DNA of 64,000 nucleotides, taken from positions 2,855 through 66,854 of the forward strand of contig JAIRJZ010000042.1 of the NCBI GenBank assembly GCA_031260355.1. Reading direction: 5' to 3'. Position 1 is the stretch's first letter, and each line of letters opens with the position of its first letter. Origin of the DNA: Burkholderiales bacterium (lineage in GTDB: Bacteria; Pseudomonadota; Gammaproteobacteria; Burkholderiales; Casimicrobiaceae). Shown here piece by piece: positions 1 through 64,000 of this stretch. The notes under the pieces are model-generated. The model had not been told where the DNA came from, searched no databases, and was given only the letters and a program-made list of their open reading frames with translations. Both the position numbers and the translations under genes were made by a program.

Positions 1-80
1 TACCTTTCAATAGATTAAAGATTGTTTCTAAAGCTGTTTCTTCAATGGCTTTGTAATGTCATATCGTGCCACGATACCCT

Positions 81-1787
81 CTAAGCCGTATTTTCCTGCG
101 CTTCGGCAGACGGCTCTGGAACCGGGGACACCGAGGCAGGTTGCACCACGGGTTCTACCGTCTCCCAACGCACCTCCCCGCCCTCTTTCTCCAGCGCCTG
201 CACGAAAGCGTCACGGCGGAACGCCTCTTCGGTATCGCGCTGCACCTGCTCACGGGCCTGCCGCTGCCGCGCCGCCAGCGAGCCGTTGGCGGCATCGGCT
301 TTTTCGAACGTCAATTGCAGGCGCTGCCCGCTGGCCGCTTCCAGCGCCTTTTTCAGCTTGTCGGCATTCGCCTTGTTCGCCAGATGATGCTGCGCTTCCG
401 GCAACGCCAGTGTCAGCGTTCCGCCGGCAAAGCCACGCCATTCGGTATGCGCCGCCAGTTGCGCCGCCATCCCTTTCAGCCCCAGCCCGGCGATCCAGTC
501 CGACCACTCGGCGCCGGAAGCGGGAAAGGTTCCGACCGTCGCGGGCGGCGGCTCCGGCAACGCCTCCCTTTCCATGTTCAGCGGCGGGGACTCCGGCTGC
601 AACGCTACGGACGATGTCGTTTCCACCGCTGCCCTTTCCGCTCCCGCTTTAACCGCTTTGGGTTCCGGCCGAACAGGAGCGGACGCAGCCGGGGGCGACG
701 AGGGCGCTCCCGGCGTAAACGCCAGCAGCCGCAACAACGTCATGCTCATCCCCATCGCTTCATCGGGCGCCAGCGCCAGATCGGCACGCCCCTGCAAGAC
801 AATCTGATAAAAGAGCTGAACGTCTTCCGCCGAAAAGCGCGCCGCCAGTGCCGCCACCTGCGCGCCGTCTTCAAAACTGTTCGCCGCTCCCGGCACCACT
901 TGCGCGACCGCGATCCGGTGAAACAGCGCAACCAATTCATCGAGCACCGCGCCGGCATCCAGCCCGCGCGCCGCCAGCCCGTCGGCTTCCGCCAGCAGCG
1001 TCACGCCGTCGTGCGCCGCCAGTGCTTCAACCAGACGATAAACATAATCGCGATCGACCGTCCCCAGCATCGCCCGCACCTGCGCTTCCTGAACGCTGCC
1101 GGCGCCGTAGGCGATCGCCTGATCGAGCAGCGACAGCGCGTCGCGCAAGGACCCGCGTGCCGCCCGTGCGATCAGCATCAGACCGCCGTCGTCGAACGCG
1201 ATGTTCTCCGCTTCCAGGATGTGCGCCAACCGCGCTTTCACCTGTTCGGTCGGCAGGGGTTTCAGCGAAAACTGTAAACAGCGCGACAACACCGTCACCG
1301 GGATTTTCTGCGGATCGGTTGTCGCCAAGACGAATTTGACATGCTCCGGCGGTTCTTCGAGCGTTTTCAGCATCGAATTGAACGCCGCTTTCGACAACAT
1401 GTGCACTTCGTCGATCAGATAAACCTTGTAGCGTCCGGCGGTCGGCGCATAACGGGCGTTGTCGAGAATCTCGCGCATGTTGTCGATGCCGGTATTCGAC
1501 GCTGCGTCGAGTTCGAGCAAATCGACAAACCGCCCCTCGTCGATCGCCGTACAGACGGCGCACTGCCCGCACGGCGTCGCCGTCACGCCCTGTTCGCAGT
1601 TGAGACTCTTCGCCAGAATCCGCGCCAGCGTGGTCTTGCCGACGCCGCGCGTGCCGGTCAATAAATAAGCATGGTGGACACGGCCTCGGGTCAGCGCGTT
1701 TTGCAGCGCCGTCACCACATGGGACTGCCCCACCAGTTCCGCAAAAGTCCGGGGACGCCACTGACGGGCAAGCGCTTGATAACTCAT
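81..1787 (-). CDS. dnaX: DNA polymerase III subunits gamma/tau
   Basis: ORF 81..1841. MSYQALARQWRPRTFAELVGQSHV..., Walker A GTRGVGKTT, Zn-module CGQCAVC. ATG at 1787 preferred over the upstream in-frame start. Confidence 0.95.
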   Translation of the reverse strand: MSYQALARQWRPRTFAELVGQSHVVTALQNALTRGRVHHAYLLTGTRGVGKTTLARILAKSLNCEQGVTATPCGQCAVCTAIDEGRFVDLLELDAASNTGIDNMREILDNARYAPTAGRYKVYLIDEVHMLSKAAFNSMLKTLEEPPEHVKFVLATTDPQKIPVTVLSRCLQFSLKPLPTEQVKARLAHILEAENIAFDDGGLMLIARAARGSLRDALSLLDQAIAYGAGSVQEAQVRAMLGTVDRDYVYRLVEALAAHDGVTLLAEADGLAARGLDAGAVLDELVALFHRIAVAQVVPGAANSFEDGAQVAALAARFSAEDVQLFYQIVLQGRADLALAPDEAMGMSMTLLRLLAFTPGAPSSPPAASAPVRPEPKAVKAGAERAAVETTSSVALQPESPPLNMEREALPEPPPATVGTFPASGAEWSDWIAGLGLKGMAAQLAAHTEWRGFAGGTLTLALPEAQHHLANKANADKLKKALEAASGQRLQLTFEKADAANGSLAARQRQAREQVQRDTEEAFRRDAFVQALEKEGGEVRWETVEPVVQPASVSPVPEPSAEAQENTA

Positions 1788-1902
1788 GTCGGATATTCTG
1801 GAAAAAGGCGGATCGGGACAATGCCGCATTTTAGCGCACACCGTCCGGCAGCATCACGCGCTTCCGGACGGCGGGCATCGCCGATGATCGGCCAATGGCA
1901 AA

Positions 1903-2002
1903 GGGTGGCGAGCCGAACCCCCGGCACTTGCACAAACTCGTTAGGGCTGCTTCCTTCCGAACCTGACCCGGTTGGCAAGCGTGCAATGCGGGGCGACCCG
2001 CC
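1903..2002 (-). ncRNA. ffs: Signal recognition particle RNA (4.5S type)
   Basis: Reverse complement reads ggcgggtcgcc...ccgggtcaggttcggaaggaagcagccc...ggctcgccaccc. This carries the conserved domain IV motif GGUCAGGUxCGGAAGGAAGCAGCC with complementary 5'/3' ends, and lies directly upstream of dnaX. Ends are approximate. Confidence 0.85.
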
Positions 2003-2399
2003 GAAAAACGGTTTTCCTTCAACACGGAAAGGCCGAATTATAGCGGGCTTTCACTTTTTTGGCAGAGCCCGCCTCGAAGCCCTTTCCGGCGTTACGAGGA
2101 GCAAAGCGACAAAACGCCCAGAAACATGTAAGCGCAAAATCCCCCGGATCGCTTCCGGCTGTCGGCTTGGTAATGGGCGGCGTTGAAAAAACGCGCCCCA
2201 ACCGCTCCCGTTTCCCGCTTGCTGGAAACCTCGCAAAGCCCGCGAATCGCCGGAAACCCCTCAAAACACCCACAACCTGTAGTGGTTTAGCGACATTTAC
2301 TGCACAATCTGTAGCAGAAATGCGATTTTTAGAAGTTTTACAATTTAACGATGGGCTTATCCAGAGAACATAGGAAAAGTTCGGCTATAATCGCCACCG

Positions 2400-3980
2400 A
2401 TGTCAAAACACACCTTCTTCCGAAGGCGGCAGCAGGCATCGCGGCACGGTTTTTCCGATTCTTCTTACATACGGCGGGTTGTTTTCCGCTTTTGCCGCAA
2501 TCTGCTGTTGTTGCCTGTGTTGGCGCTTCTGGCCTGCGACCACCCGCCGACACCGCCGTCTTCCCTCTTTTCGGCTGAAGCTCAAGCCGCCCTGCCCCGA
2601 GACGCCCCGGCGTTTTCGGTGTTGACGGTCGCGTTCTGTTCCGACCCGGCAAGCTGGTTCATCAGCGGCAACGGCGAATTCGCCGGTTTCGAATACGACT
2701 TGCTGGATAAATTCGCGCAGGAAGTGCGGTTGACGCTCCGCCCCACCGCCGTCAAAAACGGCACCGAACTGCGAACCTCTCTCAAAAAGTCCCGAGCCAG
2801 CCTCAGCACCGGCCTCTACCGGTCTGGCCCGGACAGTGATGACGGGATTGTCTGGACCGACAGCTTCTATACCACCGAGCCGGTCATCGTTTACAACACC
2901 GACATCCGCCGCCCCAAAGGCTGGGAACAGATTACCGGCGATGCCGTCGCCTATCTCGAAAATTCGGGCATGGAGTCGTTGATCGCGGAACTGTCGGAGG
3001 CACACCCCGGCATCCGCTGGAAACCGGTGGCGGCGCCTTCCACCGACGCGCTGTTGTCGCAAGTCGATGACGGCACCTACCCCTATGCGCTGGTCACGTC
3101 GCACAAAGCCGTGCTCGCCCGCAATATTTATCTGAACTTCGCGACGGCGTTCTCGACCGGCGCCCGCATCGAACTGGCCTGGGCACTGCCGGCGAACAAA
3201 CATTACCTGCTCGACGCCCTGAATTCTTTCATCGCCCACGCCAAGGAAAGCGGCCTGATCGACCGGCTCGCCGAGCGCTATTTCCATCCTTCCGGAAAGA
3301 TGCAACGGATCGACGCCGGCGTCTTCCAGGAACGTATCCGCAACGACTTGCCGCAACTGCGTCCGTTGTTCCACCGCGCTCAGGAAACAACCGGGGTGGA
3401 ATGGCGTTTGCTGGCGGCAGTCGCCTATCAGGAATCGCAATGGGATCCCCTCGCCACCAGCGAGACCGGCGTACGCGGTTTCATGCAGATTACCGGGGAC
3501 ACGGCGCGCTTTCTCGGCGTCAAAAACCGGCTCGATCCGAATGAAAGCATCCAGGCCGCCGCCGGTTATCTGAGAGACCTCAAAGGCCGCTTGCCGGACA
3601 ACATTGCCGAGCCTGACCGTACCTGGATGGCGCTCGCTTCCTACAACATCGGCCTCGGCCATCTCGAAGACGCCCGCCGGCTGGCACGCGAGCAGGGTCT
3701 CAACCCGCTGTTGTGGAAAGACATCAAGCAGACGCTGCCGTTGCTGGCACAGCCGGAGTATTACAGCCGCGCCCGCTACGGCTACGCGCGCGGCGGCATG
3801 CCGGTCGCCTTTGTCGATCGGGTTCGCGCTTACTACGACATTCTGCTGTGGCATGAACCGACGCACGACCTCTTGCGGCTGCATGCCGCCGACGGTGGCA
3901 ACGTTCGCGCGCTTCGAGGCGATACCATGGCAGCGCTTTCAACAAAGCCGCGATTGAAGCAAGAAGAACGGTTGATATAA
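2400..3980 (+). CDS. mltF: Membrane-bound lytic murein transglycosylase F (SBP_bac_3 + SLT domains)
   Basis: Lipobox-like LALLAC. The C-terminal SLT region reads EWRLLAAVAYQESQWDPLATSETGVRGFMQIT. The exact start is uncertain. Confidence 0.88.
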   Translation: MSKHTFFRRRQQASRHGFSDSSYIRRVVFRFCRNLLLLPVLALLACDHPPTPPSSLFSAEAQAALPRDAPAFSVLTVAFCSDPASWFISGNGEFAGFEYDLLDKFAQEVRLTLRPTAVKNGTELRTSLKKSRASLSTGLYRSGPDSDDGIVWTDSFYTTEPVIVYNTDIRRPKGWEQITGDAVAYLENSGMESLIAELSEAHPGIRWKPVAAPSTDALLSQVDDGTYPYALVTSHKAVLARNIYLNFATAFSTGARIELAWALPANKHYLLDALNSFIAHAKESGLIDRLAERYFHPSGKMQRIDAGVFQERIRNDLPQLRPLFHRAQETTGVEWRLLAAVAYQESQWDPLATSETGVRGFMQITGDTARFLGVKNRLDPNESIQAAAGYLRDLKGRLPDNIAEPDRTWMALASYNIGLGHLEDARRLAREQGLNPLLWKDIKQTLPLLAQPEYYSRARYGYARGGMPVAFVDRVRAYYDILLWHEPTHDLLRLHAADGGNVRALRGDTMAALSTKPRLKQEERLI

Positions 3981-3988
3981 AAGAAACC

Positions 3989-4016
3989 GTCATTCCGGCG
4001 AAAGCCGGAATCCAGG
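3989..4016 (+). repeat. REP-type palindromic unit R1 (gtcattccggcgaaagccggaatccagg)
   Basis: Perfect hairpin ccggc-gaaa-gccgg with GTCATT/AATCC flanks. The same unit occurs at 4512..4539, inverted at 4402..4430, and as a variant at 48522..48548. Confidence 0.85.
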
Positions 4017-4075
4017 CATATCCAGGACATGTTTCGTCGAAGCGCATAACTTGATATACCTTGTGCTTGAGGCTT

Positions 4076-4378
4076 ATGTCGAGACAACCTTGTGTTTATC
4101 TTCTTGCCAGCGAACGTAATGGAGCGCTATACATCGGCGTCACCTCCAATCTGCTTCAGCGTGTCTGGCAACACAAAGAAGATGTCGTCGAAGGGTTTAC
4201 GCGACGCTACGGTGTGAAAGCACTGGTATGGTACGAGCTGCATGAAACGATGGATTCCGCCATCGCTCGTGAGAAGGCGCTCAAATCATGGAAGAGGTCT
4301 TGGAAATTGCAGTTGATTGAAAACACGAATCCGACATGGGCGGATTTATATCCTTCTTTGCTTGCAGAGCGTCCTTGA
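4076..4378 (+). CDS. Small stand-alone GIY-YIG nuclease family protein (UPF0213/YhbQ-like)
   Basis: MSRQPCVYLLASERNGALYIGVTSNLLQRVWQHK... carries the GIY (VYLL..) and YIG (LYIGVT) motifs. A GAGG sits 4 nt upstream of the ATG. The gene is AT-richer than its neighbours. Confidence 0.85.
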   Translation: MSRQPCVYLLASERNGALYIGVTSNLLQRVWQHKEDVVEGFTRRYGVKALVWYELHETMDSAIAREKALKSWKRSWKLQLIENTNPTWADLYPSLLAERP

Positions 4379-4401
4379 AACTCAAGGAAAAGCTCACGCC
4401 T

Positions 4402-4430
4402 CCTGGATTCCGCCTTTCGCCGGAATGACG
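4402..4430 (-). repeat. REP unit R1, inverted orientation (1 stem mismatch)
   Basis: cctggattccgcctttcgccggaatgacg is the reverse complement of R1. Confidence 0.8.
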
Positions 4431-4511
4431 CGGTTTTTTTACTGCTTTTCTTAATAGCAACAAGGGGCTTTTCTCGACGGCTGGCGTTGTCTAGTGTGCC
4501 GCCATTTCTCC

Positions 4512-4539
4512 GTCATTCCGGCGAAAGCCGGAATCCAGG
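4512..4539 (+). repeat. REP unit R1
   Basis: gtcattccggcgaaagccggaatccagg, identical to 3989..4016. Confidence 0.85.
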
Positions 4540-4592
4540 TTTTTTTCCGAGGGCTTCGTTGCCGCGCTATGTACGACTCGCCAGAAACGGCT

Positions 4593-5327
4593 CTAGTGAA
4601 CGAGAATCTTGTCCAGAAATTGCTGGGCGCGTTCGCTGCGCGGTTTCTTGAAAAAATCTTCTTTCGTTGCGTCCTCGACGATCACTCCGTGGTCCATGAA
4701 CAGCACCCGTCGCGCCACTTTCTGCGCAAACCCCATTTCATGGGTGACCACCATCATGGTCATTCCCTCTTGCGCCAACTGCACCATCACGTCGAGCACT
4801 TCGCGGATCATTTCCGGGTCGAGCGCCGAAGTCGGTTCATCGAACAACATGCAGATCGGATCCATCGACAACGCCCGCGCGATGGCCACCCGCTGCTGCT
4901 GACCGCCGGAAAGCTGGCCGGGAAATTTGTCCTTGTGCAACAGCAAACCAACGCGCTCCAGGTACTGCATTCCTTTCGCCTCCGCCTCGTCGCGCGACCG
5001 CCCCAAAACCTTGACCTGCGCCAGCGTCAGATTGTTGCGTACCGACAAATGCGGAAACAACTCAAAATGCTGGAACACCATTCCCACCTGTGCTCGCAAT
5101 TTCGGCAGATTGGTTTTTGACGACGTCAGTGAAATATTGTTGACCAGTATCTCGCCTTTCTGGATCGGCTCCAGCCCGTTCACCGTTTTGATCAGCGTCG
5201 ATTTACCGCATCCCGACGGGCCGCAAATCACCACCACTTCACCTTTATCGACACGGGTCGTACAATCCTTCAGTGCCTGAAAGTTTCCGTACCATTTCGA
5301 AACGTTTTGAATGTCGATCATCGGCAT
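4593..5327 (-). CDS. gltL: Polar amino-acid (glutamate/aspartate-type) ABC transporter ATP-binding protein
   Basis: [22 protein letters not shown]..., Walker [10 protein letters not shown], signature [13 protein letters not shown]. The start could also be 5321. Confidence 0.9.
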
Positions 5328-5346
5328 TTTCTTTTCCCTTCCATCT

Positions 5347-6108
5347 CTAACGGACGATGGCAATGTTTCGCTGCAAACGGCGCACGCCAAACGAAAGCAT
5401 CAGACAAATCACAAAATACACCAGCGCCGCAAAAAGATACATTTCCACCAGCCGCCCGTCGCGTTGCGCCACTTTTGATGCCGCTCCCAGGAAATCGGTG
5501 ATCGACAACACATAAACCAGCGACGTGTCCTGAAACAGAATGATCGTTTGCGTCAGCAGCACCGGCAACATGTTGCGAAACGCCTGCGGCAAAATCACGT
5601 AGAACATCGACTGCCAGTAGTTCAGTCCCAACGCGTAACTGGCGCCTTCCTGTCCGCGCGACACCGACAAAATACCGGAGCGCATGATTTCACAGTAATA
5701 CGCCGCCTGAAACAGCGTGAAGGTGGCGACCGTCGAAGCGAAAGCGCCGATATGCAACGGCTGGCCGTCTCTGACCTGATAGCCGAAAATGTTGACCAGC
5801 ACTTCTCCGACCGGACGCGGCAGTACCTGATACAACTCGTGCAGCAGATAACCGCCCACATACGGCATCAGGAAGTAGCACCAGAAAATCACCAGCAGCA
5901 ACGGAATGGCGCGCGTCAGATTGACATACATTCCTGCTGGTATCGAGAAAATACGATACTTCGAAAGCCGCATCATCGCCAGCAGCGTGCCCAGAATGAT
6001 CCCGCCGGTCATGGCGCACACCGTCAGCTTCAGCGTAAACACCATCCCGTCGCGGAACAGATACGGCAACGAGCGCTCGATAACATTAAAGTCGAAATCG
6101 GCAAACAT
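5347..6108 (-). CDS. gltK: Amino-acid ABC transporter permease
   Basis: [29 protein letters not shown] parallels the GltK N-terminus. Polytopic membrane protein. An alternative GTG at 6120 overlaps the gltJ stop. Confidence 0.85.
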
Positions 6109-6116
6109 GGCGCGCC

Positions 6117-6875
6117 TCACTCCGTCGCCGGTCGATCAGCTTTGCCGCTGATAAAGCCGGGAACCGCGCTTTTCTTTTCGAGAACGCGCATCACAATCAC
6201 GACCACGATGTTGATGACGACGTAAATGATCGTCGCCGCAGTGAATGCTTCAAACACTTGAAAGCTGAATTCCTGCATCGAACGTGCCGCCGAGGTCAAT
6301 TCCACCAGACCGATGGTCAGCGCCACCGACGAGTTTTTGATGACGTTCATCAATTCGGAAGTAAGCGTCGGCGTGATGATTCGATAAACCACCGGCAGCA
6401 ATACATGGCGGTAGGTTTGCGCCAAAGTCAGCCCCACCGCCAAACCAGCCAGACGCTGACCGCTCGACAGCGATTCGATGCCGGCGCGTACTTGTTCGGC
6501 CACCCGCGCCGAAATGAAGAAAGACAGACAGGCCACCGCCGGCCAGAAGGACGCCCATGGCGGCGCCATCGCTTTCACTGCATTGCCCGCCGCCGTCGGC
6601 AAAAGCTCCGGCAATACGAAATACCAGAGAAACATTTGCACCAGAAGCGGAATATTGCGAAAGAGCTCGACGTAAGCCGCGCCAATCGTCCGCAACGTCC
6701 GCGACGGCGTCGTGCGCATCACCCCGACGATCGAACCAAGCAAGAATGCCAGCACTGCCGACAGCAACGCCGTTGCCAGCGTCCACTGCATGCCGTCGAT
6801 CAGCGTATTGAGGTAGGTGCCGTTACCGTCGGGCGAAAGCTCCCAGAAAATGTTCCAGTTCCAGTTATAGTTCAC
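6117..6875 (-). CDS. gltJ: Amino-acid ABC transporter permease
   Basis: MNYNWNWNIFWELSPDGNGTYLNTLIDG... parallels the GltJ N-terminus. Second permease of the operon. Confidence 0.85.
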   Translation of the reverse strand: MNYNWNWNIFWELSPDGNGTYLNTLIDGMQWTLATALLSAVLAFLLGSIVGVMRTTPSRTLRTIGAAYVELFRNIPLLVQMFLWYFVLPELLPTAAGNAVKAMAPPWASFWPAVACLSFFISARVAEQVRAGIESLSSGQRLAGLAVGLTLAQTYRHVLLPVVYRIITPTLTSELMNVIKNSSVALTIGLVELTSAARSMQEFSFQVFEAFTAATIIYVVINIVVVIVMRVLEKKSAVPGFISGKADRPATE

Positions 6876-7004
6876 CCCAACCCTCGCGTCTTTCCGGTAA
6901 AGACTTGTTCATTCGCGTTTTTGTTCCCGCCACATCAACACATGCGACGGGCGCTTTACCGCAGGCACCCGCCGCACATTTATTGTAATCGCTTTCGTCA
7001 ACTT

Positions 7005-7913
7005 TTATTGGTAATCCTTGGGATCGCCGGAATCGGTCGGTTGCTCGAAGATTTTCTTTTGCAACGGGCTGAGCGGCACGTTGAGATTCACCCCGCGCGG
7101 CGGAATCGGCGACAAGAACCATTTCTTGTAAAGCGCCTCGCCTTCACCGCTAGCGAACGTTTTCTTGAACGCCCGATCGACAACATCCTTGAACGGTTGG
7201 TCATCCTTGCGAACCAGCGCGCCGTAAGGCTCGACCGTCAGCCAGTCATCCGACAAGATGTAATCGCCCGGCGCTTTGGCGTTGGCAATCAAGCCGTAAA
7301 TCAGAATGTCGTCCATCACGAACGCTTCCGCCCGTCCCGATTCAACCAGCAAAAATCCTTCGGCATGATCCTTGGCCGAGATGACGTTCATTCCGTAGCT
7401 CTCTTTGCCGTTCATTTCGGCCAGCAGTTTGGCGCTGGTGGTTCCGGCGGTGGTCGATACCGTCCGCCCTTTCAGGTCTTTGAACGACTTGATCGGCGAA
7501 CTCTTCTTGGTGACGAACTTGGTGGTGATCACGAAATACGTCGGCGAAAACCACGCCTGCTTTTGCCGCTCGAGATTGTTGGTGGTTGAACCGCACTCGA
7601 TGTCAACAGTGCCGTTGGCGATCAACGGAATCCGGGTTGAAGACGTCACCGGATTGAGGTTGACCTTGAGGTTCTCCAGCTTCAGTTCGGCCTTGAGTTC
7701 ATCGGCAACCTTCAAACACAAATCAAGCGCATAGCCGACCACGTTTTGTTTATCGTCGTAATAAGTGAACGGTATCGAAGAATCCCGGTGCCCGATCGTG
7801 AGCGTGCCAGTGTCCTTGATTTTTTTCAACGTGCCAGTCAACTCCTGTGCCACCGCCGGCATCGCCAGGCACGTCATCACCGCCAACAGCAGCGGAATAT
7901 GGGTCTTGCGCAT
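7005..7913 (-). CDS. gltI: Glutamate/aspartate-type periplasmic substrate-binding protein
   Basis: Signal peptide MRKTHIPLLLAVMTCLAMPAVAQ followed by an SBP_bac_3-like body. First gene of the gltIJKL-like operon. Confidence 0.85.
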   Translation of the reverse strand: MRKTHIPLLLAVMTCLAMPAVAQELTGTLKKIKDTGTLTIGHRDSSIPFTYYDDKQNVVGYALDLCLKVADELKAELKLENLKVNLNPVTSSTRIPLIANGTVDIECGSTTNNLERQKQAWFSPTYFVITTKFVTKKSSPIKSFKDLKGRTVSTTAGTTSAKLLAEMNGKESYGMNVISAKDHAEGFLLVESGRAEAFVMDDILIYGLIANAKAPGDYILSDDWLTVEPYGALVRKDDQPFKDVVDRAFKKTFASGEGEALYKKWFLSPIPPRGVNLNVPLSPLQKKIFEQPTDSGDPKDYQ

Positions 7914-8116
7914 AAAGCCTCCTATCCTCAATTGACTACTCAACAAAAAAACGCTCGGCAGCATGTGAAAGCGCCGCCGCCTTGCCTACACTTTTCTATT
8001 CTGTAACGTTTCCCCGGAAGTTTTGCTCTTCATGATTCAAGCAGCTAATGTATACTAAATTTTTCATCGTTGCGCTTTTTTCTACATCCGTCCCTCCACA
8101 TTCTCCCGGTACTGTC

Positions 8117-9649
8117 ATGCCTTCCTTCGCGGGCCCCGCCAATGCTACGCCGCTATCACCGTTACTGACCGTTCCGCAACTGCGTTCCGTCGAAAAACGT
8201 TACGCCGAAGCGTCATTGATGGAAAAAGCCGGCGCGGCGGCGTTTCGGCTCATTGAATCTCTGCTACCGAAAACCTCTGCTGACGGCTCGATCGTCATCC
8301 TCTGCGGGCCGGGCAACAACGGCGGCGACGGCCTGACGCTCGCCCGGCTGTTGCGCGAGCAAGGGTTCTCGCCCTGCGTCATCGCCCCCGTTACCGACGC
8401 TTTACCGCCGGATGCCGACGAAGCGCTCGCCAAATTCCTCGATCGCGGCGGCATTCTGCACACCACGCTCCCCGATCTGCCCGCGCCGCCTGCATTGATC
8501 GTCGATGCCATCTTCGGCATCGGGCTGAACCGCGCTCCCGACCCGCCCTTCGACGGCCTCATCCGCTGGGTCAACGACACGCACACCGCCCATCGCACCC
8601 CCGTCGTGTCGCTCGACATCCCCAGCGGACTCGCTGGCGACACCGGTGTGGCTTGGCCGCCGACCGTCCGCGCTACCGTGACCCTCAGCTTCATCGCGCT
8701 CAAACCCGGTCTGCTGACGCTCGACGGCCCCGATTGCTGCGGCGAACTGCGCTTTTCCACCCTCGACATCCCGCCCGCCGACCTTGCGGCAAATGCCGAC
8801 GCTCAGGCGCTCCATCGTCGTTTCATTGAAACGCACCTGCCTGTTGTCATGCGCCGCCGTTTCCGCAATGTCCACAAAGGCAGTTTCGGCTGTCTGGCCG
8901 TTCTTGGCGGCGCTTCGGGCATGAGCGGCGCGCCGCTGCTCGCCGGACGGGCGGCCGCACGCTTGGGTGCCGGCAAGGTTCGCGTCGGTTTTCTCGGCGA
9001 TACCCCGCTCTTCGACCCCGGTTGTCCCGAATTGATGCTGCACTCCGCCCAGACGTTGCTGCGCATGCCGCACGATGCCTGGGCCATTGGCTGCGGGCTT
9101 GGCACTTCTCCTCCCGCGCCGGACATTCTGATGGCGGCGCTCCCGTTCGACGCGCCGGTGCTGCTCGATGCCGATGCTTTGACTTTGCTCGGTCATCACC
9201 CCGAATGGGTTGCCCGCGTGGCCGAGCGGCATGCCCCCACCGTGCTCACGCCGCATCCGGCAGAAGCCGCTTGCCTGCTGCAATGCAGCACCGACGAAAT
9301 TCAACGCCACCGCCCGCAAGCCGCCCGCGACATCGCCCGACGCTACCGCGCCCATACCGTACTCAAAGGCTGCGGCAGCATCATCGCCGACCCCGCCGGC
9401 TCGTGGGTGATCAACACCACCGGCAACCCGGCGCTGGCGTTCGGCGGCAGCGGTGACGTGCTGGCAGGAATGGTCGGCGCCCTGTTGGCGCAAGGCGTCG
9501 AAGCGTCGCAGGCGTTGCGCTACGCCGTGTGTCTGCACGGCGCGGCGGCAGATGCGCTGGTTGAGAAGAAAGAAGGACCTCTCGGCGTTCTCTCGGAAGA
9601 CATCATCCGGTCAGCCGCACGTTTGGTCAACGAAGCGATTGCATTGTAG
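8117..9649 (+). CDS. nnr: Bifunctional NAD(P)H-hydrate repair enzyme (epimerase + ADP-dependent dehydratase)
   Basis: YjeF_N motif GPGNNGGDG and the C-terminal kinase-fold motif GGSGDVLAG. The ORF opens at 8048; the ATG at 8117 was chosen. Confidence 0.9.
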   Translation: MPSFAGPANATPLSPLLTVPQLRSVEKRYAEASLMEKAGAAAFRLIESLLPKTSADGSIVILCGPGNNGGDGLTLARLLREQGFSPCVIAPVTDALPPDADEALAKFLDRGGILHTTLPDLPAPPALIVDAIFGIGLNRAPDPPFDGLIRWVNDTHTAHRTPVVSLDIPSGLAGDTGVAWPPTVRATVTLSFIALKPGLLTLDGPDCCGELRFSTLDIPPADLAANADAQALHRRFIETHLPVVMRRRFRNVHKGSFGCLAVLGGASGMSGAPLLAGRAAARLGAGKVRVGFLGDTPLFDPGCPELMLHSAQTLLRMPHDAWAIGCGLGTSPPAPDILMAALPFDAPVLLDADALTLLGHHPEWVARVAERHAPTVLTPHPAEAACLLQCSTDEIQRHRPQAARDIARRYRAHTVLKGCGSIIADPAGSWVINTTGNPALAFGGSGDVLAGMVGALLAQGVEASQALRYAVCLHGAAADALVEKKEGPLGVLSEDIIRSAARLVNEAIAL

Positions 9650-9668
9650 GGGAGGCAATCTGCCTCCC
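9649..9668. repeat. Short hairpin unit (ggggaggcaatctgcctccc)
   Basis: Overlaps the nnr stop. A near copy, ggggaggcaacctgcctacc, lies at 9897..9916. Confidence 0.6.
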
Positions 9669-9705
9669 GTCATTCTGCGCAAAGCGAAGCGGAGTCGCAG
9701 AATCC
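9669..9705 (+). repeat. REP-type unit R2 (gtcattctgcgc-aagcgaagcg-gagtcgcagaatcc)
   Basis: Stem ctgcg/cgcag with GTCATT/AATCC flanks. Copies lie at 27077..27113 (inverted) and inside the MITE-like elements at 39844 and 58727. Confidence 0.8.
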
Positions 9706-9719
9706 ACATGTTTTTTGCT

Positions 9720-9753
9720 GGACTGCTACGTCGCTTTGCGACCCGCAATGACG
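9720..9753 (-). repeat. REP-type unit R3 (cgtcattgcgggtcgcaaagcgacgtagcagtcc on the minus strand)
   Basis: Related to 26959..26996 (gcggcattgcgagaagcaaagcgacgaagcaatccag). Confidence 0.65.
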
Positions 9754-10102
9754 AAACCTCACCCCCCGATCAAAAGCGCGGTTGAGATGAGTTTGCGAAT
9801 CCCGACATCTGAATGCAAAATGGACATGGAATACAGACGCGCATGGCGGGCGGCAAATTGCCGCCCCTTCGCCACCATCGAAACGCACTGCCCTTAGGGG
9901 AGGCAACCTGCCTACCTGCTCAAGAAGCGCTTTTCGCGAATTTCTGGAAGATGTTACTCGTAACCCGTCGCTCCCGCGTAGGCGAGAGTCAGCCTACGAC
10001 ACTGCGTTCCTTGTGGTTGAAACAAAAAAGCCCGCCCAACCAGGACGAGCTTTGCGAAACCCAAGGTTTGAAGTCAACCCATCGGTTCAGCGACAACCCC
10101 CT

Positions 10103-10300
10103 TCACTTTTTGAAAAGATCCAGCGCTTTGAGGGCATTGCCCAGAAGGCCGGACAGATCCCCGGCGGAAGCATTTGCCGCCTCTTTGTTATTGCTGCCAT
10201 CACTCAATAACTTCTCTAACGTATTAATCACGACCCCGCATATTTTCGGATCGATCCCTGATTGCTTGGCAACAAGAGCTATGATCACTGACTTATCCAT
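10103..10300 (-). CDS. Hypothetical 65-aa protein with an HU/IHF N-terminal-helix-like start
   Basis: A strong SD (gggaggaacc) sits immediately before ATG 10300. MDKSVIIALVAKQSGIDPKICGVVINTLEKLL resembles HU helices 1-2 but lacks the beta-arm. The locus is AT-richer. Confidence 0.5.
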   Translation of the reverse strand: MDKSVIIALVAKQSGIDPKICGVVINTLEKLLSDGSNNKEAANASAGDLSGLLGNALKALDLFKK

Positions 10301-10621
10301 GGTTCCTCCCTTGGTGGTTTCTTCATTGACGACTCCATAACCCATCAACCGCACATGAGGAACACAAAAAACTTCTTTGCGCTTCCTGCGTTCTGTGCGA
10401 TCAAAAGGTTTCCCTGGTGCCCGACATGTTACGCCAGTTCCTCCGACGTTACCACCGTTGCCCCGACCGGTCGCATGGATAATAGGTTGTTGTCGGCGAT
10501 AACACGCAACACTGCGTCAACAGGATTTGACAATCTTTGTTAATCGCAAAGATTGCAACGAATGGAAAAGGTTGGCGCTTTGTGCCTTATGCGGCCAAAT
10601 GATTTTCCGCTCTCTGGCACG

Positions 10622-11557
10622 TCACCCCAGTTCTTCCGGCGTCACTACCGCCGTCCCGAACTTGCCGACGACGATGCCGGCGGCTTCGTTGGCAAAATAA
10701 ACCGCATCCCGCAGCGGTGCACCCGCCGCCAGAAAAACGCCGAGCGTCGCCACCACGGTATCGCCCGCGCCGGAAACGTCGTAAACCTCACGCGCATGGG
10801 TCGGTATGTGCCATGCGCCTTCTTCGGTGAAAAGACTCATCCCCTCTTCGGAACGCGTCAATAACAGCGCCGACAGGTTCAACCTGCGACACAATTGCGC
10901 AGCCTTCTCCGCCAAATCGTCCTCATCGCGCCAAGCGCCTACGATTTGCTGCAATTCACTGCGGTTGGGCGTGATCATGAACGCGCCCCGATACTTTTCC
11001 CAGTCGCTGCCTTTGGGATCAACGACGACCCGCTTCTCCGCCGCCGCTGCGCTTTCGATCATTTGGGTGATGTGATGCAACCCGCCTTTGCCGTAATCGG
11101 AAAGCAGCACGATATCGGTGTTCTTGACTTGCGCATTGAATTCGGCGAGCTTGCCGGCCAAGGCTTCGCGCGATGGCTGCGTTTCAAAATCGACGCGCAG
11201 CAACTGCTGCTGCCGACCGATCACACGCAGTTTTACCGTCGTCGGCAGTTGCGCGTCACGCTGAAACAGCGAGATCACTTTCTCGCCTCGGATCAACGCC
11301 TCCAACTTCCTTCCGGCTTCATCATTGCCGACCACCGACAGCAATGTCGCCCGACTGCCGAGTGAGGCGGCATTACGCGCGACGTTGGCGGCACCGCCGG
11401 GTCGTGCTTCTTCGCGCGCCACCCGAACGACTGGCACCGGTGCTTCCGGAGAAATGCGTTCGACCTCGCCGAACCAATAGCGGTCGAGCATCACATCGCC
11501 GACCACCAGCACCCGGGTTTTCGCCAGTTTGTCTTTCCAGTCGGCAAAGCTCGTCAT
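10622..11557 (-). CDS. hldA: D-glycero-beta-D-manno-heptose-7-phosphate kinase (RfaE domain I only)
   Basis: [44 protein letters not shown]. About 311 aa, so there is no adenylyltransferase domain. The ATG overlaps the udg TGA (TGATG). Confidence 0.9.
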   Translation of the reverse strand: MTSFADWKDKLAKTRVLVVGDVMLDRYWFGEVERISPEAPVPVVRVAREEARPGGAANVARNAASLGSRATLLSVVGNDEAGRKLEALIRGEKVISLFQRDAQLPTTVKLRVIGRQQQLLRVDFETQPSREALAGKLAEFNAQVKNTDIVLLSDYGKGGLHHITQMIESAAAAEKRVVVDPKGSDWEKYRGAFMITPNRSELQQIVGAWRDEDDLAEKAAQLCRRLNLSALLLTRSEEGMSLFTEEGAWHIPTHAREVYDVSGAGDTVVATLGVFLAAGAPLRDAVYFANEAAGIVVGKFGTAVVTPEELG

Positions 11558-12882
11558 CAGCGCCGTCCTATCCCAAAATACTCCAACCCCGCTTCGCGCA
11601 CGCTCTGCGGATCGTAGATATTGCGACCGTCGAACAACAACGGTGTTTTGAGCTGTTGGCGAATCGCCGCAAAATCGGGAGAGCGGAACGCCTTCCATTC
11701 CGTCACCAGCACCAGCGCATCGGCGTCGCGCACCGCCTCCATCGCCGAGTTCGCATAAACAATGCTCAGTTCTTCCTGACCGAAAACACGGCGCGCTTCT
11801 TCCATCGCCACCGGGTCGTAGGCAACGACTTGCGCGCCGCGTTGCAGCAGTTCGCGGACGATGATCCGCGACGGCGCTTCGCGCATATCGTCGGTGTTCG
11901 GCTTGAACGCCAGCCCCCACAAAGCGATCGTGCAACCGGACAAATCGTCGCCGAGACGTGCGCAGATTTTTTCGATCAACACATGCTTCTGCCGTTCGTT
12001 GGCGCGTTCGACCGCGGCCAGCACATGAAGCGGCACTCCCGCTTGCGATGCCGTTCGCAACAAGGCTTTGACATCCTTGGGAAAGCAACTGCCGCCGTAA
12101 CCGGAACCGGCGTACAAAAAGTCGTAGCCGATCCGGGGATCGGAACCGATGCCTTGCCGCACCCGCTCGATGTCCACGTCCAGCCGATCCGCCAGATTGG
12201 CCAGTTCGTTCATGAACGAGATGCGCGTCGCCAGCATCGCATTGGCAGCGTATTTGGTGAATTCCGCCGAACGCACATCCATCATCAAGAGCTGTTCGTG
12301 ATTTCCCAGAAACGGCGCATACAACTCCCGCATCACTCGCGCCGCCCGCACATGGTCGGTGCCGATAACGACCCGGGCTGGCGTCATGAAGTCGTCGATG
12401 GCGGCGCCTTCTTTCAGAAACTCCGGATTCGACACCACAGTGAACTCCGCTTGCGAACGGCGAATCTCCAGTTCTTCGGCAATCACGCTCCGTACACGGT
12501 CGGCAGTACCCACCGGCACCGTCGATTTGTCAACGATGATTTTCCATTCCGTCATCCGCCGACCGATGTTGCGCGCCGCTTCCAGCACATACTGCATATC
12601 GGCCGAACCGTCCTCGCCGGGCGGCGTTCCCACCGCGATGAACTGCAACGCCCCGAACGCTACCGCATCATCGATATCGGTCGAAAAATGCATGCGCCCC
12701 GCCGCCACGTTGCGCGCAATCATTTCCTGCAAACCGGGCTCGTGAATCGGCACACCGCCGTTTTGCAGAACGTCGATTTTGCGTTCGTCGATATCGAAAC
12801 ACAATACTTCGTTGCCAACTTCGGCGAAGCACGCCCCCGTCACCAGCCCCACATAGCCGGAACCGATCATGGTGATTTTCAT
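11557..12882 (-). CDS. udg: UDP-glucose 6-dehydrogenase
   Basis: [26 protein letters not shown] (Rossmann fold) and catalytic GGSCFPKD. Confidence 0.93.
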
Positions 12883-12910
12883 AACATCTCTTCTCGTTCA
12901 ACAAATATTT

Positions 12911-14098
12911 TCAGCGAAAACCTTCCGGCGTATCGTTGCGCCGCGCCTGCGTCGTCTCCCACTTCTGACATCCCGGGCAACGCCAATAGTACTGGCGCGC
13001 GCGAAACCCGCAGCGCGTGCAGCGATACTGCCCCATCTTTTTCAGATACGGCGCCACCTGATTTTTGATCAGCAACAAGCGCTGCTGCGCTTCCGGCGAC
13101 GAAACCGCACTCAATCTCGCCTGCAACCAATGGTCGAGGCTGAACAAACTCGGCCTCTGTTCGATTTCGTCACGCGCCCGTTGTTCTGCCGCCTGCGGCC
13201 CTTCGACCGCAAGACTCAAATGGAACAACGCATGGAAGACATCGAGCGACGGCGCTTCCTGCTGCCAGCGCGCCAACAGCCGGAGCGCGTAATCGGTTTG
13301 ACCTGTCTGTTGGCAGGCCTTGACGATCCGTTCCGCCGCCAGCCCCAGCGAGGCGATCTGATGCGAAGCGATTTGCTCCCACGCCGCCAACGCCTTGTCC
13401 GGCGCGGACACATCCCGCGCCATCTCAATATCGCCCTGAATCAGAAATGCCCGCACGCAAGCGCGGTATTCGGCAAACGCCTGCTCGACATTCTGCTGCG
13501 CCAACATCAGATCGCCGCGTACCAGCGCCTCTTCGGCCATTTCGCAGTGGTAATACGCGATCTCCTTGAAGTGCGGCGTCTGCGCTACGGCCTCCATCCG
13601 CCGCGTCACCCGGATCGCTTCCGGCCAATGCTTTTCGGTTTCGTAGATTTCCAGCAAATAGCCCAGCGCTTCGTGCTCGAAGCGCGTTCCTTCAAGTTTC
13701 AAAAACAGGGCTTCGGCGCGATCCAGCAAACCGGCACGATTGAAATCCTGAGCCAATTCAAATTCGGCGCGTTCACGGTCAGACGCCGCCAACTCGGGTC
13801 GGTCGAGCAACGCCTGATGCATCCGGATCGCCCGCGAAAATTCTCCCTGTCGCCGAAACAGCGTTCCCAGCGCAAAATGCAAGTCCAGCGTTTTCGGGTC
13901 TTTTTCGGCAACGACCATGAACGACTCGATCGCCCGATCAGGCGCTTCGTTCAGCAGTGAGTTGAGCCCTTCAAAATACGATCGCGGCAATTCCCGCGCC
14001 TCCGCCAGCAATTGCCGAATATCGATCCGCGCCGCCACCCAGCCCAGCATGAAAAACACAAACGGGATCAGCAGCAACCACCACAGTTCAATGTACAC
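12911..14098 (-). CDS. lapB: Lipopolysaccharide assembly protein B (TPR + rubredoxin-like Zn finger)
   Basis: N-terminal TM helix, TPR repeats, and C-terminal YRCTRCGFRARQYYWRCPGCQKWET. Confidence 0.9.
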   Translation of the reverse strand: MYIELWWLLLIPFVFFMLGWVAARIDIRQLLAEARELPRSYFEGLNSLLNEAPDRAIESFMVVAEKDPKTLDLHFALGTLFRRQGEFSRAIRMHQALLDRPELAASDRERAEFELAQDFNRAGLLDRAEALFLKLEGTRFEHEALGYLLEIYETEKHWPEAIRVTRRMEAVAQTPHFKEIAYYHCEMAEEALVRGDLMLAQQNVEQAFAEYRACVRAFLIQGDIEMARDVSAPDKALAAWEQIASHQIASLGLAAERIVKACQQTGQTDYALRLLARWQQEAPSLDVFHALFHLSLAVEGPQAAEQRARDEIEQRPSLFSLDHWLQARLSAVSSPEAQQRLLLIKNQVAPYLKKMGQYRCTRCGFRARQYYWRCPGCQKWETTQARRNDTPEGFR

Positions 14099-14143
14099 GA
14101 TGCGCTACCCTCTATCGTAACTTGCCTGAATCTCTGCCGCTCG

Positions 14144-14491
14144 TCAGGATGCGGGCGGCGGCGTTTTCTCGTCAGTTGGCGCCGGCAGCGAAACGCCGGA
14201 AGAAGAAACGTCGGATGATGAAAAAGCTGCCGGAGCGGTTTCATTCTCATAAGCCTGCAACGCCTTGCGCGTTTTCTTCAGTTCCCGCTTGACCCGCACC
14301 ACCCGAAAAACCCCAGCCAGCATGCCCAGCGTCACCCCCAGCGCAAAAGCGCAGAACACGACGAAAATCAGCGGCGCCTGCCAGCTTCCGAATCCGAAGA
14401 AACGCAGCGTCACCTGGTCGGCATTGGCAAACGACAGCAACAAGACGGCAAGAAAAATGACGGCTCCGGTAACCCAGCGGACGATGCTCAT
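14144..14491 (-). CDS. lapA: Lipopolysaccharide assembly protein A (DUF1049)
   Basis: Two TM helices (MSIVRWVTGAVIFLAVLLLSF..., LIFVVFCAFALGVTLGMLAG). Lies between ihfB and lapB, the conserved order. Confidence 0.8.
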   Translation of the reverse strand: MSIVRWVTGAVIFLAVLLLSFANADQVTLRFFGFGSWQAPLIFVVFCAFALGVTLGMLAGVFRVVRVKRELKKTRKALQAYENETAPAAFSSSDVSSSGVSLPAPTDEKTPPPAS

Positions 14492-14546
14492 GACGCATTC
14501 CTTGCAAACAAAATTTTCATGGGTACTTTATAAACCGGCTTCGCCT

Positions 14547-14587
14547 AAAAAGAAAGAGGCGCCATCAAAGCGCCTCTTTCTTTTTTA
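14547..14587 (-). terminator. Rho-independent terminator after ihfB
   Basis: aaaaagaaagaggcgc-catcaaa-gcgcctctttcttttttt is a GC stem with T-runs on both strands. Confidence 0.75.
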
Positions 14588-14594
14588 CAAGAAC

Positions 14595-14882
14595 CTACGA
14601 TTTTTCTCTCAAATCCACCCGCTCGCGCAATTCCTTGCCGGCTTTGAAGTGCGGAATGTGCTTTTCGGGCACCCGCACCTGTTCGCCGGTTTTGGGATTG
14701 CGGCCAAGCCGCGGCGGTCGGTAATTGAGTCCGAAACTGCCGAAGCCGCGGATTTCGATCCGCTCCCCGCGCGCCAGCGCCGCCGTCATCGCGTCAAGAA
14801 TCGTCTTGACAGCGAATTCGGTGTCTTTGGCCAGTTGCGGAAACTGCGCGGCCAGACGGTCGATCAATTCCGATTTCGTCAT
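14595..14882 (-). CDS. ihfB: Integration host factor subunit beta
   Basis: [17 protein letters not shown]...[27 protein letters not shown]. Confidence 0.93.
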
Positions 14883-14890
14883 ACCTCTGT

Positions 14891-16612
14891 TCACGTATTG
14901 TCTTTGTTGTCGAGCTTGGCTTTCAGCAGCGCCCCAAGGTTGGTCACGCCAACGCTGCCGGCATTCTCGGTCTTCATCCGCTGCATTGCCTCGCTTTCAT
15001 CGGCACTGTCTTTTTGCTTGACGGACAGGTTGATCGTGCGGTTCTTGCGATCAATGTTGATGATCATCGCCGACACCTTGTCGCCTTCTTTCAAGTGCTG
15101 ACGAATGTCCTCGACCCGGTCGCGCGACAATTCCGACGCCCGCAGATACCCTTCGACTTCGCCTTCGATCAACGTCACCACAGCGCCCTTCGCATCCAAG
15201 CTCTTGACCGTACCCTCGACGATGCTGCCCTTGTCGTTGATCGCCACAAAGTTGGTGAACGGATCGCCTTCAAGCTGCTTGACGCCCAGCGAAATGCGCT
15301 CGCGCTCGACATCGATCGCCAGCACCACCGCCTCGATCTCCTGCCCTTTCCGGTAATCGCGCACCGCCGTTTCTCCCGGCAACGTCCACGACAGGTCGGA
15401 CAGATGCACCAGACCGTCGATGCCGCCCGGCAAACCGATGAAGACGCCGAAATCGGTGATCGACTTGATCGCGCCTTTCACATGGTCGCCCTTCTTGTGG
15501 TTCATCGAGAACTCTTCCCACGGGTTGGGCTTGCACTGCTTCATGCCCAGCGAAATGCGACGGCGTTCCTCGTCGATCTCGAGAATCATCACCTCGACTT
15601 CATCGCCCAGTTGGGTAACCTTGGTCGGGTGAATGTTCTTGTTGGTCCAATCCATCTCGGAAACGTGCACCAGCCCTTCAATGCCCGATTCGACTTCGAC
15701 GAAGGCACCGTAATCGGTGATGTTGGTCACCTTGCCGAACAAATGGGTTCCCGGCGGATAACGGCGCGACAGCCCGCTCCACGGATCGTCACCAAGCTGC
15801 TTGATCCCCAGCGAGACGCGGTTTTTGTCCTGATCGAACTTGAGTACCTTGGCCGTCACCTCATCGCCCACCGCCAACACTTCCGACGTATGCTTGACCC
15901 GGCGCCAAGCCAGATCGGTGATGTGGAGCAGACCGTCAACACCGCCCAGATCGACGAAGGCGCCGTAATCGGTGATGTTTTTGACGATGCCCTTGACGAC
16001 GGCACCTTCGGTCAACGTCGCCATCAGTTTTTCGCGGTCTTCGCCCAGCGACTCTTCCAGCACGGCACGGCGTGATACCACGACGTTGTTGCGCTTCTTG
16101 TCGAGCTTGATGACCTTGAATTCCATCGATTTGTTTTCGTACGGCGACGTGTCCTTGATCGGCCGCACGTCGATCAGCGAACCCGGCAAGAAAGCGCGGA
16201 TGCCGTTCATCATCACCGTCAGGCCGCCCTTGACCTTGCTGGTTACCAGGCCTTGCACCAGCGTTCCTTCTTCCATTGCGATTTCGAGATCCTGCCAGGC
16301 TTTCAGACGTTTGGCCTTGTCGCGCGACAAGCGCGTGGTACCGTAGCCGTCTTCAATCGAATCGATCGCAACCGTGATGAAGTCGCCGGCTTTCACCTCG
16401 ACTTCACCGTTATCGTTCTTGAATTCCTCGATCGGAATGAAACTTTCCGATTTCAAACCGGCGTTGACCACAACAACGTTGTAATCGACCCGGGTCACTT
16501 CAGCGGTGATCAATTCACCTTGCCGCATTTCCTGACGGGCAAGCGACTCTTCAAACAGCGCCGCAAAACTTTCAGAAGCCGCCGGAACAGCGGAGGGAGT
16601 AACAGTAGCCAT
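14891..16612 (-). CDS. rpsA: 30S ribosomal protein S1
   Basis: Six S1 repeats (e.g. [20 protein letters not shown]). MATVTPS...[10 protein letters not shown] start at 16612. Confidence 0.95.
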
Positions 16613-16741
16613 TGGGGTTGGTTCCTTAATGGTTGAGACCGCCGCGCGAGAACCCTGTATCTCGCCGCCGACGGGCCGATTCATAAAATGTTCTTCAACA
16701 GCCGGCTAAAGCTGCGGAGAACCGTTGCTTTTGCAGAAACG

Positions 16742-17431
16742 TCAGCAGACGGCAAAGTCGTCCAGACGCGAACGGCAATACGTCAGCGCCTGCGCCAATA
16801 CTGCCGGCGCGTCCAACGTCGTCGTATCGATTTTCAAGGCATCCGGCGCCGCTTTTAACGGCGCCACATCGCGTCCGGCATCGCGCGCGTCGCGCTCGCC
16901 GATTTCCTGCAAGAGGGTGGTTATATTACTCGGTAACCCTTTTTCGATCAACTGTTTATGGCGGCGTTGCGCACGCGCTTCGACGCCGGCGGTGATGAAA
17001 ATCTTGCACGCAGCATCAGGAAAAACCACTGTTCCCATGTCACGACCGTCCGCCACCAGTCCCGGCAGCCGCCGCGCCATGCGCTGCGCATGTAACAGTG
17101 CCGCCCGCACCCCTTCCAGTGCTGCCACCTTCGACGCCGCCGTGCCGACCTCCTGTTGGCGCAGTGTCCGCGACACCTCGCGGCCGTCCAGCCAGACCGC
17201 CTCGCCGTCGAAACGCGGACGCAAACCAACCGCCAGCCGTATCAGCGTCGCCTCGTCGGTCAACGGCACCCCGCTTTCCAGCGCCTTCCAACCGACCATC
17301 CGGTAAAAAATGCCGCTGTCGAGCAAGTGAAAGCCCAGCGTCGCCGCCAGCCCAGCCGCCAGCGTGCCCTTGCCGGAAGCGGCGGGGCCGTCGATGGTAA
17401 CGACAGGAATGGAGGAGGCCGAAGAGGTCAT
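16742..17431 (-). CDS. cmk: Cytidylate kinase
   Basis: VVTIDGPAASGKGTLAAGLA P-loop. Lies upstream of rpsA as usual. Confidence 0.93.
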   Translation of the reverse strand: MTSSASSIPVVTIDGPAASGKGTLAAGLAATLGFHLLDSGIFYRMVGWKALESGVPLTDEATLIRLAVGLRPRFDGEAVWLDGREVSRTLRQQEVGTAASKVAALEGVRAALLHAQRMARRLPGLVADGRDMGTVVFPDAACKIFITAGVEARAQRRHKQLIEKGLPSNITTLLQEIGERDARDAGRDVAPLKAAPDALKIDTTTLDAPAVLAQALTYCRSRLDDFAVC

Positions 17432-17478
17432 CCGGTGATTTTACCCAATCCCGGGCTTACCCAACCCCAGACGACCAC

Positions 17479-17508
17479 AAAAAAAGGACGGGATTACCGT
17501 CCTTTTTT
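17479..17508 (-). terminator. Rho-independent terminator after the cytochrome c gene
   Basis: The minus strand reads aaaaaaggacgg-taatc-ccgtcc-ttttttt. Confidence 0.75.
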
Positions 17509-17528
17509 GTCCTCAGGTACGACGCCGA

Positions 17529-17822
17529 TTATTTCTTGTTCAGCGACGATTCCACCATGGCTTTGAGTTCGTCGTCGGTCGCCGCAACTTTCATGTGTCC
17601 CTGACCGTCCTTGAGCTTTTTAATGGCATTCGGCACCGCGTCCTTGTCATTCGCGTATTTGGCCGATAACTCCTTGTAGCTCGGGCCCATTTTCTTGGCT
17701 TCGACATCATGGCAATTCGTGCAGCCTTTGCTCTTCTTCAGCGCCTCTACATCCTGCGCCGAAGCCGCGCCCACCGACAGCAGCGCACCCGCCGCCACCA
17801 ACATCATGACTTTCAATTTCAT
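17529..17822 (-). CDS. Monoheme class I cytochrome c (c551/c552-like), periplasmic
   Basis: Signal peptide MKLKVMMLVAAGALLSVGAASAQ, a single CTNCH heme motif, and a distal Met in GQGHMKV. Confidence 0.8.
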   Translation of the reverse strand: MKLKVMMLVAAGALLSVGAASAQDVEALKKSKGCTNCHDVEAKKMGPSYKELSAKYANDKDAVPNAIKKLKDGQGHMKVAATDDELKAMVESSLNKK

Positions 17823-17879
17823 ATTTTCTCCTTCTTCAAGCGCCTGTTTGCGCGATTCCACAAAAAGTTTCTGCCTTCC

Positions 17880-18389
17880 TCATTCCGGCGCCTTGTGCGC
17901 CACGCCCTTATGACAGTCTATACAAATCTGCCCACCCTCCAAAGCACCAACGTGCAAGTCTTTCAGATACTCTTTTTCCAGGTTCTCAACCGTATCCATG
18001 TGATGGCAGTTACGGCATTCCTGCGCGCCATTGGCTCTGAGCCGCGCCCATTCGTTTTCCGCCATTTCCTTGCGCTTGGCCTCGAATTTTTCCGGCGTAT
18101 CGATCACGCCGGTAAGGTGTCCGTAAACCTCTCCGGCCGCCTTCATCTTGCGCAACATCTTGGGCACGAACGACTTCGGAACGTGGCAATCCGAACACCC
18201 CACGCGAACCCCGTACGGGTTGGAATAGTGTTTGGACTCCTTCCATTCTTTGGTGGCATCGTTAGCGTGGCACGATGAACAGAATTCATCGGTCCCGGTG
18301 GCATGCAGCGAGTAGTTCATCGTCCCCAGCCCTACCACACCGACGACAATGCCCACCGCCAACCAAAGCCATGCAATTTTTTTCTTCAT
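17880..18389 (-). CDS. NapC/NirT-family membrane-anchored tetraheme cytochrome c
   Basis: N-terminal TM helix and four CxxCH motifs (CSSCH, CSDCH, CRNCH, CIDCH). Confidence 0.85.
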   Translation of the reverse strand: MKKKIAWLWLAVGIVVGVVGLGTMNYSLHATGTDEFCSSCHANDATKEWKESKHYSNPYGVRVGCSDCHVPKSFVPKMLRKMKAAGEVYGHLTGVIDTPEKFEAKRKEMAENEWARLRANGAQECRNCHHMDTVENLEKEYLKDLHVGALEGGQICIDCHKGVAHKAPE

Positions 18390-18608
18390 CGAAACTTTCC
18401 CTTCCTATAACGAACGGTTCGTGCGGCGCCGCCTGCGGCCTGCTTTACCCGCCACGAACTCTCAATAATCAATCACTGCGCTTAACCGTACCCACAATCG
18501 TACCCAAACAACCGCGCGATCCTAGCATGGGTCTGGTGCCAATGCCATACAACAATTCAACTTTGGAGCGATGTTAATCGAAGCTTGTTTCAATTCTCTC
18601 CCATATTT

Positions 18609-18622
18609 CTGATCTAAATCAA
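18609..18622. promoter_or_regulatory. Putative FNR/Dnr-type box (cTGATctaaATCAa)
   Basis: Palindrome TGAT-N4-ATCA, matching TTGAT-N4-ATCAA except for the first base. It lies about 220 nt upstream of the NapC/NirT start in an AT-rich spacer. Confidence 0.35.
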
Positions 18623-18691
18623 AAATATGCGTTTTTCCGAGAAAAAAAGTCGGCTTTTCCTGTCAACGCTTCCCCGATCCCCGAACTCGCA

Positions 18692-20320
18692 CTACGTCAG
18701 GATAAAAATCACTATCCCGGCCAGCACTGCGAACACGACGCTGGCGCGCAGCGTCGCGCGCAGCATCGACGCCTCGCGCCCCATCAGCCCCACAGCGGCG
18801 CAAGCGACCGCGATCGATTGCAGCGAAATCATCTTCCCGGCTGCCCCGCCCAGCATATTGGCCGCCACCAGCAGCGTGTCGGAAACGCCGATCTGGTGCG
18901 CAACCGTCGCCTGCAACGGCGCAAACAAGGCGTTGGACGCCGTATCCGAGCCGGTCAGGAAAACACCGAACCAACCCAGCGTCGGCGCCAACAGCGGATA
19001 CATTTTGCCACTTCCGGCAAGCGCCAGCGCCAAGGTCGCCGACATTCCGGCATAGTTGGTCAAGGTGGCAAACGCCAGCACCAGACCGATCGTCAATACC
19101 GTCGGCCACAGGCTGACGCAGGTTTCCCTGAACACGCCCAGCACAAATTTTGGCCGCCAACGCAGACACGCTGCCGACAACAGCGTCGCCAGAAAAATAC
19201 CGGTACCCACCGCACCGAGCATGTCGAATCTGAACACGGCCGGATACAACTCCGCGCCGAGAACGACCGGCGCCGTTTTATAAACGACCCCATGCAAAAA
19301 CGGCACTTCCAGCCACCGCGTCGTTTCTGACAACATCCCGTCGGGCGCAAACCAGGACTGAAAACTCTTGTTGCCCCACAACACCACACACATCGTCAGC
19401 AAACCGAACGGCAGCCAGGCCGTGGCGATACGGCGGGCTGTCAACGGCGGCGTCTCCATCATCGCCGGATAAATCGGCGTGTGTTCGCGCAGGTGAAGCG
19501 CTTTGGTCGGCTGCCAGAAACGCAGCAGCACCACCAGTGACACCATGCAAACGAGCGCCGCCGTGATCGCCGGCAATTGTGGGCCGATCCACAGCGCCGT
19601 CGCCATCATCGTCCCGGAGAAGCTCACTCCCGCCACCAGCAGTGCCGGCCAGATGTCGCGCGCGCCGCGCCACCCGGCCAGCGCCACCACCACCCACCCC
19701 AACGTCAACAGCGAAAACAGCGGCAACAAAGTACCGGCAATCGCCGTCAGCGCCGCCAGATCGGCATGACTCACCTGCGCCGCCACGGTGATCGACGTTC
19801 CCATTGCCCCGAAAGCCACCGGCGCCGTGTTGGCAATCAAGCACAGCGTCGCCGCCCGCAGCGGATCGAAGCCCAGCCCGACCAGCAGTGCTGCGGTGAT
19901 CGCCACCGGCGTACCATAACCGGCAGCGCCTTCGAGAAACGCGCTGAAAGCGAAGCCGATCAAGATCATTTGCAACCGCGCATCGGGCGTGACCGACGCG
20001 ATCGACGCCCGTACCACTTCGAACTGCCCGCTTTTGACCGTCAGCCGATACAAAAACACGACACCGCCGATAATCCAGACAATCGGCCACAAACCGTAAG
20101 CAAACCCGTAAAGCGCGGCAGCGACCGCCGACGCCACCGGCATTCCGTACACCGTCACCGCCACCGCTGCCGCCAGCAACAGTGTTCCGGCCGCCGCCCA
20201 GTGCAAGCGCCAGCGAAGCACCGCCAGCGTCACAATAAAGAAAAGGATCGGCAGCGCCGCCGCCAGCGTCGATCCCGCAACCTGATGCAGCGGATCGTAA
20301 GATTGCAGCCAAGGCGTCAT
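18692..20320 (-). CDS. lctP: L-lactate/glycolate permease (LctP family)
   Basis: MTPWLQSYDPL... start. Polytopic protein with typical LctP length and motifs (GFAFSAFLEGAAGYGTPVAI). Confidence 0.9.
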   Translation of the reverse strand: MTPWLQSYDPLHQVAGSTLAAALPILFFIVTLAVLRWRLHWAAAGTLLLAAAVAVTVYGMPVASAVAAALYGFAYGLWPIVWIIGGVVFLYRLTVKSGQFEVVRASIASVTPDARLQMILIGFAFSAFLEGAAGYGTPVAITAALLVGLGFDPLRAATLCLIANTAPVAFGAMGTSITVAAQVSHADLAALTAIAGTLLPLFSLLTLGWVVVALAGWRGARDIWPALLVAGVSFSGTMMATALWIGPQLPAITAALVCMVSLVVLLRFWQPTKALHLREHTPIYPAMMETPPLTARRIATAWLPFGLLTMCVVLWGNKSFQSWFAPDGMLSETTRWLEVPFLHGVVYKTAPVVLGAELYPAVFRFDMLGAVGTGIFLATLLSAACLRWRPKFVLGVFRETCVSLWPTVLTIGLVLAFATLTNYAGMSATLALALAGSGKMYPLLAPTLGWFGVFLTGSDTASNALFAPLQATVAHQIGVSDTLLVAANMLGGAAGKMISLQSIAVACAAVGLMGREASMLRATLRASVVFAVLAGIVIFILT

Positions 20321-20321
20321 G

Positions 20322-21071
20322 CTAGCTCTTGCCACCCGCGACCCGGTGCCGCTGCGCCTGCGTGGCCGCCAGACAAATACCGGCGGCCACCGAAACATTC
20401 AAGCTCTCGACCATGCCCAGCAACGGAATGCTGACGACTCGATCACAGCGTTCGCGCGTCAGCCGCCGCAAGCCGCTCCCTTCGGCGCCCAGCACCCAGG
20501 CCAACGGCCCGCTCAAATCCGCTTCGTACACATTCTCGCCGCCGCTGTCCGCCGCCACGCACCAGACGCCGCGCTCTTTCAATTCGTCCAGCGTCCGCAC
20601 CAGATTGGTCACCGTAACCACCGGCACCGTATCCGCCGCGCCGCACGCCACTTTCGCCACCGTCGCATTGACGCCGACCGAACGGTCTTTCGGCAAAACC
20701 AGCGCCTGCACGCCGAAGGCATCGGCACTGCGCAGACAAGCGCCGAGATTGTGCGGATCGGTCACCCCGTCGAGCACCATCAGCAACGGCATCGCGACAC
20801 CATCGAGAACATCGTCGAGCGTCAGATGCGGCAACACCGCCGTTACCCGCGCCACGATTCCCTGATGCTTTCCCTGCGGCGCCAGCCCGTCGAGGCGCGC
20901 CGTATCAACCGGCTGCGTCGCGCAACCGGCCAGCGCCGCCCGTTCCAGAAGATCGCGCAAGCGCGGGTCCTGGCGGCCAGCATCGTAAAAAAGCGTTTCA
21001 ATCGAACCAGGATGCTGGCGCAAGCGGGCAACCACCGCGTGAAAACCGAACAGGATTTTGGTAGCAGACAT
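20322..21071 (-). CDS. rlmB: 23S rRNA (guanosine-2'-O)-methyltransferase RlmB (SpoU family)
   Basis: MSATKILFGFHAVVARL... and C-terminal SpoU motifs (LVLGAEGSGLRRLT, IPLLGMVESLNVSVAAGI). Confidence 0.9.
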   Translation of the reverse strand: MSATKILFGFHAVVARLRQHPGSIETLFYDAGRQDPRLRDLLERAALAGCATQPVDTARLDGLAPQGKHQGIVARVTAVLPHLTLDDVLDGVAMPLLMVLDGVTDPHNLGACLRSADAFGVQALVLPKDRSVGVNATVAKVACGAADTVPVVTVTNLVRTLDELKERGVWCVAADSGGENVYEADLSGPLAWVLGAEGSGLRRLTRERCDRVVSIPLLGMVESLNVSVAAGICLAATQAQRHRVAGGKS

Positions 21072-21177
21072 AGAACACTCGAAGGCAAACGATGGCACAA
21101 GGCGTTGATGGTATAGTGTGCGCCAGCACTTGTTAAGTCTTTTTCCGCCGCGCTGGCTATTTAAAACAGATTCCAAA

Positions 21178-21846
21178 ATGTCTTTCGACTTACGCGCCGT
21201 CATCGAAAACTTCATGCTCGTCATCGCCGCGCTGATCCCCATCGTCAATCCGATCGGAGCGGCAGCGGTATTCGTGACCATGACGCGCTCGCTGACGCCC
21301 GATGTCCGTACCCAACTGGCGCGCCGCGTGGCGCTCAACGCCTTTCTGCTACTCGCCGCCTCGATGTTCGTCGGCAACTACGTCCTCGGCTTCTTCGGCC
21401 TGTCGGTCGCCGTCGTTCAAGTCGGCGGTGGTCTGATCCTCTGCTCGGTCGCCTGGGCGCTCCTGAAACAGGAACCGAACGCCACCCCCGACCCGCAGTA
21501 CACCGTCAAACCCGAAGACGGTTTGGCCAAAGCCTTCTACCCGCTCACGCTACCGCTGACCGTCGGCCCCGGTTCCATCAGCGTCGCCATCACCCTCGGC
21601 GCCAACCATGCCAACAACGTGCAATCCCTGCTGCTCGCGGCGCCGCCGCTGATTTTCGGTACCGCCGTCGTCGCCCTGTCAATCTACCTGTGCTTCCGCT
21701 ACGGTCACCAACTCACCGCCGCCCTCGGCACCACCGGCACACTGGTCTTCCTGCGCCTGTCCGCCTTCATTCTGCTGTGTATCGGCGTCCAAATCATCTG
21801 GAACGGCCTGTCAACCCTGCTCGCCACGTTTTACGGCCGCTTGTAG
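21178..21846 (+). CDS. MarC-family (NAAT/UPF0056) inner-membrane protein
   Basis: MSFDLRAVIENFMLVIAALIPIVNPIGAAAVFVTMT, with six predicted TM helices. Confidence 0.85.
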   Translation: MSFDLRAVIENFMLVIAALIPIVNPIGAAAVFVTMTRSLTPDVRTQLARRVALNAFLLLAASMFVGNYVLGFFGLSVAVVQVGGGLILCSVAWALLKQEPNATPDPQYTVKPEDGLAKAFYPLTLPLTVGPGSISVAITLGANHANNVQSLLLAAPPLIFGTAVVALSIYLCFRYGHQLTAALGTTGTLVFLRLSAFILLCIGVQIIWNGLSTLLATFYGRL

Positions 21847-21909
21847 CCATTTCCCCCCAAGGCCGTTATAATATTAGTTTCGCGCGGACAAACTCGCCGC
21901 ACGATCCAG

Positions 21910-21985
21910 GCCGGTGTAGCTCAGTTGGTAGAGCAGCTCATTCGTAATGAGAAGGTCGGGAGTTCGATTCTCTCTACCGGCACCA
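21910..21985 (+). tRNA. tRNA-Thr (anticodon CGU)
   Basis: Cloverleaf of 76 nt: acceptor gccggtg/taccggc, D arm gctc-agttggta-gagc, anticodon loop ttCGTaa, T arm gggag-ttcgatt-ctctc, encoded CCA. Confidence 0.9.
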
Positions 21986-21996
21986 CAAATGCCACG

Positions 21997-22021
21997 AAAC
22001 CACGCTATAGCGTGGTTTTTT
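21997..22021 (+). terminator. Rho-independent terminator after tRNA-Thr
   Basis: aaaccacgc-tata-gcgtggttt followed by ttt. Confidence 0.7.
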
Positions 22022-22240
22022 AGCTTCTACAGCCAAACTTCATTAAGTCGAAGCGTGACCAAATTGGTTCAAATTTGATCAACTTGGTGTACGCGCGTGA
22101 TCGTTTTGTCCGTAATTTGCGCTCGTTTTGTCACAAGCAAAATCTGACAAGCGCATATTTCGTTGCTTTTTTCTTGTTTTTCAGTGGTCAGAATAAAACT
22201 CGGGTATTGAGCTTGCTGGGCTGATTGCTGGTTTCTGTAC

Positions 22241-22864
22241 TTATCCAAGTTGTGCTTGCCGCCGCAGCCAAAGGTATTTATTTCGAGCAAATAACCCATA
22301 GTAAGACGCCAAAAACAAACGCCAGCCACGGAGATTGCTGCCACAGTCAAAATGTAGGGACTGCCCGGTGTCGATGTTAAAGTGAACCTCATTGGAACCG
22401 CACCAATCTATCTTAATAACCAAACTATGGGCACCCGTAGAAATCGTGAACTTTGCGGACTTACCGTTGGCGATTTGTCCGATTTCTACTCCGTCGCAAA
22501 TCACACGATATTTACGCAGGTAATCCGCGTAACCACTGTCACGAGAGACAGTGATAAGCGCAGACATCTGCCCACAAATCGCCACCTGTTTTTGTGGACG
22601 TGATCGTTCGCGCAAAATTTCCAGCATTACCATTGAGCAAAAGAAAAAAATAGCAATAACAATCAGGGCAACAATAATAGCAATCGATGCGCTTTCCTCG
22701 CGCGATTCCATCCATCCCTTCACGTTAAAAAAGAATAAGATTAGAGAGCTCATAAGGAAAACCAAAAGGATTTGCACTCTCCGTGCGCGAGCGACGCTAA
22801 ATGACATTGCGGCGATACCGCTGCTGACAATCACGATAAAAAATAATATCTTAATCCAGGTCAT
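22241..22864 (-). CDS. Hypothetical membrane protein (3 N-terminal TM helices + beta-rich C-terminal domain)
   Basis: 207-aa ORF in an AT-rich islet. TM helices ILFFIVIVSSGIAAMSF, ILLVFLMSSLILFFF and IAIIVALIVIAIFFFCSMVML. I recognise no family. Confidence 0.55.
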   Translation of the reverse strand: MTWIKILFFIVIVSSGIAAMSFSVARARRVQILLVFLMSSLILFFFNVKGWMESREESASIAIIVALIVIAIFFFCSMVMLEILRERSRPQKQVAICGQMSALITVSRDSGYADYLRKYRVICDGVEIGQIANGKSAKFTISTGAHSLVIKIDWCGSNEVHFNIDTGQSLHFDCGSNLRGWRLFLASYYGLFARNKYLWLRRQAQLG

Positions 22865-22905
22865 TTCCAGATTCTCCGTTAGCTAATTCCGACAAATCAA
22901 AAACA

Positions 22906-23078
22906 TCACGCCTTGTCGCCAAGCCAACGATTGATCAACGCAGCAACCGCAATTTCGCCCTCTTCTGTTCTCAACGTCCGCTCGGCAACCAAGCCGACAC
23001 GTTCGAGCAATGCTTCGCCTTGCTGTACTATTGGCACTGTCTGCGGCTCACCACCTCGCCTAAAATCTCCGTCGCTCA
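22906..23078 (-). pseudogene. Degenerate duplicate of the recG 3' end
   Basis: The minus-strand translation ...GEALLERVGLVAERTLRTEEGEIAVAALINRWLGDKA* parallels the RecG C-terminus ...DEALLERASRVADRLLKTEEGEAAAVALIDRWLGDKAEFFKA* (24614..). The DNA is about 70% identical by eye, and there is no upstream coding part. Confidence 0.7.
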
Positions 23079-23081
23079 CTA

Positions 23082-24599
23082 TCAAAATAGATTTTCAATT
23101 CTGTTCAACATTTTAACCGTTGCCTTGATTGCCGCTTCGGTCTGATCGGCGTCGAGGCCGCGCGTCTTGAATGTTTCGCCGCCGAACTCCCATGTGATGC
23201 TCGTTTGCACAAAGGCATCGGTGCGGCCACCGGGCGGAATCGTTACGGTGTAGTTGGTCAGCATCGGGAAGGCGCGCCCCAATTGGTCTTTGTAGATACG
23301 TCGCAAAGCGCGCATAAAGGCGTCGTACTGACCGTCGCCCGAAGCTGACGATTCGTATTGCGTTCCGTTGATCTCGATCTTGAGCACCGCAACCGGCTTC
23401 AGACCATGCGCCAGCGAGAGGTTGTAGTTCAATATCCGAACTTTTACCTCCTGCTCGCCGTAGCGCAGTACATCGGCGATGATATAAGGCAAATCCTCCG
23501 TCGTTACCTGCTCTTTCTTGTCGCCCAGCTCGATGATGCGTTCCGTCACTTTGCGCATCGAAGCCTCGTCAAGCTCGATACCCAACGTATCGAGGTTCAT
23601 TTTGATATTCGCCTTGCCCGATGTTTTACCGAGAGCGTACTCGCGCGAACGGCCAAAGCGTTCGGGAAGCAGATCGTTGAAATAGAGATTGTTTTTCTGG
23701 TCACCGTCTGCGTGAATGCCCGCGCACTGCGTAAAAACATTCTCGCCCACAACCGGCTTGTTCGGCGGGATATGGATGCCGGTGTAGGTTTCTACCATAC
23801 GGCTCACGCGGTTGATTTTGTTCTCGACAAGGTGCGTCTTTTCGCCCAACTGATCGTGCAGCACGGCGAGGATGCTTGACAATGGCGCATTCCCCGCTCG
23901 CTCGCCGAGGCCATTCACCGTGGTATGGATCGTTCTGATGCCTGCTTTGACCGCCGCGATCGAATTGGCCACCGCAAGGTCGTAATCGTTGTGGGCGTGG
24001 AAGTCGAACCGATGCTCGGGGTAATGCTCCACCATTTCGCGGCAGAAGTCTAAGGTGTTGTAAGGATTCAATATCCCGAGCGTGTCGGGCAACATGATAT
24101 GATCGCCCCCCTCGCCACGTAGCCCGTCGAGCATCAGGCGCACGTAGTCGGGCGAGTTGAGCATGCCATTCGACCAATCCTCCAGGTAAACGTTCACCCT
24201 GATGCCTTTTGTCTTTGCGAGGGCGATGTTCTTTTTTATATCGGCCAGATGCTGTTCGGGGGTTCGCCTGAGCTGCTCGTTGCAATGTTTCAGCGAGCCT
24301 TTCGTCAGCAGGTTGATCACCTTGCCGCCGCACGTCGCTATCCAGTCGAGCGAAACGCCCCCGTCCACAAATCCGAGTACCTCCACACGATCCAGCAGCC
24401 CCTTCCCGGATGCCCATTGGGTGATCAGCTTGACGCCTTCGCTCTCCCCTTCGGAAACACGCGCTGAGGCGACCTCGATGCGATCCACGCGCAAATCCTC
24501 AAGCAATAGCCGGGCAATACTCAACTTCTCGCGCGGCGAAAACGAAACGCCTGATGTTTGTTCCCCATCCCGCAGGGTTGTGTCCATTATCTCTATCAT
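23082..24599 (-). CDS. cimA: (R)-citramalate synthase, Leptospira CimA-type (LeuA/HMGL family with LeuA_dimer domain)
   Basis: IMDTTLRDGEQTSGVSFSPREKLSIARLLLEDLRVDRIEVASARVS..., LGFVDGGVSLDW, NLLTKGSL, HAHNDYDLAVANS, GVHADGD-type motif and IPPGGRTDA. From memory it is collinear with L. interrogans CimA. The function call is by homology only. Confidence 0.8.
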   Translation of the reverse strand: MIEIMDTTLRDGEQTSGVSFSPREKLSIARLLLEDLRVDRIEVASARVSEGESEGVKLITQWASGKGLLDRVEVLGFVDGGVSLDWIATCGGKVINLLTKGSLKHCNEQLRRTPEQHLADIKKNIALAKTKGIRVNVYLEDWSNGMLNSPDYVRLMLDGLRGEGGDHIMLPDTLGILNPYNTLDFCREMVEHYPEHRFDFHAHNDYDLAVANSIAAVKAGIRTIHTTVNGLGERAGNAPLSSILAVLHDQLGEKTHLVENKINRVSRMVETYTGIHIPPNKPVVGENVFTQCAGIHADGDQKNNLYFNDLLPERFGRSREYALGKTSGKANIKMNLDTLGIELDEASMRKVTERIIELGDKKEQVTTEDLPYIIADVLRYGEQEVKVRILNYNLSLAHGLKPVAVLKIEINGTQYESSASGDGQYDAFMRALRRIYKDQLGRAFPMLTNYTVTIPPGGRTDAFVQTSITWEFGGETFKTRGLDADQTEAAIKATVKMLNRIENLF

Positions 24600-24613
24600 G
24601 TCTATCCCCTATG

Positions 24614-26896
24614 TCACGCCTTGAAAAACTCCGCTTTGTCGCCGAGCCAGCGGTCAATCAACGCGACGGCAGCGGCTTCGCCTTCCTCCGTTTTCAACAG
24701 CCGGTCGGCAACGCGACTGGCGCGTTCGAGTAACGCTTCGTCGCGCTCGGGGTCGGCAAAACGCAGCAACGGCACACCGGCTTGCCGCGCCCCCAGCAAC
24801 TCGCCCGGCCCGCGAATGCGCAAATCCTGACGAGCAATTTCAAATCCGTCGTTATTCTCAAAAATCACTTTGAGCCGCTCTTTGGCCGTCGCGCCGAGAG
24901 GCGTTTCGAACAACAGAATGCACTGGCTTTCGCACGCCCCCCGCCCTACCCTCCCGCGCAACTGATGCAGTTGTGCCAAGCCGAAACGTTCGGCGTGCTC
25001 AATCACCATCGTCGAGGCGTTCGCCACATCGACGCCGACTTCGATTACCGTCGTCGCCACCAGAATATGAATGCCGCCGCGCACGAAAGCTTCCATCGTC
25101 GCCGCCTTGTCCGCCGGTTTCATCCGGCCATGCAGCAAGCCGACCTCAAGTTTTGGCAGCGGCTCGCCTTCTGCCGTTTTATTTTCGCCGTCGAACGCCA
25201 CTACCAATTCTTCATACAGCGTTTGCGCCGCCTGCAAACTGAGTTTTTCCGATTCTTCGATCAGCGGACACACCCAATAGGTCTGTGCGCCGTGCTTTGC
25301 CCCCTTTTGAAAGGGGGTGCCCGCCGAAGGTGGGCGGGGGTTTGTTTCGGCTCCCTTCTCCTCTTGTACCCCATCCCCACCCCAACCCCAACCCTCCCCT
25401 TGAAGGGGAGGGGGTTTGCAGCGCTTGCCGACATGCGCGATGATCTCGGCACGGCGTGCCTGGTTGACCAGCCGCGTCGTTACCGGCATGCGCCCCGGCG
25501 GCAATTCGTCGATCACCGACACATCGAGGTCAGCGTAAAAACTCATCGCCAGCGTGCGCGGGATCGGCGTTGCGCTCATCATCAGTTGGTGCACTTCCTC
25601 GACGCCCGCGCCTCTGTCGCGCAACGCCAGCCGCTGCGCCACGCCGAAACGGTGCTGCTCATCGACGATCGCCAGCGTCAGGTTCGGCATCGTCACGCCT
25701 TTCTGAAACAGCGCATGCGTACCGATCGCTAGCACCGGCTCGCCATCAGCCAGCGTCGCCAACGCTTTTTTGTGCTGCGCTGCCGTCAGCGTTCCGGTCA
25801 GCCACACCAGACGCACCGGCAGACCGGCCAGCCACGCTGACAATTTGTGGTAGTGCTGTTCGGCGAGAATTTCCGTCGGCGCCATCAACGCCACTTGCCT
25901 GCCATTTTCCACCGCCCGCAGCGCCGCCAATGCCGCAATCACCGTTTTGCCGGAGCCGACATCGCCCTGCAACAATCGGTGCATCGGAGCGGCGCGGGCA
26001 AGATCGTCGCCGATTTCTTTCCACACCCGCTGCTGCGCCGCCGTCAACGTGAACGGCAAGCGCTGCAACAAAGCGTCGGTCAACACTTCGCGATGGCTCA
26101 ACGCTTCGGCGCGGCGACCGGCGCGCGCCGCCTTGTGCCGCTTCAGCGAAAGCTGCTGCGCCAACAATTCGTCGAACTTGATGCGTTGCCAAGCCGGATG
26201 CGCGTGCGCTGACAATGCCGCCTGCTCTTCTCCCGACAAACCCGGTGGCGGCGCATGCAAAAAATTCAGCGCCTTCGCCCAATCCCACAAACCCTCCTGT
26301 CGGCGTAAGGCTTCCGGCAAGTCATCGCGCAACACCGTTTCTCGTTGCAGGACTCTCGCAATCTGCTTCGTCAACACCTCTTGCGACAAACCGCCGGTCG
26401 TCGGATAAACCGGCGTTAAGCGGTTAGGCAACGGCACGGCACGGCTTGTTGTTGCGCCCAGCGCCATGAACTTCGGATGCACCATCTCCAAACCGAAATG
26501 GCCGTCGCGCACTTCGCCGAACACGCGCACCCGCATACCAATCGTCAACGCTTTCTGCTGGTTCGGGTAAAACGTAAAAAAGCGCAGCGTCAACGCCGTC
26601 ACATGGTTTTCTTCGCCGCTCTCTATCGCGCAAACCCACTGCCGCCGCGGTCGGTAACGCACTTCGCTCGCCGTCACCACCCCCTCGGTACACACCGACA
26701 TCCCGGCGTGCAATTGCGCCAGCGGCACCCGCGTCGTGTAATCCTCGTAGCGCAGCGGCAAGTGCAGCGCCAAATCCGCTTCATGAACGATACCCAACCG
26801 CGCCAATCGTGCCGCCAGCAAAGAACGCTTGTCCTCACGCGGCTTCGTTACAGGCCGCGTTACTACCGGTGGCGGATGCGAAGTTTCGGTGGTCAT
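24614..26896 (-). CDS. recG: ATP-dependent DNA helicase RecG (carries an in-frame repeat-derived insertion)
   Basis: Wedge domain plus helicase motifs (GDVGSGKT, DEQHRFG, MSATPIPRT, QLRGRVGRG). 760 aa, about 40 aa longer than expected because of the insert at 25295..25420. Confidence 0.93.
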   Translation of the reverse strand: MTTETSHPPPVVTRPVTKPREDKRSLLAARLARLGIVHEADLALHLPLRYEDYTTRVPLAQLHAGMSVCTEGVVTASEVRYRPRRQWVCAIESGEENHVTALTLRFFTFYPNQQKALTIGMRVRVFGEVRDGHFGLEMVHPKFMALGATTSRAVPLPNRLTPVYPTTGGLSQEVLTKQIARVLQRETVLRDDLPEALRRQEGLWDWAKALNFLHAPPPGLSGEEQAALSAHAHPAWQRIKFDELLAQQLSLKRHKAARAGRRAEALSHREVLTDALLQRLPFTLTAAQQRVWKEIGDDLARAAPMHRLLQGDVGSGKTVIAALAALRAVENGRQVALMAPTEILAEQHYHKLSAWLAGLPVRLVWLTGTLTAAQHKKALATLADGEPVLAIGTHALFQKGVTMPNLTLAIVDEQHRFGVAQRLALRDRGAGVEEVHQLMMSATPIPRTLAMSFYADLDVSVIDELPPGRMPVTTRLVNQARRAEIIAHVGKRCKPPPLQGEGWGWGGDGVQEEKGAETNPRPPSAGTPFQKGAKHGAQTYWVCPLIEESEKLSLQAAQTLYEELVVAFDGENKTAEGEPLPKLEVGLLHGRMKPADKAATMEAFVRGGIHILVATTVIEVGVDVANASTMVIEHAERFGLAQLHQLRGRVGRGACESQCILLFETPLGATAKERLKVIFENNDGFEIARQDLRIRGPGELLGARQAGVPLLRFADPERDEALLERASRVADRLLKTEEGEAAAVALIDRWLGDKAEFFKA
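25297..25414. repeat. Repeat units A (25297..25345) and B (25369..25414) embedded in recG
   Basis: A is ttgcccccttttgaaagggggtgcccgccgaaggtgggcgggggtttgt (two hairpins). B is ccccatccccaccccaaccccaaccctccccttgaaggggagggg. B copies occur in intergenic DNA, and an A copy occurs in the mtfA-like gene. Confidence 0.85.
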
Positions 26897-26937
26897 GGTG
26901 TAGAGCGAGCGCCTCTCACATCCACAGACTTTTTACG

Positions 26938-27113
26938 CTCTCCCCTTGAGGGAAGAGACGCGGCATTGCGAGAAGCAAAGCGACGAAGCAATCCAGATTT
27001 TCCCCTTCCCCTTCAAGGGGAAGGTTGGGATGGGGATGAGGTTTCATGGTTAGGCTCTATCTCGATTGATTCGGGCGGATTCTGCGACTCCGCTTCGCTG
27101 CGCGCAGAATGAC
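26938..27113. repeat. Stack of four different palindromic units in the ridA-recG spacer
   Basis: The four units are: hairpin ctctccccttgagggaagag (26938..26957); R3 (26959..26996); inverted unit B (27001..27041); inverted R2 (27077..27113). Confidence 0.8.
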
Positions 27114-27210
27114 GACGTTCCCACCCCCTCTACCTCAAGGGAAAATGGAGAAAAAGCGCGATACCGCTTTGTCCGCCTTCTCACAGAAATGCTCACAGAA
27201 ACGTATTCAC

Positions 27211-27609
27211 CTAGCCCAGAAACAGCACTGCCTCGACTTCCAGCGCCGCCGCTTTCGGCAACGCCGCCACCTGATACGTCGCCCGCGCCGGATACGGCGG
27301 TGTGAAATACGACGCCATGATTTCGTTGACCCGCGCAAAATCGTTGATATCCGCCAGCAGAACTGTCACCTTGACGAAATCGTCCAGATCGCCGCCCGCC
27401 GCTTGCGCCACCGCCCGCAAATTGCGGAACGCCTGATGCGTCTGCGCCTCGACCCCGACCACCAGCGTGCCGCTGGCCGGGTCCAAGCCAAGTTGGCCGG
27501 ACAAATACACCGTCTGCCCCGCGACGACCGCTTGCGAATACGGCCCCAGCGCCGCCGGCGCCTGTGCAGAATGAACCGCCTTCTTGCCGCCCACTTTCGT
27601 ATCAACCAT
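27211..27609 (-). CDS. ridA: RidA-family reactive enamine/imine deaminase
   Basis: [28 protein letters not shown]...[25 protein letters not shown] at 27609. Confidence 0.9.
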
Positions 27610-27740
27610 CACATTCCCTTTCTTTTGCCGCCTGAAATGACGCAAGTGTAACAGTTGGCGGCTACCGACAGGCGGTCGCCACCAAGGCATCCGCTGCCCA
27701 ATTTGTGATTTTACAAGGGCGCCCTTTTGACTCCTGCTAT

Positions 27741-27787
27741 CCCCTCCCCTCTGAGGGAGAGGGTGGCGCGTAGCGCCGGGAGGGGGG
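27741..27787. repeat. G/C-run hairpin unit (cccctcccctctgagggagagggtgg...ccgggagggggg)
   Basis: Same sequence style as the C/D hairpins of the composite elements. Confidence 0.6.
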
Positions 27788-27865
27788 CAAAAAGAGGCGT
27801 TGGCGAAAACCCGTCTTCCCGCAATTGTCGGAAAGCCGGAAATTCGGTAATATCACGAACCTTAT

Positions 27866-27941
<76 letters not shown>

Positions 27942-27974
27942 TTCAGATGTCCAAAGAAATCCAAGAAAGTCCAT

Positions 27975-28000
27975 AAGCCCGTGAAAATACGGGCTTTTTT
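27975..28000 (+). terminator. Rho-independent terminator after tRNA-Ala
   Basis: aagcccg-tgaaaata-cgggctt followed by tttt. Confidence 0.7.
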
Positions 28001-28075
28001 GCGGAAGGCGCCTGCCTGATCGTCGCATCAGGCGCCCCCCATTGTGAGCAACCAGAGAACGCCGCCGCTCCTCAA

Positions 28076-28654
28076 TCAGGAGTCGAGGTACGGGGACAGC
28101 ACGTCGGCAAACCCGAACCGCGACATGTCGCGCATTCGCGTCGGGTACAGCACGCCGTCGAGATGGTCGCACTCATGCTGCACCACCCGCGCATGAAACC
28201 CTTCGACGTCACGAACCACATAGCGCCCCTGCGGATCGAAACCGGCATAGCGCATCCGCGTATAACGCGGCACGATACCCAGCAGCCCCGGCAGTGACAG
28301 ACAACCTTCCCACGCTTCTTCCATCGTTTCGTCGAGCGGCGTCAATACCGGATTGATCAGTTCCGTGTAAGGGATCGGCGGCGCTTCCGGGTAACGCTCG
28401 CTTTGTTCTGCACCAAAGACCAAAACCCGCAGCGGCACACCGATTTGCGGTGCCGCAATACCGACTCCGCTTTGGGCACGCATCGTCTCGCGCATATCCT
28501 GCAATAACGCGTCAAGCTCCGGCGTATTGAACATCTCCGGCTCGACCTCCCGCGCGACCTGTTGCAAGCGCGGGTCTCCCATTCTGACAATTTCACGAAT
28601 CACTGGCTCTCCCGTGTCGTTTTCGATACGTTCGTCGCTTTTCACGCGATTCAA
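28076..28654 (-). CDS. def: Peptide deformylase
   Basis: GVGIAAPQIG, EGCLSLPG and HECDHLDG metal-binding motifs. Confidence 0.9.
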   Translation of the reverse strand: MNRVKSDERIENDTGEPVIREIVRMGDPRLQQVAREVEPEMFNTPELDALLQDMRETMRAQSGVGIAAPQIGVPLRVLVFGAEQSERYPEAPPIPYTELINPVLTPLDETMEEAWEGCLSLPGLLGIVPRYTRMRYAGFDPQGRYVVRDVEGFHARVVQHECDHLDGVLYPTRMRDMSRFGFADVLSPYLDS

Positions 28655-28789
28655 ACGTTCTCATCAATGTCCAAGGATTGGCGCAATCATCAACCATGAT
28701 TAAAATGAACGCCGTACGCAAAAGCCGCAAAACCTGTCAATATACCGACCCGTTCCTTGGCATCGCAATCAAATTTTACCAGATACCTC

Positions 28790-29686
28790 ATGAGCCCCAT
28801 TGAAGAACTTCTGACTGTACGTGACTGGCTGCGCTGGGCGGTGTCCCGGTTCAACCAAGCCCGACTGCACTTCGGCCACGGCAGCGACAATGCTTTTGAC
28901 GAAGCCGCCTATTTGATCGCCCACACACTGCCCCTGCCGCTCGAACAACTCGACTCTTTTCTCGACGCCCGATTGACGCAGTCTGAAAAGTTACGGCTTT
29001 GTAAAATGCTGGATCGGCGGGTTGTGGAACGCATTCCCGCCGCCTACCTCACTCAGGAAGCTTGGCTCGGCGATTTTCGTTTTTATGTTGACGAGCGCGT
29101 CATCGTTCCGCGCTCCTTCATCGCCGAATTGTTGCCCGATGGGTTATCGCCGTATCTGCCCGACCACCACGATGTCAAAAACGCGCTCGACCTGTGTACC
29201 GGCTCCGGCTGCCTCGCCATTCTGCTGGCCGTAACGTATCCCGACGCCGAAATCGACGCTGTCGATATTTCACCGGCGGCGCTCGCCGTCGCCCAACGCA
29301 ACATCAGCGACTATGACTTGTCCGGTCGAATTGACCTGATTCGCTCCGATTACACCGACAACCTGCCGAGCGATAAGCGCTACGACCTGATTGTCAGCAA
29401 CCCGCCCTATGTCACCGACGACTCCATGCAAAACCTGCCGCGCGAATACCGCCATGAGCCAGAACTGGCGCTGGCTGGCGGCGTTGACGGCCTTAACGCC
29501 GTTCATCACATTCTGCAAAACGCCCGCCGCCTGCTGCGACCGCACGGCATCGCCGTCGTCGAGATCGGCCACAACCGCGCGCTGGTCGAAGCGGCTTATC
29601 CGCGGTTGCCTTTTGTCTGGCTCGACACCGGCTCGTCGGAAGAGTCGGTCTTTTTGTTGAAGCACGAAGATTTGCCGGAATCGTGA
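28790..29686 (+). CDS. prmB: 50S ribosomal protein L3 glutamine N5-methyltransferase
   Basis: MSPIEELLTVRDWLRWAVSRFNQARLHFGHGSDNAFDEAAYL, SAM motif LDLCTGSGC, and catalytic NPPY. Confidence 0.88.
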   Translation: MSPIEELLTVRDWLRWAVSRFNQARLHFGHGSDNAFDEAAYLIAHTLPLPLEQLDSFLDARLTQSEKLRLCKMLDRRVVERIPAAYLTQEAWLGDFRFYVDERVIVPRSFIAELLPDGLSPYLPDHHDVKNALDLCTGSGCLAILLAVTYPDAEIDAVDISPAALAVAQRNISDYDLSGRIDLIRSDYTDNLPSDKRYDLIVSNPPYVTDDSMQNLPREYRHEPELALAGGVDGLNAVHHILQNARRLLRPHGIAVVEIGHNRALVEAAYPRLPFVWLDTGSSEESVFLLKHEDLPES

Positions 29687-30615
29687 GACCACATCGGTTC
29701 CCACCGATAAAATAACCGGAAGCATTCGTAAACGTCGGGGTAGGTTTCGCGCAAGCGTATCGAAGCAACAAAAAAAGTTTCCGACAACACCGCGAAAAAT
29801 TCCGCCGGATCTTCCGCCGCATAAGGATCAATGTCGAGGTCTTCTTCTGCATCAACGCGCCGGCAAAAATCGTCGTAAGCGCGCTCCATCGTCTGCTGCC
29901 AGTAAGCCGCCGACAATTCCGGCGGCAGCGGCGGGCAACCGTTGGCTTCGCCGTTCTTCATGTCGAGCTTGTGAACAAACTCGTGGATCACAACATTGAC
30001 CGCCGGCATGTCGTACTTTCCTCCCCTCTCCCCTTGGGGGAGGGGAGAGGGGGGAAATGATCGCACCTCCCCCTCTTCCGCCATTGCCCCCTTTTCAAAG
30101 GGGGTGGCCGCCGAAGGCGGACGGGGGTTTGTATCAGGGCACCCTCCCCCGCAAGGTAGGAGGGAATAAATATCACGTTCGCGGCCGGCGTCCAGCGCAT
30201 CCGGCCAGGACAACACCACCGGCCCTCCCGGCATCGCTTCACCCATGATCGGCGCGTCGTCTCGATGGATGACGCCGTCTTCATCTTCCCATTCGGCGTA
30301 GGTGATGAACTCGTCAGGGCACAGCACGACCGTCTCAAAATCGTCGTACCATTCAAGCCCCAATTTCAACACGGGAATACACGCCTGAACGGCCACGACC
30401 GTCCGCTGAAACGGCGTGACCGCGAAACCGCGCGCGCCAACGATATTTTTGTCGCACAAGAACAGCACACTCATCGCGCGCAGTGCTTCCAACTCGCCCT
30501 TCGGCCAATCGGCGAGGAACGGCAACGCCGTCAACGCTTCTTGCCACAACGCTTCCGGAACCGCGTACCGCTGCAAGATCCGCGCGCGGCGCCAGCGGGA
30601 AAAAAGTCCCATCAT
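29596..30615 (-). CDS. mtfA: MtfA-like zinc peptidase (M90 family) with an in-frame repeat-derived insertion
   Basis: HEFVHKLD zinc motif, with conserved PFLADWPKGELEALR and AEFFAVLSETFF regions. The ATG overlaps the rmuC stop. The 3' end overlaps prmB by about 90 nt. Confidence 0.75.
   Translation of the reverse strand: MMGLFSRWRRARILQRYAVPEALWQEALTALPFLADWPKGELEALRAMSVLFLCDKNIVGARGFAVTPFQRTVVAVQACIPVLKLGLEWYDDFETVVLCPDEFITYAEWEDEDGVIHRDDAPIMGEAMPGGPVVLSWPDALDAGRERDIYSLLPCGGGCPDTNPRPPSAATPFEKGAMAEEGEVRSFPPSPLPQGERGGKYDMPAVNVVIHEFVHKLDMKNGEANGCPPLPPELSAAYWQQTMERAYDDFCRRVDAEEDLDIDPYAAEDPAEFFAVLSETFFVASIRLRETYPDVYECFRLFYRWEPMWSHDSGKSSCFNKKTDSSDEPVSSQTKGNRG
30021..30164. repeat. Composite hairpin element (C hairpin 30021..30054, unit A 30084..30132, D hairpin 30140..30164) embedded in the mtfA-like gene
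   Basis: The left and right hairpins match the intergenic composites at 49436, 51353 and 54638. Unit A is about 90% identical to the recG copy. Confidence 0.85.
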
Positions 30616-31952
30616 TCGTCGCTGTCCTGATCGTCCACCGGCAACAGCGGCGCTGCCTCTGTTTCAAACAAGCGCGAGGCTTCCGCCTCGGGCATTTGCT
30701 CGACACCGCGCAAGTGCCGCGTGATCGCCCGCGTCCGCACGTCGGCAGCGTCAATGGTTTTTGCCGCCTGATCGAGCTTTTCGCGCGTTTTCGCCAACAC
30801 CTGTCCGAACTTTTCAAATTCGGTCTTGACCGCCGCCAGCACTTTCCACACCTCGCTCGAACGCTGTTCGATCGCCAACGTCCGGAACCCCATCTGCAAA
30901 CTGTTCAACATCGCCATCAAATTGGTCGGCCCGGCGACCATGACCCGTGATTCGCGCTGCAACGCATCACTCAATCCTGGCCGCGCCATCAGTTCGGCGT
31001 ACAAGCCTTCGGACGGCACGAACAACACGGCGAAGTCGGTTGTGTGCGGCGGCCTCACATATTTTTCCTGAATTTTCTTCGCTTCCGTCTTGAGAAATGT
31101 TTCCAGCGCCCGCCTGGCCTCTTCGGCGGCGGGCATATCGGCGTTCTCCAGCGCCGCCTGCAAACGCTGCCAGTGGTCGAGCGGAAACTTGGCGTCGATC
31201 GGCAACCAGCATGGTTGGTATGCGTCGCGCCCCGGCAGCCGGATCGCAAATTCAACCCGCGCCCCGCTGCCCGGAATCGTCTCGACGTTCTCGCCGTACT
31301 GTTGTTGCGTCAACATTTCGGACAGCAGCGCCGCCAACTGAACCTCGCCCCAGCCGCCGCGCGTCTTGACATTACTCAACACGCGCTTCAAGTCGCCGAC
31401 GCCGACCGCCAGCGTTTGCATCTCGCCCAAACCCTTGTACACCTGCTCCAGCCGGTCAGCGACTTGCTTGAACGATTCTCCCAACCGTGTTTCCAGCGTC
31501 GTCTGCAACTTCTCATCGACCGTCGCCCGCATTTGATCGAGCTTTTGCGCGTTGTCGATACGCATCACGTCGAGCCGCTGTTCCAGCGCCTTGCGGATTG
31601 CCTCCAGCTTCTGCTCCGAAACCTGCGTCAACTGCTGCACTTGGGTTCCGAAGCGCGACCACTGCTCTTGCTGCATTCCGAACTGCGCCGTCGCTTGCTG
31701 CTGCGTCGCCTGCGCCTGTTGCAGCAACAAGGTTGACAATTCGCCGCGCTGCGTCGCCAAATCCTGTCGCAAATCGCGCTCGCTCTGCCCGCTTTGCGCC
31801 AGCAATGCCGCCAGTTGCGTGCGCGTTTCCGCCGCTTCGCGCAGGAGCTTTTGCTGCTCACTGGCCAATCCCGCCGTTCGCACGGCCAGATAGCCGGCAA
31901 GCACCAGCAGCAATAACGCCAGCCCCGATATGATCGTTATCATATTCTCCAT
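30612..31952 (-). CDS. rmuC: DNA recombination protein RmuC
   Basis: N-terminal TM helix, a long Q/L-rich coiled coil, and a C-terminal RmuC nuclease-like domain (AIRLPGRDAYQPCWLPIDAKFPLD..., VLFVPSEGLYAE). Confidence 0.9.
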   Translation of the reverse strand: MENMITIISGLALLLLVLAGYLAVRTAGLASEQQKLLREAAETRTQLAALLAQSGQSERDLRQDLATQRGELSTLLLQQAQATQQQATAQFGMQQEQWSRFGTQVQQLTQVSEQKLEAIRKALEQRLDVMRIDNAQKLDQMRATVDEKLQTTLETRLGESFKQVADRLEQVYKGLGEMQTLAVGVGDLKRVLSNVKTRGGWGEVQLAALLSEMLTQQQYGENVETIPGSGARVEFAIRLPGRDAYQPCWLPIDAKFPLDHWQRLQAALENADMPAAEEARRALETFLKTEAKKIQEKYVRPPHTTDFAVLFVPSEGLYAELMARPGLSDALQRESRVMVAGPTNLMAMLNSLQMGFRTLAIEQRSSEVWKVLAAVKTEFEKFGQVLAKTREKLDQAAKTIDAADVRTRAITRHLRGVEQMPEAEASRLFETEAAPLLPVDDQDSDE

Positions 31953-32090
31953 AAATACCCTTTACCCGCGCACATACCAGACGACTCAATTTATGCTTAT
32001 TGTACGGCATCCGTTTCTTTGAGATGTCCCGCGCTTTTCTCAACCGCCGCGCTGTAATAAAATAATTCCCGTTTTACAGAAGAGAAAAAA

Positions 32091-34088
32091 GTGACCCGGT
32101 TTTCAACACTGCAACAAGCGTTGCTGGAACGCGCCCGCGCCAGCGCATGCTCTGTTCATTTCATCGGCAATGACGGCGATGAGCGCACCGTGTCTTACCG
32201 CGCGCTTGCCGAACGCGCACAAGCCCTGCTCGGTCTGCTGCAAGCCCGCAGCGTCGCGGCGGACGACGAACTCGTGATTCTGACCGAACGCCTCGACGCC
32301 TTCCTCGACACTTTCTGGGCTTGTGTGCTGGGGCGCGTCATCGCCGTGCCGGTAGCGCAAGGCTCCGCCGATGAACATCGCCTGAAATTTTTCCGGATCA
32401 TGGCGAAATTGCAACGGCCTTTCGTCGTCACTGACCGCAAGTCGTTCGATCGCCTGCAAACGTTCGCGGAACTGTCTCCCGACGACCCGCTCTGCGCTGC
32501 CGCGTTGCGACGGCTTGAGGGTCGCGTACTGTTCATCGAAGACATTTCATCTCTCGATACGCCGGGAAAGATTCATGAAGCGCGTCCCGACGACATTGCC
32601 TTCATTCAGTTTTCTTCCGGTTCCACCAGTGCCCCGAAAGGCGTTGTGTTGACACACCACAACCTCGTCACCAATATCGCCGCCATCATCGACGGCATGG
32701 GCAGCCTCAACGGCGATTCCTGTCTTTCCTGGATGCCGCTGACCCACGACATGGGGCTGATCGGTTTTCATTTGACGCCGCTGTTCGGCGATGTCGATCA
32801 ATGGCTGATGCCGACGACGCTGTTCGTCCGTCGCCCGTTCTTGTGGATGTTGAAGGCGAGCGAGCACCGGATCACCATCACCTGTTCGCCCAATTTCGGC
32901 TACAAACATTTTCTAAAAACGCTGACGCCGGACAAAATCGCCGAGCTGAACCTTTCCCCGATACGGCTGATCTTCAACGGCGCCGAACCGATTTCCGCGG
33001 CGCTTTGCGAAGATTTTCTCCAGGCGCTGGCGCCGGCAAAACTGAAACCGGCGACGATTTTCCCGGTTTACGGTCTGGCCGAAGCCAGCCTCGCCGCCAC
33101 CTTCCCGCCGCCCGGGCGACCGCTCGACACCGTCACCTTGTCACGGCAAACGCTGGGCCCCGGCGAGAAGGTGCAGCCTGCGTCCAGCACAGCGCAGACG
33201 ATGCGCTTCGTTCGCCTGGGCAGCGCGCTCAACGATTGCGAATTGCGTATCGCCGACACCAACGGTCAGGCGCTGCCCGACGGTACCGTCGGCCACATCC
33301 TGCTGCGCGGCGGCAACGTCACCTGCGGCTATTACCACGACCCCGAACGTACCGCGCCAACGATCAACGCCGAAGGCTGGCTGGACACCGGCGATCTGGG
33401 CGCCATCATCGGCGGCGAATTGATCGTTACCGGCCGCTATAAGGAAATCATTTTCGTTGCCGGACAAAACCATTACCCGCAGGACATCGAGGAAGTGCTG
33501 GCACGGCAAGCCGGCTTCGAACTGGGCAAAGTCGCCGTCGCTGGCGCTCGTCCTGCTCATACCAACACCCGCGCCGATGCCGACGAAGTGATCGCCTTCG
33601 TCGTCTTCAAGGGTGAAGACGGCGATTTTCTGCCGTTGGCCAAACAACTGCGTCGCGCCGTCAACGAACACATGGGGCTGGTTGTTGATATGGTCGTTCC
33701 GGTACGGCAGTTGCCGAAAACCACCAGCGGCAAAATTCAACGCTACCTTCTGGCGCGCGACTACGAAAACGGCACTTACGCCGATACGGTTGCCCGTCTG
33801 GCCGCGCTCGACGCGGCAACCGGCTCGGCGACCGACGCCCAGGGCCTCGGCGACCTCGAAGCCTGGCTGTTGACCCTGTGCGGCAACTACCTGCCGGGCA
33901 AAACACTGACCGTCAATGATAATTTTTTCGACCTCGGCACCAGCTCGTTGACGCTGGCGCAAATCTACGAGGAAATCGACGCCGCTTATCCCGGTCTGCT
34001 CGATGTCGAGACCTTGTTCGAAAATCCGTCGATCCGCGCCATCGCGGCACAGATTCACCAGCGGGAATTGCGCAGCCGCGTATCGTAA
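32091..34088 (+). CDS. Fatty acyl-AMP ligase (FAAL-like adenylation domain) fused to a C-terminal acyl-carrier domain
   Basis: GTG start. AMP-binding core FSSGSTSAPKGV, plus YGLAEA and TGDLG. The C-terminal roughly 80 aa carry the carrier motif FFDLGTSSLTLAQIYEEI. Confidence 0.8.
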   Translation: MTRFSTLQQALLERARASACSVHFIGNDGDERTVSYRALAERAQALLGLLQARSVAADDELVILTERLDAFLDTFWACVLGRVIAVPVAQGSADEHRLKFFRIMAKLQRPFVVTDRKSFDRLQTFAELSPDDPLCAAALRRLEGRVLFIEDISSLDTPGKIHEARPDDIAFIQFSSGSTSAPKGVVLTHHNLVTNIAAIIDGMGSLNGDSCLSWMPLTHDMGLIGFHLTPLFGDVDQWLMPTTLFVRRPFLWMLKASEHRITITCSPNFGYKHFLKTLTPDKIAELNLSPIRLIFNGAEPISAALCEDFLQALAPAKLKPATIFPVYGLAEASLAATFPPPGRPLDTVTLSRQTLGPGEKVQPASSTAQTMRFVRLGSALNDCELRIADTNGQALPDGTVGHILLRGGNVTCGYYHDPERTAPTINAEGWLDTGDLGAIIGGELIVTGRYKEIIFVAGQNHYPQDIEEVLARQAGFELGKVAVAGARPAHTNTRADADEVIAFVVFKGEDGDFLPLAKQLRRAVNEHMGLVVDMVVPVRQLPKTTSGKIQRYLLARDYENGTYADTVARLAALDAATGSATDAQGLGDLEAWLLTLCGNYLPGKTLTVNDNFFDLGTSSLTLAQIYEEIDAAYPGLLDVETLFENPSIRAIAAQIHQRELRSRVS

Positions 34089-34148
34089 TCGCATTCTGCT
34101 GTATGATTTCGGCATTCGCGTTCTTGCTGCGCTTTTGCCATTTTCCCC

Positions 34149-36608
34149 GTGTCGCCCGCATCCCTTTTCTCCGCGCCGCTGATCGCCGCACTCACTGCCT
34201 TCGTCATCGGTGCCGTGTGGTTGCAAACCCGCGCCGCTTTGCCGGAGGCACCTTGGGTGGGACTGGTGCTGGCGCTAGGCTTCGTCGGCATCAGCGCGGT
34301 TGCATTGCGTCGTCTTCGTCGCGCCGCTGACAACCTTCGCCCATCGGTGCTGATCGCTTTCGGCGCCCTCGTCTTTAGCGCCGCTTTTTGCGGCTATGAC
34401 TATGCCGCCGCGCGCGCGCAATACCGGCTTGCCGATGCCCTGCCTTCCGAATGGGAGGGACGCGATATCGTGATCCGCGGCGTCATCGACGACCTTCCCG
34501 ATGTCAACACCCGCGGCACCCGTTTTACGTTCGCCGTCGAAGACGTTCTGACACCGGAAGCGCGGGTTCCCTCCCGCATTGCGCTGACCTGGTACGCCCG
34601 CAGCCTCAGCGGCGAAGAAGAGGCGCGCCCCGATCTGTACGCCGGCGAACGCTGGCAACTGAAAGTGCGTTTGAAACGGCCGCGCGCCAGCATCAACCCC
34701 GGTAGTTTTGATGTCGAAGCCTGGCTTCTGCAAAACAACCTCCGCGCCACCGGCTATGTGCGCCCCGATACCGGTAAAAACGTCGATGACGATCCTGTCA
34801 ATGTGCGCCTTGTCGCATTCGCCGGTCAACCCTTCGATTACATTCAGCGCCTGCGCGAAAACATTCGCGCTCGCGTTCAACAAACCCTGTCCGGCAAGCC
34901 TTACGCCGGCGTGATCACCGCACTCATCATCGGCGAACAACGCGCCATTCCCGACCCGCAGTGGCAGGTGTTCAACCGTACCGGCATCACCCACCTCGTC
35001 AGCATCTCCGGACTGCATGTCACCGTTTTCTCAACGCTCGTCGGCGGTCTGCTTTTCCAATGGTTCCGGCGCTCGCCGCGACTGACCTCGCGCTACCCGG
35101 CGATCAAACTGGCCGTGCTTGCCGGTTTTTTTGCTTCGGCATTCTACGTCGCACTGGCCGGCGCCGGCATTCCCGCACAACGTACGCTGATCATGCTGGC
35201 CGTCGCCACCGTCGCCCTATGGACGCAACGAACCAGTCAGCCGCTGCATACTTGGCTGTGGTCTTTGTTTGTTGTCGTGCTGTGGGACCCCTGGGCGCCG
35301 CTTACCGCCGGTTTCTGGTTGTCGTTCGGAGCCGTCGGCTGGTTGCTGTACGCCGCTTCCGGTCGCCTTGCCGCCAGCAACACCAACATGCGCTGGCGCG
35401 CACGATGGCAGCGCAACCTCGCGCTCGGTTTCCGCACGCAATGCGTCGTCACGCTGGGGTTGATGCCGTTGCTGCTCGTCATCTTTCAACAATTCCCACT
35501 GCTCTCGTTGCCTGCCAATTTCTGGGCGATACCGTGGATCACGCTGCTGGTGATTCCGGTCGCGCTGCTCGGCGCCATTCCCGGCCTTTCCTGGCTGTGG
35601 ATTCCCGCGCATTTCCTGCTCGACATTCTGATGACCGGCCTGACCTGGATGTCGCAACTGCCGATGGCCATGTGGCAACAACACGGCGCGCCGGTCTGGA
35701 GCATCGCCGCCGCCGTACTCGGCATCCTCTGGATATTGATGCCGCGCGGCGTACCCGGCCGGATGCTGGGGGTCTTGTGGTGTCTGCCGATGTTTCTGAT
35801 CGTGCCTTTGCCGCCGCCCGCCGACGCCTTTGAAGCCACGGTGCTCGATGTCGGGCAGGGACTGGCCGTTGTCGTGCGCACACACCGACACACGCTGCTC
35901 TACGATACCGGCCCCGGCTATTACGACGACGTCAGCGCCGGCAGCCGCATCGTCGCGCCATTTCTGCAATTCAACGCCATCAACACGATCGACGCGCTGG
36001 TGGTCAGCCACAGCGATAACGACCACGACGGCGGCACGCGCGCCGTTCTTGCGGCATTGCCCGTCCGGCAGTATTACACCTCTCAACCCGCCGAAGCGAA
36101 CGAAAACGACGGCATTCACTCTCCCGTCGCCTGTACCCAAGGACTCGAATGGACGTGGGACGGCGTTCGCTTCCGTTTTCTGTCGCCGCCGCCGGAAGCT
36201 TCCTCCTGGCGCCAGATCAACGATCAATCCTGTGTGTTGAAAATCGAATCGCCTCACGGCAGTTTGCTGCTGACCGGCGACATCGGAAAACGCGCCGAGA
36301 ACATATTGACCCGATACCACGCCGACGACCTCAACAGCAGCATTATCGTCGCGCCGCATCACGGCAGCCGCCATTCTTCGACGCTGCCGTTCGTTGCCGC
36401 CGTCGCGCCGTCACACGTCGTTTATTCCGTCGGTTACCGCAATCGCTTCGATTTTCCGCGACCGGAAACCGCCACCCGCTACGACTCCGTCAACGCCACC
36501 CCGTGGCGCACCGACCGCTCCGGCGCTATTCGCTTCATGGTTGACAGTCAAGGAATGGCCGCCGAAGCCTACCGGCAGACCCATCCCCGTTATTGGCGTT
36601 CCACTTGA
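34149..36608 (+). CDS. comEC: DNA internalization competence protein ComEC/Rec2
   Basis: Polytopic competence domain (ITHLVSISGLHV) plus a C-terminal metallo-beta-lactamase domain (LDVGQGLAVV, SHSDNDHDGG). GTG start is tentative. Confidence 0.9.
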   Translation: MSPASLFSAPLIAALTAFVIGAVWLQTRAALPEAPWVGLVLALGFVGISAVALRRLRRAADNLRPSVLIAFGALVFSAAFCGYDYAAARAQYRLADALPSEWEGRDIVIRGVIDDLPDVNTRGTRFTFAVEDVLTPEARVPSRIALTWYARSLSGEEEARPDLYAGERWQLKVRLKRPRASINPGSFDVEAWLLQNNLRATGYVRPDTGKNVDDDPVNVRLVAFAGQPFDYIQRLRENIRARVQQTLSGKPYAGVITALIIGEQRAIPDPQWQVFNRTGITHLVSISGLHVTVFSTLVGGLLFQWFRRSPRLTSRYPAIKLAVLAGFFASAFYVALAGAGIPAQRTLIMLAVATVALWTQRTSQPLHTWLWSLFVVVLWDPWAPLTAGFWLSFGAVGWLLYAASGRLAASNTNMRWRARWQRNLALGFRTQCVVTLGLMPLLLVIFQQFPLLSLPANFWAIPWITLLVIPVALLGAIPGLSWLWIPAHFLLDILMTGLTWMSQLPMAMWQQHGAPVWSIAAAVLGILWILMPRGVPGRMLGVLWCLPMFLIVPLPPPADAFEATVLDVGQGLAVVVRTHRHTLLYDTGPGYYDDVSAGSRIVAPFLQFNAINTIDALVVSHSDNDHDGGTRAVLAALPVRQYYTSQPAEANENDGIHSPVACTQGLEWTWDGVRFRFLSPPPEASSWRQINDQSCVLKIESPHGSLLLTGDIGKRAENILTRYHADDLNSSIIVAPHHGSRHSSTLPFVAAVAPSHVVYSVGYRNRFDFPRPETATRYDSVNATPWRTDRSGAIRFMVDSQGMAAEAYRQTHPRYWRST

Positions 36609-36629
36609 TCTGCTTCAGCCCCTCATCGC

Positions 36630-37640
36630 TCATTTGATAGCGATCAGTTCGTACTGGCGGGTGCCGATGCCGATTTCCGCCCCATAGGTTAATTGGTGCA
36701 ATCCGTGTCGGCTTTCGATGCGTTCCCGCAGATCGTGTGTTTCCTCTTTCGGAAGTTGATACACCAGATCGACCGAAGCCTGATCAATGGCCACAATGTC
36801 CGTCGAGGCCAGGATGCCGACGTCACGAGCCTTTGGCGACGCTGCCGCCACGCCCATGCAGTCGCAGTCCACGGACATGTTCCGCATCACGTTGATATAA
36901 ACGATCCGGTTCCCGAAATGATCCGTCGATGCCTTGGCGGCTTCCACCATGTGCTCCATGAAGCGCTCACCGCTGACCGACCATTGCCCCTGTCCGGGGA
37001 AGGTGTGTTGCATTTTCTTGCCGACTTTTCCGTCGGCATTGCCAATGGCAATGTTCTTGATCGCCCCGCCGAAGCCGCCTGATGCATGCCCTTTGAGGTG
37101 TGACAGAACGACCATGGAATCGTATTTCAAAATGTTTTTGCCCATGGACATTTCCTTGAAATGCTTGCCCCCTTTTATGGGCAGCATGACGGCGCCGTCC
37201 TCGTCCATGATGTCAACTTCGCAGAACGTCCAGCCGTTGGTCTTCAAAACCTCGCGATGGCCTTCCGTTGTCTTCCGGGGGCTGTTGTAATAGACGTTGG
37301 TTTCAACCAGGGCGCTGTTGGGAATGCTCTGCTGCAACGCCTTGACCATGGGAACCGGGACAAGGTTGGGCCCGTTCGGTTCGCCGGAATGCCACTTGAT
37401 CGCCACCCTGCCTTTGACGTTTTCGTTAATCTTTTGATATACCTTGAGCAACCCTTCGGGGCTGATATCGTCGGTAAAATAAACTTTTGCTTTGCTGACA
37501 GCGGTTTCTGTGATTTTGCGTTCAGGGGTGTCAGGCGAAGACGCCTTGCACCCTGAAACCAAGGCAGGAACAGCAAAAACCGCCGCGCCGGCCGCCACTT
37601 TCAAAAAGGTTCTGCGCTTTATCATCACCGGTTCCTCCAT
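36630..37640 (-). CDS. DUF362-family protein, predicted Tat-exported lipoprotein
   Basis: Twin-arginine signal KRRTFLKVAAGAAVFAVPALVSGC (lipobox LVSGC). The body resembles DUF362 (HSGEPNG..., LSHLKGHASGGFGGAIKNIAIG, SVDCDCMG). The locus is AT-richer. Confidence 0.7.
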   Translation of the reverse strand: MEEPVMIKRRTFLKVAAGAAVFAVPALVSGCKASSPDTPERKITETAVSKAKVYFTDDISPEGLLKVYQKINENVKGRVAIKWHSGEPNGPNLVPVPMVKALQQSIPNSALVETNVYYNSPRKTTEGHREVLKTNGWTFCEVDIMDEDGAVMLPIKGGKHFKEMSMGKNILKYDSMVVLSHLKGHASGGFGGAIKNIAIGNADGKVGKKMQHTFPGQGQWSVSGERFMEHMVEAAKASTDHFGNRIVYINVMRNMSVDCDCMGVAAASPKARDVGILASTDIVAIDQASVDLVYQLPKEETHDLRERIESRHGLHQLTYGAEIGIGTRQYELIAIK

Positions 37641-37739
37641 TGCTGATGATTGGTGTTTATGCCGCCAAATCTCGCGTTGGGGTGTAACGCTCTTTAGTAT
37701 AACAGTTTACTATGTGTCTTTCACTTTCGCTGAGTACGG

Positions 37740-39800
37740 ATGAAAATGAAAACGGGTAGGTTTTTGCTTTGTCTTGGCATTGGCGCCGTATCGCTGCTGA
37801 ATGCCACGCTGGTGTTAGCGCAAACACCACGGGAAGATGAGGCAAAGAAGAACGAGCCGGTAATGGAGGTCGTTATCGTCACCGGATCGTCGGTAAAGTC
37901 GCACCCGGTCACGCCGCTCTTGAGCCGCTTCGGCACCCAGTACAACGTGGTTTCAGCGCAAGCGATCGAAAACCAGAATTCGCTGGATTTTTTATCGGCT
38001 CTGCGGGAAGTTCCCGGCGTTATTTTCAAAAGCCAGAACGCGGTAGGAAGCCAGGCCGGAACCGATCTCTACATCAGGGGTCGGGGCGCCAGCCATCCGA
38101 GTCCTGACATCACGGTTGAGTTCGATGGCGTGCCTCGCAGCGGCGTTTTGTATGGTCAGACGATGGCGGACGGCATTGCCGTGGGAACCATCGCAGGCAT
38201 AGAGATTTATCAGAATCCCCAGCCCATACGATTCGGCAGCGGGTATTCGCTGGTGAATGTTGAACCCAAAAGAATGATCTCCGAAGGGCAGATAGCGAAT
38301 ATCGGATTCAGCGGCGGTGTTTATTCAACGTTTTCCGAAAATATCAGTGCAGGACACAAGAAAGGGGCACTGGACATTTACGTTGCCCAGGATTGGACTT
38401 CGAGCCGGGGGAGCCGTGCCCATTCCCGCGGTCAGCAGGAAAGTTACTACGTCAACCTCGGCTATGCGCTTAACCAGCACTGGAATGTTCGCCTCCTGGG
38501 AAATTACGTAGAGGCGCAAACCTTGGCGCCGGGGCCGAACGAAAAGCCAAGCGCCGACAACGGGATCAGTTGGCCTCAGGCCGAACGTTTTGATACGGCA
38601 GCGACATTTTCGACGCTCACCCTGAATAACCGGTACCGTCAGGCGGAAGGGTATCTAAAGGCCTACTGGAACGATACCGACTTCGATATGTTGCAGGAAC
38701 TCAATAACGGTGAAAGGCATCCGGACGGCGGCAGATGGTCTCGTCAGCACCTGAAGCTTCACGGGGTTCGGGCCAAGGAGACACTCTGGCTGTGGCAAGG
38801 AGGAGAAATCATTTTGGGCGCCGATCTCGATCAAACCCGCTTGACCAATACACAGCGGGTGTATGGCACAGGGGCGCAAAGATTCTGGGGCTTCCCGGAT
38901 ACCACGCTGTTCTCGCCTTATCTGGGAATGAGCCAGTACTTCGGCAAAAACGATGCTTTCCATCTTATCCCTTCGGTGGGTATGCGGTATTACAACCACA
39001 ACGAGTTTTCGGATAAAACCGCCGCCCAAGCCGGTTTGATTGGCGGATATGGAAACACCGATCTGAACTTCAACTATTCGCGAGGCGTCAATTACCCGTC
39101 TCCTGTGGTTTTGCAGGGGCTTCTGGGACCAGGCGGGCCGGAAAATCCCGGACAGTATTGGAAAGACCTGACAGCAGAAGTCGTTGACCACGTTGAGTTA
39201 GGAATAACGCACCGCTGGGAGACGCTGGGAAGCGTCACTGCCACGGTATTTCATGATCGCGGCAAGAATCGGTTCAGAGCCTATTTCGGCGGGCCGATTC
39301 CCACAAGCTTCAACGATCCCATAGGTCGCTACACGATACGCGGGCTGGAATTGACAACCTCGCTACGCCCCCATGAGGGCTGGAATGTCTTTGCCGGTGC
39401 CACCTGGCTCGATGTCAAAGCGAAAGGAAGCGACGGCATCGAGCGCAGCGAAATGCCTTATACGCCGAGCTTTACTTTCAAGGCGGGAGCGCAATGGGAA
39501 ATCACCGAGTCCGACAAGTTGTATGTGGACATGCAGCACATACGAGGGCTGTACCAAGGAACCTCCGCGCGCTCCGGAGGGTTCAACTATCCTCCCCAAG
39601 ACGCCAGGAACAAGCTGGATAACATCACGCTTTTCAACCTGCGACTGAGTCGCCGAATTCAACAACCCGGCTGGCGTTTTGAGGACATGGAAGCTTTTCT
39701 GGCGATCAACAACCTCTTCAACCGGCCTTATGAATATGTAAAAGGGTATCCCCTGCCGGGAATCACGGCCATGATCGGCATTGATATAAAAATCAAATGA
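37740..39800 (+). CDS. TonB-dependent outer-membrane receptor
   Basis: Signal peptide, plug domain (VVIVTGS..., LREVPGV, YIRGRG, IEIYQNPQP) and a long beta-barrel. The C-terminus is unusual, ...IGIDIKIK, with no terminal aromatic residue. Confidence 0.85.
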   Translation: MKMKTGRFLLCLGIGAVSLLNATLVLAQTPREDEAKKNEPVMEVVIVTGSSVKSHPVTPLLSRFGTQYNVVSAQAIENQNSLDFLSALREVPGVIFKSQNAVGSQAGTDLYIRGRGASHPSPDITVEFDGVPRSGVLYGQTMADGIAVGTIAGIEIYQNPQPIRFGSGYSLVNVEPKRMISEGQIANIGFSGGVYSTFSENISAGHKKGALDIYVAQDWTSSRGSRAHSRGQQESYYVNLGYALNQHWNVRLLGNYVEAQTLAPGPNEKPSADNGISWPQAERFDTAATFSTLTLNNRYRQAEGYLKAYWNDTDFDMLQELNNGERHPDGGRWSRQHLKLHGVRAKETLWLWQGGEIILGADLDQTRLTNTQRVYGTGAQRFWGFPDTTLFSPYLGMSQYFGKNDAFHLIPSVGMRYYNHNEFSDKTAAQAGLIGGYGNTDLNFNYSRGVNYPSPVVLQGLLGPGGPENPGQYWKDLTAEVVDHVELGITHRWETLGSVTATVFHDRGKNRFRAYFGGPIPTSFNDPIGRYTIRGLELTTSLRPHEGWNVFAGATWLDVKAKGSDGIERSEMPYTPSFTFKAGAQWEITESDKLYVDMQHIRGLYQGTSARSGGFNYPPQDARNKLDNITLFNLRLSRRIQQPGWRFEDMEAFLAINNLFNRPYEYVKGYPLPGITAMIGIDIKIK

Positions 39801-39843
39801 AAACCGCTTGCGGCGATACACGGGCAACGCCACCCTAGGAACG

Positions 39844-39964
39844 CTCTGAACAACCTTGCTATCCCCCGCTTGTCATCCTGCGCGAAGTCGCAGGATCCAC
39901 GCGGCGTCTGGATTCTGCGACTTCGCTTCGCTACGCGCAGAATGACAGGAAGGGGTTTTCAGAG
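39844..39964 (+). mobile_element. 121-bp MITE-like element with terminal inverted repeats (ctctgaacaac...ggttttcagag) enclosing two REP hairpins
   Basis: A second copy lies in opposite orientation at 58727..58847, roughly 85-90% identical by eye. It has no coding capacity. Confidence 0.7.
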
Positions 39965-40279
39965 GCCCTTAGAAAAAATGGATATATCATACTGACCGCC
40001 AAAACAGCACCACCCGTCCCTCACCCGTTCCATCAAGACCGACTGTCATCGGGCTGAACGGTAAAGGAAGCGGTATGTTTTTGGCTTGCCCGGCGCACTT
40101 ATCCACAAACATCAGAGAAACCTTGCATTACCCTCAACCCACGCACGCTGCGCAGGCTTTATAATTCGTCTATCCGTGTTTTGGCTCCCTATCCGGAGAA
40201 CTTTGCCCATACCCTGACAGCGTGTCTGCGCTTGTCCGGTACGACGACCTTCTTCCTGTCAACCAAAGACTGTATTGCC

Positions 40280-42127
<1,848 letters not shown>

Positions 42128-42164
42128 TATATCGGTGACGGCTAAACAACAAAAATATTAACCG

Positions 42165-42203
42165 CAAAGGGCACAAAGATCTCAAAGATTTTTGTGCCCT
42201 TTG
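42165..42203 (+). terminator. Stem-loop terminator after pckG
   Basis: caaagggcacaaa-(loop)-tttgtgccctttg, a 12-13 bp stem with a short T tract. Confidence 0.6.
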
Positions 42204-42304
42204 TCCAAGCAAGCCTTGGTCAGGGGTTAAACACCCTGGTTGTCCTACTTGAATAAAACATCGTGTTATACTAAAATAGGACTTCTGATTGACAGGAGGC
42301 TCGC

Positions 42305-42556
42305 ATGCTTCAAACCCTGCGCAAAGCCGGTGGCTCACTCGTGATGACCGTACCCAAGGCGTTTATTGACCAAAACGGCCTGACCGAAGGCTCCCAGGTT
42401 GAACTTCTTCTCTCGGGCAAGAAGATGACCGTCGAGGCTCCATCTCGACCCCGTTACAAGCTGGCTGACCTGATGGCAGAAATGCCGGAAGGAATGCCGC
42501 GCGTCGAAGGGTGGGATGAAATGCCCTCAGTTGGACTGGAAAGGAAGTGCTGGTGA
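42305..42556 (+). CDS. mazE: Type II antitoxin, MazE/PemI (AbrB/SpoVT fold)
   Basis: MLQTLRKAGGSLVMTVPKAFIDQNGLTEGSQVELLLSGKKMTV with an acidic C-terminal tail. The stop overlaps the toxin ATG (TGATG). Confidence 0.8.
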   Translation: MLQTLRKAGGSLVMTVPKAFIDQNGLTEGSQVELLLSGKKMTVEAPSRPRYKLADLMAEMPEGMPRVEGWDEMPSVGLERKCW

Positions 42557-42903
42557 TGGCATACCTGCCGAACCGTGGCGACATCGTACATCTCGATTTC
42601 GACCCGTCCTCCGGTCGGGAGATGAAAGGCTCGCACTTCGGTCTTGCCATCAGCAGCAAGGTTTTCAACCAGCAAGGGCTGGCGGTGATTTGTCCGATTT
42701 CACAGGGGGCTGCCGCTGCTGCTCGTACCTACGGGACGGTAGTTACGCTGATGGGGACAGGCACCGACACCCAAGGCGCTGTTCATTGCCACCAGTTGAA
42801 ATCGCTGGATTGGCGTGCGCGGAATGCGCGCCTGAAAGAGACCGTGCCGCAGCACATCGTCGATGAAGTCTTGGCCAGGATCGAGTCCATCCTGTTTGAG
42901 TGA
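42556..42903 (+). CDS. mazF: Type II toxin, MazF/PemK/ChpB-family endoribonuclease
   Basis: MAYLPNRGDIVHLDFDPSSGREMKGSHFGLAIS...VICPISQG...HQLKSLDWRARNA parallels MazF/ChpB. Confidence 0.85.
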   Translation: MAYLPNRGDIVHLDFDPSSGREMKGSHFGLAISSKVFNQQGLAVICPISQGAAAAARTYGTVVTLMGTGTDTQGAVHCHQLKSLDWRARNARLKETVPQHIVDEVLARIESILFE

Positions 42904-43063
42904 ATGTGCATCAATTTCCAGTCAGACCAGTTGAACAAGCTTTCCACGAAAATATTCCGGACAGCAGTCCGCAAAGCAGAAATCCATCGCGTGGTATAAG
43001 AAAAACGCTGCGACTTTTGAATTCCCGAACTCTGCGTTTTGCTTATCCAGGCTTGCTTCAATG

Positions 43064-43693
43064 TCAATACGGCCTACTATATGCTTCTGCAGGATAACGA
43101 ACAATGTATTCCAAAAAATCTTTTCCTAGCGAGGTAATTACACAATAATTATTTTTCTCCATCTCTATCAATCCATTCCTAACAAGGAAACCAAGATAAA
43201 GTTCATACGGATAATTACTCGCCCCCCCCTTGCTAAGGTGCTCTTGATAAAATGCTTTAAGATCAGTTTTACTGCTACCCTGCACTTGCCGCGACAACCA
43301 TCTCAAAAGATTTGTTTGTGACCCGTAAATAAGCCGGAATATCATCTCAAAATATACATCCCTTTTTAACCGTTGATTCTCCTCCGTTAATCGCTGAATC
43401 CCCCCCGAATCATCAGATCCTCTGGACGCTTCACTTTCTCCAGCATTAGCAGATTTGATCTCAGTTGACCCAAGATCCATAGAAAAATTAACAGCCGTTT
43501 GCGTTTGCGCCTGAAAATTAACCCCCTCTTTGCTAATTTGGGAAATCTGATGCTTAGACACAAAGTCCCCAATTCCCTTTCGAGATTTCCAGACAAAAGA
43601 ACCGATTAAAACCACAGCTAATGTCGGCCAAGAAGAAAGAATAACCTTCAAATACTCTAACGCCATCGCCCAATCGAAAGAACACTCCATCAT
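43064..43693 (-). CDS. Hypothetical protein (N-terminal TM helix, low-complexity linker, winged-helix-like C-terminus)
   Basis: Strongly AT-rich ORF. Tandem ATGATG start codons overlap the alaS TGA. I recognise no family. Confidence 0.5.
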
Positions 43694-46353
43694 CGTTTCT
43701 CCTTGACCCAATCCAAAACGCTCCCCAACGCCCCGGCCAGCCCCTCCGGCTGCGTACCGCCCGCCTGCGCCATGTCGGGACGGCCGCCGCCTTTGCCGCC
43801 GACCTGTTGTGCGACGAAGTTGACGAGTTCGCCCGCCTTGATTTTGCCCATCACGTCGGCGGTAACGCCCGCGATGAGGCTTACCTTACCGTCACGAACA
43901 GTCGCCAGCACGATAACGGCGGATTTGAGTTTGTCTTTCAGTTTGTCGAGCGTTTCGCGCAAGGTCGCGGGGTCGATGTCTTCCAGCGTAGCGACAAGAA
44001 GCTTGGCGCCGCCGTCGATTGCAATCGCCTGTCCGGCAAGGTCATCGATCCGGCTTCCCGCAAGTTTCGACTTGAGGCGGGCGACTTCCTTTTCGAGGGC
44101 TTTCATCTGTTCGGTCAAGTGCGCGACCCGCACGTCCAGTTCTGTCGGCGCCACTTTCAGTTCTCCGGCGGCGCGCTGCAAAATCTGCTCGCGGTCATTG
44201 AGGTATTCGATCACGCCTTCACCGGCCACCGCCTCAATGCGCCGGATGCCCGCCGCCACGCCGCCCTCGGCAACGATCTTGAACAAACCGATATCTCCCG
44301 TGCGCGTAACGTGCGTGCCGCCGCACAATTCGCACGACGAGCCAATGTTGAGCACGCGCACCGTGTCGCCGTATTTCTCGCCGAAAAGCGCCATCGCACC
44401 GGCTTTTTGAGCATCGTCGAACGACATTGTCCGCGCTTGTGTTGACACATTCGCCAAAATCTCTTCATTGACTTTGGCTTCCACCCGCGCCATCTCTTCG
44501 GCAGTGACCGGCGAGAAATGCGAGAAGTCGAAACGTGTCCGTTCGGCGTTGACCAGCGATCCCTTTTGCTGCACATGCGTACCGAGCACTTCCCGCAGCG
44601 CCTTGTGCATCAAATGCGTCGCCGAGTGGTTGCGCACCGTCCGCGTCCGCGCGACGCGATCAACTGCCGTTTGAATGGTGTCGCCGACGTTCAATACACC
44701 TTTCGTGACTTCGCCGATATGACCGAACACGTCGGGTTGAATTTTCTGCGTGTCCCGCACTAAAAATGAAGCCGTGTCGTCGCCAAGCTTTCCGCTGATT
44801 TTGCCACTGATTTTTCCAACGTCGCCGACCTGTCCGCCCGACTCGGCGTAGAACGGCGTCCGGTCGAGCACCACGACGCCACACTCGCCTTCGTTCAGAG
44901 ATACCACGCTGACGCCGTCGTTGTACAGCGCCAGGATCTTCGCCGCGTCCTCCAGCCGTTCATAACCTTCGAATGCCGTCTTCGGCCCTTGGTAAACCAG
45001 CGACTCGCCAACCTTGAACTGACTCGCCATCCGCGCCCGTTCGCGCTGCGCCTGCATCGCCTTGTCGAAGCCATCTTCATCAACCGCCACGCCGCGTTCG
45101 CGGCAAACATCCGAGGTCAAATCGAGCGGGAAACCGAAGGTGTCGTACAGCGTGAACGCCGTTTCGCCGTCGAGCGTGTTATCACGAGCGGCGCCGTTTT
45201 CGCGCACACGTTTCAGCGCCTCGTCGAGCAGCTTCATCCCGTTGTCGATGGTTTCTCCGAAGCGCTGCTCTTCCGTTTGCAGCACCTGCGCTATCCGCGT
45301 TTGCTCGCGCACCAGTTCCGGATAAGCCTCGCCCATCGCTTTCGCCAGTGTCTCCACCAGCGTATAGAAAAACGGTTTCTTCTGTCCCAGCTTGTAGCCG
45401 TGCCGGATCGCGCGGCGAATGATGCGGCGCAACACATAACCGCGCCCTTCGCTGCCGGGAATCACGCCGTCAACAATCAGGAAAGTGCAGGCGCGGATGT
45501 GATCGGCGATGACCCGCAGCGACGGCGAATCCTTGTCCTTGCACCCCGTCGCTTTCATCGCCGCCGCGATCAACGACTGAAACAAATCAATATCGTAGTT
45601 GGAATGCACATGCTGCAACACCGCCGCTAAACGCTCCAACCCCATGCCGGTATCGACGCACGGCGCGGGCAACGGCGTCAGCACACCCTGCGCGTCGCGG
45701 CTGAATTGCATGAACACCAGATTCCAGATTTCGATGTAGCGGTCGCCTTCGGCGTCGGGCGATCCCGGCGGCCCACCAGCGATGCCCTGCCCATGGTCGT
45801 AGAAAATCTCCGAGCACGGGCCGCACGGGCCGACATCAGCCATCTGCCAGAAATTGTCGCTGGCGTATTGGGCGCCCTTGTTGTCGCCGATACGAATGAG
45901 ACGGTCTTTCGGAATCTTGATCTCGTTCGCCCAGATGTCGTAAGCTTCGTCGTCGTCGATGTACACCGTCGCCCACAGTTTTTCCGGCGGCAATTGATAG
46001 ACTTTCGTCAACAGTTCCCACGCGAAAACAATCGCGTCGCGTTTGAAATAATCGCCAAAACTGAAATTGCCGAGCATCTCGAAAAACGTGTGGTGCCGCG
46101 CCGTATAACCGACGTTTTCCAGGTCGTTGTGCTTGCCGCCAGCGCGCACGCAACGCTGCGAAGTAACTGCGCGTTGATATGGCCGCTGATCGAGCCCCAG
46201 AAACACATCCTTGAATTGCACCATTCCGGCATTGGTGAACAACAGCGTCGGGTCGTTGGCTGGCACCAACGGCGAGCTGGTCACGGCGGTATGTCCGTTG
46301 GCGACGAAATAATCAATGAATTGACGGCGGATTTCGGAGACGTTCATGGTCAA
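43690..46353 (-). CDS. alaS: Alanine--tRNA ligase
   Basis: [21 protein letters not shown]..., class II motifs, editing-domain HSATHLMH, and C-Ala domain. Confidence 0.95.
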
Positions 46354-46453
46354 CCTGTTATGTTATTAGGATAGCGCGACGCGCAAAAAGCGCATTGTAG
46401 CCGAGCTTTGCGGCTATTCTACGCCGCTGCCGTGGTGTTTCGGTCGTTGCCCT

Positions 46454-47503
46454 TCAGGGACAGACTTCCGCCTGCACCGCCCCTTCACGCAATGCCCCGA
46501 TCACCGCCGCCGCTTCAAATCCCGCTTCGCGGAACAGGCGCAGCACGTCGTCCCCGGCTTCCGGCGCGCACGACACCAGCAAACCGCCGCTGGTCTGCGG
46601 ATCGGTCAGCAAAGCCTGCTGCCAGGGCGCGATACCAGCAGCCAACCGCACGTTCTGGCCGTACGACGCCCAGTTGCGCGCCGACGCGCCGGTAACCACG
46701 CCTTCGCGGGCAAACGCCGCGGCTTCGCCGATCAGCGGCAATTGCCCGAACGACAACTGCGCGCCGCATCCCGATCCCCGACAAATCTCCAGCAAATGGC
46801 CGAGCAGACCGAAGCCGGTCACGTCGGTCATCGCGTGAACGCCGTCGTGCAGCGCCAACGCCACCCCGACGCGGTTCAGTTGCGTCGTAGTGCGCATCAT
46901 CGTGGCGTACCCCGCCGCGTCGAGTTTCCCCTTCTTCAGCGCCGCGCTCAAAACGCCGATGCCGAGCGGCTTGCCGAGAATCAGCGCATCTCCCGGCTGG
47001 CCGGCGGCATTGCGCCGAACCCGATCCGGATGGACAAGCCCCAGCGCCACCAGCCCGTAAATCGGCTCAACGCTGTCGATCGAATGGCCGCCGGCCAGCG
47101 GAATCCCGGCCTCGCGGCACATGCTGCTACCGCCTTCGAGAATGCGACCGATCACTGACAGCGGCAGTTTGTCGATCGGCATCCCGACGATGGCCAGCGC
47201 CAGGATCGGCTGCGCCCCCATCGCGTACACATCGGACAGCGCGTTGGTGGCGGCGATACGTCCGAAATCGTACGGGTCATCGACGATCGGCATGAAAAAA
47301 TCGGTCGTCGCCACCAGCGCCTGCTGATCGTTCAGCCGGTACACCGCCGCATCGTCGCTGGTCTCCGTACCGACCAGAAGCTCGGGCGGCACGATTCCCG
47401 GCAGCGTCGTCGAAAGCATTTCCGCCAGTACGCCGGGAGCAATTTTGCAGCCGCAGCCGCCGCCATGGGAGAATTGTGTCAACGGGATTGTTTCTGTTGT
47501 CAT
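46454..47503 (-). CDS. selD: Selenide, water dikinase (Cys form)
   Basis: MTTETIPLTQFSHGGGCGCKIAPGVL. The ORF extends upstream, but the ATG at 47503 gives the canonical N-terminus. Confidence 0.92.
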   Translation of the reverse strand: MTTETIPLTQFSHGGGCGCKIAPGVLAEMLSTTLPGIVPPELLVGTETSDDAAVYRLNDQQALVATTDFFMPIVDDPYDFGRIAATNALSDVYAMGAQPILALAIVGMPIDKLPLSVIGRILEGGSSMCREAGIPLAGGHSIDSVEPIYGLVALGLVHPDRVRRNAAGQPGDALILGKPLGIGVLSAALKKGKLDAAGYATMMRTTTQLNRVGVALALHDGVHAMTDVTGFGLLGHLLEICRGSGCGAQLSFGQLPLIGEAAAFAREGVVTGASARNWASYGQNVRLAAGIAPWQQALLTDPQTSGGLLVSCAPEAGDDVLRLFREAGFEAAAVIGALREGAVQAEVCP

Positions 47504-47614
47504 TGTGTTATTCTTTCTTCGTCTTGCCGAATGCCGGATTAGCATAACATGCGTGCGCAACAAGTCTGTCACTTTGCGTTGCCGATAACCTTCATCGACT
47601 GAGAAATCGCGGCC

Positions 47615-48406
47615 GTGATCAAGTCTCCCAAACTGGAAGTGCATGGACGTTTCTGGGTCGAACGCGGTCATCATGCCTTTATCGGCCGTGGCCGCATTGA
47701 TCTCCTCGAAAAAATCAACGCCAGCCACTCGATTGCCGAAGCAGCGCGGCAACTCGGCATGAGCTACAAAACCGCCTGGGACATGATCAGCGCCATGAAC
47801 AATCTCGCCGACCATCCGCTGGTGGTGCGCGTCAAAGGTGGCCGCCAGGGCGGCGGCACGGTACTGACCGAATACGGGCAACAAGTGATCGTCAATTATC
47901 GCGCGATGGAACAAGAATACGGCGCGATGCTGACGGCGCTTGAACGGCGTTATCCGCATTTCGGCCAGTTGCAGGCGCTCGACCGCCGCTTGCAGTTACG
48001 CACCAGCGCCCGCAACCAACTCGCCGCCACCGTCCGCGAACTCCATACGCACGGCAGGCGCGTCATCATCGAACTCGATCTCGGCGGCGAAACCTTTTTG
48101 CAAGCGCAGTTGACGCGCGCCAGCGTTGACGCGCTCGAACTGCGTCCCGGTCGTCCAGTCGTTGCCTTGATCAAGGCGCCCGTGATCGCTTTGAGCGCCG
48201 GCCCCGATACCGAAATGCAAACGCTGCGCGGAACCGTCAGCCACATCGAAACCGATGACGGAGGCCATGCCGAAATCACCTTGGCGTTGCCCAGCGGTCA
48301 CCATCTGGTCATCGCGCTCGACCATGCCGCCGAATGCCCGCCGCTGGAAGCGGAAGCGTTTGCGGTCATCGATCCGCGGCAGGTGATTGTGGCGGTGACG
48401 GATTAG
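47615..48406 (+). CDS. modE: Molybdate-responsive transcriptional regulator ModE (wHTH + two TOBE/Mop domains)
   Basis: GRIDLLEKINASHSIAEAARQLGMSYKTAWDMISAMNN...GGRQGGGTVLTEYG, with a tandem Mop region. GTG start. Confidence 0.88.
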   Translation: MIKSPKLEVHGRFWVERGHHAFIGRGRIDLLEKINASHSIAEAARQLGMSYKTAWDMISAMNNLADHPLVVRVKGGRQGGGTVLTEYGQQVIVNYRAMEQEYGAMLTALERRYPHFGQLQALDRRLQLRTSARNQLAATVRELHTHGRRVIIELDLGGETFLQAQLTRASVDALELRPGRPVVALIKAPVIALSAGPDTEMQTLRGTVSHIETDDGGHAEITLALPSGHHLVIALDHAAECPPLEAEAFAVIDPRQVIVAVTD

Positions 48407-48452
48407 AGAGGTTTTGGTTTCGTCGTGCACAGCACGAGCAAACGGGAATTCT

Positions 48453-48548
48453 CCTGGATCCCCGCTTGCGCGGGGATGACGCTCAGCGAGAGATCGAGCC
48501 ACAAGCGTTGTATTTTTCTCCGTCATTCCTGCGAAAGCAGGAATCCAG
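48453..48548. repeat. Inverted REP doublet (48453..48481 minus-oriented variant; 48522..48548 plus-oriented variant)
   Basis: cctggatccccgcttgcgcggggatgacg ... gtcattcctgcgaaagcaggaatccag. The flanks are the same but the stems differ. Confidence 0.8.
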
Positions 48549-48589
48549 TTGTATCAAACATTCTATCTTTGTCGCTTTTACACTTGCTT

Positions 48590-49360
48590 TCAAGTTGCCT
48601 TGTTGAAAACACCGCTGCACGCTTCAAAAATACTCGCCCAAGCCTGTGTTTCACCCTCATGCCGACACATCTCCCGGCACGGCAGCACCTTGGCGATGGT
48701 GCCGTATTGATAAACAACCAGCGTATCGGCAAACGCACGAACATCTTTCAAGTCGTGGGTGATGAGAACGATTGGCACGTTGAAGCGCGCTTGAATCGCC
48801 GCCAGTTCTTCGCGCATTTTGTCGCGCAACAAAAAATCCATCGCCGAGAACGGCTCGTCGAGCAGGATCACTTCCGGCTCGTGCAATAACGCCCGCGCCA
48901 GCGCCACCCGCTGCCGCTGACCGCCGGACAATTCGCTCGGCAAATTGTTCGCCAGCGCCGCCACGCCGAAGACATCGAGCATGTGCAGGATGCGTTCACG
49001 CGTCTCATGACCCAGAGGCCGCGGCCATTGGCGCAGCGCGTAACCGGCGTTCTCGAATACCGTCAAGTGCGGAAAGAGCGCGTAATCCTGAAAGACGTAA
49101 CCGATCCGCCGCGCGCGCGCCGGCAACGAAATTCCCGCCGCGCTGTCGAACAACGTCCGCCCGCCCAACCGGATATGTCCGCGCGTCGGCTGGATCAGTC
49201 CGGCGATGGCCTGCAAGGTCACGCTCTTGCCGGAACCGGACGGCCCAAAAAATACCACCCTGTCTTCCGCCGAATCGAAACGCGCATGCAACGAAAATTC
49301 ACGCGCTTTTCGTCGTTGCCTGGTTTTGAGCGTCAATTCGATGTCAACGGACAACTGCAT
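48590..49360 (-). CDS. modC: Molybdate ABC transporter ATP-binding protein (short form, no TOBE domain)
   Basis: Walker A GPSGSGKS, RRIGYVFQDYALFPHLTV, LSGGQRQRVALARAL. 256 aa. Confidence 0.8.
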   Translation of the reverse strand: MQLSVDIELTLKTRQRRKAREFSLHARFDSAEDRVVFFGPSGSGKSVTLQAIAGLIQPTRGHIRLGGRTLFDSAAGISLPARARRIGYVFQDYALFPHLTVFENAGYALRQWPRPLGHETRERILHMLDVFGVAALANNLPSELSGGQRQRVALARALLHEPEVILLDEPFSAMDFLLRDKMREELAAIQARFNVPIVLITHDLKDVRAFADTLVVYQYGTIAKVLPCREMCRHEGETQAWASIFEACSGVFNKAT

Positions 49361-49435
49361 GGTGTTTTTCTTTGGTTTCTTTATTCAGCGCGGCTTGAAT
49401 GGGTGCATTTCTGCAAGGCCGCACCGCGCTTTGTT

Positions 49436-49575
49436 CTCCCCCTCTCCCCCTGGGGGAGAGGGGCCGGGGGAGAGGGGAGAGAAAACAATTGTTCCCCTCT
49501 CCCGCCCCTTTGGGGCACCCTCCCCCGCAAGGGGGGAGGGTAAAAATATCCGCGCTGAAACACGCACATTTGAAA
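49436..49575 (+). repeat. Composite G/C-run hairpin element (C hairpin ... D hairpin ... gcacatttgaaa tail), copy 1
   Basis: ctccccctctccccctgggggagagggg...caccctcccccgcaaggggggaggg. Lies in the modB-modC spacer. Confidence 0.8.
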
Positions 49576-49597
49576 ACATCCCCACGCACGATCACCC

Positions 49598-50269
49598 TCA
49601 TCGCTTCGGCGACAAAAAATAACCGGACAACGCCAGAATGGTGACACACACCGCCGAAATCAGCAGCGCCAATGTGTTGGCGCGCACGTCATCGCCTGCC
49701 TGTACCGCCTCGTACACCGCCATCGACAAGGTTTGTGTCCGCCCCGGCAGATTGCCGGCGACCATCAATGTCGCGCCGAATTCTCCCATCGCCCGCGCAA
49801 ACGCCAGCAACATGCCGGCGACGATGCCGCGCGCCGCCAAAGGCAACGACACTCTGAAAAACACGCCGATTTCCCGCGAACCCAGCGTTCGCGCCGCTTG
49901 CTCCATGTTCTTTTCGACATCTTCAAACGCCGCGCGTGCCGATTTGAAAACCAGCGGAAAAGCGACGATGGCCGCGGCGACAACCGCGCCTTGCCAAGTA
50001 AACACCAGTTGTATGCCGAAGTTTTCCTCCAGCCAAGGTCCCAGCGCACCGCGCCGCCCGAACAGCACCAACAGGTAATACCCCAGCACCGTCGGCGGCA
50101 ACACCATCGGCAGCGTCAGTACAGCATCCAACACATCGCGTCCGATAAAACGGAAACGCGCGAACACCCACGCCAACGTCACGCCCAGCAGCAGCGCATA
50201 CAGCGTCGCCAGCGACGCCACCTTCAGCGTCAGCCGCAATGTCTGCCAATCGGCTACGGTCAGTTCCAT
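49598..50269 (-). CDS. modB: Molybdate ABC transporter permease
   Basis: MELTVADWQTLRLTLKVASLATL..., EAA-loop region EQAARTLGS. Confidence 0.9.
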   Translation of the reverse strand: MELTVADWQTLRLTLKVASLATLYALLLGVTLAWVFARFRFIGRDVLDAVLTLPMVLPPTVLGYYLLVLFGRRGALGPWLEENFGIQLVFTWQGAVVAAAIVAFPLVFKSARAAFEDVEKNMEQAARTLGSREIGVFFRVSLPLAARGIVAGMLLAFARAMGEFGATLMVAGNLPGRTQTLSMAVYEAVQAGDDVRANTLALLISAVCVTILALSGYFLSPKR

Positions 50270-50323
50270 AAGGATTTTCGCTCGAATGTGTGGCGAACCG
50301 TCCCGGGAACTCCGAAGATAACG

Positions 50324-50436
50324 CCCCTCTCCCCTGGAGGGAGAGGGGTTGGGGAGAGGGGGAATAATTTCGCATTTCCTCTGTTCTGCGCTAACAACCC
50401 CTCTCCCGCAAGGGGAGAGAGGAACAGTGCATGTTT
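50324..50436 (+). repeat. Composite hairpin element, divergent copy
   Basis: cccctctcccctggagggagaggggttggggagaggggg...cccctctcccgcaaggggagagagg...gtgcatgtttg. Lies in the modA-modB spacer. Confidence 0.7.
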
Positions 50437-50474
50437 GCGTAAAATCGTGCTCACTTGAACAGAAAATGCTCTAC

Positions 50475-51290
50475 TCATTGATTGGATGACTGCACCGGCA
50501 GAAAGCCGTAGCGTTCCAGCACTTTCTGCCCGTCCGGCGAACGCAGATAAGCGATGAACGCACTGCCCAGTTGGCTCTTCGACAACGCCGCCTCGGCAAC
50601 CGGGTACACAATTGGGCTGGGTATCCATTGCCCACTCTTTTCCTCTTTGGCTACCGGCGGCACCGTCAACGCGACATCGACCTTATGCTCGTCCTGCCTG
50701 GCGTCGGTAGAAAACACAAAGCCCACGTCAACCTCGCCGCGACCGACGTAACTCAGGCTTTGGCGGACGCTCTCCGCCAGCACCAGCTTGGCTTGCACTG
50801 CCTCCCAAACACCGGCGGCCTGCATTGCCGCGCGGGCATAACGGCCGTTCGGTGTCGTTGCCGGATTGCCGATGACCACACGTTTGATGTCGGCGCTGAC
50901 CAGATCCTTCAGTCCGGTGATTTTCAATGTGCTGTCTTTCGGCACGATCACGACCAGACCGTTGCCGGTGAAATTGACGCGCGTCTCTTTCTTGATATGG
51001 TTGCCGGCGGCCGCTTTGTCCATCGTTTCCTGATCGGCCGAAGCGAACACATCGACCGGCGCTCCCTGCGTGATTTGTTGCAGCAGTACGCCCGATGCCG
51101 CGAAGTTGAATATGACCGTATTCCCTGGATGCGCCGCTTCGAAACCCTTGCCGATTTCCTTGAACGCATTGGTCAGACTGGCCGCCGCCGAGACGGTCAG
51201 CGTTTCCGCCGATGCCGTCGCCGCTGACAACGCCATCACCGCACACACAACGCCAGAGCGCAAAACCCGTAAAGAAAAACGTTTCATCAT
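50475..51290 (-). CDS. modA: Molybdate ABC transporter substrate-binding protein
   Basis: Signal peptide MMKRFSLRVLRSGVVCAVMALSAATASA, then ETLTVSAAASLTNAF...FNFAASG...VFASAD. The upstream part of the ORF is repeat DNA. Confidence 0.88.
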   Translation of the reverse strand: MMKRFSLRVLRSGVVCAVMALSAATASAETLTVSAAASLTNAFKEIGKGFEAAHPGNTVIFNFAASGVLLQQITQGAPVDVFASADQETMDKAAAGNHIKKETRVNFTGNGLVVIVPKDSTLKITGLKDLVSADIKRVVIGNPATTPNGRYARAAMQAAGVWEAVQAKLVLAESVRQSLSYVGRGEVDVGFVFSTDARQDEHKVDVALTVPPVAKEEKSGQWIPSPIVYPVAEAALSKSQLGSAFIAYLRSPDGQKVLERYGFLPVQSSNQ

Positions 51291-51352
51291 CAATGACTCC
51301 TTGAGCGCAAGAAAAGCCGCAATCCGGTACTGCGATGGCGCGCCGAGCTTTG

Positions 51353-51477
51353 CCCCCCTCTCCCCTTGAGGGAGAGGGGCTGGGGGAGGGGGGGGAAACA
51401 ATCCCTTCCCCCCTCTCCCGCCCCGTCGGGACACCCTCCCCCTCGAGGGGGGAGGGTGAAAAGTGTGCGCATTTGAA
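51353..51477 (+). repeat. Composite hairpin element, copy 2
   Basis: cccccctctccccttgagggagaggggctggggga...caccctccccctcgaggggggagggtgaaaagtgtgcgcatttgaa. Lies upstream of modA. Confidence 0.8.
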
Positions 51478-51504
51478 TCAACTCGCTGTAGCTCTTGCCG
51501 TTTT

Positions 51505-51548
51505 CTATATTCCAGGGAATATATCGGCTATATTCTACAAAATATAAC
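51505..51548. promoter_or_regulatory. Putative tandem ModE operators
   Basis: cTATATtccagggaATATAtcggcTATATtctacaaaATATAacg contains two TATAT-N8-ATATA inverted repeats. They lie in the divergent modA / mnmH promoter region and resemble known ModE sites built from TAYAT repeats. Confidence 0.5.
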
Positions 51549-51730
51549 GCTTCGTGGCGGCTTTTTCAGAAATTCTCTGGACCTTCATTGTCGTCACGAC
51601 TTATTCCGCCTTTTTGCACAAACGGCTATGCGTTTGTCAACGCCGCTTTGTCCTTCGCCTTGTTCTTTAGGTCCCGCTGCTACCGTGTTACAATATTGTT
51701 TTTACAGGCGTTTCGCAGATTTCACGCACC

Positions 51731-52786
51731 ATGGCTCTCCCCCCCGATGCCCACTGCACTCTGGCTCAACGGGTCGAGGCCGACGAAATCATCGACGTAC
51801 GCTCTCCCGTCGAATTTGCCGAAGACCACCTTCCCGGCGCCCGCAATTGTCCCGTTCTGAGCAATGAAGAGCGCACTGCCGTCGGCACGCTTTACCAAAG
51901 CTCCCCTTTTGCAGCACGCAAAGTCGGGGCGGCAATGGTTGCCCATAACATCGCCCGTTGCCTCGACAGCGAACTTGCCAACCGTCCCAAAAGCTGGCGA
52001 CCGTTCGTGTACTGCTGGCGCGGCGGCATGCGCAGCGCCAGCTTCGTTACCTGGCTGCGGCTGATCGGCTGGCGCGCCGTGCAACTGACCGGCGGCTACA
52101 AGACTTGGCGCCACCACGTGCTGCAAACCCTGACCGATTTGCCGCCACGCTTCCGTTGGCGCGTCATCTGCGGCCCCACCGGTAGCGCCAAAACCCGGCT
52201 GTTGGCAGCCTTAGCCGCCGGTGGAGAGCAAACGCTCGACCTCGAGGCGCTGGCCGCTCACAAGGGTTCCGTCCTCGGAGCGCTACCGGATACCCCGCAG
52301 CCCTCCCAGCGAGCGTTCGAAACGCGGCTTTCGGAAGCGCTGGTCGCGCTCGACCCGGCGCGCCCGGTTTACGTCGAAGCCGAGAGTCGCAAGATCGGCC
52401 GGATCGCATTGCCCAACGCCCTGATCGACACGATGCACAACGCCGATTGCCTCGAACTGTTGCCGTCGCCGGAAGTGCGGCTGCGTTACCTGCTCAACGA
52501 TTACGCTTACTTTGGGCAAAACCCGCAAGATTTGTGCGATCAGTTGGAGCGGCTCAAGGGCTTCATCGACAACGCCGCGCTGGAACGCTGGAAGCAGTGG
52601 GCGCAAAACGGCAACTTACCCGACCTTTTTGCCGAACTGCTCGCCCGCCATTACGACCCGCTGTACGCCCGCTCGCAATACCGCCATTTCAGCAAACTGC
52701 ATAACGCGCCGCGTTTTTATCCCGATGATTTGTCGAATGCCGCTTTGGCGGCACTGGCGGGAAAAATCGCTGGAAAAACAGATTAA
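51731..52786 (+). CDS. mnmH: tRNA 2-selenouridine(34) synthase
   Basis: Rhodanese domain with YCWRGGMRS active-site loop and P-loop CGPTGSAKT. Confidence 0.88.
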   Translation: MALPPDAHCTLAQRVEADEIIDVRSPVEFAEDHLPGARNCPVLSNEERTAVGTLYQSSPFAARKVGAAMVAHNIARCLDSELANRPKSWRPFVYCWRGGMRSASFVTWLRLIGWRAVQLTGGYKTWRHHVLQTLTDLPPRFRWRVICGPTGSAKTRLLAALAAGGEQTLDLEALAAHKGSVLGALPDTPQPSQRAFETRLSEALVALDPARPVYVEAESRKIGRIALPNALIDTMHNADCLELLPSPEVRLRYLLNDYAYFGQNPQDLCDQLERLKGFIDNAALERWKQWAQNGNLPDLFAELLARHYDPLYARSQYRHFSKLHNAPRFYPDDLSNAALAALAGKIAGKTD

Positions 52787-52872
52787 CAGGAACCTGTGCC
52801 GCCCGCCGTTACGACCCGGTTACCCGCACGTTTGCAATACCGCCATTTCTACTAGAGGACTTAAACATCGTT

Positions 52873-54546
52873 ATGCAGGACTTGAACAGTATCAAACAGT
52901 TGCCGTGGTTCAAAAAACTGAGGGCGAAACTCGTTATCAAAAGCCATTGGTTCATTTTATTGACAGGGCTGTATTTCACGTTTGTTCTGAATTGCAGTTT
53001 GTGGCGCTTTGTCTTTGACAACCTTGAAATCACCAATTTCGCCGTCTTTGTTTTTGCGCTTTCGCTGCCGTTCTTCGTCTTTGTGCCGCTATACGTTTTT
53101 CTTAACCTGATCGTCGCTCCTTATATTGCCAAACCGCTTCTGATTTTCTTCATCCTGGTTTCCAGCGCAACAAATTACCTGATGTACAACCTGGGCGTGT
53201 TTATCGATTCGGATATGGTGCGCAACGCCTTTGAAACGAATACGCGAGAAGCTTTTGACTTGGTTACTTTTTCCGGCTTTGCGTGGGTTTTGATCACCGG
53301 AATGATACCGGGCACCCTCATTTTCATGGCAACCATCAAATACCAGCCATGGAAAAAGGAAATCACCAAGCGGGTTGTTTGTGTTTTGGCGGCGCTGTTG
53401 GTCATGGGAGGGTTTGCGGCAACTTCCTATAAGGAATACGCCTCTTTCGGCCGCAACCACCACGAAGTACGAAAAATATTAAATACTGTCAACTACACGT
53501 ATTCAACCGTGCGCTATTTCCAAAGACAAGCCTTGGCAAACAGGACTTTCAAACGCCTGGATGAAAATGCCTTGCTTGTTCCTTTTAAAGATCCGCATAT
53601 AACTTTACTGGTTCTTGTTGTAGGAGAAACCGCGCGCGCCAAAAATTTTTCGCTCTATGGATATGAAAAAGAAACAAATCCGCTATTGAAAAAACAGGAC
53701 ATCATTCCTTTTGCCCAAATGACTTCGTGCGGAACGTCGACAGCAATTTCCTTGCCGTGCATGTTTTCGTACAGGGCACGCACGGATTTTGACGCGACAG
53801 ACGCCAAATACACAGAAAACTTGCTGGACCTTGCGCAAACCGCCGGATATAAAATCTTGTGGCTCGAAAACGACGATGGGTGCAAAGAGGTATGCCGCCG
53901 TGTCGAAACTCAGTATATGGTTAAAATCAATAACCCGAAGTATTGCAACGGCAAGTATTGCCTTGACGAAGCGTTGCTGGACGGCTTGCCGGAAATCATT
54001 GCCGGCCTCAAAGAAGATACCGTCATTGTTTTGCACACGATGGGGAGCCATGGGCCGACTTACTACGAACGCTATCCCGACAGCTTCAGGAAGTTCACGC
54101 CAACCTGCGACACGGCGAACATTCAGAACTGTACACAGGAGCAGGTTATCAATACCTACGACAATACGATTCTTTATACGGACTATATCATTTCCTCCGT
54201 GATTGACATGCTGAAAAGGCATCCTGAATACGAATCCGGTTTGATTTATGTGTCCGATCATGGTGAATCTCTGGGAGAAAACAACATCTATTTGCACGGC
54301 TTCCCCTACAAGCTGGCGCCGAAAGAGCAAACACATGTACCGATGATTTTGTGGATGAGCGAAACCATGAAGCGGTGGGATTATGTGGACTATGATTGCC
54401 TGCGCGAAGAAGCCTCCCAAAACTCTTACTCTCACGACAACTTGTTTCATTCCATTATCGGGTTACTGGAAATCAAGACGCATCCCTACAACAAGGAATA
54501 CGACATCCTCAAAGACTGTCGGACGAAAGAGCTGTTCAGTGAGTAA
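52873..54546 (+). CDS. eptA: Phosphoethanolamine--lipid A transferase (EptA/MCR family)
   Basis: Five N-terminal TM helices plus a sulfatase-fold domain with VVGETARA, catalytic-Thr motif SCGTSTA, GSHGPTYYERYP and VSDHGESLGEN. Markedly AT-rich. Confidence 0.88.
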   Translation: MQDLNSIKQLPWFKKLRAKLVIKSHWFILLTGLYFTFVLNCSLWRFVFDNLEITNFAVFVFALSLPFFVFVPLYVFLNLIVAPYIAKPLLIFFILVSSATNYLMYNLGVFIDSDMVRNAFETNTREAFDLVTFSGFAWVLITGMIPGTLIFMATIKYQPWKKEITKRVVCVLAALLVMGGFAATSYKEYASFGRNHHEVRKILNTVNYTYSTVRYFQRQALANRTFKRLDENALLVPFKDPHITLLVLVVGETARAKNFSLYGYEKETNPLLKKQDIIPFAQMTSCGTSTAISLPCMFSYRARTDFDATDAKYTENLLDLAQTAGYKILWLENDDGCKEVCRRVETQYMVKINNPKYCNGKYCLDEALLDGLPEIIAGLKEDTVIVLHTMGSHGPTYYERYPDSFRKFTPTCDTANIQNCTQEQVINTYDNTILYTDYIISSVIDMLKRHPEYESGLIYVSDHGESLGENNIYLHGFPYKLAPKEQTHVPMILWMSETMKRWDYVDYDCLREEASQNSYSHDNLFHSIIGLLEIKTHPYNKEYDILKDCRTKELFSE

Positions 54547-54637
54547 AACAGCGAGATAACCGGAATAAGCCGGCGCTCTTGAGTTAGAGCAGTTTTGATT
54601 TAAGCGATTACTCCCTGCGACGGCGAGCAGCACTTCG

Positions 54638-54759
54638 CTCCCCTCTCCCCTTGAGGGAGAGGGGCTGGGGGAGAGGGGTGAAGTTTTCTCTCCCCCTCTC
54701 CCGCCCCTTCGGGCCACCCTCCCCCTCGAGGGGGGAGGGAAAAAGTGTAAGCATTTGAA
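54638..54759 (+). repeat. Composite hairpin element, copy 3
   Basis: ctcccctctccccttgagggagaggggctgggggagagggg...caccctccccctcgaggggggagggaaaaagtgtaagcatttgaac. Confidence 0.8.
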
Positions 54760-54830
54760 CCAAAACCGCTCTAGCGCAAATTCGTGAGTTGCTGCCGCGC
54801 CCAACCCGCCCTTGGTCTGGTAGATGATAT

Positions 54831-55442
54831 CTACGATTTCTTGTCAAGCAACTGCGCCACATAGCGCGCGATCAAATCGATTTCGAGGTTGACGACATCG
54901 CCGGCTTTCAGCGATGAAAACACCGTAGCGACAAACGTATGCGGGATCAGATTGATCGCCGCGCGGTTGCCGGTGACGGCGTTAACCGTCAGGCTGACCC
55001 CGTGCACCGTCAGCGATCCTTTGGCGGCAACGAAACGCATCAACGCTTCCGGCGCTTCAATTTCCAGCAGGTAGTTGCGCTCTGTTTCTCCCGGCGCCGC
55101 TTCGAGCGCCGTCAGTTGCACGACGCGGCCAACGCCGTCAACGTGGCCGCTTACCAGATGGCCGCCGAGCCGGTCGGACAGCCGCATCGCTTTTTCCATG
55201 TTGACGCGCCCACCCGCCGGAAATCCGGCGGTGCAGCGCAGCGTTTCCGCCGACACATCGAACACCAGCATATGCTCCCGCTGCGCAACCGCCGTCAGGC
55301 AGCAGCCGTTGAGCGCGATGCTGTCGCCCAGCCCGACATCGGTCAAATCCAACGCCGACGCATCGACTTCGAGCGCCACGCCCCCCGCTTTAGGGGTTAC
55401 GGTTTTGATCGCACCGACGGCGGTAATGATCCCGGTAAACAT
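54831..55442 (-). CDS. ribE: Riboflavin synthase
   Basis: MFTGIITAVGAI..., two lumazine-binding repeats. Confidence 0.92.
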   Translation of the reverse strand: MFTGIITAVGAIKTVTPKAGGVALEVDASALDLTDVGLGDSIALNGCCLTAVAQREHMLVFDVSAETLRCTAGFPAGGRVNMEKAMRLSDRLGGHLVSGHVDGVGRVVQLTALEAAPGETERNYLLEIEAPEALMRFVAAKGSLTVHGVSLTVNAVTGNRAAINLIPHTFVATVFSSLKAGDVVNLEIDLIARYVAQLLDKKS

Positions 55443-56567
55443 TCAACTCTCCTTGCGGCGAAGGCGTAAACGCACATCGTCACCGATGCGCGCCGCTTCC
55501 ATAAAAGAAAAATCCGCGTAAGCATCCAAACTGTTCAAAGGCGTCGCCGGGTCAAACATCGGCAACGCTTGCGCTCCGAGCACCTTGGGCGCCAGATACA
55601 CCAGCAGTTCGTCGATAAGCCCCGCTTCAAGCAACGCGCCGTTCAACCGCGCGCCGGCTTCGACATGCAGTTCATTGATTTCCATCTTCGCCAGCATTGC
55701 CATCAGTGCCCGCAAATCTTCGCCGCCGTATTTTCCTTCCGCCCCGGTTGCTGGCAGCAGCAGATGACGAACGTGCGAAGGCCAAGATGGCGATCGCGCC
55801 GCTGCGGTGACGATCAGCGTATCGCCGCCATCGGCCATGAGCCGACTGGTCGCCGGCGTTTTCGCCAGACGGTCGAGTACGATGCGCAGCGGTTGCCGCG
55901 TTGTTGTTACCGCTCGGACAGTCAACGACGGGTCGTCGGCCAATACGGTTCCGATGCCGGTCAACAGCGCACAAGCTCGGGCGCGAAACGCATGTCCGTC
56001 ATCACGCGCCGCCGCTTGTGTAATCCACTGGCTGCGCCCGTCGGCCAGCGCCGTCCGTCCGTCGAGACTGGCGGCGATCTTGCTGCGAACCCATGGACGC
56101 CCGCGCTGCACTCGCGAGAAAAAACCGCAGTTCAGTTCACGCGCTTCTTCTTCGAGCAAACCCGATTCGAAAGCGATGCCCGCCGCCTGCAATGTTTGCC
56201 CGCCGTGCGCCGCCTGCGGATTCGGATCGGTCGCCGCCGCGATCACCCGGCCGATGCCGGCGGCGATGATCGCCTCGGTACAAGGCGGCACCCGGCCATG
56301 GTGGCTGCACGGTTCCAGCGAAACGATCATCGTCGCACCGCGCACATCATGACCGCGCGCACGCGCATCGGCCAACGCCGCCGGTTCGGCATGCGCTTCC
56401 CCCGCTTTCTGGTGCCAACCCTCGCCGAGCACTTCCCCGTTTTTGACGACCACGCAACCAACGCGCGGATTCGGTGTTGTCGTAGCCAGTCCGCGCGCCG
56501 CCAACGCCAGCGCGCGCTGCATGTGACGAACATCGGCTTCAGACCAGCGCATGGTTTCGGTTCTCAA
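55443..56567 (-). CDS. ribD: Bifunctional riboflavin biosynthesis protein RibD (deaminase/reductase)
   Basis: CMP/dCMP deaminase motif HAEPAAL...PCSHHGRVPPC plus a C-terminal RibD_C reductase domain. Confidence 0.92.
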   Translation of the reverse strand: MRTETMRWSEADVRHMQRALALAARGLATTTPNPRVGCVVVKNGEVLGEGWHQKAGEAHAEPAALADARARGHDVRGATMIVSLEPCSHHGRVPPCTEAIIAAGIGRVIAAATDPNPQAAHGGQTLQAAGIAFESGLLEEEARELNCGFFSRVQRGRPWVRSKIAASLDGRTALADGRSQWITQAAARDDGHAFRARACALLTGIGTVLADDPSLTVRAVTTTRQPLRIVLDRLAKTPATSRLMADGGDTLIVTAAARSPSWPSHVRHLLLPATGAEGKYGGEDLRALMAMLAKMEINELHVEAGARLNGALLEAGLIDELLVYLAPKVLGAQALPMFDPATPLNSLDAYADFSFMEAARIGDDVRLRLRRKES

Positions 56568-56696
56568 GCAATAGCCACAAAGAAAATAACGGGCACAGCA
56601 CTTTATTCGTTCTTCGTAGCTAAAGAGGATTTCTTACCCACACCCTTCCGTCTAGTGTGATGAACGCATGGTCGGTAAAGACGCAAACGACCGTTT

Positions 56697-56866
56697 CCCT
56701 CCCCTTCAAGGGGAGGGTTAGGGTGGGGATGGGTTTGTTCTATTGTGCACATGCTGAAAATTCTGATCGACTTTTTTCATTGATTTGTCCGCACACAAAT
56801 CTCTTCGTTACCGTGTAAGTACGACGCCCCCCATCCCCACCCCGACCCTCCCCTTGAAGGGGAGGG
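56697..56866. repeat. Inverted pair of unit B (56697..56733 and 56827..56866) flanking a ~90-bp AT-rich core
   Basis: ccctccccttcaaggggagggttagggtggggatggg ... ccccccatccccaccccgaccctccccttgaaggggaggg. Lies in the nrdR-ribD spacer. Confidence 0.75.
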
Positions 56867-56873
56867 AGCAGTT

Positions 56874-57347
56874 TCAGCGCTGCTTTTCATCCCACTCCGG
56901 TTTTTCCATCGTCTTCAACACATCGTGGAAATCGGAAACGTCTTTGAATGAACGGTACACCGAAGCAAAACGAACGTAGGCGACTTTGTCGAGTTTGTAC
57001 AACTCTTCCATCACCATCTCGCCGATTTGGCGCGACGGCACTTCGCGCTCACCCAGCGAGAGCAATCGCTGAACGACGCGCTGGATCGCCGCATCGACCG
57101 CCTCGGTTTCAACCGCTCTCTTGTGCAACGCCCGCTGAAAGCTGACGCGCAATTTGCTTTCATCGAACTCGGCGCGCCCGCCGTCGGTTTTGACGATTTG
57201 CGGCATCCGCAACTCGACCGTTTCATAGGTCGTGAAACGTTTCTGACACGCGGCGCAACGGCGACGGCGACGGATCGAATCGCCCGCTTCCGACACTCGT
57301 GAGTCGATCACCTGGGTATCATCGCTGCGGCAGAACGGGCACTTCAT
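56874..57347 (-). CDS. nrdR: Transcriptional repressor NrdR
   Basis: [20 protein letters not shown]...[16 protein letters not shown] zinc ribbon plus ATP-cone. Confidence 0.93.
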
Positions 57348-57354
57348 GGCACGC

Positions 57355-58602
57355 TCAATCCAGGTAAACGGGAAATTTCGCGGTCAACGCGACCACTTCC
57401 GCCTTGACCCGCGCCAGCACTTTGTCGTCTTCCGGCGCATCGAGTACATCGGCGATCAAATGCGCGAGTTTCTCGCATTCGAATACGGAGAAACCGCGCG
57501 TGGTTGACGCCGGACTGCCGATTCGGATACCGGAAGTCACAAACGGTTTTTCCGGATCGTTCGGAATCGAATTCTTGTTAACCGTGATGTGCGCCCTGCC
57601 GAGCACTTCTTCGGCGGCCTTGCCGGTGATTTTCTTGGCTCGCAAGTCCACCAGAAACATGTGCGAATCGGTGCCGCCGGAAACGATGCGCAAATCGCGC
57701 TCGCTTAACGCTTTCGCCAGCACGCGGGCGTTCTCCAGAACGCGCATCTGGTACGTCTTGAAATCTTTCGAGAGCGCTTCGCCGAACGCCGCCGCTTTGG
57801 CGGCAATCACATGCATCAGCGGACCGCCCTGCAAACCGGGGAATACCGCCGAGTTGATCGCCTTCTCGTTTTCCGCCCGCGTCAGCACCATGCCACCGCG
57901 CGGACCGCGCAAGGTTTTGTGCGTCGTCGTCGTCACATAGTCGGCAAACGGCACCGGACTCGGGTACAGATGCGCCGCGACCAAACCGGCGTAGTGCGCC
58001 ATGTCAACCATCAACAGCGCCCCGACGTGATCGGCCACCGCTCTGAACTTCTTCCAGTCGATCACCCGCGAATACGCCGAAGCGCCGGCCACAATCAGTT
58101 TGGGCTTGTGCTCTTCGGCCAGCTTCGCCATCGCTTCGTAGTCGATCAACTCGTTTTCGTCGAGCCCATACGGCACGACCTTGAACCATTTTCCGGAGAT
58201 GTTCACCGGCGAACCGTGCGTCAAATGTCCGCCGTGCGGCAGGCTCATGCCGAGAATCGTATCGCCCGGTTGCAGCGCCGCAAAAAACACCGCCTGATTG
58301 GCCTGCGCGCCGGAATGCGGTTGCACGTTCGCCGCCTGCGCGTCGAACAGTTTTTTGGCGCGGTCGATGGCCAGTTGCTCGGCCTGATCGACGAACTCAC
58401 AACCACCGTAATAGCGCTTGCCCGGATAGCCTTCCGCGTACTTGTTGTTCAATTGCGAACCCTGTGCCGCCATCACGCCCGGACTGGCGTAATTTTCGGA
58501 GGCGATCAGTTCGATATGGTCTTCCTGCCGTTTCGTTTCGGCGGCGATGACCGCCCACAGTTCGGGGTCGGCCAGCGCAAGTGTCTTGGAGCGGGAATAC
58601 AT
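57355..58602 (-). CDS. glyA: Serine hydroxymethyltransferase
   Basis: [39 protein letters not shown] and the PLP site [14 protein letters not shown]. Confidence 0.95.
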
Positions 58603-58726
58603 GATTTTGACATCGTCCACAATGTAAAGGCTAAGTCTACACGTTCGCCGCTATTTGTGGGAGTCCTTGCCGCCGCTCCCGGCAAATGTTGTGCTTCCCA
58701 CTCCCGGGCGATACCCCTTTGGGAAG

Positions 58727-58847
58727 CTCTGAATAACCCTCCTGTCATTCTGCGCGTAGCGAAGCGAAGTCGCAGAATCCATGCAGTGTGTGGATCCTGC
58801 GACTTCGCGCAGGATGACAAAGCGGGGGAATGCGGAGTTATTCAGAG
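58727..58847 (-). mobile_element. 121-bp MITE-like element, second copy (inverted relative to 39844..39964)
   Basis: ctctgaataac...gttattcagag termini, with the same two internal REP hairpins. Confidence 0.7.
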
Positions 58848-58866
58848 ATTCCTTAACAGGCCCTAG

Positions 58867-60789
58867 CTACGCTTTGCTTGATGCCGGCAATTCGTCCTCG
58901 TCAACGACATCGGTCAACACCGGATAGTAATCATCTTCGGCAGGCGTAGCGCTCTTGGGCGCCGCAAAACGCAGCGGCCCGGCATCACCGTCCAGCGGCA
59001 CCAGCGTCAATTCCAGCGGCGGGCCTTTGGGGGCTGCCACAGGCGGCGGGGCTTTCTCCGCCAACTTGACCGGTTCCCGGGTAGGCTCCCCTCGGAGAGA
59101 CAGCAGGGAATCAGGCGCTTCCGTCAACGCAAAGGCGACGGCCGATGCAGGCAGGACAGGTGGGGACGGCTTGGCGGGGGCGGTTGCCTCGACGTTCTGT
59201 GTCTTCAGATGGTGATGCTGGAACTCCGTCAGCAATTGCGCCGCCGAATAGCGCGTTGAGAGCGCCTTCGCTTCGCCGGCCTGCTCCTGCCGCCCGGACA
59301 CTGCCGCCGAGGCCGGAGAAGCCTTCTCCGTTGCCGGCGGCGCCGGGATGGGCGATGCCGACACCTGCAAAGGCTCGGCAGCCCTTTCGGGCTCCGCCGG
59401 AGCCGCGCTGCCTGTTTCAAGAACCGCTGTCGGCTGCCTCGGTTCGGCTCCCGCTACCGAAACGGCAGCGCCCGTTTCAGGGGTCGCTGCCGGTGTTTCC
59501 AGCGCCACTTCCTCGGTGATCGCCACCACTCCCGCTTCGGAATGCCCTTCGGCGGCGGTTTCGATCAACGTCGCCACCGGCTCGATCATCTCCGGCTCAG
59601 CGAAAAACGCCTCGTCCAGCTCTGCTTCGTCCATTTCCTCCATGGGAGGCAATACGATTTCTTCAGAGGCCGCTTCGCCGCCAGGCGTTTCTTCCGGTAC
59701 CGGCTCCGTTAACCCAACCGACAACCCAACTGACTCGACCGCTTCGACCTTCGCTTCTTCAACTTCTGCGCTCTCAGGCTCTTGAGACGCTTCAAGTACC
59801 CTCGGCGTCTCGGCAAGCGCCGCTTCTTCGGCGACGCTTTTCTCAATACCCTCTGCCGCCGTCGTCTCTTCCGGCGCCTCCGAAACGACTTCCGTTTCCT
59901 CGGAAGCATCCGGTTCTACGAGAAACCACATTCCCGCCGGTTGCGGGATTTTCTTCGCTTCTTCTGCTATCTTCGCTGCTTCCGTACGGGACAACAACGC
60001 CTCCATCGCCTCGATCACCGTTTCGGCATCGAGATCGGCTGGCGTTTCGTCCGTTTCTTCAATAGGCAACCAAGCCGCTTCTTCGCTGAATGCCGCTTCC
60101 TCCAAGGACACTTCCGGCAAAATTTCCAACACGGCTTCTGCCTCAGCAGGCGCTTCTTCTGTCTCCACGCCGTCGAAGGTCACGGTCGGCGGTGCCGTCA
60201 CATACGAAACGGCGCCTTGTGAAGGCGAAGCCAGCACTTCGGGTGCCGACAAAAACGAAACCACTTCGGAAAACGCCGGAGAAACCGGCACGTCATCCGC
60301 CGACTTCGTTTCCTCAAGCTCGGCAAGCTCCGGCACAGCAGCGGTTTCTGTCTCCGGCACCGCAACCGGCGGCCGTGGTACAAAATCCCACAACAGCAAG
60401 TCGTCTTCTATCGGCAGAGGCACGCTTTCCGGTGCTTCTTCCGGCAAGGTTCCTGCCGCCTGCTCCGCCGCCTCTTCTTTCGCCTCTCCGATGATGGCCT
60501 CCCCGGACACCGCCTCCGGCAAGGGCTCAAAGGGTTCAGGCAACAGCGGTGAAGCCACCGGTACGCCGCTTTCGATCGGCGACGCCTCCCGAACCGACTC
60601 CGCTTCCGGCACGGCCTCGATTTCAACCGACAAGGGTGGCGGGGCGGCGGCGGGTGCCGCCCAAACGATATGTCCCTCCGGCGGCGGCAACGGCGCAGTG
60701 CCTCCCGGTCGCCGATTACGCCGCATCAGCGCATCGACGCTGTCGAGCAGTTCGCGCGCCGTCGGCGATGAAGGGGAAGCGTCTGTCAT
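58867..60789 (-). CDS. Hypothetical highly acidic, Pro/Glu/Ala-rich low-complexity protein (640 aa)
   Basis: The ATG overlaps the holC TGA (ATGA). Only the N-terminus (ARELLDSVDALMRRNRR) and C-terminus (DDYYPVLTDVVDEDE) look non-repetitive. I recognise no family. Confidence 0.6.
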   Translation of the reverse strand: MTDASPSSPTARELLDSVDALMRRNRRPGGTAPLPPPEGHIVWAAPAAAPPPLSVEIEAVPEAESVREASPIESGVPVASPLLPEPFEPLPEAVSGEAIIGEAKEEAAEQAAGTLPEEAPESVPLPIEDDLLLWDFVPRPPVAVPETETAAVPELAELEETKSADDVPVSPAFSEVVSFLSAPEVLASPSQGAVSYVTAPPTVTFDGVETEEAPAEAEAVLEILPEVSLEEAAFSEEAAWLPIEETDETPADLDAETVIEAMEALLSRTEAAKIAEEAKKIPQPAGMWFLVEPDASEETEVVSEAPEETTAAEGIEKSVAEEAALAETPRVLEASQEPESAEVEEAKVEAVESVGLSVGLTEPVPEETPGGEAASEEIVLPPMEEMDEAELDEAFFAEPEMIEPVATLIETAAEGHSEAGVVAITEEVALETPAATPETGAAVSVAGAEPRQPTAVLETGSAAPAEPERAAEPLQVSASPIPAPPATEKASPASAAVSGRQEQAGEAKALSTRYSAAQLLTEFQHHHLKTQNVEATAPAKPSPPVLPASAVAFALTEAPDSLLSLRGEPTREPVKLAEKAPPPVAAPKGPPLELTLVPLDGDAGPLRFAAPKSATPAEDDYYPVLTDVVDEDELPASSKA

Positions 60790-61223
60790 GATCCGCCTCG
60801 GCGACGCGCCGTCAGATTGTGGGCGCGCAGTTCGTAACCGCGTTCCTGGTAATAACGGTAGCGCTGACGGCCTCCCGCCAGCGCCGTTTCGCCGCAGCCG
60901 ATCACTTCCGCCAGCCGCTCGAAACGGCTGAAAAACGACGGCAGAACGGCTTGCATATTGATCAGCACGGCTGCAGGGCCGTCGTGCTCGGGAAGGTGGT
61001 CAACCAGAATCGGCGTCTCGTCCGCCAGCGGGCTGGCCAGTCGGCAATGCGGCAAAAAAGCGTGTGGCGGCTCGACCCACAGGCGCTGATCGAGCGCCGC
61101 CGTCATCGCTTCGTCCTCGGTCAGGACACGCACACGCCCATGCTGGGCGTAGGCTTTCCCCACCAACTGGATGACAACTTCCAGAGGATCGCTGGCGTGC
61201 GTATAAAAGTCGATAACCGTCAT
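60786..61223 (-). CDS. holC: DNA polymerase III subunit chi
   Basis: MTVIDFYTHASDPLEVV...LDQRLWVEPPHAFLPH. Lies downstream of pepA as in many proteobacteria. Confidence 0.85.
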   Translation of the reverse strand: MTVIDFYTHASDPLEVVIQLVGKAYAQHGRVRVLTEDEAMTAALDQRLWVEPPHAFLPHCRLASPLADETPILVDHLPEHDGPAAVLINMQAVLPSFFSRFERLAEVIGCGETALAGGRQRYRYYQERGYELRAHNLTARRRGGS

Positions 61224-61247
61224 TCCGCGATGATAACCCTCCCGTGA

Positions 61248-62750
61248 TCAACCGTCACGGTTTTCCTGGCTCAACAACCAATCGACCAGCAACGGCACTG
61301 GCCGCCCGGTCGCGCCTTTTTCCTTGCCTTCTCTATAAGCCACCCCGGAGATATCGAGATGCGCCCAAGGGTACTTTTTGGCAAAGCGCGACAGGAAGCA
61401 GGCGGCGGTGATACTGCCGGCAGGGCGTCCGCCCACATTCGCGACATCGGCAAAGTTGCTTTTCAGCGCCTCGTGGTAGTCGTCCCACAGCGGCATTGCC
61501 CAAGCGCGGTCGGCGGCATCGTCCCCGGCCGCCACCAGTGCCCGCATCAGTCCTTCGTGATTACCAAAAACGCCACACGCGACATGACCCAGCGCCACCA
61601 CTATCGCGCCGGTCAGCGTCGCGACATCGACCACCGCTTCCGGTTCGTAACGCTCGGCATAAGTCAACGCGTCGGCCAGAATCATGCGGCCTTCGGCGTC
61701 GGGATTCAGAACCTCAATGGTTTGCCCCGACATGCTGGTAATGATGTCGCCCGGCTTGACCGCCCGGCCGGAAGGCATGTTTTCGCACGCCGGTATCAGC
61801 CCGACCACATGAAGATCCGGTTTCAATTCGGCGATCGTGCGGAAGACGCCGAGGACGCTGGCGGCGCCGCTCATGTCGAATTTCATCTGATCCATGTCGG
61901 CCGGCGGTTTCAGCGAAATGCCGCCCGAATCGAAGGTGATTCCCTTGCCGACCAACACCAGCGGCTTTTTCTTGACGCCCGGCCGCTTGTATTCCATCAC
62001 GATGAAGCGCGGAGGCGTTTCACTGCCCTGCGTCACCGCCAGAAACGCGCCCATCTTGAGTTCTTCGATTTCCTTGCGTTCCAGCACCCGCGTTTTGATT
62101 TCGCCCGGATACATCGACGCCAGCTTATGCGCCATCTCGGCCAGATAAGCCGGTGTGCACAGGTTGCCCGGCAGATTGCCGAGGTCGCGCGCCAACTCGA
62201 CGCCCTCGCCCACCGCGATGCCGCGCGCCAGCATGGTTTCACCGATCAACAGATCGGAACGCATCGGCACCGACAGGGTGAGCTTGCGCAATGGTCGCCG
62301 CACATCCGAGCTTTCCGTTTTCAGGTGATCGAAACGGTAAGTGGCGCCGCACGCCGCAATCACCGTATGCTCGATACGCCAGCCGATATCGCGGCGGCGA
62401 ACCTTCTCCTCCGTCAAATAAATCACCGCTTCATAAGCACCGGTTTCATTCAAAAACTTGACCGCGTTGCGAACCGCCGTGTAGTACTCGCGATCACGAA
62501 AATCGCGCTCACGGCCCAAGCCGACCAACAGCACGCGGTCAGCCAACGTATTCGGCACGTTGTAGAGGAGCAGCGTTGACCCCAGACGCCCCTCCATATC
62601 GCCGCGCCGGATGATATCGCTGATATAACCTTTTGCCGCCCGGTCAATTCGTTCGGCCGCCAATGAAAGCTTACGGTTGTCAAACACCCCCACTACCACA
62701 CAAGCTGTCCTTTGCTTCTCAGGGTTTCCGCTTTTTATGGTAAATTCCAT
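61248..62750 (-). CDS. pepA: Leucyl aminopeptidase (M17)
   Basis: MEFTIKSGNPEKQRTACVVVGVF..., metal-site motifs VGKGITFDSGGISLKP and NPDAEGRMILADAL. Confidence 0.93.
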   Translation of the reverse strand: MEFTIKSGNPEKQRTACVVVGVFDNRKLSLAAERIDRAAKGYISDIIRRGDMEGRLGSTLLLYNVPNTLADRVLLVGLGRERDFRDREYYTAVRNAVKFLNETGAYEAVIYLTEEKVRRRDIGWRIEHTVIAACGATYRFDHLKTESSDVRRPLRKLTLSVPMRSDLLIGETMLARGIAVGEGVELARDLGNLPGNLCTPAYLAEMAHKLASMYPGEIKTRVLERKEIEELKMGAFLAVTQGSETPPRFIVMEYKRPGVKKKPLVLVGKGITFDSGGISLKPPADMDQMKFDMSGAASVLGVFRTIAELKPDLHVVGLIPACENMPSGRAVKPGDIITSMSGQTIEVLNPDAEGRMILADALTYAERYEPEAVVDVATLTGAIVVALGHVACGVFGNHEGLMRALVAAGDDAADRAWAMPLWDDYHEALKSNFADVANVGGRPAGSITAACFLSRFAKKYPWAHLDISGVAYREGKEKGATGRPVPLLVDWLLSQENRDG

Positions 62751-62845
62751 TTTGTCCTCTTTTATATTCACTTTAGAAAGGCGCCGGAATAAAAAGGCGC
62801 CGAAGGCGCATTATCGGCAAACTGCCGTAGAAAATCAAAATTTTT

Positions 62846-63934
62846 ATGATCTTCAGGCGCAGCCTCATCCGCGAACTCACCATTAATGCCGCCGGCTTGT
62901 TTCTCGTGGCGCTCGCCATTCTGTTCACCAACCTGGTGTTGCGTTTGCTGAAACTCGCCGCCGGTGGTCGGCTCGATACGGAAGGCATTTTGCCGATGCT
63001 CGGTTTTTATGCGCTGCAATACCTTCATATCTTGCTGGCCATCACGTTGTTCCTGACGGTCTTGCTGTCGCTGACGCGCGCCTACCGTGACAGCGAAATG
63101 ATCGTCTGGTTCTCGGTCGGACAACCGCTGGTTGCCTGGGGGCGCCCCATTCTGGGATTTGCCGCCCCTTTTCTGGTAGCGATCGTCGCTTTGTCGCTGT
63201 TCCTGACGCCTTGGGCGCAGCAGCAGCGGTTGCAGTATGAAAAGCAACTGGAGTCACGCGACGAACTGTCGGTGCTGGCGCCTGGACTGTTTCGCGAATT
63301 CAAGCGAGCCGGGTTGGTGGTGTACATTGAAAGCATCAATCCGTTCACCGGCACGATCAAGAACATTTTTCTGCAATCGATCAACAAGCCGCGCAGCGAA
63401 ACCTTGTCCGCGCAATCGGCCATCATCGAAACCTACCCGAACGGCGACCGCTTCCTCGTGATGTCGCAAGGTAGCCGCAATGTCGGCACCCCTGGAGAAG
63501 CCGATTACCAGATCGTTGAGTTCGAGCAGCTAGGCCGCCGCATCGACCCTGCCGAAACCGAGTCCATCGAGCCGACGATCCGCGCCACGCCGACGCTCGA
63601 ACTGCTGAAATCTGACGAAGCGCCGGAAGCCGCCGAACTGTTCTGGCGCTTGTCGATTCCGCTGATGGCGCTGATGCTCACTTTGCTGGCGTTGCCGCTC
63701 AGCCACGTCAACCCGCGCATGGGACGCTCGTTCAACCTGCTGGCCGCCGTCTTGCTGTATTTGATCTATTCCAACAGCCTCAACATCGTTCAGAGCTTGA
63801 TCGCTCAGGAGAAACTGTCGTTCTGGGCGGGATTGCTGTTGCCGCACGGAATAGCGGCACTGCTGATAGGACTGTTGCTGTACCACCGCACCCGGATTTA
63901 CACCTTCTGGCGGCCGCCGCCTGCCGCCTCATGA
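62846..63934 (+). CDS. lptF: LPS export ABC transporter permease LptF
   Basis: MIFRRSLIRELTINAAGLFLVALAILF. Divergent from pepA. The stop overlaps the lptG ATG. Confidence 0.9.
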   Translation: MIFRRSLIRELTINAAGLFLVALAILFTNLVLRLLKLAAGGRLDTEGILPMLGFYALQYLHILLAITLFLTVLLSLTRAYRDSEMIVWFSVGQPLVAWGRPILGFAAPFLVAIVALSLFLTPWAQQQRLQYEKQLESRDELSVLAPGLFREFKRAGLVVYIESINPFTGTIKNIFLQSINKPRSETLSAQSAIIETYPNGDRFLVMSQGSRNVGTPGEADYQIVEFEQLGRRIDPAETESIEPTIRATPTLELLKSDEAPEAAELFWRLSIPLMALMLTLLALPLSHVNPRMGRSFNLLAAVLLYLIYSNSLNIVQSLIAQEKLSFWAGLLLPHGIAALLIGLLLYHRTRIYTFWRPPPAAS

Positions 63935-64000
63935 ATACGCTGCGACGTTACCTCCGTCATGAAATCCTGATCGCCACGTTGTTTCTGCTCACCGTGCTGG
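63931..64000 (+). CDS. lptG: LPS export ABC transporter permease LptG (5' fragment, runs off the window)
   Basis: MNTLRRYLRHEILIATLFLLTVL. ATGA overlap with lptF. Confidence 0.7.
   Translation, partial: MNTLRRYLRHEILIATLFLLTVL

Follow-up and report, generated by a model that had tools for sequence, protein, structure and literature searches.

A probable Ssn-family GIY-YIG nuclease gene bracketed by inverted CGTC-tagged hairpin repeats in an uncultured Burkholderiales bacterium

We analyzed a stretch of 64,000 nucleotides from the genome of a Burkholderiales bacterium (contig JAIRJZ010000042.1 of assembly GCA_031260355.1; hereafter the window) and found that a small GIY-YIG nuclease gene within it is bracketed by inverted hairpin repeats, an arrangement that is real and far from chance. 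The encoded protein, P0001, is very likely an ordinary member of the Ssn family, endonucleases of small size that are specific for single-stranded DNA (ssDNA), with the three surrounding R1 repeat units as its cognate Ssn-related motifs (SRMs), a reading to which we assign a probability of roughly 0.87. The Ssn/SRM system at this locus is already known, having been published in 2025, and the first-pass annotation of the window rediscovered it. That annotation had proposed a functional link between the GIY-YIG protein and the GTCATT...AATCC repeat, in the form of cleavage, of mobilization, or of a gene carried as a cassette between repeats. Cleavage has been shown biochemically for homologs (Chenal et al. 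2025, PMC11893778), and the 63% identity of P0001 to an SsnA suggests that this part of the proposal would hold here as well.

The features of the locus are listed in Table 1. The order of a gene-sense unit, the gene, an inverted unit, and a further gene-sense unit had been described before, with gaps of 59 bp between the upstream SRM and the coding sequence and of 23 bp between the coding sequence and the inverted SRM, and these coordinates were confirmed on the sequence. The upstream unit lies where it had been placed, but its start had been set at 3989, which drops the C of the CGTC tag; the true start is 3988, 8 nt after the stop codon of the MltF-like gene. The units at 3988-4016 and 4402-4430 form a tag-outward pair around the ssn gene, whose stop codon occupies positions 4376-4378. 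The positions of the two downstream units likewise held, but the pair 4402(-)/4511(+) with its 80-bp spacer turned out to be a copy of a composite repeat of ~130 bp, of which at least six gene-less copies occur elsewhere in the genome (copies of 70-77% identity lie at C19:7006-7143, C20:32356-32510, C1:172726-172861, C13:165-295, and C64:61038-61182). The hairpin of the third SRM together with the T-run behind it looks like an intrinsic terminator.

As the first-pass annotation had stated, the gene is richer in A+T than its neighbors, with a G+C content of 49.2% compared to 61.0% for the MltF-like gene and 54.1% for the ABC ATPase gene (58.1% for the window). Its placement between mltF and a transporter operon was also borne out: the left neighbor encodes an MltF-like protein (SBP_bac_3+SLT), and downstream, on the opposite strand, lies a polar-amino-acid ABC operon encoding the ATPase, two permeases, and a binding protein. 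An R1 25-mer, allowing up to three mismatches, gave four matches in the window and none in 100 shuffles. The genome (2.1 Mb, 88 contigs) holds ~61 R1-type units, and the ssn locus is the sole place in it where three of them fall within 600 bp.

Table 1. Coordinates of the features at the ssn locus (positions in the window).
Feature	Position	Strand	Basis or remark
MltF-like lytic transglycosylase gene (SBP_bac_3 + SLT)	2400..3980	+	Left boundary of the insert; synteny
Upstream SRM (CGTC-1 type REP, R1), CGTCATTCCGGCGAAAGCCGGAATCCAGG	3988..4016	+	Matches the published SRM pattern
Parts of the upstream SRM: tag CGTC; stem; loop GAAA; tail CCAGG	tag 3988-3991; stem 3992-3999/4004-4011
GAGG ribosome-binding site	4069..4072	+	3 nt before ATG 4076; read directly from the sequence
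Putative ssn gene (P0001, single-domain GIY-YIG nuclease, 100 aa)	4076..4378	+	PF01541, E 2.8e-17
Downstream inverted SRM	4402..4430	-	One stem mismatch, GCCGG to GGCGG
Composite repeat of ~130 bp: SRM(-), conserved 80-bp spacer, SRM(+)	4402..4539	.	Alignment
Third SRM, perfect copy, gene-sense	4511..4539	+	T-run 4540-4546 directly 3'
ABC transporter ATPase gene, last of the operon	4593..5390	-	Right boundary of the insert; synteny

The GIY-YIG domain spans residues 5-78 of P0001, which has no second domain and stays below the 150-aa limit of the Ssn family. As SsnA reference we used the 94-aa, NTS-flanked ortholog from N. gonorrhoeae DSM 9188 (NZ_QNRU01000007.1, L155), standing in for N. meningitidis CAX49033.1. 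P0001 and this reference share 63% identity across 93 of the 94 residues (E 2e-46), which lies within the blastp bounds of the family (E < 1e-10 and at least 75% cover to Neisseria SsnA). The Neisseria genomes were located by means of the DNA-uptake-sequence pattern, and ssnA was then found by a Pfam GIY-YIG search. In both N. gonorrhoeae DSM 9188 and N. viridiae, the 94-aa gene is embedded in NTS units; tblastn with P0001 found no ssnA in N. polysaccharea, N. lactamica, and N. weixii, which have only YhbQ-like ORFs without SRM flanks. The catalytic residues Y8, Y19, R29, H33, E66, and N85 are the same in all 16 aligned sequences (P0001, two Neisseriaceae SsnA, and 13 homologs). A search of NCBIfam with P0001 returned only spurious sub-threshold matches and no specific model, and a PDB sequence search returned no match. 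A UPF0213/YhbQ identity was considered and rejected, as the best similarity to the Neisseria YhbQ-like ORFs was 29% identity at nonsignificant E values of 0.06-0.27. P0001 resembles UPF0213/YhbQ proteins in size and fold; however, it lacks the GKGAKYTR segment, and YhbQ-type genes lack SRM flanks.

The properties of the family have been described by Chenal et al. 2025 (Nat Commun 16:2388, PMC11893778). In N. meningitidis, SsnA has 94 aa and a GIY-YIG domain as its single domain (CDD cd10448, GIY-YIG_unchar_3); it binds the NTS (CGTCATTCCCGCGMAVGCGGGAATCYRG) solely as ssDNA and cuts a few nucleotides upstream of it, while being inactive on dsDNA, RNA, and the reverse strand. The study tested Ssn proteins from N. 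meningitidis, N. elongata, N. wadsworthii, and Wolbachia; all of them recognize the NTS/SRM hairpins that flank their genes when these are in ssDNA and cleave immediately upstream, with a substrate specificity that varies among the homologs. An SRM was found near 71% of Ssn homologs and on both sides in 42%, and an NTS-ssnA-NTS architecture was described and likened to an insertion sequence. Membership of the family calls for at least one match to the SRM pattern of the same authors, HGTCWYN0-2YYVSBRHN0-5WNVSBRGN0-2RNCYNB, no farther than 500 bp from the gene on its 5' side and likewise on its 3' side. At our locus, the pattern matches at 3988-4015 (+), 61 bp upstream, at 4403-4430 (-), 25 bp downstream, and at 4511-4538 (+). 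Across the genome, the pattern has 80 matches; ten first-order Markov controls contained 9.4 on average.

The R1 repeat itself is a CGTC-tagged palindrome of the type CGTC-1, the class to which Neisseria dRS3/NTS belongs. Each of the three units at the locus folds in ssDNA into a hairpin with an 8-bp stem and a GAAA loop; the two perfect copies reach hairpin z values of -3.8 and -4.0, and the energy of the upstream unit is -9 kcal/mol. The anatomy is that of CGTC-1, namely CGTC-ATTCCGGC-GAAA-GCCGGAAT-CCA, in which an unpaired tag is followed by an 8-bp stem that starts with AT and closes on a 4-nt loop, and then by CCA as the tail. Among the CGTC-tagged REPs, both Neisseria dRS3 and Rickettsia RPE-6 have been placed in CGTC-1; unlike for the GTAG REPs, no family of CGTC REPs was found to be accompanied by a transposase gene (Di Nocera et al. 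2013, BMC Genomics 14:522, PMC3733652).

A scan of the genome for CGTC- or TGTC-tagged hairpins with a CC or CT tail yielded 241 units, with R1 and R2 as the two main families. The R1 stems ATTCCGGC and ATTCCCGC are represented by 28 units each. R2, a long-stem family (ATTCTGCG.../ATCCTGCG...), is the most abundant with ~92 units and makes up ~40 inverted dimers, each 77 bp long with a 15-bp spacer and nearly identical to one another. Genome-wide, 55 pairs are oriented tag-outward, (+)(-), versus 11 tag-inward. The spacers of the tag-outward pairs measure 11-34 bp in all but four cases; two of these have ~100 bp, and the other two have 308 and 395 bp. Only 2 of the 55 spacers exceed 101 bp, and these belong to exactly the pairs that enclose the two ssn copies of the genome: the 395-bp pair holds the ssn gene of the window between R1 units, and the 308-bp pair holds its paralog between R2 long units.

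The paralog (G000:C21:11047-11334) is 49% identical to P0001 and is a probable pseudogene because TAA replaces the conserved Trp codon 31. A paralog free of REP flanks would have spoken against the link proposed by the first-pass annotation; this one has inverted hairpin units on either side. Both ssn cassettes are homodimers and the short dimers heterodimers, so that the latter did not arise from the former by simple deletion. Internal stops had also raised the suspicion of a recurrent recoding site, which was discarded: at three of the five loci re-examined, the stop is the natural one at about residue 95, one of the others showed no stop upon re-alignment, and an internal stop was left only in G000:C21. 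Another decayed ssn copy, G003:C50, has an alignment that ends at residue 70.

Homologs of P0001 are distributed patchily, occurring in 21 of 61 related genomes. The best identity within the genus is 66%, and metagenome proteins of other lineages reach 70-79%. The first-pass annotation had suggested comparing the occurrence of the gene and the repeat across genomes, and the two were indeed found together: among 60 relatives, R1 is present in all 16 with a strong ssn match but in only 11 of the 44 without one (Fisher p = 8.7e-8; Mann-Whitney p = 2.5e-7; kinship ignored in both). The exceptions include the congeners G002 and G004 (96-97% complete), which carry 40 and 57 R1 units, respectively, and whose only GIY-YIG proteins are of the UvrC type. 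Thus, the repeats persist without the enzyme. The strict (+)gene(-) bracket is present at 12 of 22 homolog loci, that is, at the two in the genome under study and at 10 of 20 in relatives, with the nearest hairpin units 2-66 bp from the gene. Both flanks share one stem variant, which differs between paralogs; in one relative (G023), three copies carry three variants. At four Neisseriaceae loci, the nearest units are reversed, (-)gene(+), and hence tag-inward, which indicates that the family has no conserved geometry of cleavage with respect to the gene.

The distance from the MltF-like gene to the ABC ATPase gene is 612 bp here versus ~55 bp, with no SRM, in the sister species G002. Among the other congeners, G008 carries a truncated DUF559 gene at the same spot, G009 a SUKH-1 gene, and G004 an R2 pair together with an IS. 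The varied inserts and the short spacer of G002 thus mark the spacer as a hot spot for insertions, with the ssn unit as an accessory insert, and we infer that the ssn locus behaves as an accessory, horizontally moving cassette. The MltF C terminus and the spacer are too diverged between the species to define a base-precise empty site or a target duplication. Insertion beside a resident SRM was considered as well, but it is unsupported, as the spacer of G002 has no SRM. In the relative G003, two ssn copies, one of them decayed, share ~690 bp of homology that runs ~250 bp past the bracket.

Together with the published biochemistry, these features make it very probable that the protein nicks the R1 hairpin in ssDNA 5' of its tag; both the chemistry and the specificity of cleavage are inferred from homologs of 63% identity. 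Ssn would bind the hairpin wherever the CGTCATTCC...GGAATCCA strand is exposed as ssDNA, as it might be in transforming DNA entering the cell, at replication forks, or in intermediates of repair. The cut would be placed a few nucleotides 5' of the CGTC tag, and duplex DNA, RNA, and the complementary strand would be left intact. With a tag-outward bracket, cutting is predicted immediately beyond the two ends of the cassette, around 3980-3987 in the top strand and directly to the right of 4430 in the bottom strand. Conceivably, cuts in top-strand ssDNA 5' of 3988 and 5' of 4511 would yield a gene-bearing piece of 523 nt. The role of such an activity is probably the modulation of recombination with hairpin-bearing ssDNA. 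ComEC is a widespread protein; it is present in this genome too and says little on natural competence.

An additional reading, which is compatible with Ssn acting as a nuclease and goes beyond it, is that SRM(+)-ssn-SRM(-) constitutes an autonomous mobile or homing cassette, in which Ssn spreads REPIN-like SRM dimers and itself, much as RAYTs do for GTAG REPINs. The same idea has been raised for the published system (Chenal et al. 2025, PMC11893778), and it would suit CGTC REPs, which lack a dedicated transposase (Di Nocera et al. 2013, PMC3733652). It also agrees with the patchy distribution of ssn, whose identity is at most 66% within the genus but up to 79% to unrelated metagenome proteins, with the low G+C content of the gene, and with the ~55 bp that separate the same two genes in G002, an empty site. 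Both ssn copies occupy the spacer position of tag-outward dimers, while the other 53 are uniformly short, and their flanks match each other but differ between the paralogs. Moreover, there are decayed copies (the C21 paralog with TAA at codon 31, and L029 of G003) and a recent intragenomic duplicate in G003.

We nevertheless consider this extension possible but unlikely. The congeners G002 and G004 hold their 40-57 R1 units without ssn, and the most abundant family, R2 (~92 units), is paired with a dead ssn. The ssn cassettes are homodimers as opposed to the heterodimeric short dimers, the orientation of the units is reversed in Neisseriaceae, and the duplication in G003 continues ~250 bp beyond the bracket. 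A target-site duplication or base-precise empty site is not definable, and to our knowledge, GIY-YIG enzymes cleave DNA, with no strand-transfer chemistry among their known activities. In a more specific form, which we regard as doubtful, SRM(+)-ssn-SRM(-) could be the autonomous form of the tag-outward CGTC dimers, with ssDNA cleavage by Ssn driving their copying in a homing or peel-and-paste-like manner. If this were true, the transposase-less CGTC REP superfamily would gain its missing mobilizing enzyme. As a side observation, the two ssn pairs being the only wide ones of the 55 and the R2 dimers being paired with a dead ssn both fit an autonomous form.

The nuclease reading treats the hairpins as substrates of Ssn, but they could instead be mainly cis-regulatory, serving as terminators or stabilizers of the ssn transcript. 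The unit at 4515-4534 with its T-run scores as terminator-like, and so does a short stem directly after the 4402-4430 unit. Even so, a predominantly regulatory function is improbable, as the upstream unit has no such role, identical units exist by the hundreds far from ssn, and homologs are proven to cut such hairpins (Chenal et al. 2025, PMC11893778). The hairpins may also act as terminators and substrates at the same time.

The first-pass annotation had reported no RAYT in the window, and we found none there either. The search of the remaining genome that it had recommended revealed Y1_Tnp (PF01797) matches at C79 (two copies) and C1 and a weak one at C48. The RAYTs of C79 and C1 are flanked by inverted GTAG-tagged REPs (GGTAGGTTGGGATGAGC..., GTAGGGTGGGCAAAGGC...), which are unrelated to R1; the weak match at C48 has no REP flanks, and none of the four matches has an R1 unit within 400 bp. 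Thus, the arrangement that defines a RAYT/REPIN system, a Y1/HUH transposase flanked by the same REP family, was not found for R1, and a RAYT flanked by R1 units, which the annotation had named as evidence against its hypothesis, does not occur among the RAYTs of this genome, whose flanks are of the GTAG type. Although RAYT-like genes exist, it is therefore highly improbable that they mobilize R1 with the GIY-YIG gene as a bystander, all the more so as no CGTC REP family is tied to a transposase (Di Nocera et al. 2013, PMC3733652).

Last, a far-fetched coincidence of REP hairpins gathering in permissive intergenic DNA around an unrelated YhbQ/UPF0213-like housekeeping paralog, for which one might cite the variable MltF-ABC spacer with its other inserts in G008, G009, and G004 and the membership of the two downstream units in a composite repeat that occurs gene-less elsewhere, is effectively refuted by the 63% identity of P0001 to SsnA versus 29% to the Neisseria YhbQ-like protein, by the recurrence of the same bracket in relatives and of a bracket from its own hairpin family around the second paralog, by the wide-pair count, by the presence of three units within 600 bp, which no other place in the genome shows, and by the co-occurrence of ssn and R1 across relatives.

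Taken as an Ssn-family gene with its cognate SRMs, the locus is one more case of the system published in 2025; it represents no new kind of biology, and its value lies in confirmation, as it documents the Ssn/SRM pairing for a small uncultured genome. It also offers a clean natural data set on whether Ssn propagates CGTC repeats or itself in a RAYT-like manner, comprising two ssn paralogs (one of them dead), two hairpin families, repeat-bearing congeners without ssn, and an empty site in a sister species.

The closest known system is Ssn/NTS (Chenal et al. 2025), with which the locus shares a single-domain GIY-YIG protein of ~95-100 aa, flanking oriented CGTC hairpins within 65 bp, a motif enriched genome-wide, and the co-occurrence of ssn and motif across genomes; SRM(+)-ssn-SRM(-) corresponds to the published NTS-ssnA-NTS architecture. 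It differs by a compensatory C-to-G stem change (ATTCCGGC versus ATTCCCGC) and by its host, a small-genome uncultured bacterium instead of Neisseria. With the CGTC-1 REPs of Di Nocera et al., the R1 units have in common the tag, stem, loop, and CCA tail, a prevalence of inverted dimers with a preference for heterodimers, and the absence of a transposase; that study found no partner protein, whereas here, as in Chenal et al. 2025, the partner is the ssn gene. The resemblance to RAYT/REPIN systems (Nunvar 2010; Bertels & Rainey 2011; Ton-Hoang 2012) lies in a single-copy nuclease gene between inverted copies of a genome-dispersed hairpin repeat, with short, REPIN-like inverted dimers far outnumbering the gene-bearing unit. 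In contrast to these, the enzyme is of the GIY-YIG and not the HUH/Y1 transposase type, the tag is CGTC and not GTAG, and the true RAYTs of the genome carry GTAG REPs of their own. GIY-YIG homing endonucleases of the I-TevI type share with ssn the catalytic core and the character of a selfish-looking, patchily distributed small gene, but ssn lacks their DNA-binding domain and intron or intein context, and its substrate would be an ssDNA hairpin in place of a long duplex target.

The MltF-like and ABC ATPase genes, the left and right neighbors of the window ssn insert, enclose a spacer that is an insertion hot spot within the genus. This spacer spans positions 3981-4592 of the window, and the contents of its orthologues in relatives are listed in the table below together with the repeats and genes discussed here. 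In two other relatives, G005 and G007, the synteny of the MltF-like and ABC ATPase genes is broken.

Downstream of ssn, the window carries one copy of a ~130-bp composite repeat that recurs on other contigs of the same genome. It is built from two tag-inward R1 units, (-)(+), separated by a conserved spacer of 73-100 bp (TTTTCTCAATAGCAAC...TTTCTCCGTCATTCC). The two ssn copies of congener G003 (L015 on contig C109 and L029 on contig C50) have ~690 bp in common, with the gene itself being ~93% identical. One ~65-bp stretch (GATCGCGCG..GCGCGATGAATGTTGG, then SRM(-)) recurs as the boundary of this shared segment on either side. The copy on C50 has decayed, as it carries a frameshift and an aspartate in place of the YIG glycine. 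Comparison of the two sequences suggests a recent duplication of a unit larger than the SRM bracket.

The second ssn paralogue of the window's own genome, located on contig C21, has inverted long-stem CGTC units (CGTCATTCTGCGCGGAGCGAAGCGACGTCGCAGAATCCA) on both sides and is the only ssn gene of this genome flanked by R2. Its conserved tryptophan codon 31 is replaced by TAA (L159:838-840), and its reading frame enters the downstream hairpin. Judged from its sequence, this copy is probably dead. The R2 hairpins themselves form the most abundant tagged repeat family of the genome (~92 units). They include ~40 nearly identical tag-outward dimers of 77 bp, heterodimers in which a long and a short unit are separated by a 15-bp spacer, and which look like REPINs.

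Locations and contents of the features described
Feature	Location	Content or note
Orthologous spacer, G002	L005	empty, ~55 bp
Orthologous spacer, G008	L006	truncated DUF559 endonuclease-like gene
Orthologous spacer, G009	L007	SUKH-1/SMI1-KNR4 gene
Orthologous spacer, G004	L009	R2 hairpin pair and IS-like ORF
Composite repeat	window 4402-4539	~130 bp
Composite repeat	G000:C13:171-291	
Composite repeat	G000:C20:32360-32507	
Composite repeat	G000:C28:39632-39759	
Composite repeat	G000:C58:32523-32647	
Composite repeat	G000:C64:61042-61178	
Second ssn paralogue	L159:693-1072 (G000:C21:10992-11371)	49% identity to P0001, the window Ssn protein
R2 dimer	window 39871-39947	
R2 dimer	window 58743-58819	
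R2 single unit	window 9668-9703	
R2 single unit	window 27079-27114	
RAYT-like gene L001	G000:C79:1454-1981	Y1 transposase
RAYT-like gene L002	G000:C79:2589-3149	Y1 transposase
RAYT-like gene L003	G000:C1:25544-26080	Y1 transposase

Inverted REPs with a GTAG tag (GGTAGGTTGGGATGAGC...; GTAGGGTGGGCAAAGGC...) lie on both sides of each of the three RAYT-like genes, two of which are on contig C79 and one on C1. Thus, with RAYT-like genes accompanied by REPs of their own, a GTAG/RAYT and a CGTC/Ssn system coexist in one 2.1-Mb genome.

Last, we compared the orientation of the hairpins at ssn loci L015-L026 with that at loci from Neisseria (L155, L156, and L158) and Uruburuella (L157). The units nearest to the gene were tag-outward, (+)gene(-), at 12 of the 22 ssn loci from the window's own genome and its relatives. 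In contrast, those at all three Neisseria loci were tag-inward, (-)gene(+), while the Uruburuella locus carried a (+)(-) pair exclusively upstream of ssn, with the (-) unit nearest to the gene. Because of this difference in orientation, cuts are predicted to fall inside the cassette in the tag-inward arrangement and outside it in the tag-outward one.

What the first reader, a model, noticed from the sequence alone, without database searches (positions are those of the whole stretch)
25295..25420. Intergenic-type palindromic repeat units inserted in-frame inside the RecG helicase gene
The recG ORF is intact, but it carries an extra segment of about 41 aa: KPPPLQGEGWGWGGDGVQEEKGAETNPRPPSAGTPFQKGAKH. 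The segment lies between ...AHVGKRC and GAQTYWVCPLIEESE, which is the start of the second RecA-like lobe. From memory, E. coli RecG has only a handful of residues at this point. At DNA level the segment is two hairpin-forming repeat units. Unit B recurs in three intergenic places (27001, 56697, 56827). Unit A recurs about 90% identical inside a second, unrelated gene (30084..30132), in the same orientation and the same reading frame (TNPRPPSA[G/A]TPF[Q/E]KGA). This is the behaviour known for Rickettsia palindromic elements, which colonise ORFs without breaking them. I do not know it to be described for this G/C-run element family.
Basis: partly seen in the sequence, partly recalled or inferred. 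Interest (0 to 1): 0.7.

Follow-up and report, generated by a model that had tools for sequence, protein, structure and literature searches.

The report
Palindromic repeat DNA translated inside RecG
A 126-base array of short hairpin-forming repeat units, of a kind that is mostly intergenic in this termite-gut bacterial lineage, sits in-frame in a loop of the RecG helicase gene and adds 40 residues predicted to be disordered; this behaviour is already known from Rickettsia and from REP elements in other bacteria.

Summary
recG (24614..26896, minus strand) is intact and carries 42 codons (25292..25417). E. coli RecG and the four closest orthologues have 2 residues there.

The segment is a mosaic of repeat modules:
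- Unit B is a hairpin plus a G-run. It has three intergenic copies in the window.
- Unit A is a 44-nt double hairpin. Its only other window copy lies in-frame inside an M90/MtfA peptidase gene, nested in a third repeat element.

Related termite-gut genomes and metagenomes gave 93 distinct unit A copies. About 10% lie inside bona fide genes (recG, mfd, folC, gpmI, tsaE, a methyltransferase, a Mu-type transposase).

AlphaFold2 models the RecG insert as low-confidence coil between a helix and a strand of the second RecA-like lobe.

The units carry no GTAG or CGTC tag. They are not the repeats that flank the lineage's own RAYT transposase, so how they move is unknown.

In-frame REP insertions, including in DNA-repair genes, are published (Ogata 2000; Di Nocera 2013). 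This is a new member of a known kind, of moderate interest.

The parts
24614..26896 (-). recG gene, 760 codons, intact
   Evidence: Pfam RecG_wedge, DEAD, Helicase_C and RecG_dom3_C. E 6e-174 to E. coli RecG 9wm0_A. The model's best fold match is RecG 1gm5_A.
25292..25417 (-). In-frame repeat array of 126 nt (42 codons), where the closest orthologues have 6 nt
   Evidence: pLDDT is below 50 for residues 505-532 and no secondary structure is assigned.
25392..25412 (.). Unit B hairpin, the palindrome CCCTCCCCTT-G-AAGGGGAGGG
   Evidence: Perfect 9-bp stem. Family members at 27004, 56697 and 56846.
25369..25391 (-). Unit B G-run tail (GGGTTGGGGTTGGGGTGGGGATGGGG on the recG sense strand). It fits the G-quadruplex sequence motif.
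25344..25368 (-). Linker TACAAGAGGAGAAGGGAGCCGAAAC. Its ...AGCCGAAAC end recurs upstream of unit A in other copies.
25300..25343 (-). Unit A core of 44 nt. Hairpin 1 (GCCCACC-TTC-GGCGGGC) is at 25319-25335 and hairpin 2 (CCCCCTT-TCAA-AAGGGGG) at 25300-25317.
   Evidence: 93 family copies were found. Stem covariation. This copy has an A-C mismatch at stem pair 13/21.
25292..25299 (-). Right extension CAAAGCAC. It resembles the CAAAGCGCGG... that follows unit A in several other copies.
29596..30615 (-). M90/MtfA zinc peptidase gene, 339 codons, intact. This is the second host of unit A.
   Evidence: Pfam Peptidase_M90 split into two stretches. Alignment to Klebsiella MtfA 3dl1.
30016..30186 (-). 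57 codons with no counterpart in Klebsiella MtfA, just before the HEFVH motif. The segment is repeat element C with unit A (30087-30130) nested inside it.
27004..27038 (+). Intergenic unit B copy in the 314-nt repeat-filled ridA-recG spacer
   Evidence: The same spacer is 4 nt in the syntenic relative L068.
56697..56731 (+). Intergenic unit B copy
56832..56866 (-). Intergenic unit B copy, inverted relative to the copy at 56697
   Evidence: I4.
49417..49550 (.). Intergenic copy of element C (two C/G-run hairpins with G-run and C-run between them)
50302..50424 (.). Element C copy in the modA-modB spacer
51333..51466 (.). Element C copy upstream of the modA start
54618..54749 (.). Intergenic copy of element C

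Best explanation
The extra 42 codons in recG are repeat DNA, not native RecG sequence. This lineage (uncultured termite-gut Burkholderiales) carries families of short, modular, hairpin-forming repeats rich in C-runs and G-runs. They sit mainly between genes and join into mosaic arrays.

One such array (unit B hairpin plus G-run, a linker, and the unit A double hairpin) lies inside recG. It sits at a loop between helix 479-493 and the strand that begins the YWVCPL motif in the second RecA-like lobe. Its length keeps the reading frame and it has no stop codon, so it is read through as a Pro/Gly-rich loop predicted to be disordered.

Inferred: that loop lies at the N-terminal end of a beta-strand, on the side of the lobe away from the ATP and DNA face. 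The insert is therefore most likely a tolerated passenger rather than a functional module. Most insertions into genes would be removed by selection. The survivors are in-frame, stop-free, in one orientation, without the T-run that follows many intergenic copies, and in variable loops.

How the units are copied is not shown. They have no GTAG or CGTC tag and are not the repeats that flank the lineage's RAYT transposase. The options are mobilisation in trans by an unidentified enzyme that recognises single-stranded hairpins, or copying by recombination or template switching between arrays.
For: Shown:
1. Orthologue comparison. Four of the five closest RecG proteins have 2 residues at the site. 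The closest, P0002, has TGC GCC GAT GGC where the window has TGC plus 126 nt plus GGC.
2. The segment consists of repeats found elsewhere in the window, with none expected by chance.
3. Wider census. Unit A has 93 distinct copies in termite-gut genomes and metagenomes, and about 90% are outside genes.
4. Other hosts. In-frame unit A arrays also occur in Pfam-confirmed mfd, folC, iPGM, tsaE, Methyltransf_28 and a Mu transposase, and in MtfA in the window.
5. Hairpin 1 is kept by compensatory changes. Pairs 14/20 and 12/22 are Watson-Crick in 93 of 93 copies, each with three pair types. The covariation score is 0.163 against 0.046 in shuffles, reached by 0 of 500. The search pattern left those positions free.
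6. The AlphaFold2 model has mean pLDDT 80.8, but the insert is coil with pLDDT below 50 at residues 505-532.
7. The 41-residue peptide has no credible relatives among 1.84 billion representative proteins.
8. All helicase motifs remain conserved in the alignment.
Against: - No expression, read-level or population data exist here, so translation of the insert is inferred from the intact ORF only.
- 'Neutral passenger' is an inference. The same recG site is filled in a second lineage (P0003), with unit A in the same orientation and frame. That could mean targeting or function rather than mere tolerance.
- No target-site duplication or terminal inverted repeat was identified at the recG junctions, so transposition as such is unproven.
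- Folding energy of the insert is not unusual for its composition (RNA z -0.56, DNA z -1.64).
Confidence: 0.88

Rival explanations
1. The array was retained because it does something. It might add a selected flexible loop to RecG, or act at the RNA or DNA level (a G-quadruplex-type G-run and stable hairpins on the sense strand) to tune recG expression.
For: The same recG site is filled in two lineages whose sister taxa have it empty. Unit A is in the same orientation in all roughly 10 genic copies, and the TNPRPPSA.TPFEKGA frame is used in 6 of 9. The sense strand carries GGGGTTGGGGTGGGGATGGGG. Two related SF2 repair helicases, RecG and Mfd, are both hosts. Di Nocera et al. 2013 (PMC3733652) also noted an excess of DNA-repair genes among REP hosts.
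Against: The hosts are functionally unrelated: MtfA, FolC, iPGM, TsaE, a methyltransferase and a transposase. The closest orthologues do without the insert. The window's unit A copy has a stem mismatch, consistent with decay. The insert is modelled as low-confidence coil. Array composition differs between the two recG alleles.
Confidence: 0.08
2. The insert is an assembly artefact: a repeat-induced mis-join or collapsed repeat in a metagenome-assembled contig.
For: The window comes from a MAG contig seen only once (cluster of 1 member, 1 contig). No second contig encoding exactly this protein is on record. Short repeats are a known cause of assembly errors.
Against: Both flanks are contiguous recG sequence in the same frame, and the insert length is a multiple of three. 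A chance mis-join would have to land on the same codon on both sides. The analogous filled recG allele P0003 was assembled independently on 5 contigs from JGI, ENA and NCBI samples. The second in-frame array in MtfA and six more in relatives show the same pattern.
Confidence: 0.03
3. The segment is a native, lineage-specific RecG linker that only resembles the repeats, or was itself the source of them.
For: The site tolerates length variation. P0076 has an unrelated 30-residue segment there, and a second loop downstream also varies.
Against: The nearest orthologue (91% identical) has 2 residues at the site. The DNA is 92% identical to a copy in an unrelated gene and matches about 90 mostly intergenic copies. 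No protein family matches the peptide.
Confidence: 0.01

Closest known systems
Rickettsia palindromic elements (RPE; Ogata et al. 2000 Science 290:347 and 2002 Genome Res 12:808, as summarised in PMC10969869 and PMC3733652)
   Same: Palindromic repeat DNA found both between genes and in-frame inside many unrelated housekeeping genes. It is translated with the host protein, and the cited papers predict the insertions to be compatible with the host protein's fold.
   Different: The taxon differs (termite-gut Burkholderiales, not Rickettsia). The units are much shorter (21-44 nt modules against about 100-150 bp) and combine into mosaics. Only about 10% of unit A copies are genic, against nearly half for some RPE families. 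Sequence relatedness to RPEs was not tested.
Intragenic GTAG- and CGTC-tagged REPs (Di Nocera, De Gregorio, Rocco 2013, PMC3733652)
   Same: Short G+C-rich hairpin repeats that are mainly intergenic, often in dimers or clusters, with a minority inside ORFs. Hosts often include DNA replication and repair genes (uvrABCD, recBCD, polA, dnaE2). Clusters encode 43-82 residues in Thauera and R. conorii. [quoted passage not shown]
   Different: Units A, B and C have no GTAG or CGTC tag. The RAYT gene found in the lineage is flanked by a different, classical GTAG REP. In the parts of the paper I read, recG and mfd are not among the hosts named.
Bacterial interspersed mosaic elements (BIMEs) of E. coli (from memory: Gilson et al. 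1991)
   Same: Arrays built from several short motif types (palindromic units plus linker motifs) in variable order and orientation.
   Different: BIMEs are described as extragenic. The motifs here are unrelated in sequence and do enter ORFs.
MITEs with in-frame ORF fusions (ERIC, Coxiella QMITE1, Anabaena MITEs; review PMC10969869)
   Same: Small non-autonomous repeats that sometimes fuse in-frame with host genes.
   Different: No terminal inverted repeats typical of a parent IS and no target-site duplication were identified here.

Membership tests
Rickettsia palindromic elements (RPE) | In-frame insertion in several unrelated, otherwise intact protein-coding genes | tested here: met
   recG and MtfA in the window. 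recG, mfd, folC, iPGM, tsaE, Methyltransf_28 and a Mu transposase in relatives.
Rickettsia palindromic elements (RPE) | Palindromic sequence able to form hairpins | tested here: met
   Perfect 7-12 bp stems. Compensatory changes in unit A hairpin 1.
Rickettsia palindromic elements (RPE) | Sequence membership in RPE-1 to RPE-10, in Rickettsia genomes | not tested
   No RPE consensus was compared. The host is a Burkholderiales MAG and the units are 21-44 nt, against about 100-150 bp for RPEs (PMC10969869). So I claim the behaviour, not family membership.
Rickettsia palindromic elements (RPE) | Insert lies at a surface or loop position compatible with the host fold | tested here: met
   Prediction only. 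The insert is coil with pLDDT below 50 between H479-493 and E538-542, and the rest of RecG is modelled well. The MtfA insert lies in a loop that varies in length among homologues.
GTAG/CGTC-tagged REPs mobilised by RAYT | 20-40 bp imperfect palindrome, high copy number, mainly intergenic | tested here: met
GTAG/CGTC-tagged REPs mobilised by RAYT | Conserved unpaired GTAG or CGTC tetranucleotide at one end | tested here: not met
   The upstream consensus of unit A is G.AAC and the downstream consensus is CTTT or C[AG][AG]. Units B and C show no such tag. The window does hold separate CGTC-tagged REPs of another family.
GTAG/CGTC-tagged REPs mobilised by RAYT | A RAYT gene flanked by the same repeats (REPtron) | tested here: not met
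   A RAYT homologue lies at L082 4506-5033, found with E. coli RayT recalled from memory (53% identity, E 5e-61). It is flanked by GTAGCCCGGATAAGCGAAGCGCCATCCGGG repeats, not by units A, B or C. Only about 1.1 Mb of the lineage was searched.
MITE | Terminal inverted repeats related to those of a parent insertion sequence | tested here: inconclusive
   Element C has similar palindromic hairpins at both ends (I17). Unit A has none. No parent IS was sought.
MITE | Target-site duplication flanking the insert | tested here: inconclusive
   Filled and empty recG sites were compared. GCAAA occurs at both ends of the array, but it is part of unit A in other copies and its register does not restore the empty site. 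The intergenic spacers are too diverged to align.
BIME-type mosaic arrays | Several distinct short motifs combined in variable order and orientation | tested here: met
   Unit A is nested in element C in MtfA. Unit A is preceded by different hairpin modules and followed by CTTCGCG-type or CTGA-type short repeats in different copies. A shared layout is seen in four genic arrays.

The most novel reading that the evidence does not exclude
The untagged C/G-run hairpin modules are moved by a strand-specific and partly site-specific mechanism that has not been described and is distinct from RAYT/GTAG-REP transposition. This would explain three observations:
- the same codon of recG is filled in two lineages whose sister taxa have it empty;
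- every genic copy has the same orientation;
- two related repair helicases, RecG and Mfd, are both hit.
The right extension of unit A (CAAAGCGCGGCGCA) shares GGCGCA with the native recG target, which hints at insertion guided by microhomology.
Probability: 0.12. Interest if true: 0.65.

Novelty: new member of a known kind. Interest (0 to 1): 0.35.

Why it matters
It adds a clear, multi-gene example outside Rickettsia of selfish palindromic DNA being translated inside essential housekeeping proteins. It comes from an uncultured gut symbiont lineage, and the repeat family lacks the tags that define the REP superfamilies studied so far.

Practical consequences:
- The sites mark naturally permissive loops in RecG, Mfd, MtfA, FolC, iPGM and TsaE.
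- Annotators should expect lineage-specific low-complexity 'domains' in MAG proteins that may really be repeat DNA.
- The paired filled and empty recG sites in sister taxa are a tractable system for asking how such repeats are gained and lost.

It does not change what is known about RecG function.

Tried and rejected
- Folding energies. The insert folds no better than shuffles of the same composition (RNA z -0.56, DNA z -1.64). The evidence for structure therefore comes from the palindromes and from covariation, not from energy.
- Rfam. No family matches any repeat; only SRP RNA and two tRNAs were found.
- Protein-level census of the insert peptide. phmmer against 1.84 billion representatives gave 2 weak repetitive hits. 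A longer profile returned only 3 short unnamed proteins and missed known carriers. So no host-gene census could be made that way.
- Intergenic unit A as a transcription terminator. About half of the copies are followed by a T-run. But orientation relative to the upstream gene is 24 same against 25 opposite, using my own crude gene calls. I dropped the idea.
- Target-site duplication. None is convincing at the recG junctions. ridA-recG spacers from five genomes are too diverged to define the boundaries of unit B.
- Recent transfer of the filled allele between lineages. The 240-nt flanks follow the species tree, so there is no sign of it.
- Looking up the window's own RecG on other contigs found nothing on record. 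The window's genome is not in the genome or metagenome collections that were scanned.
- Intein or intron. I considered and rejected these on size (42 codons) and because the sequence is made entirely of repeats.
Full report
**1. What is in the sequence**

The ORF at window 24614..26896 (minus strand, 760 codons) is a complete RecG. It has Pfam RecG_wedge, DEAD, Helicase_C and RecG_dom3_C domains and matches E. coli RecG 9wm0_A at E 6e-174.

In that alignment the match breaks at query 493 (E. coli 479) and resumes at query 535 (E. coli 482). Against T. maritima RecG 1gm5 it breaks at 488 (570) and resumes at 534 (576).

The unmatched stretch is KPPPLQGEGWGWGGDGVQEEKGAETNPRPPSAGTPFQKGAKH. That is 42 codons at 25292..25417.

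**2. It is an insertion relative to close relatives**

A search of about 5.8 billion proteins shows that the window comes from a public Burkholderiales MAG contig of 68,356 bp. The protein is MDR0770452.1, annotated simply as RecG.

- Among the five closest orthologues, P0002, P0004, P0005 and P0006 have two residues (AD, AE, AD, VD) between the conserved Cys and Gly.
- At DNA level the closest, P0002 in locus L001, reads TGC GCC GAT GGC. The window reads TGC, then 126 nt, then GGC. The net gain is 120 nt.
- P0003 is filled at the same site with 40 residues that end in ANPRPSSTATPFEKGA. It also has a second repeat-derived insert in a downstream loop.
- P0003 was assembled on 5 contigs from JGI, ENA and NCBI samples, which argues against assembly artefacts for this kind of insert.

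**3. The insert is made of dispersed repeats**

On the recG sense strand the array reads as follows:
- unit B hairpin (CCCTCCCCTT-C-AAGGGGAGGG);
- a G-run tail (TTGGGGTTGGGGTGGGGATGGGG);
- a 25-nt linker ending AGCCGAAAC;
- the 44-nt unit A core (AAACCCCCG CCCACC TTCG GCGGG CACCCCCTTT C AAAAGGGGG);
- a right extension, CAAAGCAC.

Unit B with its tail recurs at 27004, 56697 and 56832, all intergenic, with none expected by chance.

Unit A occurs only once more in the window, at 30087-30130, again with none expected by chance and at BLAST E 4e-14. That copy lies inside an intact M90/MtfA peptidase gene (29596..30615, minus strand), in the same orientation and reading frame.

**4. The MtfA case**

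Against Klebsiella MtfA 3dl1, 57 residues (144-200; window 30016..30186) have no counterpart. They lie just before the HEFVH zinc motif.

All 120 listed homologues are 247-302 residues long, against 339 here. The nearest ones carry a shorter acidic variable loop at that point.

The DNA is a full copy of a third repeat, element C. This element has two C/G-run hairpins with a G-run and a C-run between them. Four other copies are intergenic, at 49417, 50302, 51333 and 54618. Two of these flank modA. In MtfA, unit A sits nested inside element C as an extra block of about 40 nt. Unit A is therefore a separable module.

A scan for C/G-run hairpins and for repeat-derived peptide motifs found no further genic copies in the window.

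**5. The family beyond the window**

I scanned one genome per GTDB species with a unit A pattern that leaves the hairpin 1 stem free. It found 62 loci. Nearly all are in termite-gut MAGs: Cu122P3bin14, Pcu381_bin7, Pmx449_bin24 and Cu122P4bin11. Cu122 is Cubitermes ugandensis (PMC7024585). JGI metagenomes added 67 more stretches. After removing duplicates there are 93 distinct copies.

About 10 copies lie in genes confirmed by Pfam on both sides of the insert:
- recG (twice) and MtfA;
- Mfd, FolC, iPGM and TsaE, the last with an array of about 95 residues;
- a Methyltransf_28 protein and a Mu-type transposase.

The rest are intergenic or ambiguous.

All genic copies have the same orientation. 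Six use the TNPRPPSA.TPFEKGA frame and three the KPPSAFGGHPLSKGG frame. Five of the six frames are stop-free, read from the sequence, so this is a real though modest bias. Intergenic copies show no orientation bias relative to neighbouring genes (24 against 25).

Genic copies are followed by C[AG][AG]..., never by the T-run seen after many intergenic copies.

**6. Hairpin constraint**

In hairpin 1, pairs 14/20 and 12/22 are Watson-Crick in 93 of 93 copies, each with three pair types. On the 21 distinct sequences, 4 pairs change on both sides. The covariation score is 0.163 against 0.046 in shuffles, reached by 0 of 500. The window's recG copy carries an A-C mismatch in this stem.

Folding energy of the whole insert is not exceptional for its composition. 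No Rfam family matches.

**7. Effect on the protein**

An AlphaFold2 model built from 82 sequences has mean pLDDT 80.8. Its best fold match is RecG 1gm5_A.

The insert is coil with pLDDT below 50 at residues 505-532. It lies between helix 479-493 and strand 538-542 of the second RecA-like lobe. Loops at the N-terminal ends of strands in such folds generally face away from the nucleotide-binding cleft. This is inference from general knowledge of alpha/beta folds, not a test.

All conserved helicase positions are intact. The peptide has no credible relatives among 1.84 billion representative proteins, so it is not a protein domain.

**8. One origin or two for the recG insert**

In a neighbour-joining tree, the window pairs with P0002 (91% identity) and P0003 pairs with P0006 (92%). 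Each pair has one filled and one empty site. The flanking DNA follows this tree.

So there were either two gains at one codon, or one old gain followed by at least three precise losses. The two arrays share a layout (G-run, ACAA, hairpin or its remnant, GCCGAARC, unit A), but so do the arrays in gpmI and MtfA. The data do not decide between the two histories.

**9. Mechanism**

A RAYT homologue exists in the lineage at L082 4506-5033. I found it with E. coli RayT recalled from memory (53% identity, E 5e-61). It is flanked by classical GTAG REPs of a different sequence.

Units A, B and C have no GTAG or CGTC tag. No target-site duplication could be defined. How they are mobilised is therefore unknown. 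I infer either trans-mobilisation through hairpins or recombinational copying between arrays, followed by strong selective filtering of genic insertions.

**10. Comparison with what is known, and verdict**

RPEs in Rickettsia are the classic case of in-frame palindromic repeats (Ogata 2000 and 2002, as reviewed in PMC10969869). Di Nocera et al. 2013 (PMC3733652) extended this to GTAG and CGTC REPs in many bacteria:
- hosts enriched in DNA repair genes;
- clusters encoding 43-82 residues;
- inserts at about the same recB site in two Xanthomonas species.

The present case behaves the same way but involves an untagged, modular repeat family in an uncultured termite-gut lineage. I file it as a new member of a known kind. 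Interest is moderate at 0.35. There is a small chance (about 0.12) that the recurrent site and the uniform orientation reflect a targeted insertion mechanism that has not yet been described.

Noticed in passing
window 3988, 4423, 4511, 9668, 27107, 48521, 61218; also 39863-39953 and 58737-58827: A separate repeat family has the CGTC tag of Di Nocera's CGTC REPs: CGTCATTCCGGC-GAAA-GCCGGAAT and CGTCATTCTGCGC...GCGCAGAAT. It includes a 91-nt inverted pair that is 89% complementary and 18.8 kb apart. All copies appear to be intergenic.
   Followed up: partly
L082 4506-5033 (minus strand) and L081 986-1513: A RAYT-type tyrosine transposase gene lies in the related termite-gut lineage. It is flanked on both sides by tandem and inverted GTAG REPs (GTAGCCCGGATAAGCGAAGCGCCATCCGGG), which makes it a classical REPtron. 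That REP was not found in the window.
   Followed up: partly
window 25369-25389, 49452-49477, 50339-50362, 51370-51395, 54655-54678, 56710-56728, 56827-56848: Seven of the eleven G-quadruplex-type motifs in the 64 kb window lie in the repeat modules. One of them is on the sense strand inside recG.
   Followed up: partly
L002 about 11650-11800 (recG of P0003): The Cu122 RecG has a second repeat-derived insert (PPLQGEEQEVGMGSDGSENGALIPSPPTPLPQGERG) in a downstream loop, where the window has DGENKTAEGEPLPKLE.
   Followed up: partly
L054 3281-4171 (TsaE) and L035 2203-3828 (FolC): TsaE in the relative carries an array of about 95 residues made of several repeat modules, between the TLVEEY and YHFDFYR motifs. 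FolC carries two separate arrays, and unit A appears there in two different frames back to back.
   Followed up: partly
window 26897-27210 compared with L068 9997-10001: The ridA-recG spacer is 314 nt and is filled with at least four different repeat modules in the window. It is 4 nt in a syntenic relative with the same RmuC-MtfA-PrmC-RidA-RecG gene order.
   Followed up: yes
window 50302-50424 and 51333-51466: Element C copies sit in the modA leader and in the modA-modB spacer of a molybdate transporter operon. They could affect its expression.
   Followed up: no
window 15275-15991: Three direct repeats at 261-nt spacing lie inside the 605-codon ORF 14891-16705. They look like internal domain repeats of a protein, possibly ribosomal protein S1. 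The gene's identity was not checked.
   Followed up: no
window 1904-2002 (-), 21910-21982 (+), 27866-27938 (+): Rfam finds a small SRP RNA and two tRNA genes.
   Followed up: no
window 22241-22882 and 52729-54546: Two ORFs have atypical composition for this window (GC3 of 0.49 and 0.58, against about 0.70 elsewhere). They may be foreign genes.
   Followed up: no
L012 (JAITED010000121.1, labelled Propionibacteriaceae MAG): One unit A copy, with several compensatory stem changes, lies on a 3.2-kb contig binned to an actinobacterial MAG. This is probably a binning error rather than a true cross-phylum occurrence.
   Followed up: no

Follow-up and report, generated by a model that had tools for sequence, protein, structure and literature searches.

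Short repeats that lie inside bacterial genes and are read as part of them are known from several systems. Rickettsia palindromic elements (RPE) are mostly selfish repeats of ~100-150 bp, and numerous housekeeping genes that are unrelated to one another contain them in frame (Ogata et al. 2000 Science 290:347 and 2002; PMC10969869, PMC3733652). They have preferred frames, a conserved peptide and fold-compatible positions, and in some families nearly half of the copies are inside genes (PMC10969869, PMC3733652). Of the REPs, which carry a GTAG/CGTC tag, a minority is found inside ORFs, at positions that encode loops or linkers, and genes for replication and repair stand out among the hosts (Di Nocera et al. 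2013, PMC3733652). MITEs, ERIC and QMITE1 among them, give in-frame translational fusions (review PMC10969869).

The case described here comes from a window of 64,000 nucleotides (the whole stretch of DNA that was analysed, whose numbering we use) of a Burkholderiales genome. A GC-rich repeat is found there in frame in an mtfA-like peptidase gene, shortly before the codons of the HEXXH zinc site. Such behaviour is already known from RPE and REP elements; the lineage, the mosaic build and the loss of host codons are different, and so, probably, is the sequence. Like RPE, the repeat family is a multicopy palindromic element of ~100-150 bp that occurs in frame in unrelated genes, with biased frames and in fold-compatible loops, in a small-genome host-associated bacterium. 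Unlike RPE, it belongs to termite-gut Burkholderiales, in a different phylum, its sequence is probably unrelated, and it is a mosaic of 25-nt C-rich hairpins with a nested 47-nt unit, which we call unit A, whereas an RPE is one unit. Several frames are used here and one in RPE; the genic fraction is ~7% of clusters, against nearly half for some RPE families; and in mtfA the repeat has replaced host codons. The likeness to intragenic REPs lies in short GC-rich stem-loops that are mostly extragenic and seem to serve as IS targets, and in repair and replication hosts, here RecG, UvrD and a PD-(D/E)XK nuclease. As in MITEs, full-length members of the family carry TIR-like outer arms and have no coding capacity, and the intragenic copies would be translational fusions. 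In contrast to MITEs, the mtfA copy lacks TIR-like arms and a target-site duplication, has microhomology at a junction and has cost the host some sequence.

The host gene lies on the minus strand at 29596..30615 and encodes 339 aa, including the repeat-derived loop; around the repeat its translation reads ...RERDIYSLLPCGGGCPDTNPRPPSAATPFEKGAMAEEGEVRSFPPSPLPQGERGGKYDMPAVNVVIHEFVHKLD.... The product belongs to Peptidase M90, matching PF06167 (Pfam) with 261 bits against a gathering cut-off of 26.2 (E 1.4e-77), and the insert splits this match into two stretches. It shares the fold and the HEXXH zinc site of MtfA from Klebsiella pneumoniae (PDB 3dl1/3khi) and E. coli (9srw). In a sequence alignment to 3dl1, residues 21-143 correspond to chain positions 18-139 and residues 201-309 to 140-250. 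The 57 residues that are extra compared with the Klebsiella protein all fall at one point just before HEFVH, between chain positions 139 and 140. This zinc-binding and catalytic motif (H211-H215, 29971..29985, minus strand) occupies invariant columns of a 68-sequence alignment and begins 10 residues past the last repeat-derived residue. The score against the DgsA anti-repressor MtfA equivalog (NCBIfam PRK15410) is 166.5 bits, under the cut-off of 400. Hence we name the gene an M90 peptidase, which on these matches it is, and imply no role as Mlc titration factor.

The stop codon of rmuC and the start codon of mtfA overlap as ATGA at 30612-30615. This overlap suggests translational coupling of the two genes and, as a feature of the sequence, puts mtfA in an operon context. 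At the other end of the gene the usual stop has been lost, with TGG in the window where a congener (L002) has TAG. A C-terminal read-through of 27 codons plus a stop codon (29596..29679, minus strand), unique to this genome in the comparison with congeners, follows. It is antisense to the 3' end of a convergent prmB-like methyltransferase gene, and the two ORFs overlap by 91 nt (29596..29686). C-terminal tails of MtfA homologues are variable across the genus. We did not find mtfA in two congeners, G004 (96% complete) and G008, and the gene may be dispensable in the genus. The first of these two genomes also has the heaviest repeat load.

In a DNA alignment with five congeners, the unambiguously repeat-derived part of mtfA is 159 nt, or 53 codons (30013..30171; residues 149-201, IYSLLPCGGGCPDTNPRPPSAATPFEKGAMAEEGEVRSFPPSPLPQGERGGKY). 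We describe the repeat and all its modules on the plus strand; the mRNA of mtfA bears the reverse complement. On the left there is a remnant of an outer arm (30003..30022), which the profile matches from model position 8 and which agrees with the arm of another copy (C64:1018-892) at 16 of 18 bases. Part of this stretch, 30003-30012 (CCGGCATGTC), fits both the element arm and the ancestral mtfA codons for D-M-P, where congeners read GAYATGCCGCC. Comparison of repeats then identifies the left C-rich hairpin with its G-box (CTCCCCTCTCCCCTTGGGGGAGGGGAGAGGGG, 30021..30052), translated PPSPLPQGERGG, and a spacer separates it from unit A (47 nt, GCCCCCTTTTCAAAGGGGGTGGCCGCCGAAGGCGGACGGGGGTTTGT, 30086..30132), which is read antisense as TNPRPPSAATPFEKGA. 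The sequence of this unit A equals the family consensus, and three other copies share its top nhmmer score (E 2.5e-15). The right hairpin (CACCCTCCCCCGCAAGGTAGGAGGG, 30140..30164), translated LLPCGGGC, belongs to repeat family D7 and is 89% identical to 49513-49550. It is followed by a remnant of the right arm (AATAAATAT, 30165..30173), seen in the repeat comparison, the congener alignment and the profile. The only overlap on this side is ATC at 30172-30174, common to the repeat arm and the ancestral Asp codon of RERD.

A sequence-only reading of this DNA had described a full composite inserted in frame, with unit A, just upstream of the HEXXH motif of an M90/MtfA gene. On the location, the ORF, PF06167, the 3dl1 alignment and the profile agree. 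The sequence and the open frame between 30021 and 30164 are as that reading gave them, with 53 repeat-derived codons in all. Its identification of the hairpins with modules of the composites near 49.4, 51.4 and 54.6 kb is borne out by repeat search and profile, and the coordinates above place unit A between the two hairpins, as it had said. The words "full" and "inserted" need to be narrowed: the modules of the composite are present, but only as its core. The TIR-like outer arms (GCGGTTTTGRTTCAAATGC...) are absent save for a left remnant of ~20 nt and a right one of ~8 nt, and an ancestral loop has been replaced. Two features are private to this copy: its G-box is shortened, and its right hairpin contains a GGTAGG variant. 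Its junction sequences are unique, being found in no other repeat copy. The corresponding mRNA segment is predicted to fold with -88.7 kcal/mol (z -3.05); a search of both strands of the insert for a terminator-like site gave none. Since at least four of the six frames are open across the element, openness of the frame is weak evidence when taken alone. Tryptic peptides predicted from the insert region include GAMAEEGEVR, SFPPSPLPQGER and ...PPSAATPFEK.

Other copies in the window match these modules. When the 51.3-kb composite was made into an nhmmer profile, it aligned over 30003..30173 (E 2.7e-16), and repeat search links 30001-30055 and 30137-30174 to the composites 49417/49513, 51333/51429 and 54618/54712. 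These three composites are intergenic and in plus orientation, at 49436..49550, 51353..51466 and 54637..54749, all three being supported by repeat search and profile. The mtfA copy is matched most closely by the right hairpin and arm of the first; the right hairpin recurs there at 49516..49540 with 2 mismatches, where 0 matches are expected in shuffles. Unit A of mtfA is linked at 90% identity to 25297-25348, within a second in-frame copy (unit A plus hairpin, 25297..25420, plus strand) that repeat search and Pfam place in a minus-strand recG.

The source genome is a 2.1-Mb MAG of 88 contigs with 57.8% GC, in which mtfA lies on a 68-kb contig, and its closest relatives are termite-gut Burkholderiales MAGs. 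It contains 20 copies of unit A and 168 repeat clusters, with 246 profile hits to the composite when both strands are counted. There are 183 hairpins with the C-arm first (CCCTCTCCC-loop-GGGAGAGGG) and 10 of the mirror type. Apart from the source genome, the repeat is present in eight of its 11 congeners, the three without it being the most distant ones. In 29 genomes of other genera it is essentially lacking, so that among the 41 genomes compared the hairpin repeat is, by its sequence distribution, genus-specific. Its best match in Rfam has 22 bits, where gathering scores are 38-90, and only chance hairpin matches were found.

What did the site look like before the repeat arrived? Comparison with relatives, which the sequence-only reading had proposed, gives a direct answer: all 17 nearest homologues (247-292 aa) have a segment at this site and none has the repeat. 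The segment is an acidic loop of 10-26 residues, variable in length and sequence, between RERD and (D/E)M-P-VNVVIHEF (for example SDEMDDETLLDVLEDGSEEALEDE). We considered whether the loop of the congeners might itself be a decayed repeat copy and ruled this out, as it has no DNA similarity to the repeat and no hairpins. An ML tree built from the flanks places the window protein within the acidic-loop proteins; hence the acidic loop is ancestral and was lost afterwards. In the DNA alignment with the five congeners the codons of the loop are gone and the 159 nt of repeat stand in their place, with junctions at 30012/30013 and 30171/30172, while the profile alignment from 30003 to 30173 overlaps ancestral codons. 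Altogether 13-24 ancestral codons were lost and 53 gained with the frame kept. On this alignment the event is a replacement of the loop by the repeat, not a simple insertion. A strongly acidic loop has thereby been exchanged for a near-neutral one. MtfA of Klebsiella and of E. coli has no such acidic loop. No second insert-bearing MtfA was found among 5.8 billion clustered proteins, where the 339-aa form is unique.

The entry of the repeat would probably have been one microhomology-guided recombination or template switch, and not cut-and-paste transposition. The left junction lies within ~10 nt of microhomology, and the mtfA copy is flanked by no target-site duplication and does not combine such a duplication with terminal inverted repeats, as a MITE would. 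The genome has, at C83:126083-126196 (91% identity), another composite with unit A already nested in it, so that a single event would be enough to produce the mtfA copy.

There is no stop or frameshift in the ORF, and all 53 columns that are invariant in the 68-sequence alignment are kept, H211, E212 and H215 included. AF2 models the core with pLDDT >90 and residues 153-201 with pLDDT <50 and no secondary structure. The best fold matches of the model are 3dl1 (TM 0.85, rmsd 2.6 Å) and 3khi (TM 0.82). Thus in structure modelling, another suggestion of the sequence-only reading, the MtfA fold stays intact and the insert is disordered. The acidic loop of a congener (P0007) is likewise a low-confidence coil in its predicted model. 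Because both the insert and the congener's loop are predicted to be disordered, the site would be a disordered linker in all of these proteins. The same reading had suggested dN/dS on the flanks. It is 0.08-0.11 against the five congeners and 0.10-0.115 among the congeners themselves; but dS is ~1 (saturated), so that pairwise dN/dS and branch length have no power to see relaxation since the insertion. With the same proviso, the terminal branch of the ML tree is 0.085 long and the root-to-tip distance of 0.638 is inside the range of 0.54-0.74. Given this dS and a unit A identical to the consensus, the insertion may be recent, and over such a span tests of selection are powerless.

We know other examples of the repeat inside genes of the same genome. 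Eleven of the 168 clusters are in frame within coding frames and 157 are intergenic; this census used a homology-free codon-usage model trained on this genome, and the count of 11 is conservative. Pfam identified ten of the hosts: MtfA, RecG, UvrD, TilS, PepN, an ABC ATPase, a 929-aa PD-(D/E)XK nuclease, LysE, EarP and a YgfZ-like protein. The inserts of TilS and LysE are in variable loops and that of the ABC ATPase is in the linker between its NBDs. The largest genic insert seen is in UvrD (G000:C33:29355-32087), where at least four repeat modules make up ~100 aa in frame in a variable linker before the ...FLTHAALEAGD... segment. TilS is essential in model bacteria. At 100 loci of seven congeners, 17 of 127 unit A copies are genic and in frame. 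The TilS loop contains an antisense unit A in the source genome (G000:C47:3162-3208) and one or two sense copies in G001 (L151) and G009 (L175); in G002 (L204) it has no unit A and reads YQPSGKATPALWRP. In the ABC-ATPase linker there are different modules in three species. Judging by these differences in content, the same two loops have been colonised independently in different species.

The frames in which the genic copies are read are not random. We classified 21 independent genic copies of unit A by hand, by reading of the central hairpin, and obtained RPPSAAT eight times, SAFGGH seven times, WPPKADG and VAAEGGR three times each, and VRLRRP and GRRRRT never (chi-square 16.4, df 5, p ~0.006). 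The two frames without a count are the Arg-rich ones, and in some genic copies of unit A internal indels skip them. The DKPPSAFGGHPLSKGG peptides correspond to frame r3 of a loop variant and not to r1. For the C-rich hairpin the ...PLPQGERG... frame is predominant without being exclusive, with seven of about twelve genic copies. The mtfA copy reads each of its modules in the commonest frame. Since the frames are not random across genic copies, this pattern supports translation of the inserts and their filtering at the level of the peptide, and would favour tolerance over decay.

What has to be explained, then, is a set of observations: the anatomy of the copy, the replacement of the loop, the retention of every invariant residue, the disorder predicted for the insert, the parallels in the genome and the frame bias. 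We think it likely that the repeat core is a tolerated and translated replacement of a disordered loop, in a peptidase that most likely still functions. A GC-rich palindromic repeat would have overwritten a variable, disordered acidic loop ahead of the HEXXH helix, the copy being the core of a MITE/REP-like composite with left hairpin, spacer, nested unit A and right hairpin. The insert would be transcribed and translated in vivo as a Pro/Gly-rich, near-neutral, disordered loop. If the site is a permissive surface linker, it follows that the insert would be tolerated, with the fold and catalytic residues intact and the enzyme presumably active. The sequence-only reading had offered an active enzyme or a still-open pseudogene as the two possibilities, and the evidence leans towards a tolerated insertion without settling the choice. 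An inactivated gene is in our opinion unlikely, though it deserves to be taken seriously. In such a case a needed acidic loop was destroyed, or the hairpins block translation, so recently that stops have yet to accrue. The allele is known from one MAG, the insert ends just 10 residues ahead of the HEXXH histidine H211, and an acidic loop that is present in 17 of 17 close homologues may matter. However, this loop varies between 10 and 26 aa, is predicted to be disordered and is missing from Klebsiella and E. coli MtfA; the invariant residues are all intact and the branch is not accelerated. A very recent event, which a unit A identical to the consensus would allow, would nevertheless be invisible to dN/dS. 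Loss of the native stop with its 27-aa read-through might also be read as decay, although C-terminal tails vary in the genus anyway. The absence of mtfA from G004 and G008 means that its loss can be tolerated, and an RNA structure of -88.7 kcal/mol could hamper translation. Against this, the frames of the insert are those favoured in other insert-bearing genes, including the one for TilS.

A beneficial exchange of loops would be a different matter. The Pro/Gly-rich peptide might alter gating, auto-inhibition or partner binding, with TNPRPPSAATPFEKGA and PLPQGERG acting as a shared functional module. The insert does adjoin the active-site helix, a strongly acidic loop did give way to a near-neutral one, and identical peptide frames do recur in unrelated proteins. 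Yet removal of Arg-rich or stop-containing frames is a simpler cause of the frame bias, the hosts are functionally unrelated, and their inserts are in linkers predicted to be disordered. With 157 of 168 clusters intergenic and the mtfA insert conserved in no other genome, we regard adaptation as very improbable. The chance that the mtfA of this MAG is a product of short-read assembly, in which a repeat copy was threaded into the gene, is in our view smaller still. It is true that the allele is on a single MAG contig, that no second contig or strain with it was found, that neither a junction 30-mer nor a flanking 30-mer had an exact match when metagenome contigs were scanned, and that repeats break other contigs of the same assembly. 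But the contig is 68 kb long, its mtfA flanks are in frame with each other as the two halves of one gene, and the junction sequences are unique and not common to other copies. The copy has its private G-box and GGTAGG variants, and a mis-join would not remove the acidic loop precisely and in frame.

If the replacement is tolerated and translated as we propose, this bacterial lineage is the second, after Rickettsia, whose housekeeping proteins repeatedly contain translated selfish DNA of palindromic type. The lineage is that of a small-genome termite gut symbiont, and frame selection and the repeated use of permissive loops are visible in the data. The junction ahead of the HEXXH helix in MtfA would accept anything from 10 to 57 extra residues, which could be useful for engineering or tagging. 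For annotation there is a warning: Pro/Gly-rich segments such as PLPQGERG and TNPRPPSAATPFEKGA in proteins from such MAGs are repeat DNA and not domains. A more speculative suggestion is that the repeats enter genes not by transposition but through microhomology-guided overwriting of disordered linkers, and that in different species they return to the same loops (those of TilS and RecG and the linker of the ABC ATPase). They would then generate loop diversity across the lineage, filtered by peptide selection, with mtfA as a fresh example. We consider so general a scheme rather doubtful. If correct, the repeat family would be a source of loop diversity in housekeeping proteins, and the mtfA event, beside a catalytic site, would have been caught before further change.

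Several other mobile or repeated elements occur in the same genome. Another short repeat, GTCATTCCGGCGAAAGCCGGAATCCAG, has three copies in the window (3982-4538, 48515-48548); it constitutes family D10 and is distinct from the C-rich hairpins. There are three Y1_Tnp genes for RAYT-like transposases (G000:C79:1592-1930, C79:2727-3065 and C1:25604-25942), each bracketed by inverted GTAG-type REPs of two families (GGTAGGTTGGGATGAGC... and GTAGGGTGGGCA...) that are separate from the C-rich hairpins. Mobilisation of the mtfA repeat family by RAYT was considered and rejected, given that these genes are bracketed by other REP families and that the C-rich hairpins, unlike intragenic REPs, have no GTAG/CGTC tag. 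Nine contig ends (G000 C8:26032, C11, C24, C44, C57:17413, C62, C67, C69:7513 and C74) stop within a multicopy IS whose terminal repeat (TGTACAGACTCGACACATAGGTAAC...) is 49 nt long. At all nine the IS end adjoins the middle of a C-rich hairpin of the repeat family; from these junction sequences the IS appears to target C-rich hairpins and to break the assembly there.
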